28,005 nt of DNA from Promethearchaeota archaeon (lineage in GTDB: Archaea > Asgardarchaeota > Lokiarchaeia > Sigyniarchaeales > SOKP01), in contig JAEOTA010000077.1 in assembly GCA_016840085.1 (NCBI GenBank), positions 1 to 28,005 of the forward strand, written 5' to 3'. Under the pieces are notes generated by a model that did not search any database, was not told where the DNA came from, and saw nothing but the letters and a program-made list of their open reading frames with translations. The stretch's first letter is position 1. The number at the start of each line of letters is the position of its first letter. The position numbers were made by a program, and so were the translations under genes. Shown one piece after another: positions 1 through 28,005 of this stretch.

Positions 1-260
1 ATCCTTCAAAACTGAAAATAGGCGTTCATTTATCGATTTTTCCAATTTTTTAAAAAATCCTGATGTGTGCGGGAAAAAGTGTTTCTCGCAATCTGTACAT
101 TCATAATGCTGTGGATGACCCTTTATTTTGGTGTCATGCCCTTTTTAATTATACTTTCAGACGAACAACCCTTAAACGTTCTCGGGCACTCTATTTTGAT
201 CTCAAAGGTCGAAACCTCGTCTCCCCAGCCCACTTGGACTGGATAAAAATCTAATATCAT
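1..260 (-). pseudogene. N-terminus of an IS1/IS6-like transposase (zinc-ribbon), frameshifted and cut by the window edge
   Basis: Manual minus-strand translation from ATG at 260 (AGGAGG upstream): MILDFYPVQVGWGDEVSTFEIKIECPRTFKGCSSESIIK, -1 shift near 141-146, then GHDTKIKGHPQHYECTDCEKHFFPHTSG. The C-x6-C...K.G...Q.Y.C..C...F pattern resembles InsA/IS6 zinc ribbons. A possible IS end (GGTTTAATTAAATCACGCG) lies near 357. Confidence 0.55.
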
Positions 261-425
261 ATAATTCCTCCTTTATATTTAATTAATTCATTAATTAAAA
301 TAGGAAATTAGGCGAATTTAAGTCTATCGTTTAGGAAACGCGTGATTTAATTAAACCTCCAAAAGCTATAAATATTTTTGTCGATGAAGGTAAATTAAAA
401 ATTATCTAAAAGAATAAATTAAATT

Positions 426-1166
426 TTAAATTCTATAATCCTCTTCCTTGAGAATCAGATTGGGATCTATAAAACCTAAATTGATTTTTTTTAACACATA
501 TTTTCTGAATTCTTTACTAGTAAATGATTTTGCGTGAAATTGAAAAGCTTCATCTATTTTAGCCCATTTGGAGGAAGATTCTTTATTTTCTAATTCCCTA
601 ATTTCATATTCTACTATTGTAGCTCCTAAGAGCATACTATATATAAAAAAAGTTAATAATTCAGCATTTTTTTCTTTAATCTTATTTTCATCTATAGCTT
701 TCTGTATTAATCTGATAGTACCAATAAGATAATTGAATGGCTCGTATGATAGTTCAAAAGGTCCTATTTTATCAGAAGGAGGTGAAGGCGTAATATGCAT
801 CATTCTAAAGGCAGAAAAATCCCTTTCAGCGAACTTAAAAAAGTGTTCAAATATTTTTAATAATAAATCAAGATATGAACCGTCATGTTTTCTTAATATT
901 TCTATATTTTCATTTCGATATTGTTCAAAAAATTTTCTACGAATAGCAATCCATAGTTCTCTTTTACTCTCAATATAATTATAAAGATTATTTTGATTCA
1001 TATTAAGTACTTTTGCTAATCCTCGCATACTAAAACTCCATGATCCTTCTTCAAGAAAAAATTGTTTTCCAGCTTCTAAGATCCGTTCAAATTGTTTTTT
1101 TTTTTTTTCTGGAGTTCGACTTCGTGTTTTTTTTCTTTTCTCAACTTTGAGTTTTTTATTTTCCAT
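426..1166 (-). CDS. TetR/AcrR family transcriptional regulator
   Basis: N-terminal HTH (RILEAGKQFFLEEG...SMRGLAKVLNMNQNNLYNYIESKREL); GAGAGG upstream; divergent from the DUF2961 gene. Confidence 0.9.
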   Translation of the reverse strand: MENKKLKVEKRKKTRSRTPEKKKKQFERILEAGKQFFLEEGSWSFSMRGLAKVLNMNQNNLYNYIESKRELWIAIRRKFFEQYRNENIEILRKHDGSYLDLLLKIFEHFFKFAERDFSAFRMMHITPSPPSDKIGPFELSYEPFNYLIGTIRLIQKAIDENKIKEKNAELLTFFIYSMLLGATIVEYEIRELENKESSSKWAKIDEAFQFHAKSFTSKEFRKYVLKKINLGFIDPNLILKEEDYRI

Positions 1167-1220
1167 TTGATACCTCTCACATAATTTATTTTAAATAAAT
1201 AGATAAATTTTTTTAATAAG

Positions 1221-1265
1221 TATATTTATATCATATATATTTATATCATATAAATTTATATTGTA
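1221..1265. repeat. 15-bp tandem repeat in the divergent promoter region (candidate operator/TATA array)
   Basis: TATATTTATATCATA at 1221-1235 and 1236-1250, a degenerate TAAATTTATATTGTA at 1251-1265, and TAAATTTATATTGT again at 1348-1361. Confidence 0.6.
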
Positions 1266-1435
1266 TATTAAAATTTAAAATAATATTTAAAAGAATTATT
1301 AAATTATGCCAAATAATGAATTTAGAAATTTTAAAAATTATTTTATCTAAATTTATATTGTTTATTAAATTAATAATATTTAATAATAATTAATTCATGA
1401 ATTATGATATTTTAGAACAATAAAATGGATCTAAT

Positions 1436-2689
1436 ATGTATTCTAATAATTTTGATATATTTAAACTAAGAAAAAAAGCGAGCAAAAGAATTTCAAGTTA
1501 TGACAAATCTGGAGGAAATAGAGATGCTATAAGAATTGAAGGTAATTCTACTAAAGTTTTGGCAGAAATTGAGGGACCCGGTATAATTAAACATATTTAT
1601 TTTACTATGATCCTTCAAAATCCATTGGATTTCAGGCGAGCAATCATAAAAATGTATTGGGATAATGAGAAAAATCCATCAGTTGAAGTACCATTTGGAG
1701 ATTTTTTTCTAATTGGCAATTGTAGAGTCCGTGAAATTAATTCATTTATGGTAACTGTAAATAAAGGTGTCGGTGGTAGTTATGGGTTTAATATATATTT
1801 TCCTATGCCATTTTCTGAAAATGCAAAAATAGAAATCGAAAACCAAGGTACAACTCCTCTTGGAGGTATTGTAGAATTTTTATGGTATCATATTGATTAT
1901 GACATTTTAAGTGACCAGTTCCCAGAGGAAATTGGATATTTTCATGCTTATTGGAATAGAGAAAACTTAACTAAAATTTCAAGCGCAATTGCTGAAGATA
2001 ATAAAAATAAACAGATATGGTCAGGTAAGAACATAACAGGCGTTGATAATTATGTAATTTTAGATACTGAGGGAGATGGGAAATTAGTAGGTCTATTTCT
2101 ATGTATTGATAATATTGCGGGAGGATGGTATGGTGAAGGAGATGATATGATTTTTATTGATGATGAGATATGGCCTCCACCTATACATGGAACAGGGACA
2201 GAGGAGATTTTTGGAGGTGGAGCTAGCCCAGCAATAGAGTTTTGCCGCCCTTTTTCAGGATTCCACCTAATCGAAAATAACAATTATTCTGGAAATAATG
2301 CCATGTATCGATGGTTTATTCAGGATTCGATAAGGTTTAATAAAAAAATTAGATGGACTATTGAACATGGGCATGCTAATAACTTAGAAAACGATTATTC
2401 AAGTGTAGCATATTGGTATCAAAAAGAACCTCATAAAAAATATAAATCCCTGCCTTCATTAGAGAATAGAATTCCAAGATTACCGAAAAATTTTGAATCA
2501 ATTTGGGCTGAAGTTATTAATATTGGTCAAGGACTTGTTTCTATTATCTCTAAACTAAATGATAAGCAGAGAGACGAGTTAGTACCACCTGCAAATGATG
2601 CAATATATCTATTTATGGAAGGGAAATACATTAATGCTTTAGAAAAATTAAAAAATACAAATGAGGTTATTAAGCAAAAAATTTCCTAA
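1436..2689 (+). CDS. DUF2961 / glycoside hydrolase family 172 protein
   Basis: Motifs SSYDKSGGNRD, GPGIIKHI, PSVEVPFGDFF, WYGEGDD, GTGTEE, YRWFIQD, IEHGHAN, SSVAYWYQ. Confidence 0.88.
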   Translation: MYSNNFDIFKLRKKASKRISSYDKSGGNRDAIRIEGNSTKVLAEIEGPGIIKHIYFTMILQNPLDFRRAIIKMYWDNEKNPSVEVPFGDFFLIGNCRVREINSFMVTVNKGVGGSYGFNIYFPMPFSENAKIEIENQGTTPLGGIVEFLWYHIDYDILSDQFPEEIGYFHAYWNRENLTKISSAIAEDNKNKQIWSGKNITGVDNYVILDTEGDGKLVGLFLCIDNIAGGWYGEGDDMIFIDDEIWPPPIHGTGTEEIFGGGASPAIEFCRPFSGFHLIENNNYSGNNAMYRWFIQDSIRFNKKIRWTIEHGHANNLENDYSSVAYWYQKEPHKKYKSLPSLENRIPRLPKNFESIWAEVINIGQGLVSIISKLNDKQRDELVPPANDAIYLFMEGKYINALEKLKNTNEVIKQKIS

Positions 2690-3143
2690 TTAATAACTAA
2701 TAAAAAGTGTTAATATGTGCTTTCTTTTAAAGTCTTAGAATTTATAGATGATACCCCTAAAAATGGAGCCAGTAAATGGTTTTATCCTGTAATAAGAAAT
2801 AAGACATTAAATAAAGCTCTGAGAATTTAGTCATGAAAAATAATTTGATTTCTTAAATCAAAACCTCATCTATTTCAGAATGCCAAGATATATTAAATTC
2901 AAGGAAAATTCCTAGCGAATCTATCGTTTACAAGATTTAAAATATCCATTAAAAGAAGGATTGGAAAATCCTGAGATTAAAATAAATACATGGGATTAAG
3001 AAATGAGAGATTTTATTAAAATTAAGAAAATTACCGATAATTGATAGAATGAAGTTGAGATATTAAAATATGAAACAAATACGATTATTAAATATAAGAT
3101 AGAATTTATTAATATATAATTATCTTTTTAAAAGGAGGAAGAT

Positions 3144-4220
3144 ATGGCTCGAGCAAAGAATATGATTAAATACGTTATTATGCGTATTCTAGCCATGATT
3201 CCAATGGTAATTACTGTTATAATAGTAACATTTTTCTTAACGCGAATGATGGCAGTTGATCCCGCCACGAATGCTGTAATAAATGTTTCAGATCCTGTAA
3301 GGAGATATGAATTGCTCGAGATTGAGAGAAAACGTATGGGATGGTATGACCCATGGTACATTCAAATAGGTACGTATTTAAAGAATATTTTCACAGGAAA
3401 CTGGGGGCAATCTTATGTTATTCAGCAAGGAAAACCTGTGCTAGAAGTGATTGGAGATATTTTACCAAAAACAATAGAATTAGTTATTTTTCCTATTATT
3501 ATTGTGCCAATTATAGCAGTGAAACTCGGTGTTACTTCAGCAACAAATAAAGATAAATCTAAAGATATTTCAATCCGGTCGCTTTCAATATTAGGAGCAG
3601 GATTTCCAATATTTTGGATAGCTACACTTCTTCAATTATTTTTTGGTCTTAGCATAAAATATTTTACATATGGTAAGATTGATTTAGAAATAATGTATTC
3701 AAATACTCCAGGTATAATAAATCCTGTTCCTGAGGGGGGATTTGATACTGGGTTTCGTTTATTAAATGGTTTTATTTATAATGATCAATACTTTTTATGG
3801 GATACAATCTCTCATTTATTCCTACCTGTTGCATGCTTAACTTTTGCTTCACTAGCTGGAATTGCTAGGCAAACAAGAGCAAGTATGTTGGAAATATTGG
3901 ATCAGGATTATATTAGAACAGCTAGGGCTAAGGGTGTCAAGGAGGATGATGTAATCAATAAACATGCTCTTCGAAATGCTATTCTTCCAACTAGTAATTT
4001 GATAGTTGCTAACATCACAGGTTCTTTATTAGGATCATTTTTCTTAGAAGTGAGTTTTAACTATACGGGTTATGGATATTGGATGATCTTAGCAATTTTC
4101 CAAGGGGATTACTTAGTAATAAGTGGTCTAGTGATGTTTTCATCATTTATTATTATGGGTGGCACTCTGACAGCTGATGTATTATATACAATTATTGATC
4201 CTAGAATTGTTTATAGATAA
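3144..4220 (+). CDS. dppB: Dipeptide/oligopeptide/nickel ABC transporter permease (B subunit)
   Basis: KYVIMRIL N-terminus, EAA-type loop QDYIRTARAKG...KHALRNA, C-terminal DVLYTIIDPRI; AGGAGG SD upstream. Confidence 0.92.
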   Translation: MARAKNMIKYVIMRILAMIPMVITVIIVTFFLTRMMAVDPATNAVINVSDPVRRYELLEIERKRMGWYDPWYIQIGTYLKNIFTGNWGQSYVIQQGKPVLEVIGDILPKTIELVIFPIIIVPIIAVKLGVTSATNKDKSKDISIRSLSILGAGFPIFWIATLLQLFFGLSIKYFTYGKIDLEIMYSNTPGIINPVPEGGFDTGFRLLNGFIYNDQYFLWDTISHLFLPVACLTFASLAGIARQTRASMLEILDQDYIRTARAKGVKEDDVINKHALRNAILPTSNLIVANITGSLLGSFFLEVSFNYTGYGYWMILAIFQGDYLVISGLVMFSSFIIMGGTLTADVLYTIIDPRIVYR

Positions 4221-4226
4221 TTTAAA

Positions 4227-5237
4227 ATGAGGTTAATCAAAATGAGCGATATTTATCTTAAAGAGTTGGAAAAAAAGGATTCAACATTAACTCTAAAAAG
4301 TAAACTAATTAGATATCTAAAATTCTATTTAATTCCTGGAGCTAGAGATCCAAAATTTACTGCTATTGAATATGAAATCGGGAAAATTAAGTCTAAAAGA
4401 AGAGTTTTTCGTAGGATTTTTACACCTTTAACAATAATAGGTTTTGGTATAATATATTTCATAGTGTTTTTAGCAGTTTTTAGTCCTTGGCTATCGGAAT
4501 ATCCACTGCAAGAATTATCTTTACCCTATTATCCTCCTGATGGTGTAGCATTTCAACCACCATCTCCTGAACATCTTTTAGGTACTACAAAGTATGGATA
4601 TGATCTTATAGGAAGGATAATATGGGGTTCTAGAACTGCAGTTACAGCTGCTTTACTCCCTGTTTTAATTGCAGTTGGTAGTGGTATGATAATTGGGACA
4701 ATGTCGGCTTATTTTGGTGGAAAAGTGGATTATATTATAATGCGTTTTTGTGATTTAATGTTTGCTTTCCCCATTCTGATAATTGTAATAGTTCTAGCTC
4801 CATTAGTGGGTAAAGATATATATACAATCCTATTGATTTATGGCTTACTGTCAATACCAGCATTTATAAGATTTATGCGTTCAATTGTGCTGCAAGTAAG
4901 AGAAATGGTTTATGTTAGGGCAGCCACTGTTGGTGGTTCAAATAAATTAAAATTAATGTTCAAGCATATTTTACCAAATGCGATTTCACCTATGATAATC
5001 TCATTCTTTCATACAATGGCAGGAGCAATAATTGCATTTGCAGGCATTGGATTTTTAGGTTTAACTCAAGGAGCGAGTTATGCTGATTGGGGTACAGATC
5101 TTAATTGGGCGAAAGCACGCTTTTCGGCTTTCTGGGCTGCAATTTGGCCAGGATTTTTTATAGGAATTACTGCCATTGGATTTATATTTATTGGAGATGG
5201 ATTAAGAGATGCTTTAGATCCGAGATTACATATTTAA
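4227..5237 (+). CDS. dppC: Dipeptide/oligopeptide/nickel ABC transporter permease (C subunit)
   Basis: PPSPEHLLGT...GYDL..RIIWGSR, KHILPNA, GDGLRDALDPR; alternative start ATG 4242. Confidence 0.92.
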   Translation: MRLIKMSDIYLKELEKKDSTLTLKSKLIRYLKFYLIPGARDPKFTAIEYEIGKIKSKRRVFRRIFTPLTIIGFGIIYFIVFLAVFSPWLSEYPLQELSLPYYPPDGVAFQPPSPEHLLGTTKYGYDLIGRIIWGSRTAVTAALLPVLIAVGSGMIIGTMSAYFGGKVDYIIMRFCDLMFAFPILIIVIVLAPLVGKDIYTILLIYGLLSIPAFIRFMRSIVLQVREMVYVRAATVGGSNKLKLMFKHILPNAISPMIISFFHTMAGAIIAFAGIGFLGLTQGASYADWGTDLNWAKARFSAFWAAIWPGFFIGITAIGFIFIGDGLRDALDPRLHI

Positions 5238-5251
5238 AAGAGGGATAAAGA

Positions 5252-7180
5252 ATTCTTGAAATAATATTTCAATATTTTCCAAATTATGGATTCACACTTA
5301 TTCAAACTGTTATTCTGGTCTTAATTCTATATATTGTTGTTAATATTTTAAATAGTATTTTACCAGTAGATAAGCGAATACATGAAAAAATTTATCACCG
5401 AAGTAGCTTGCAAACTAGTTTTATTTCAATGGGAGTAATTATTTCTATTCGTTTTCTATTTGAATATCTTGGATATTATAGTATAATTTTTCGTATATTA
5501 AATAATGCTTTTTTATCTTTAGTTATATTAGCAACAATATTTTATCCTTTAAATAAAGTATTTTTAAAGAAAATAGGTAATTTAGAATCATTAATAAATG
5601 ATAGGATTTATTCACAACAATTTTCAAAAATATATTTCATATTTATAGGATGTTTATCTTTTACTGCTTTAATATTTCTCTCATTTGATTTTCTGAATAT
5701 TCCATTTGAGAATATTGACATTTTTTATTTGGGACTATTTTGGTCTTTTGGAATAGTAATTATAAATGTTTCAATTGTATATTTGATAAATTTTGTGTTG
5801 CCAATTAAAAAAAAAATTCCTGCACATTTTTTTAAAACAGCAATCTTTATATCAGCAATAATTGCTTTTGGAATATGGTCTATTCAACTTTTTATTTTCG
5901 AGATATATCTTAGGAGATTATTTGGAATTCTCTTTTTTGAGCAAGACATTCGTATTTTAACTTGTGTGGTTTCTCTTATTTTTTTCCTAAGTTTTTATGT
6001 TCTTATGAAATTAAAATTTTTACCTAAGAAAGAAAGTGTTAGCAAGCAAAAACTTCAAAAGGCCTTAGAACTAATTGAAAGAGCACCTACAGAGGAGTTA
6101 AGATTAAAAAACAAGGATATAGTTATAGATGTACAAGATATTGTGACAAAATTTTATACAGAAGAAGGTGTGGTTCATGCTGTAGATGGTGTATCATTTA
6201 AAGTTTATCGAGGAGAAGTTCTTGGCTTAGTGGGTGAGACAGGTTGTGGAAAAACAGTTACTGCTTTATCAATTATTCAATTAATTAGACCTCCAGGAAA
6301 AATAGAAAGTGGAAAAGTTATTTTTAATGATGACGATTTACTTAAAAAATCTGAGAAAGAAATGTATGATTATCGTGGAAAGGAAATTAGCATGATTTTT
6401 CAAGATCCTTTAAATTCACTTAACCCAGTTTTTAAAATAGGATCCCAAATCTCTGAAGTATTTTTATTACATTTGGAGAATGAGCTACTTATAGAGGCCT
6501 TAAAAGATCCTGAGTTAAGCATATATAGTGTAGCTAGAAAAAGAAGCACAGAATTATTAAAAGAATTAAACATACCCGCACCTGAACGAATTTATGATCT
6601 ATATCCACATGAGTTAAGTGGAGGAATGAGACAACGGGTCCAAATCGCTATGGCACTTGCATGTAGTCCCCAATTATTAATAGCAGATGAACCTACTACT
6701 GCCTTAGACGTTACTGTAAAAAATCAAATTCTTAAATTGATGAAGGATCTTCAGAAAAAGTATAAAACATCAATATTGTATATTACCCATAATTTAGGTA
6801 TTATATCAAAAATGTGTGATAGGGTTGCGGTGATGTATAGTGGACGACTTGTAGAATATGGAAATAGAGAAACTTTATTTTCACGTCCATATCATCCATA
6901 TACAAAGGGTTTAATGGCATCTATACCTGTTGTTGGAAAAAAGAGAGAGGAATTAGATGTTATTCCTGGAATGGTTCCAAATTTAATTTATCCCCCTTCA
7001 GGATGTAGGTTTCATCCTCGTTGCAAATATTGTTTTGCACCGTGTGATTCTAAAATACCAAAAAATATTGAAGTTGAGCCAAATTATTACGTAGCCTGTC
7101 ATCTATATGATCCTATTTACAAGGAACAAGCAGACATTTCGATAAACAAAAAAAAAGAAAATAAAATCTCAAAGAAATAA
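5252..7180 (+). CDS. dppD: Dpp/Opp ABC ATPase (D-type) fused to an N-terminal multi-pass membrane domain
   Basis: Walker A GETGCGKT, LSGGMRQR, ADEPTTALD, H-loop ITHNLG, HPY domain with GCRFHPRC...C...VACH. About 200-250 aa of hydrophobic sequence precede the ATPase. The ORF track starts at TTG 5408, but the frame is open from 5249, with GAGGG at 5240-5244 and ATT at 5252; the start is uncertain. Confidence 0.85.
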   Translation: MLEIIFQYFPNYGFTLIQTVILVLILYIVVNILNSILPVDKRIHEKIYHRSSLQTSFISMGVIISIRFLFEYLGYYSIIFRILNNAFLSLVILATIFYPLNKVFLKKIGNLESLINDRIYSQQFSKIYFIFIGCLSFTALIFLSFDFLNIPFENIDIFYLGLFWSFGIVIINVSIVYLINFVLPIKKKIPAHFFKTAIFISAIIAFGIWSIQLFIFEIYLRRLFGILFFEQDIRILTCVVSLIFFLSFYVLMKLKFLPKKESVSKQKLQKALELIERAPTEELRLKNKDIVIDVQDIVTKFYTEEGVVHAVDGVSFKVYRGEVLGLVGETGCGKTVTALSIIQLIRPPGKIESGKVIFNDDDLLKKSEKEMYDYRGKEISMIFQDPLNSLNPVFKIGSQISEVFLLHLENELLIEALKDPELSIYSVARKRSTELLKELNIPAPERIYDLYPHELSGGMRQRVQIAMALACSPQLLIADEPTTALDVTVKNQILKLMKDLQKKYKTSILYITHNLGIISKMCDRVAVMYSGRLVEYGNRETLFSRPYHPYTKGLMASIPVVGKKREELDVIPGMVPNLIYPPSGCRFHPRCKYCFAPCDSKIPKNIEVEPNYYVACHLYDPIYKEQADISINKKKENKISKK

Positions 7181-7254
7181 GAAAGTAAAGTAGATTGATA
7201 AAGAATTTAAAATTTCATTAAATAAGTATTTAAAAATAGATAATACAAGAAAAA

Positions 7255-8964
7255 ATGACTGTTCAAGGGATGACTGTAAATGAATTTTATATAGTATTAT
7301 TTAAGATTTTATTATTGATAATAATTTTTTATCTTGGAATTAAGCTATTTGCATTTTATTTAAAAAGAAAAAAATGGGACGCTCCATACATCAATGCTTT
7401 AATTTTGATTATTCCTTGGTTTATAATAGATTTGAATATTGGAATTTTGTTTTCTCTATATTATGCAGAAAATATTTTTATTGAAATATTACTTATCGCT
7501 ATTAAAATTATAGTAGGAGTTCTCTTTATAGCTATTTTTTATAGAAAAAACTTAATTAGATCAATCCTATATATTACCTTTATTCAAGCTATTTTATTTG
7601 GAATTTTATTATCATTAGAAGGTATTCTTTTTCTCTTCAAATTACCTGAGTTTAATATAAAATATAGTGAAGGCTCAGTATTATTATATATTATCTTTTT
7701 TATTGTTATTATGAGTATAACTATTTTTTACTCATATTGGGGACACAAAATCAATTTTGTGGCTCAAAAAAATGAAATTGCTTTATTTAGTACTATTCCT
7801 GGAACTCTATACTTAAATTATATATTTATTACGCAAGTTGAAAATTTCTTCTCCAGAGGATTTTCTAGCTTTTTAATTGCAATATTACTTTCGATTATTA
7901 CCTCGTTTATAACAAAAAAAATATCCTATAAAAATATTTCACTTAAAAAATTAAGAAAATTAACTATTCACGAAAAAGACCAAGATCTTTTAAGAATTAA
8001 AGATTTAAAAGTTTATTATCCTCTTCTTGGTGGAGTTCTAAAAAGACAAATTGGTTCAGTGAAAGCTGTTGATGGTATCTCTATCAGTATAAAAACGGGA
8101 GAAACTGTAGGATTAGTAGGAGAAAGTGGTTGTGGTAAAACTACAGTTGCGAACGCTATATTAGGTTTGGGTCCGAAAGAAGCAGGAGATATCATATTTC
8201 ATGGTAAACCTATGCCAAAATATTATTCTACAGAACTAAGACACAAAATTCAAATGGTTTTTCAAGATCCCGATGCTTCTTTAAATCCAAGAATGAAAAT
8301 AGTTGATATAATTGCAGATCCTCTTAAAAATCTAATGGGAATAACAAAAAAAGATGAAATTAGACGTCATGTTTTAAAATTGATAGAACAAGTCGCTTTA
8401 AAACGAGAACATATGGATCGTTTTCCACACGAATTTTCAGGAGGACAGAAACAGAGAATAGTAATTGCAAGAGCACTTGCAAGTAATCCTGAATTAATTA
8501 TTCTAGATGAACCTACTTCGGCGCTTGATGTTTCAGTTCAAGCTCAAATACTTAACATTTTAAAACGTCTGCAAAAAACTTATAATTTTGGATTTCTCTT
8601 TATCACCCATAATTTAGCTGTTGTAAATCATATTGCTGACCGTGTAGCTGTTATGTATTTAGGGAAAATTGTTGAAATTGGTGATACAGATCAAATTTTT
8701 TTTAATCCCTCTCATCCTTATACTCAAGCTTTACTCGCATCCAGAACTGAAATTGATACTGGCCCAGAAATTAGATTCGTCCTTAAAGGAGAGGTTCCTA
8801 GTCCAATTAATCCTCCTTCAGGGTGTTACTTTAATCCTAGATGTTCTTCTGACACTAGAACTCCCGAATGTGAATATAAAGTACCTCATAAGATAACTAT
8901 TGAAGAAGGACACTATATCTGGTGTATTAATCCTCCAGTTTCAAAAAAAATAGTGAATAATTAA
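7255..8964 (+). CDS. dppF: Dpp/Opp ABC ATPase (F-type) fused to an N-terminal multi-pass membrane domain
   Basis: VKAVDG, GESGCGKTT, FSGGQKQR, LDEPTSALD, HPYT, GCYFNPRC; the first ~220 aa contain about 6-7 hydrophobic segments. Confidence 0.87.
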   Translation: MTVQGMTVNEFYIVLFKILLLIIIFYLGIKLFAFYLKRKKWDAPYINALILIIPWFIIDLNIGILFSLYYAENIFIEILLIAIKIIVGVLFIAIFYRKNLIRSILYITFIQAILFGILLSLEGILFLFKLPEFNIKYSEGSVLLYIIFFIVIMSITIFYSYWGHKINFVAQKNEIALFSTIPGTLYLNYIFITQVENFFSRGFSSFLIAILLSIITSFITKKISYKNISLKKLRKLTIHEKDQDLLRIKDLKVYYPLLGGVLKRQIGSVKAVDGISISIKTGETVGLVGESGCGKTTVANAILGLGPKEAGDIIFHGKPMPKYYSTELRHKIQMVFQDPDASLNPRMKIVDIIADPLKNLMGITKKDEIRRHVLKLIEQVALKREHMDRFPHEFSGGQKQRIVIARALASNPELIILDEPTSALDVSVQAQILNILKRLQKTYNFGFLFITHNLAVVNHIADRVAVMYLGKIVEIGDTDQIFFNPSHPYTQALLASRTEIDTGPEIRFVLKGEVPSPINPPSGCYFNPRCSSDTRTPECEYKVPHKITIEEGHYIWCINPPVSKKIVNN

Positions 8965-8994
8965 AAAAAATCTAGGATTTATTTTTAAAATCTA

Positions 8995-9548
8995 ACTATC
9001 TTTACTCATGGATGGAAGGATTATTCTCTAGATTTTATAAAGTCTTTATCTTTATTAATGAAATAATACCATGCATTATGAAACATGAGACAATTATCTT
9101 CAGCTCCAATTTTTTCTAAAAGTTTAATTCGTAATTTTCTTGCTTAAATATTCTCATGTCTTTCTTGAATCAATACATATAATATTTGAAGATCTAATTG
9201 AAATTGATCTTGATTATAAAGCTCTTCAACCCGTCCCAATATTTTAGTTAAATTTCTCGGTTTGAAATTTAAAATAAAATTTTTTTTTAATTTATTAATG
9301 TATACTAATGGTCCATCAAGAATAACCTAAATTTTTACTGATTTAGAACTTGTAATTAACAAAATAAACAGAAAATAATTTTATATCTATCCAAGTATAC
9401 AAATTATTTAAGGAATGATCGGTTTTCTTCTTATTCCCTAATTTAATATAGACTAGATTTGTTATAACTCCCACCATTAGAATTAATGAAGTGAAGAATT
9501 TGTATTTTTTTTTATTGTTGTTCTTTTACTTGACAATCTTCCGGTCAT
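8995..9548 (-). pseudogene. Degraded ORF remnant, function uncertain (possibly alpha/beta-hydrolase-like)
   Basis: Minus-strand coding-like stretches (KYKFFTSLILMVGVITNLVY; VILDGPLVY...LQILYVLIQERHENI*...LMFHNAWYYF) broken by stops and shifts. Confidence 0.25.
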
Positions 9549-9724
9549 AACGAATATCTTATTGCATAAAAATAGCTTTTAGCAATTAAAAGAAATCTTT
9601 TCAGAATTCTGTTATAAAAAGGTTTTTAAAAAGGATATAAGGTATGATGAATTTAATAAGTGCTGAGATATTTTAATATAATCTAAAAAATATATGAAAA
9701 ATTAAAGAAAAACAATAATAATTT

Positions 9725-11542
9725 ATGTCAGAAATAAAAATTTCATTTAAAGATTATTTTTTTGGCTTTTTATCAATATTATGGCGTTATCCAACTATTT
9801 TTAGAGGAATTTGGAAATTATCAAGACTCAAACTAGATAAAAAGAAATCTATTGGAAAACATATTGAGAAAATTGCAAAGAGATATCCAAATTTTCTTTC
9901 TCTATTATTTGAAGATAAAAAATATACTTATAAAGAATTTAATGAATGGGTAAATCGTTTTGCTAATTATTTTCTTTCAATTGGTGTCAGAAAAGGAGAA
10001 GTCATAAATGTTTTTTTAGAAAATCGACCAGAATTATTATTTATACTAGTTGCAATGTCTAAAATTGGTTCAATAGCTTCATTAATCAATACAAACCAGC
10101 GAAAGTTATCCCTTATACACAGTTTTAGACTTAATCAAGTTAACAAGTTCATTATCGGAGAGGAAACTTTAAATGCATTTGAAGAAATAGAACATGATTT
10201 AGATCTATCTAAAGATATTAATCTTTATTCTCTGAAAGATCAGGGAAAAAGAGATGTATCAGACCATTATATTAATTTAAGCCAAGAAATATTAAATAAA
10301 AGTTGTGAAAATCCTTCTACCACCGGAGATATGCAACTTAAAAATACATATGCATATATTTTTACATCTGGAACTACTGGTCTGCCTAAAGCTGTGCCAA
10401 TCACAAATGCTCGAACTTTGGGGGCATCTATTTTTTATGGGAAGATTGTTTTAAATATGCAACCTGATGATGTAATGTATATACCATTACCATTTTATCA
10501 TAGCAATGCTATTAATGTTGCGTGGGCAGCCGTTTTGGAAGGTAATTCAACATTGGCCATGAGACGTAATTTTAGTGCATCAAATTTTTGGAAAGATATT
10601 AAAAAATATAAAGCTACTATATTTAATTATATAGGAGAAGTATGTAGATATTTGTTGAACCAACCTCCTAGCCTTGATGATAAAAACCATGACGTTGATA
10701 GAATTACAGGAAATGGATTAAGACCAGAAATATGGAAAATTTTTAAAAAACGATTTGGGATTAAAGAAGTATATGAATTCTATGGATCAACTGAATTTAC
10801 AGGAGTATTTATTAATTTATTTAATTTAGATTGTACAATTGGCATGAATCCAGCACCTTATAGTATTGTAAAATATGATATCGATTCAAATGAATTTATA
10901 AGAGAGGAAAATGGATATCTCCAAAAAGTTGAAGAAGAAGAACCAGGATTGTTATTAATGAAAATATTAGAAGAACAAAGTTTTCCTGGTTATACAAATA
11001 AGCAAGCAATGGAAAAAAAAATTATTGATAATCCATTTGGAAATAATGAAATCTGGTTTAACTCAGGAGATATCATAAAATCTATAGGGAATAAACATGC
11101 CCAGTTTGTTGATCGTGTGGGTGATACGTACCGTTGGAAATCAGAAAATGTATCGACAACAGAAGTAGAAGGAATCATAGGATTGTATAAGGACATTGAA
11201 CTTGTGTCTGTGTATGGGGTTAAAATTCCACATACAGAAGGTCGTGCTGGTATGGCTTCCATTTTAACTTCGATTAATCACAAAGATTTTAACTTGAAGC
11301 ATTTCCTAAAGTATTTAAAAGAAAATCTTCCTATTTATGCTATTCCATATTTTATCCGTTTTATTAGGGAATTTAGAACCACATCAACAGAAAAACTAAT
11401 CAAAACTGATATAAAAAAGGAAGGATATAATATCAATAGAGTAGAAGATCCAATCTATATTTTATTACCTAAGAATTTAAATTACACTTTTTTAACAGAA
11501 GATATTTATAAAAGAATAATTAAAGGAGAAATTCCATTTTAA
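9725..11542 (+). CDS. Long-chain acyl-CoA synthetase, FATP/SLC27-like
   Basis: AMP-binding YIFTSGTTGLPK, YIGEVCRYL, GNGLRPEIW, EFYGSTE and FATP signature DRVGDTYRWKSENVSTTEVE. Confidence 0.92.
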   Translation: MSEIKISFKDYFFGFLSILWRYPTIFRGIWKLSRLKLDKKKSIGKHIEKIAKRYPNFLSLLFEDKKYTYKEFNEWVNRFANYFLSIGVRKGEVINVFLENRPELLFILVAMSKIGSIASLINTNQRKLSLIHSFRLNQVNKFIIGEETLNAFEEIEHDLDLSKDINLYSLKDQGKRDVSDHYINLSQEILNKSCENPSTTGDMQLKNTYAYIFTSGTTGLPKAVPITNARTLGASIFYGKIVLNMQPDDVMYIPLPFYHSNAINVAWAAVLEGNSTLAMRRNFSASNFWKDIKKYKATIFNYIGEVCRYLLNQPPSLDDKNHDVDRITGNGLRPEIWKIFKKRFGIKEVYEFYGSTEFTGVFINLFNLDCTIGMNPAPYSIVKYDIDSNEFIREENGYLQKVEEEEPGLLLMKILEEQSFPGYTNKQAMEKKIIDNPFGNNEIWFNSGDIIKSIGNKHAQFVDRVGDTYRWKSENVSTTEVEGIIGLYKDIELVSVYGVKIPHTEGRAGMASILTSINHKDFNLKHFLKYLKENLPIYAIPYFIRFIREFRTTSTEKLIKTDIKKEGYNINRVEDPIYILLPKNLNYTFLTEDIYKRIIKGEIPF

Positions 11543-12963
11543 TTACTAATTCTTTTTTCTCTAAAAATCTATAGTTCCAACATTGCTACAAGAGTATTAT
11601 CTCTACAATAAATAAAAAGTTACAATTTAGATGAAATTTTATACTAAATTAGATTTTTATTTTATCCTTTATGGTTAAATTGTATTAAAAGTTATGAAAT
11701 ATATAAATAATTTTTCTGATACTGAAAACAATTATGAATGAATTACAAGGCATTCCTGCTTTATTATATTCAATATTTTGGTAAACTCGTGAATTAGTAT
11801 TTTTAAAATTAATTTTAGATGATTTGAATATTAATTTAGTAAAAGTAATAGTATTCTTTAAATATTATAAACCTGGAGCTTAAATCAAATTAAATGGGGA
11901 AAAAGGAGACTACTTTGTTTGACGAGTTGATGAAATTTATAATCTAGCCCCAAATTATAATTCTTTAATTCAAACCTCCATGCTAAAATATTTCTATAAA
12001 AAAGAAGGAAGGTTTTCAAGAGGCCACGGTTATTTTACTCATAAATTAATATATCATTATAGTTTTGAGGAGTAAAATCAAAGATTATTTCCGTATGGAT
12101 CGAATAAGTTATGTTTTGATAAACTAAAGGTATACTTTGATTATAATCATATAATAATATATCATTTCTGTATTTAATTTAGCACCTAGATTATAACTTC
12201 CTTCCGTAAGAGCAAAAGGAACCAAGAATAAACTTATAATAAAGGATTGCAATACAATATTTAGCCTTTTTTTATTTTTCAATAATCTTATCATCAAAAT
12301 CTCTTAGATTATTTCTTTATATTAGTTTAAGATAATATATATTAGAAAAACAATCATTAATTTTTCTATAATCAGTTTCAAAGGAAGTTAATATCTAAAT
12401 CCTATTGAGTTGAATCTTTTTCTATTAAATTTTAATTCTAACCATCTATTTGAATAAATTATTTTTCTTTTTTTACTTCCAATAGAAATTTACCTTAAGA
12501 TTTATAAGAGAAAAGTGGTAATATTTATATATGAACATAAAATATCTATCTCCACTTTCAGATTTGAAAGCTGAGTTGAAACCACTTTTCTCTAACGAAT
12601 ATATGTTAGCATTTTTTAAAAAGTTTTGTGATGCTATCAAATCTAGGACGTGGGGATTTAAAAAGGCTAAAAATGCAAGATATGAGGCTGAAGACTTCCT
12701 TAGAGTCTTTTTTTATTCGTGCGACGTGAAAAGCTACATGCTTGAATTCGAGAACTTGGTTATTATCATGATGATATGTTTAGGGATTAACCAAACCACC
12801 AAGAAATCGACTTCGAGATGGACGAATGTGACTACCCGAAGGTGCACTGCGGGTAACGGCAGTGTGCTAAGCTTTGGGGACAATGTACTGACAGAGAAGA
12901 CTACACTTCTGCTGCAGGCTAGCCAAGGTTCTTATGGTAAATGAAAGTGAACTCGTGTCTAAA

Positions 12964-12983
12964 CCCCGTAAAAAGACTCGGGG
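12964..12983 (+). other. Intron EBS2 stem-loop
   Basis: Stem CCCCG/CGGGG; AAAAAGACTC (12970-12979) is the exact reverse complement of exon GAGTCTTTTT (12703-12712). Confidence 0.85.
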
Positions 12984-13027
12984 CGAAATGTAGTGATACG
13001 CCTTGCCAAAATGGCAATGCTGACAGT

Positions 13028-13052
13028 AGACGATATTGAATAATTATCGTCT
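13028..13052 (+). other. Intron EBS1 stem-loop
   Basis: Stem AGACGATA/TATCGTCT, loop TTGAATAAT; GAATAA (13038-13043) is complementary to IBS1 TTATTC (12713-12718). Confidence 0.9.
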
Positions 13053-13378
13053 TTCCATCCATTGTTCAGCCGGGGGAGAGCGAGTACCTAAGGAACTGCT
13101 TAAAGTCAAGCATGTGGAACACGGTAAACCCGATAAGTCCCATACATGGAGAAATTTCCATGGAATGGTATCCCGACCGTAAGGAAGGGGGAAGGCTTAG
13201 CGGGTAGAGGAACCAAGAGAAAGCGAATACCAATTTGTAATGAATTGGATAGGGGCTACTATAATGAAAGAATAATTTGTAGTAGAGGATACCCGACCTG
13301 AAAGGGTGCTGACTTCGAAGGTGGTCGAGACTGAGAAAGCACTCTGAAGGAACTCTTAACTATAAGAGGAGTTAGACG

Positions 13379-14839
13379 ATGCAAAGCATTGAACAAATCT
13401 ATAGGCATAACGACTGGTGGGACGAGATTAATTGGTCCCAGATAGAACGTGATGTAAGACGACTTCAGGGTAGGATCTTCAGAGTATCCAAGGAAGGTGA
13501 TAATAAAAGAGTAGATAACCTCATGAAACTTCTGGTAAGGTCTGAAAAGGCGAAATTATTCGCTATTTATATAATTACACAGAAGAATAAAGGTAAAGCT
13601 ACTCCCGGAATAGATGGAAAGGTTTATTTGACGTCAAGAGAACGAATGGAGTTAAGTAAAAAAGAATTTGATTATAGGACAGATAGATTTCAGCCTATAT
13701 TACGGAAATACATACCAAAGACTCAAGAGAATTGGAAAGCAAGGATCTATAGTTCTAAAAAGCGTAGATACGATAAGGCAGAGATGAGACCTTTAGGGAT
13801 AATGACAATCAAAGATAGGGTAATGACAACGATTATTTCATTTGCTCTTACAGCAAAATGGGAAGCATTATTTGAACCGAATGTCATGGGATTCCGCCCG
13901 GGCAGATGTGCACAAGATGCAATACAACGGATATACTTAGAATTAATTAGAGGTGAGAAAATTATTTTAGACGCAGATATTAATAAATTCTTTGATAATA
14001 TCAAACATACTGCAATTTTGAATAGGGTAAATGTATTCCGCAAGGCTCTATATCGATGTCTAAACGCGGGAATCATAGAAAAGGGAAAGAGAATTAAGAC
14101 CGTAAAAGGTGTTGTTCAAGGAAGTCCTATTAGTCCCATTTTAGCTAATATAGCGTTAAATGGGATGCAAGAGGTTCTTGAAAAAGATATCTATGTTATA
14201 ACCTATGCGGATGACCTAATCATAATTGCTCCAACTGTAGCTGCAATGAAACGGATGGTACCTAAGTTGGTGAAATTTCTTAGGGAAAGAGATTTATATT
14301 TGAAACGAGAGAAGACGAGAATTACTACTAAGAAAGAGGGTTTTAATTTCTTAGGGTTTAGGATTGAGCAACCGCGAATGAAGCTGTACGTTAAACCTCA
14401 GAAAGAAAAAGTTAAGAAATTTCTTAACCATGTTAGAGAGATAATCTGGTCTAATAAACAAATAGAACAGAGAAAACTAATAGCCAAATTGAATCCCGTT
14501 ATTAGAGGCTGGGCAATGTATTATAGATATTCTGATGCGAATAAAGCGTTTAACTGGGTAGATCATGAAATTAATGGAATAATTTGGGAATGGGCTCTGA
14601 GAAGACATAGAAATAAAGGAAAATGGTGGATATACGATAAATATTTTGATACAACAGGAATGGATAAATGGATTTTTAAGGACGCAAGAACAGGTTATAC
14701 ATTATATAAAGCGGGTAAGGTTCAGAGATTAAAATATGACTTTTTAGTAAAGGATCTTTCTCCATTTAACCCCGATCCCATTGTAAAGGAGATATGGAGG
14801 AAGAAACGATACCAAGAAGTCAGACATACAATGATATAG
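13379..14839 (+). CDS. ltrA: Group II intron reverse transcriptase/maturase (no HNH endonuclease domain)
   Basis: RT0/RVT_N (WDEINW...RLQGRI...KGKATPGIDG), RPLGI, GFRPGR, LDADI..FFD, QGSPISP, YADD, FNFLGF, thumb/X LNPVIRGWAMYY; GAGGAG SD; ends without Cys/His En motifs. Confidence 0.96.
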   Translation: MQSIEQIYRHNDWWDEINWSQIERDVRRLQGRIFRVSKEGDNKRVDNLMKLLVRSEKAKLFAIYIITQKNKGKATPGIDGKVYLTSRERMELSKKEFDYRTDRFQPILRKYIPKTQENWKARIYSSKKRRYDKAEMRPLGIMTIKDRVMTTIISFALTAKWEALFEPNVMGFRPGRCAQDAIQRIYLELIRGEKIILDADINKFFDNIKHTAILNRVNVFRKALYRCLNAGIIEKGKRIKTVKGVVQGSPISPILANIALNGMQEVLEKDIYVITYADDLIIIAPTVAAMKRMVPKLVKFLRERDLYLKREKTRITTKKEGFNFLGFRIEQPRMKLYVKPQKEKVKKFLNHVREIIWSNKQIEQRKLIAKLNPVIRGWAMYYRYSDANKAFNWVDHEINGIIWEWALRRHRNKGKWWIYDKYFDTTGMDKWIFKDARTGYTLYKAGKVQRLKYDFLVKDLSPFNPDPIVKEIWRKKRYQEVRHTMI

Positions 14840-16187
14840 TTAAACCATCCATTAAGAGGTAAATATCCGGATGATTGATTATTATCACCTTGGCTCAAGT
14901 ATTCAGGAAACGGTGACGTGGAACAAAGAAAGAGCACGCGGCGACGCGATTGGAACTCTCGGCTTGAGCCACGTGCGGGGAAACTCGCACGCGTGGTTCT
15001 TAGAGGGGAAAGGATCAGTAATGATCCCGACCTACTCGACCGAAATAACAGGAAGGTCTATAGGAAGTGCCAGCGAAAGGCTGATGAAAGAAAAAAGCGA
15101 GAAATTCCGCACCAAACGGACGTGAACACATTTTTACGCCTAATTGGACTTAAAAAGGCAAGAAATTTATTACGCAAATGTTTGGATTATCAATTAAAAG
15201 AAGCTTTATATTTAGAACTTATTTCAAAGAAAGTGAACGTCTTAATTGACTTTACAGAACATTCTTATTATGGAAAGCGGGACGATAAAATGATTAAAAG
15301 AACAAATAGGGGTAAGGGAACAAAAAAAATGCGCCATTACTTAGGATTTTCGATTTTATCCCGAGGTATTCACCTTTATGCCGGACTGGAACACATCGCA
15401 AAAGGGCAACCAAAAGTACCCGTAATTATTAAATTTCTTGAGCATTTGATTGAGTTGGGATTTGAGTTAAATTATGTAATGATGGATAGAGAATTTTACA
15501 ATGCTGAACTTTTACAAGAAATAAAAGGGCTGAAAGGAAATATATTAATGCCTGCCAAAGCGTATAAAAAAATTACTAAAATTATTGAAGAATATTTAAA
15601 CGGTACGGGGAAAAGAGTAAGAAAATATACCTTTTCAAGCGCTCCTGGAAAAGAATTTCAATTCTTTCAAAATGTTTATTTGATAATTAAGGCAAAAAAA
15701 GGGCACACCCTTTTAAGCGTTAAACGAGCCTTTCAGAAAGGGAAATTAACCTTAAAGGATGAAGGAAATTAATTTATGCCATTATGACGACCCAAAAACC
15801 GAGGGGGCAATCAAGTTCTTGGGCGTCCCGCACTTCGCGTTTTTATAAAAAAAGATGGTTTATAGAAACAGGATTTAGCGACTTAAATCGGATGGGTCAT
15901 CGATGGAAGTCAAAATACGGCAATACACGATATTTAGATATGCTGGTTCGCATGCTCCTTTACAATTCTTGGAAAATAAACCGGGCGTACCTTGAAAAAT
16001 GCCAAATAAAAGGCTATAAACCTCAGGCGTGGACACTTCGAGACAATCAGGATGCCTTGGAAGAGATCTTTTTTAAGGCATAAAAAAAATTACGCTTCAT
16101 TATTCGTTAAGGTGAGAATAATGTCGGATGAGGAAAAAGAAAAAATTATTAGAAAAAAAATACTTCATTAGATACTGATAATAGGAA

Positions 16188-16389
16188 AAAACTAATAATT
16201 TTGGATTAGTTTTTATAACACATAATTTAGTAGTTGTAAATCAAATGGCCTCCCTTAGAATACTATTTTAATCAAAGATGTTCTTCTGAAGCCAGGACCC
16301 CTAAATATGAATATGAGATACCTCATAAGATAACTATTGAAAAAAGACACTATATCTGGTGTGTTAATCCTCTAGTTTTAGTAAGTTGA
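16188..16389 (+). pseudogene. Remnant of a paralog of the F-type ABC ATPase 3' end
   Basis: KTNNFGLVFITHNLVVVNQMA matches KTYNFGFLFITHNLAVVNHIA (8575-8637); PPLEYYFNQRCSSEARTPKYEYEIPHKITIEKRHYIWCVNP matches 8812-8935. About 175 bp between the two blocks is deleted. Confidence 0.88.
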
Positions 16390-16626
16390 TTGAGAAATTG
16401 AAATAATTCATTTAATAAAAACATGGTTTAGTCACCTTTATATATTAATAGAGATTTATTATCTGGATTTAATATAACTTATATTTTAATTAATGTAATA
16501 ATATTAAGCATTATAAGCTATGAGATAATAAACTTGTGCTCCAAGCTTCTCTAAAAACTTAGATTACTGTGATTTGAATTAGTAATAATAGAATACTTTT
16601 AAATTAAGTAAATTCTTCTTTAATTT

Positions 16627-16968
16627 ATGGTTAAAATTAGCATTATTCCAGATAAAATTCCCAAAGTTATATGGAATAAAAAAGATTATGAAGAAATAAT
16701 ATTATATGCATTAGGTGCGTTTGGTCCCCTTGAAACAAAAGAATTTATAAATAAACCTGAAGAATTAATTACTAACCGAATTGATAAAGACATTTTTAAA
16801 GAGAATATTAGTTTTCTTACGGAAAAACAATTCTTAATAGAGTTTACTCATGCTGATAAAGTTTATTACAAACTAACTCCTCAAGGAGAGGACAAGTTAT
16901 TAAAAAGAATTAAACAATATCCAATTATTATGAATATCTTTAGATATTTAGATAATATTTTAGGTTAA
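16627..16968 (+). CDS. Small winged-helix-like protein (possibly a truncated N-terminal fragment)
   Basis: EEIILYAL...GPL....F...ISFLTEKQFL...YYKLTPQG pattern resembles PadR/MarR-type wHTH. Confidence 0.45.
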   Translation: MVKISIIPDKIPKVIWNKKDYEEIILYALGAFGPLETKEFINKPEELITNRIDKDIFKENISFLTEKQFLIEFTHADKVYYKLTPQGEDKLLKRIKQYPIIMNIFRYLDNILG

Positions 16969-17263
16969 TTTGTTAAATTAATATTTTTTCTTACCAAGAT
17001 ATTTGTTAGATCTTTTTAATAAGGATTTTATAATATAAGCTACCAAGTGTTAATAGGTAAAATTGAACTCTCATTATTTCTAGATTATAATCTTTTTTTA
17101 CCGCTTACTCTTATTTTAACTTTTTATATAATAATCATTTCTATATCATAAATAAAGTACAAGAATTAAAAGGGATAATAATTAATTAAAAAAAAGATAG
17201 ATTTTGTTTTGAGTTATTAGATCACGTTCATCTAATTAAATTAAGGAAATTGAGATGATATAA

Positions 17264-19044
17264 CTATTTTCCTTTTATTTTAACAATATTTATCATAATT
17301 TCATAAAATTTCTCTAATCTTTTTGGTAAGTGCTTTTTAAAATATTTTATTACTATATCTTCATGAATTTCACTTAGATCATTATCGTTAATAAAGTTTT
17401 CAAAATCTTTCATAATCTCTCCCTGCATTAAGCGTGGTAGATAATAGATTAGTAAATAAAACATACTTTTTCCCTTATTTTTCCATACAATTTTTGTGTT
17501 TCCTATTTTTTCTTTCAGCCCATCTCGTTTTTCATTCAATAATAAATGGTCATCCGTTATATTATCATCAAAGGATAAACCGAGTCTTTCATATTGTTCA
17601 AATGGAGCATTATTTTCTTTCATCAATTTGATTAAAACTGAGATCATTTTTTTCTCTACAATAGAATCAATAATTGGTTTCTCTTGGTTTGGATCAATTC
17701 GCAGATCATAGAGATCAGTGCCATAAATATATGGGTTAATTATTCAATAATTTGCATTAACCTTCAAAATTTTACATCCCCTTGTAAATGTAAATGGTGG
17801 AGCTAATTCAATACTTTTTAATTCATCTATGGAGAAAAAGCTTCTCATATGCATTGGCATAAGAGTATAATTATATAATGGAGAATTCAATGGATTAGCA
17901 GGTCCTCTCATGTAGACATAGCGACCATCTGTAATGTTTACACGAAACCCATATGTACCAAATAGAACAAATTTTCTTACCTTTACATCTAAATCGATTG
18001 TTTCTTTTAAAATTTTGCCCTGCATATCTTTAGGTGTCATTACCCCAAAAAAATCCAATATTGTTGGTGCAAGATCGATTGTGTGTGTAAGTGAAGCCCA
18101 TCTTTCATTTTTTTTCGAAACTCTTGGATCCCAAATAAATAGAGGGATATGGCTAATTTCATTATAAATTGGTTGAACAGCTTTACCCCACCAGTCTTTT
18201 TCGCCTAACAGAAATCCATGATCCGTGGTAACTATAAGCATTGTATCTTTCCACATATCCTTATCATTCATTATATCAATAACTTTCCCTAAATTATAAT
18301 CACACATACTTATTGAAGCAACATACTCCTTCCTACAATGCTCCACTTGTTCTGGAGTTTCAATGACAATATTATAATTAGGCCAATCAAAATGAGATCC
18401 TTTATAATTATGCTTATATAAATCCTTATATTTTTGTTGTGAAAAAAAAGGTTCATGGGGATCAAATGTTTCAATTTGTAAAAACCAGTTATCTTCATTT
18501 ATATTTGTTTTTATAAACTCTAATCCTTTTTTAAAAGTCCTCGTTATAGACTCATTTTCTTCTTTCTCCATGTATTTTCTATTAATCCAATTTTGCCTAT
18601 AAAAAAATCTCCACATATATTCTCGTATATCAAATAGATGATCAGGTATTTCTGGATCTTTAATTTCACCTTTCCATGGGTCTCCTTCATGACCTCTTAC
18701 AATTTCCCAAGTATTATAACTAGTATGATATGTAGCTCCTCCATGTTCCCAATAATGATAATGATCACTTACTAAATGAGTATAAATTTGATTGTTTCTT
18801 AAAATTCTAGGCATAGAGTCATCAAATGGTTCTAAAGGACCCCAACTTCTATGTAAAAAATTATACCTCCTGTATGAAGTTCTCTTCTCGCAGGAATACA
18901 CATCAGACTTCCAGAAAAATGATTATCAAATATTACTGTTTTTTTAGCCAATCTTTCAAAATTAGGCGCATGAACCCAATCACATCCATAGGGCGGTAAA
19001 AAGCGTTTACATAATGTATCATAAAAAATTAGAATTACTTTCAT
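17264..19044 (-). pseudogene. Formylglycine-type sulfatase, disrupted
   Basis: CIPAR (CxPxR), FDPHEP and TTDHG motifs. A 1-nt deletion at ~18867 (LHTG/RYNFLH) and an in-frame TGA at 17744-17746, followed by IINPYIYGTDLYDLRIDPNQE, link the three ORF-track pieces into one gene. Confidence 0.9.
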
Positions 19045-19260
19045 GATTTATCTTCTCATATTTTTTCAATTTTAAACAAATAACTATAATTTACAATTTA
19101 AATATATATTTTTGATTGAAATTAGATAAAAAAATAAAAAGATAAGACGTATTATTCAAAACATTTTAAGTTAATTAGTAAATAAATATATTTTTTTGAA
19201 TAAATGTGAATTATCAAATTAAAAAAGATTTCAATTTTTAATAATGAAATAATATCTAAA

Positions 19261-20507
19261 ATGCAAACTACTAAAATAACTAAAAATGTTCATCTCTTTC
19301 GAGATATTGTAGATGTTTATGTAATTTCTATTAATAAAAAAAAAAAATTCTAATTGATTTTGGTTCTGGAAAGATATTAAGAACTTTATCCGATCAAGAT
19401 ATAAATAATATAGATTTTATATTTCATACCCATTATCATCGAGAGCAATGTTTTGGTGATAATCTTGCAATAAGTAGAAATATAAGAATTGCTGCACCTG
19501 AAAGAGAAAAAAAATTATTTTGTGATGCGGAAAAGTTTTGGAAATCTAAATCCTATTATGATATATATTTTTTTAAACCTACTTTTTTTGTATCTACCTA
19601 TAAAATACCATTAAACTACACATTTACCGATGGTGATATATTTAAATGGAATTCATTAAAATTTGAAGCAATTGAAACAAGTGGGCATACTACTGGAAGT
19701 ATGTCATATATATTAGAAATAAATGATAAAAAACTAGCATTTACAGGAGATTTAATTCACAATGGGGGAAAGATAATTACTTATTATGATCTCCAATACT
19801 TTTATGATGATAATGGGGATGGGAGTATTAAAAGATCGTTGGATTCTTTTGAGAAATTAATGAAATTTAAACCAGATTTATTATTGCCTTTTCATGGTAA
19901 TATTATTGATGAACCTCTAGAAAACATTTAAAAATTAAAAGAGAAATTAACACATGCAAGGAGAGTATTCTCTTCTGAGGGTTCAAGTCTAGAATATTTG
20001 TTTGAGCCAAGATAATATGTTGGACTTCCACTTGTAAATATAAAAAAAAATTTTCCCCATATTTATCGTGATTTATTTAAAACATCATTTATAATTCTTG
20101 GTAATCATCAAAATTGTATTTTAATGGATTTTTCAGGTAGTAAACTATTAGGATATACTCTTAATGAATTAAAATAAATTATGTCAAAACTAAATATAAA
20201 AAATATTGATTTTGTGATTCCAACTCATTATCATGATGATCATACAGCTGGAATTCCTCTTCTTCAAAAAAGCTGGAAATTGAGAGTATATGCTCTTGAA
20301 CAGATGGTAGATATATTAGAAAATCCTACACATTATAGAATGGGATGTTTAATCGATCAACCTATTAAAGTAGATAGAGTATTAAGAGATGGTGAAACGT
20401 TGTTATGGGACGATTATGAATTCCAAATTTTTCATTTTCCAGATCAAACAGAATATCATATGGGATTGTTTGGAAAAATTGATGGAAAAACCATCAACTT
20501 GCGATAA
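19261..20507 (+). pseudogene. Tandem MBL-fold metallo-hydrolase, disrupted and C-terminally truncated
   Basis: LIDFGSG, HTHYHREQ, GHTTGS, AFTGD and a second THYHDDH. Frameshift in A12 (19336-19347); in-frame TAA at 19929, 20013 and 20175. Confidence 0.85.
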
Positions 20508-22034
20508 TTGGTAAATAGAAGCGTCTTTAATCTTCTCTAACGTATTAAATCCTGCATCCACAACTCGCTTAGTCAAATCTTCTCCAATGTTTTCAATATC
20601 AAATCCTGCAATAAATTTAGCTAAAGAAACTTCTTTAACTGCGAATAAGTTATCCAATGCTTTCTTCGCTGAGGTTTCTTTAACATCCTCGAATTGTGTC
20701 AAATCTGGAATCTTTAAATAATATAAATCAGCGATAGTTCGTATCGTTTCAGTATCAAATAACGGTCTCAGCATTAATTTTTCGCTAAAATGTTTTACTT
20801 CTAATTTTCTAATCCATTTGACGATTCGATGATACAGTTTCTTTGGACATTTATCATTTGGACAATATAAGCGTGTTCCCTCATTAACGAGATTTGTATT
20901 ACATACTTCACATATAGTGGGTATTGGAATCTCTTTAGCGTCTGATTGCGTATGAATCACTCGTTCGATTTTAGGAATCATATCTCCTCGTTTACTAATA
21001 AACACTTCGGAACCGATTTTTATACCAAGTTCTTCAATTAAGTTTGGATTGGCTAGACTTGCTCTGGAGACATTCATTCCCACTAATTGCGCAATATTAA
21101 CAATCGCGACAGGAGTATAAATCTATCCACTAATACTCCATTCCACATCACGTAATATTGTCTCAATTTGCTCTGCGTGGAATTTGAAGGCAATTTACTT
21201 CATAGGTTTACTCATTTTCATATCCCCAATGTCGATTTCCTTTCCCTTAATCACCAGCCCATCAATATACTATTCTAACGTATCTCGAAGGTTATTCATG
21301 ACATCTTCTCTAACATCAATAACTTCTTGAGGTGATTTAACAGTTTTTGTCCTGATTGTGTCAAATCCCTGTGCTTGTAACCATTTTAACTTTTGAATAT
21401 CATTGGAAAATTCAACCTCATCAATGGTGCTAATTGCATCATAGTATATAAGATTTAAATCTCCACTGCCCACACTATCTTTCCTTCTTACGATCCCCGC
21501 AGCAGCATTTCTACAATTTTGCTTGTCGGTATATTTCTTTTCAAATGTATCATGGAATAATAGAATTTCAGCTCTTACTGCACCAGTGAATGGAACTCCC
21601 AGCTTTGGCATAAACCATTTCATATTAACCACATTTGCGGATACATCATCACCTTTTACTCCATCTCCTCTTGTCACCACATATTGAAATATGCCATCTT
21701 CATATTGTAATTCAATGCTAATTCCATCAAGTTTAAACTGAATAAGAAATACCTTATAATTTCGTTTTCGTGCCCATTTTAAGAACTCTTTGGAATCAAC
21801 AACTTTATCCTGAGACGTCATTGGAATAATATGCTCTCGTTTGGTAAATAATTCCGAACTATCCACACCAATTTTAAATAAAATTGGATTGTCGGGATCA
21901 AGTTCTCGTAGCTCATCTTCTAAAGCGTCATATTTTGCATCGGAAATTTCGGGTTGCTCATTGTAATAGAGGTATCTGTGGCGTGTGATTTCCTCTACAA
22001 GATATTCAATTCTTTCTTGCTGTCTTTTGGTCAT
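20486..22034 (-). pseudogene. ligA: NAD-dependent DNA ligase, disrupted and lacking the C-terminus (BRCT)
   Basis: YY...PEISDAKYD, KLDG, TRGDG..G.DV, RNAAAG, IDGLVIK, IAFKF, OB fold RASLAN, GDMIP, C4 zinc finger, HhH. In-frame stops at 21270-21272 (TAG), 21195-21197 (TAA) and 21123-21125 (TAG); homology ends at QVDGF ~20487. Confidence 0.92.
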
Positions 22035-22643
22035 TCTTACCTCCTCACGAAATGAATTAAGCAGGTATGATTATTAATTTTTTTATGGTTTTAAATCAAA
22101 AGAGTCTTTGGAATGATAATGATCCAATTTTGTTGAATATTTTATTTATAAATATGAGTTACTTTTTCTTTACTTATTATGACTGGAAAGAAATTTCTTA
22201 ATATAGATAAAATTCTTCCAGTAAACTATGATTTTTAGGTTCAAGTAAATTAGGAAAAAATTTATTTAGAGTGCATTGTTCTATCCTAATGGGAGCTAAT
22301 TTTTCTCTTGATTTTGTTACTGGCATAATTAAATTAAGGGAAAAGTTCCCTATAAATCTTTCACCATCTCTAAATCTTTTTCCATCGGATATCAAGGAGT
22401 TCCAAATTACTAAATTTGGGAAATTCTTATTCTCAATGATTATGAGACAATTTATTATCAGATCATTTCACCATCACTGAATTTTGTATCCAATCATAGT
22501 TTTACCATTAATTATTAACTTAGTAATTACAGTCAAGTATGTAAAAATAGTATTTTATCATGTAATTAGCATTTCTTAGGGAATTAATAATGAAAACAAT
22601 CAGCAAATAATGATTCTGTTAAATGTATTATTCTTAGAGATAT

Positions 22644-23747
22644 TTATTTTATTGAAATAGGATATTTTCCATATCTTTCTAATGTTTCTCTCATTGCAAG
22701 AAAGTTTTCAAGCTTTATGGCAGGATTTATACTATGTCCAGAAGCAAGGATAAAGCCACCCCCCGGTCCGAGTTCTTTTATTAATTTTTTGGTATAGTTT
22801 CGAATAAATTCGGGATCTTTATCTGCTAGATCTTGTGGAGATACATTGCCTACAAAAGTAATTTTATCTCCATATTTTTCATTTAACTTAAAGATATCAT
22901 ATTCAGGTTCTGCTGTTGTTGGTTCAATAGGATTCAAAGCATCCACACCACAATCGATTATATCTTCAAAAATCGGATATAGATCACCACAACTATGAAG
23001 ACAGACTTTTATTCCTGCTTTATGAGCAATTTTACACATACTTTTTAACCAAGGAAAAATATAGGTTCTATAATTCTCAGGGCTCATGAATATTCCTGTT
23101 TTATATCCATAATCATCAAGAATTATCACTGGACCCGTCTCTTCTCCCCAATCAACTATTCTTTTCATCATTTCTACCCCGAATTTACCCCGATCATCAA
23201 AAACTTGTTTTATTTGAGACTTTTTAGTTAACAACCTACTAAAATTCTGGAACCCAAATCCCTCCCAAGTTAATTCCATTATCCCTGCTATAACCGGAAC
23301 TACATACAGTTTTCCCTTATATTGTTTTCCAAGTTCTTTTGCAATTTTAAACCATCTTTCTCTTAGAGGATTATCAGGATCAGGCTTAGGAAATGCTTCA
23401 TAATCATCAAAATCTTTTATAACACCCCCCATATAGTAAGCAATTATCATATCATCCACAGGATTCTTAACATATTCCATCCTTCGGCCAAATTCGTCAA
23501 TAAACCCATTTTCTATTGGTTTATGTACATATAGAACTAATGATGCAGATGGGGCTATATCCAGACCAACAGCACTACAGATATCTAAACTTCTTTGTAT
23601 TGTATCCTCAAGTCCCCGTACTTCTTCTCTATATTTTATATTATAATAATTAAGAATTGATGCATTTTGTATTGGTCCCTCAACGGAAGGAATCCTATCT
23701 GGTTCTTCATGATTAATTGTTTTAAAAACTCGTTCTTGAGCAATCAT
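22644..23747 (-). CDS. Uroporphyrinogen decarboxylase-family protein (MtaA/CmuA-like methyltransferase fold)
   Basis: ERV..TINHEEPDRIP, DEFGR, DDYG, LHSCG, GNVSP, GGGFILASGHSI. Confidence 0.88.
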   Translation of the reverse strand: MIAQERVFKTINHEEPDRIPSVEGPIQNASILNYYNIKYREEVRGLEDTIQRSLDICSAVGLDIAPSASLVLYVHKPIENGFIDEFGRRMEYVKNPVDDMIIAYYMGGVIKDFDDYEAFPKPDPDNPLRERWFKIAKELGKQYKGKLYVVPVIAGIMELTWEGFGFQNFSRLLTKKSQIKQVFDDRGKFGVEMMKRIVDWGEETGPVIILDDYGYKTGIFMSPENYRTYIFPWLKSMCKIAHKAGIKVCLHSCGDLYPIFEDIIDCGVDALNPIEPTTAEPEYDIFKLNEKYGDKITFVGNVSPQDLADKDPEFIRNYTKKLIKELGPGGGFILASGHSINPAIKLENFLAMRETLERYGKYPISIK

Positions 23748-23812
23748 ATTATGTTATAATAAGTTTATTAATGTTTAAAAAATTATAGCAAGATTAGGTA
23801 CTTTTATTAATT

Positions 23813-24378
23813 ACCATTGCTCCAATCATTATAATTTCTTATCCATTACAAAATTATTTATATGGTACATCCTCCCCTTCTTTCGCTTGTATTATAAATA
23901 AATCGAATTTTGATGCAGTATAGTATTCTCTCAATGGGGGAAAGAACATAACCTACAACCCATTTACTCTGGAGATGAAGTATTTTGACCAGGAGGAATG
24001 GAATAAATTAGGAAATGGAATTGTTTCCATAATCTTTTATGCAAATGATACACCAGGAAACATCGCTTATGAAGAAATTATCATGAGAAAAGATGCATAT
24101 AAAACAATAATATTTATTCATAATCCACTTGATAATGAGAAATTTGGAAAGTATTCACATAATTTCAATATCTCGTTTATCGAAGACCCATCAGTTATAA
24201 CTTGGTATACTATAGTGAATCGAAGCTAATTTTCGTGCGACAAACTAAGATTATCGGTGGTGCAGATAGATATTTGTTTATAGGATAAGTAGGAAAAATT
24301 GATTAAAGAACTTGGGATAAAGCCCCTAATGGAAATGTGATTATTCATTTCTACGCGATGGATGCAGCCGGGAACTAG
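23813..24378 (+). pseudogene. Remnant of a surface protein with two tandem Ig-like repeats
   Basis: Two similar units ending FDQEEWNKLGNGIVSIIFYANDTPGN and ID*RTWDKAPNGNVIIHFYAMDAAGN, each starting I.I..P; internal stops/shifts and no N-terminus. Confidence 0.7.
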
Positions 24379-24486
24379 TTTCATGAGAATTCTGCTCCTT
24401 TACTAGTTATGAGTCCAGGATGATTGAAGACAATAGCAACAATTTCAACTATATCTTCTTCAAACACCATTAAACCCCAATCCTAG

Positions 24487-26527
24487 CCTGTCGCAAAAAC
24501 CATCCTAAATTTACGAAACTATAATAAATATAGTTAAAATAAAAGGAAAATAATCCTATAATTTCTTTTCTTAAATAAAATTAATTATTTTAAATTGTAA
24601 TAATTAAAAGCTTTAAAAGATTTAGGGGCGGGATGATAGATTCCTGGTGCCACTAATTTCTTATTGGATCAACCACTATAAAATATAATAGCAATGATAG
24701 AAGCAATAATAAATTATAAAAAAAAACTTAAATTTTCACCAAATAATACGACATAAATAAATTTATTTAAATGATCCGAAGACTTAAATTCGTAAAAGAT
24801 AATTGTATTATATAGATATGCCTACTTCTATATCAAAATATTTACCCCGCCATAATGGAACGACAAAAATAATAGATTTTACTGAGCGTCCCGTTTGTAA
24901 GTATTGCAATAAACCAATGAAAATAGTCAAAACATCAATATTAGGTCCTATTGTAGGATTGTTGGAGAATTACGATGTCTCAAGAGTGTATTATCGCTGT
25001 GGAAAAGCTTTATGTCCTGGCGAAGAGGAGGCACCCATATCTCCAGAAAACACGATTTATCCCTATAAAAGCGATTATGATTACGAAATTTACGCTAAAG
25101 TGGCTGAGTTAAGGTGGAGGGACAAGCATACTTATGAGGAAATCATCGAAGAGATGAACAAACAGTTTGCAATCATACTTAATTTAGCGACTATCGAGCG
25201 AATGGTAAAAGTATACGAGATTGGATGCTCGGAAAAATATAAGCCGGAAATTGTAGAAAAAATAAAGAAAAATGGCGGCGTGCTCTTGACAATAGATGGC
25301 ATGAGACCCTCACCAGGGAATCCAGGGTTGTATACGAGTTATGATTATTTCACTGGGCTTGCCATTCATTCCAAGAGGTTAACAAGCGAATCTACGATAA
25401 ATATTTCGAAATTTTTGGAAATTGCGAAAAAGCGAATTTCTAAAGAATTGGGTGTTCCTGTCATCGGAATCATGTCAGATGCCCTTCCCGCACAGAGAAA
25501 AGCGATAGAGAAGGTCTTTCCGGACATCCCGCATTGTTTATGTCATTATCATTTTTATAAATTCGTGTTTGATGCCCCCAAGAAGTTAGACAGCAATTTA
25601 ATGACTCAAACACGCAAATTTCTAAAGCAATTATATTATTTGAAAAAATCAACAATATTCGCTAATCAAGGAAAGTCTTGGGAGCCAAACTATTCATTTA
25701 CAAAAGAACTTATTGATGTCCTAAGGAGTCTGTCAAAATGGAAACCGCGACCGAAAGATCCGTATTTCGTCGGTCTCGAATTGTTTTCGCGCTTGACAGA
25801 CGTGCATTCCGTTTTAGCTTTATTCATTGAGGAATTAGAGGGTTTTAATGAACAATTCGAAGATGAATCAGTAATTAGAGATTTATTCTTAAAAATAACG
25901 GAGTATATTGAGTCTAAAAACGATATATTGGTAGAACTCAACATTATAAAGGGATATCTCGCTGAGATCAAAACAATTTTAGATGATAATAGTGCTACCG
26001 CAGAACAATCTCTTGATAACTTAGAACAATATTCTAAAAACCTTGACGAGCGGCTTACATGCGAAAATTGTTTTGAAGTAGAAAAAGAATTCATTGGAGC
26101 CTTGCAGAAATATTTGAAAAACAAGGGAGAATTGTTATTTAACTACAAGCGAATCGATGGTGCTCCACGCACAAATAATTCACATGAATTAGCTTTCAAG
26201 CAATTAAAGCATTTTTTACGACGTATTATAGGTTTCCAAATCGCAAATCATTATCTTTTATCGCATGGAGAACGTATTGTATTTGTAATTCCCAATGAGA
26301 GTTTTGAGGGCATTTTGGAAATTTTGCATGAAATGGACCATCAAAAAGCTCGAGAGTTAATTCGTTCAGAACGTACTTCTAGGGATAGTATTCGTTATAT
26401 CATTCACGATCCGGCAAAGTGGGCTTCAAAAATAGAAGAATTAAAAAAAAAGTTCAAGGATTTATTAAAGTCACTTTTGATGAAAATTTAAGAAAAAAAA
26501 TCAAAATTTGATATAACTTAGAACGGG
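24487..26527 (+). mobile_element. Putative IS carrying the 24818-26491 transposase
   Basis: Only weak inverted similarity (CCTGTCGCAA... versus reverse complement CCCGTTCTAA...); no target duplication seen; boundaries tentative. Confidence 0.4.
24818..26491 (+). CDS. DDE transposase of the CxxH (IS256/Mutator-like) clan, apparently intact
   Basis: N-terminal C4 zinc finger (CKYC...RCGKALC), HTH-like segment, LTIDG, IMSDALPAQRKAI..VFP..PH.LCHYH, RTNNSHE..F. ATG 24818 is preferred to TTG 24803. Confidence 0.85.
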   Translation: MPTSISKYLPRHNGTTKIIDFTERPVCKYCNKPMKIVKTSILGPIVGLLENYDVSRVYYRCGKALCPGEEEAPISPENTIYPYKSDYDYEIYAKVAELRWRDKHTYEEIIEEMNKQFAIILNLATIERMVKVYEIGCSEKYKPEIVEKIKKNGGVLLTIDGMRPSPGNPGLYTSYDYFTGLAIHSKRLTSESTINISKFLEIAKKRISKELGVPVIGIMSDALPAQRKAIEKVFPDIPHCLCHYHFYKFVFDAPKKLDSNLMTQTRKFLKQLYYLKKSTIFANQGKSWEPNYSFTKELIDVLRSLSKWKPRPKDPYFVGLELFSRLTDVHSVLALFIEELEGFNEQFEDESVIRDLFLKITEYIESKNDILVELNIIKGYLAEIKTILDDNSATAEQSLDNLEQYSKNLDERLTCENCFEVEKEFIGALQKYLKNKGELLFNYKRIDGAPRTNNSHELAFKQLKHFLRRIIGFQIANHYLLSHGERIVFVIPNESFEGILEILHEMDHQKARELIRSERTSRDSIRYIIHDPAKWASKIEELKKKFKDLLKSLLMKI

Positions 26528-26581
26528 TTAAATATATTGATTTAAATGTTCTAATATCAATATATTTATCAGATAAGTATA

Positions 26582-27085
26582 TTAACTCTTTTTATTGGTC
26601 ACATACCAAGTTGATTTCTTTTTTCTAAGATATAAAATAATTGTTGAAACAGTAATAGTCATAACTATTATAAATAATGAGGAGAATGGGACTGAAACAA
26701 TATTTTTATGAGTAAGAGAAAAGTATAATGATACATAAGAAAAATCATAGTTATGAAATAATAAACAATCATTATTACCTGTGGTACTGTTAAAATAACC
26801 TGATGTATCAGACTTTTTAAAACTTAAATAGGTATGATTACTATATAAAAAACTAGTTAAATCATGACAATGAAGGAAATTGGCTACAATTTCTGAACTA
26901 TTGCTTGTCCATTCAACAATAATTTTTAAATTCTCACACAATCCCCAAAACGCGTAATCTAATTCCTCTTTATATGGTTCAAGGATAGTTGAATATTCAT
27001 CATCGCAGACATGGCCATTTACTTTAATTGGAGTAATAAGAAACACTAAGATTATTATCATTCCAACTTGAATTTTTAGTTTCAT
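26582..27085 (-). CDS. Secreted protein with a C-terminal membrane anchor (Loki-CTERM-like)
   Basis: N-terminal signal-like MKLKIQVGMIIILVFLITP; C-terminal VPF + hydrophobic helix + RKKK; GGAG SD upstream. Confidence 0.65.
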   Translation of the reverse strand: MKLKIQVGMIIILVFLITPIKVNGHVCDDEYSTILEPYKEELDYAFWGLCENLKIIVEWTSNSSEIVANFLHCHDLTSFLYSNHTYLSFKKSDTSGYFNSTTGNNDCLLFHNYDFSYVSLYFSLTHKNIVSVPFSSLFIIVMTITVSTIILYLRKKKSTWYVTNKKS

Positions 27086-27119
27086 TTAATTTCAATACTC
27101 CTGTTATAGATACTTGATA

Positions 27120-27390
27120 TTATAATTTACTCATATCAAAACCACAATTTGTACATTACTTCCCTATAGCAATTTTTGCCCCACATTTAGAACAAAATTC
27201 AAATTTAGTGGATTTTTGAGACATTTGAGATGAAGGAATAGATCGAGTGGATTCTGGTGATTTGATTGGTGTTTGTATTGAGTGAGTGAAAGGTCTCTTT
27301 TTTTGAATATCTTTTTTAAGAATAAAAATAGACTGTAATAGCTAGTAATGAGACGACTATTAATAATCCTAATATTAATGGAATCCTGAT
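27120..27390 (-). pseudogene. C-terminal remnant of a membrane protein with a zinc-ribbon
   Basis: IPLILGLLIVVSLLAITVYF, a P/S/T-rich linker, then FCSKCGAKIAIGK*CTNCGFDM. Confidence 0.6.
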
Positions 27391-27639
27391 TTAAAATTTC
27401 TATGAGTTCGGGTTGTTTGATAAAGCAATCTATTTTATCCCATAGGTCATCTAAATTCCTTGGTTCAAATAATAATCCATTTTTTTTTCATTTTCAATAA
27501 GTTCTGCCATCCCTCCAAGGTTGGATGTGATAACAGAAATATTTGCTAAAAGCGCCTCATGGATTACTAAAGGAGAGTTCGGAGATAATCCTATTAAAGA
27601 AGAAAAAGATTGACATTTATAAATCTCTCGAAAATTCAC
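27389..27639 (-). pseudogene. Glycosyltransferase family 4 C-terminal fragment
   Basis: NSPLVIHEA...VITSNLGGMAELI, frameshift in A9 (27480-27488), then NGLLFEPRNLDDL. Confidence 0.7.
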
Positions 27640-27694
27640 GTATTAAGAAGTGATAATATGATTAAAAAATAAGTAGAATTTAATTCTTAAATGG

Positions 27695-28005
27695 TTATTT
27701 CATTCCCGCTAACTGTTTAATATGTCTTACTCCTTCCACAGCATCATCTGCAAAATCATCTGCCCCTAATTTCTTTGCCAGTTCCATATTTAAAGGAGCT
27801 CCCCCCACAATTAATTTAACTTTATCTCTTAAACCAGCAGCTTGCAAAGCTTCATGAACTAATTTAATTTGTTCCACGGTCATCGTAAGAAGTGTGCTTA
27901 AAGCAATTATTTGTGCTCCGGATTCTCTTACTTTCTCCACAATTGTATTCTCATCGACATCCATACCTAAATCATAAAGTTCAAATCCAGAGCTTAGTAA
28001 TAAAG
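27695..28005 (-). CDS. Corrinoid (cobalamin-binding) protein, C-terminal part; 5' end outside the window
   Basis: GFELYDLGMDV...IIALSTLLTMT...LRDKVKLIVGGAP...GAD..ADDA; frame open to the window edge. Confidence 0.9.
   Translation of the reverse strand, partial: LLLSSGFELYDLGMDVDENTIVEKVRESGAQIIALSTLLTMTVEQIKLVHEALQAAGLRDKVKLIVGGAPLNMELAKKLGADDFADDAVEGVRHIKQLAGMK

Follow-up and report, generated by a model that had tools for sequence, protein, structure and literature searches.

An insertion sequence split by a group II intron

The window, by which we mean the whole analysed stretch of 28,005 nucleotides (contig JAEOTA010000077.1 of a Promethearchaeota archaeon), contains at positions 12373-16177 an ISH3-like insertion sequence (IS) with inverted repeats at its ends and a 5-bp ATAAT target duplication outside them. 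Its transposase gene is interrupted by a group II intron that lies in the sense orientation of the gene. The IS was compared with an intron-less copy (L060) and an intron-bearing copy (L009) from related genomes, and with a paralogue on another contig (C50) of the source genome.

12368-12372, + strand: left target-site duplication ATAAT (same ATAAT at 16178-16182)
12373-12388, + strand: left terminal inverted repeat (CAGTTTCAAAGGAAGT), reverse complement of the right end (same ends in L060 and L009)
12531-12718, + strand: first exon of the transposase, 62 codons and then the TC from a Ser codon (ORF list; homology to the C50 paralogue and L060)
15041-16083, + strand: transposase exon 2, with two deletions (alignment to intron-less L060; weak DDE_Tnp_1 matches)
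16162-16177, + strand: right terminal inverted repeat (ACTTCATTAGATACTG) (sequence comparison of IS ends)
16178-16182, + strand: right target-site duplication ATAAT (same ATAAT at 12368-12372)

Termini consisting of 16-nt repeats and 5-bp duplications are found both here and in L009 (AGTAT/AGTAT); for L060, a target duplication of 6 bp fits better than one of 5 bp. Exon 1, from the ATG at 12531 to 12718, is 188 nt long, and the Ser codon is therefore split TC/C (slashes mark the insertion point). The joined exons read FFYS/EITG, as in intron-less relatives, which reproduces the split Ser codon of an ISH3-like transposase that had been proposed from the sequence. Predicted splicing would rejoin TC/C and restore the frame at the junction. 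Exon 1 shows 92.8% nucleotide identity to L060, and its product shares 62% identity with residues 1-63 of the C50 paralogue, which is intact. That paralogue matches the NCBIfam ISH3 model with 99.6 bits (E 1.8e-28), below the 225-bit cut-off, and the Pfam DDE_Tnp_1 matches on the exon-2 pieces are at or under threshold. Alignment to L060, which is 94.8% identical, revealed a 49-nt deletion at ~15082-85 and a 1-nt deletion at ~15761, so that the two frame lesions described earlier are exactly two, both deletions. This copy of the IS is dead. The 49-nt deletion could conceivably be a scar left where an intron was lost.

The intron has the following parts.

12719-15040, + strand: IIB-type group II intron of 2322 nt; RT ORF in a putative domain IV (Rfam matches; ends common to ~30 homologous introns)
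13379-14839, + strand: RT/maturase, 486 aa, without an endonuclease domain (RVT_N, RVT_1, GIIM; no HNH match)
14966-14999, + strand: domain V, with AGC triad and 2-nt bulge (RF00029; compensatory changes across 15 introns)
15003-15037, + strand: domain VI, with bulged branch-point A15034 (RF00029 alignment; bulged A invariant, stems covary)

The intron begins with GTGCG (12719-12723) and ends with CTCGAC (15040), as its relatives do, and both conserved group II termini, 5' GUGYG and 3' AY, are present. Rfam model RF00029 (domains V/VI) matched 14964-15040 with 65.8 bits (E 4.6e-11; gathering score 40), and RF02012 (D1-D4-7) matched 12811-12899 with 39.7 bits (gathering score 34), over part of the model. 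The bulged A15034 sits at the distance from the 3' end, 7-8 nt, that is typical of domain VI. Compensatory changes were observed at 18 of the 26 base pairs of domains V and VI when 15 introns were compared. The GC content is 39% for the intron and 30% for the contig. We conclude that the catalytic RNA parts of the intron are intact as far as can be judged from the sequence, and our analysis reproduced every element of the complete intron claimed in the sequence-only reading (ends, domains V and VI, and an open RT).

The RT/maturase reading frame contains no internal stop across its 486 codons and encodes a YADD motif at 14204-14215. Its Pfam scores (RVT_1, 132 bits; RVT_N, 93 bits; GIIM, 70 bits) all exceed the Pfam cut-offs, and a domain search for an HNH endonuclease in the protein gave no match. 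The NCBIfam equivalog model for group II RT/maturases (TIGR04416) scored 265 bits, below its cut-off of 300 bits. The ratio dN/dS was 0.13-0.16 against five relatives, and ~0.15 even against the 91%-identical RT of the relative L061, which shows that purifying selection has acted on the RT. The closest relative of solved structure is chain C of 6ME0 (254 bits, compared with 120 bits for a IIC RT and 74 bits for LtrA), whose intron-encoded protein (IEP) we take to be that of TeI4h from Thermosynechococcus elongatus. Among RTs carried on plasmids, the top matches come from Rhizobium, Azospirillum, E. coli, and Sinorhizobium, and each is ~37-38% identical to the RT of the intron. These are comparisons of scores and identities; class CL is defined by grouping of the IEP with CL references in a phylogeny.

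Target recognition by three RNA guides

The intron sequences that would recognize the target (EBS) and their exon partners (IBS) are listed below.

12703-12712, + strand: IBS2 (GAGTCTTTTT); its final TT is the usual spacer, here paired too (complement of 12970-12979; family covariation)
12713-12718, + strand: IBS1 (TTATTC) (complement of 13038-13043; own-exon pairing 6/6 in 15/18 relatives)
12970-12979, + strand: EBS2 (AAAAAGACTC), in the loop of hairpin 12964-12983 (exact complement of 12703-12712)
13038-13043, + strand: EBS1 (GAATAA), in the loop of hairpin 13030-13051 (exact complement of 12713-12718)
13078, + strand: EBS3 (G), pairing with IBS3 C15041 (domain I alignment column, 16 introns)

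The target across the insertion point, which we call site 1, reads GAGTCTTTTTTTATTC/CGAAAT. EBS1 and EBS2 together pair with all 16 contiguous exon nucleotides (12703-12718), and the mismatch-free pairing noted previously at 12970-79 and 13038-43 was therefore reproduced. The suggestion that this length is a special extension was not borne out, as relatives usually have 7-8 nt of IBS2, two spacer nucleotides, and 6 nt of IBS1. The pairing reaches 16 nt here because the AA of the conserved GUAA in the EBS2 loop faces the TT spacer of a T-rich target, and we rejected an "extended 16-nt guide" adaptation on the ground that the two extra pairs are simply this conserved GUAA meeting the spacer.

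Covariation across relatives was observed for all three guides (16-18 introns). Of 18 family members, 11 have an EBS1 and EBS2 that pair with the intron's own exon at 13/13 positions, and 14 reach 12/13 or more; only 2.3% of the non-own EBS/exon combinations reach 13/13. Among the columns of domain I, that of EBS3 alone shows Watson-Crick complementarity with the first base of the 3' exon in 16/16 introns; the runner-up column achieves 8/16. We also considered recognition of the IIA type, through a delta-delta' pairing, and rejected it: in the copies inspected, the position 5' of EBS1 is constantly T while the first 3'-exon base varies, and there is therefore no covariation between the two. 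The guide-exon pairing and the covariation of the three guides indicate that recognition is, by sequence criteria, of the IIB type, via EBS3-IBS3 with EBS2 present, and that the intron lies at its cognate homing site. One member of the family (L014) fits its own 5' exon at only 10/13 positions of EBS1/EBS2, and it either occupies a non-cognate site or has been rearranged.

Empty and occupied sites in related genomes

The host genome is that of a Loki-type Asgard archaeon. The source genome (G000) belongs to the same GTDB family as G145 and G241, to whose loci L005 and L009, from NCBI "Promethearchaeota archaeon" MAGs, are sequence-identical; the probable Asgard lineage proposed earlier is thereby supported. 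We regard it as very improbable that an Asgard MAG has here been contaminated by a contig of bacterial or other origin, in which case the intron would not be archaeal. The contamination estimate of the MAG is 7.6%, and a contig of 3.5 kb that carries one relative (L007) has the label Patescibacteria. However, the contig has a GC content of 30.0% against 29.5% for the genome, its transporter genes are 70-75% identical in nucleotide sequence to those of same-genus genomes, genome G177, of the same genus, carries the same IS at 93-95% identity, and the remaining GTDB genomes with close relatives of the intron all belong to the same family.

The exact 22-mer of the empty site was found in five related genomes, three of the same genus (G177, G189, and G195) and two others (G232 and G241), and in L060 it lies within an otherwise intact IS. 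In L061, an intron 92% identical to ours occupies the same site of an IS copy whose 3' exon is only 73% identical. Intron-free IS copies and further intron copies were what the sequence-only reading had proposed to look for, and with guides that match and covary with their exons, the empty alleles bear out the claim that this is the true homing site. Because divergence of the intron and of the IS is uncoupled in L061, the intron lineage moves independently of the IS. Both site-1 introns found, those of the source contig and of L061, lie in broken IS copies.

Related introns occupy two further places in the IS family, site 2 in L009, L067, and L072 and site 3 in L076, with EBS matching the target in each case. 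A fourth, provisional site ("site 1b") is seen in L070, on a contig that holds only the 3' junction, and an insertion at site 1 followed by a 23-nt exon deletion is an alternative explanation for it. The insertion sites within the IS family therefore comprise three firm and one provisional. Related introns also sit within other introns (nested copies in L006/L074, L016, L073, and L080) and in a 120-nt structured, multicopy element for which no Rfam match was found up to E=1. ORF-less derivatives occur among them, and a related genome typically contains one to four RT matches.

In the source genome the intron is single-copy, and neither a second copy nor an empty target was found there. The C50 paralogue, which is the only other IS paralogue in that genome, was rejected as a spare target, as the corresponding stretch of its sequence departs from the IBS at many positions. 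The idea that the intron exploits a multicopy IS family as a renewable target thus holds for the intron family, with its three firm sites and one provisional site, and fails for the source genome, in which a single intron resides in a dead IS and the sole other paralogue offers no target. That the intron hitch-hikes on the IS or silences it, as the same reading proposed, is conjecture.

The explanation that we favor, with high confidence, is that a mobile IIB intron lacking an endonuclease (En) domain, from an intron family that lives in Loki-type Asgard archaea, entered a conserved site of an ISH3-like IS by RNA-guided retrohoming. The three guides of the spliced intron (EBS2, EBS1, and G13078) are complementary to the DNA flanking the insertion point, and in relatives at other sites the same guides change in step with the target. 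By analogy with En-less introns such as RmInt1, the ribonucleoprotein would reverse-splice into transiently single-stranded target DNA, and a nascent strand at the replication fork would serve as primer, as in bacterial En-less introns; priming of this kind is proposed because the RT has no nuclease domain. The mechanism and the insertion pattern are drawn from published systems (PMC8914252, PMC1802570, PMC2882425, PMC4424553). The IS copy has died since, with its 49-nt and 1-nt deletions, and the intron would now be a stranded and probably still splicing-competent passenger of a decaying element. For the intron family, IS elements, other introns, and the multicopy 120-nt element would serve as harmless landing sites. 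The single copy and the dead host IS, which bear on present-day activity, the broken IS around both site-1 introns, and the TIGR04416 score below cut-off are counterpoints to this explanation.

An alternative order of events, which we consider unlikely, is that the intron entered the IS elsewhere and that the 3.8-kb composite of IS and intron then transposed to its present position, with the IS dying later. The clean ATAAT duplication and both inverted repeats flank the composite, and the source genome lacks an empty target and a second intron. In addition, the transposase of L009, with a related intron at site 2, is predicted from its sequence to be intact once spliced, and intron-bearing copies could therefore still make transposase. 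The duplication, however, proves only that the IS transposed and not whether the intron was aboard; the uncoupled divergence from L061 (92% versus 73%) and the absence of the intron from a near-identical IS copy in a same-genus genome also argue against hitch-hiking.

It is less likely still that the intron is an inactive relic, intact-looking but no longer capable of splicing or mobility, like most prokaryotic copies. Its single copy, the dead IS, and the lack of a remaining target in the genome are compatible with such a relic, as are the reports that bacterial copies are mostly inactivated (PMC4424553) and that Asgard genomes generally hold one or two copies (bioRxiv 10.1101/2024.12.10.627823). 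In contrast, a stop-free 486-aa ORF that retains YADD and shows a dN/dS of ~0.15 even against L061 would not be expected of a relic, nor would the intact AGC triad, domain V bulge, branch-point A, GTGCG, and all three EBS-IBS pairings.

Beyond retrohoming at site 1, we tentatively suggest, as a possibility that we would not yet favor, that one intron lineage is actively radiating in Asgard archaea of the Loki type through changes to its RNA guide, having colonized three or four sites of one ISH3-like IS family, other introns, and the 120-nt element. Point changes could alter EBS1, EBS2, and EBS3, and whole domain I, which does the targeting, might also be exchanged between introns; L066 and L067 would represent either a natural swap of this domain or a chimeric assembly. 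In intact copies such as L009, the transposase would be expressed only after splicing. If the population is live, the spread of introns could be studied in it as a natural and tractable model, within the archaeal lineage that is nearest to eukaryotes.

Relation to group II introns already known

Group II introns of several types are known in Loki- and Heimdall-type Asgard archaea from reports of 2017, 2023, and 2024 (PMC5709842, PMC9887622, bioRxiv 10.1101/2024.12.10.627823), which appear to catalogue IEP types and phylogeny. Like those introns, from Lokiarchaeia and other Asgard archaea, the present one combines an RT/maturase with an Rfam-detectable ribozyme, and copies usually number one or two per genome. 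A literature search combining Lokiarchaeia, retrohoming, and transposase targets returned no paper, and the analysis of insertion sites and EBS therefore adds detail rather than a new kind of element. [quoted passage not shown] The novelty and the relevance to spliceosome origins that the sequence-only reading attached to the locus were not sustained, as this is an ordinary bacterial-type IIB retroelement. Asgard introns behave as such retroelements do: they reside in IS elements, other introns, and a small repeated element, and their target specificity changes. This argues against giving their presence special weight in the question of how the spliceosome arose. For tests of whether Asgard introns splice and move, concrete substrates exist in the site-1 target and in L009, whose intact transposase is splicing-dependent.

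The nearest parallel is RmInt1 of Sinorhizobium meliloti, which homes into ISRm2011-2 (PMC1802570, PMC4238363, PMC8914252). Both introns are En-less and IIB-type, have a natural homing site within the transposase gene of an IS, where they lie in the sense orientation such that transposase expression depends on splicing, and recognize the target through EBS1, EBS2, and EBS3; in both cases, empty and occupied IS copies coexist in related genomes. They differ in that the host here is an Asgard archaeon, the IS is ISH3-like rather than IS630-like, the IEP has 486 aa and extends ~60 residues past the maturase domain, and the source genome holds a single intron, unlike the many copies of RmInt1. The IEP is ~37% identical to the Sinorhizobium plasmid RT matches, which may not be RmInt1.

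In the CL/IIB1 introns TeI3/TeI4 of Thermosynechococcus elongatus, diverged EBS sequences confer several target specificities, IS elements and other introns (forming twintrons) are preferred targets, and ORF-less derivatives exist (PMC2882425). Diverged EBS, IS and intron targets, and ORF-less derivatives are likewise seen among the relatives described here, which are known from sequence alone, lack an En domain, and typically number one to four RT matches per genome. In Methanosarcina acetivorans, according to the summary of Dai and Zimmerly (2003) in PMC4424553, archaeal IIB introns without En home into related introns. The Asgard relatives resemble them as En-less archaeal IIB introns with nested copies, but they belong to another archaeal phylum, and the copy studied here lies in the coding region of an IS and not in an intron.

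An intact intron in a broken transposase gene

The window intron is genuine and well preserved, and it occupies its true homing site within an Asgard genome. The sequence-only reading had described its anatomy correctly, and the ends, the domain V/VI match, and the open RT frame were all reproduced.

Features of the intron and its host IS (window positions)
12373–16177, ISH3-like IS bounded by 16-nt terminal inverted repeats and flanked on both sides by ATAAT, a 5-bp duplication
12531–12718, transposase exon 1 from its ATG, 188 nt
12719 onward, intron 5′ end, GTGCG, read from the sequence
12811–12899, match to the D1-D4-7 model (Rfam, 39.7 bits)
12970–12979, EBS2, AAAAAGACTC
13038–13043, EBS1, GAATAA
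13379–14839, RT/maturase ORF, 486 aa without a stop (RVT_N, RVT_1, and GIIM)
14204–14215, YADD motif of the RT
14964–15040, domains V and VI (Rfam group II model, 65.8 bits, E 4.6e-11)
15040, intron 3′ end, ...CTACTCGAC, read from the sequence

The dN/dS of the RT is 0.13–0.16 against five relatives, and its closest solved structure is the IEP chain of 6ME0 (254 bits). A domain search found no HNH endonuclease domain in the 486-aa ORF. Compensatory changes were seen at 18 of 26 pairs in domains V and VI when 15 introns were compared.

Because exon 1 is 188 nt long, the intron splits a codon (TC|C). It lies in the sense orientation relative to the transposase gene, and splicing would restore the frame at the junction: the joined exons read FFYS|EITGRSI, compared with FFFSEIIGRSI in the intact paralogue on contig C50 of the same genome and FFYSEITGKSI in an intron-less copy from the same genus. 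The intact paralogue matches the NCBIfam model “ISH3 family transposase” with an E value of 1.8e-28, which is under the curated cut-off, and so we call the IS ISH3-like. An intron-less copy in G177, of the same genus (L060), is 94.8% identical to the window's IS, and alignment to it accounts for the two further frame lesions noted earlier as deletions of 49 nt (at ~15082–85) and 1 nt (at ~15761); judged from these lesions, the window's IS copy is dead. The IS ends of L009, an IS copy in G241, are the same as the window's and carry a 5-bp duplication; those of L060 are also the same, but its flanks better fit a 6-bp duplication.

The probable Asgard assignment was borne out. NCBI Promethearchaeota loci L005 and L009 are sequence-identical to loci of G145 and G241, genomes of the same family as the window's, and the GC content of the contig agrees with that of the genome. 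The contig's transporter genes show 70–75% nucleotide identity to those of same-genus genomes. Among 400 genomes of the phylum, 29 have an RT match at E ≤ 1e-20, and 26 of these (the window's own included) belong to the window's order. On a 3514-nt contig labelled Patescibacteria (L007, identical to metagenome locus L075), a family intron splits an ORF of unknown function in phase; this contig seems more likely to be mis-binned Asgard DNA than to reflect a bacterial host.

Immediately to the right of the IS, window 16186–16560 shows fragmentary homology to the C-terminal part of an oligopeptide-transporter ATPase encoded on the same contig (7255–8964), apparently a truncated paralogue remnant adjoining the insertion. 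The window also encodes a 253-aa protein consisting of an NAD-dependent DNA-ligase adenylation domain alone (21270–22034) and a 562-aa MULE/IS256-like transposase (24803–26491). A 349-aa RadA/Rad51-like ATPase adjoins the intact IS paralogue on C50 (L004 1463–2512, minus strand); its putative helix-hairpin-helix region, judged by eye from the translation, is C-terminal rather than N-terminal.

Guide–target pairing and the homing site

We gathered RT relatives from GTDB genomes and metagenome contigs and aligned 18 introns with a 5′ junction. In 11 of the 18, the EBS1 and EBS2 loops pair fully (13/13) with the intron's own 5′ exon, and in 14 they form at least 12 pairs, whereas 13/13 pairing occurs in only 2.3% of non-own combinations, same-site pairs included. 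Each domain-I column was also scored against the first 3′-exon base. The column of G13078 was complementary in 16/16 introns (the runner-up in 8/16) and, by this covariation, is the EBS3–IBS3 contact, the IIB mode of 3′-exon recognition (PMC4424553). Complementarity and covariation across relatives thus uphold the claim of a true homing site. The family layout is an IBS2 of 7–8 nt, a 2-nt spacer, and a 6-nt IBS1. The window's guides are the exact complement of 12703–12718, as reported, but this 16-nt pairing owes its greater length solely to the conserved AA in the loop GUAA, which opposes a TT spacer.

A search for intron-free IS copies found the exact 22-mer spanning the empty site (site 1) in five genomes: G177, G189, and G195, of the same genus, and G232 and G241. 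Variants with one or two mismatches occur in several others. G177, G189, and G195 gave no RT match at E ≤ 1e-20. Metagenome contig L061 carries a 92%-identical intron at site 1 of an IS that is likewise broken and is 5′-truncated. Its IS 3′ exon is just 73% identical to the window's (JC distance 0.34, versus 0.07–0.09 for the intron), which indicates that the same intron lineage entered two diverged IS copies at this site.

By DNA, RF00029, and tblastn searches, the intron is single-copy in its own genome. That genome has only one other kind of IS relative, the C50 type (67% protein identity over exon 2), which lacks the intron target and is probably repeated, because its first 57 nt stand at two contig ends.

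Related introns at other targets

Introns with 62–69% RT identity to the window's sit elsewhere in the same IS family.

Other insertion points in the IS family
Site 2, 44 nt downstream of site 1, occupied in L009, L067, and L072
Site 3, window-equivalent 15830/31, occupied in L076
Provisional site, ~15063/64, L070, with the 3′ junction alone visible

The EBS sequences of the site-2 and site-3 introns match their targets, and the L009 transposase is intact once spliced (233 + 1048 nt, 426 aa). The 49-nt deletion in the window's IS begins 1–3 nt from site 2 (window 15082–15085; compare L060 1561–1612, L009 3341/3342, L072 517/518). It could be a scar left when a second intron was lost imprecisely, or the proximity could be coincidental; the chance, estimated after the fact, is ~1%. 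L072 carries a site-2 intron in an IS whose 5′ part (exon 1 plus the initial 43 nt of exon 2) is ~93% identical to the window's.

Other copies are nested within related introns (L006/L074, L016, L073, and L080). An ORF-less 995-nt intron lies within domain I of an RT-encoding intron (L006 507–6220, equivalent to L074), and the remaining nested copies occupy two further positions. Their EBS mostly matches the intron-derived exon, and pairing is 13/13 in L016, L080, and the inner intron of L006. In L085, most of the RT gene seems to be gone.

An RT tree from a quick IQ-TREE search (LG+G4, with SH-aLRT as the sole support measure) nested the window and L061 RTs (support 85–93) in a clade otherwise composed of L062, L063, L005, L064, and L065. 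The 3′ exons of these five begin alike, matching a ~120-nt stem-closed element from ...TTTTGGTAG|TGTA... on; only L064 shows the 5′ junction and 5′ side (element at L005 1834–1930, L062 1890–1990, and L064 1–40 and 2285–2380). This two-hairpin element, which contains CCUCCUCC, has at least six copies in the window's genome (L086–L091: C22 ~1760–1890, C60, C53, C71, C50, and C19). Its closing stem covaries among copies, and it has no Rfam match.

The metagenome introns of L066 (108–2404) and L067 (38–2320) are 99–100% identical from ~nt 600 to the 3′ end, RT included. In domain I (the initial ~500 nt), identity is just 73–81%, and EBS1, EBS2, EBS3, and the introns' targets differ. This pattern reflects either a natural swap of targeting domains or an assembly chimera.

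A second Lokiarchaeial subfamily (~45% RT identity, D1-D4-7 type) includes L018, L019, L021, and L023 (G167, G250, G227, and G232). L019, L021, and L023 lie at alike AT-rich sites (GAGTAT..TTAAAG.AAAAA|), and two members (L020 and L021) belong to the window's own genus.

Comparison with known introns

The novelty claimed in the sequence-only reading does not hold, as both Asgard group II introns (PMC5709842, PMC9887622) and homing into IS elements (PMC1802570) were already published. Loki- and Heimdall-type archaea were reported to hold such introns in 2017 (PMC5709842), several IEP types followed in 2023 (PMC9887622), and a 2024 study described intact RNA and protein parts, with most genomes holding one or two copies (bioRxiv 10.1101/2024.12.10.627823).

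The part of the mechanism seen directly is that the guide RNA elements are complementary to the target and covary with it, along with the sense orientation and the frame that splicing would restore at the junction. Like the window intron, RmInt1 resides in an IS, and its homing into ISRm2011-2 is textbook behaviour (PMC1802570), with splicing proposed to limit spread of the host IS (PMC4238363); by analogy, the window intron may use RmInt1's En-less retrohoming primed at replication forks (PMC8914252). The T. elongatus introns have diverged in target specificity and prefer IS elements and other introns (PMC2882425), the same two kinds of site that the window intron's relatives occupy, and the nesting among those relatives has an archaeal counterpart in Methanosarcina (PMC4424553).
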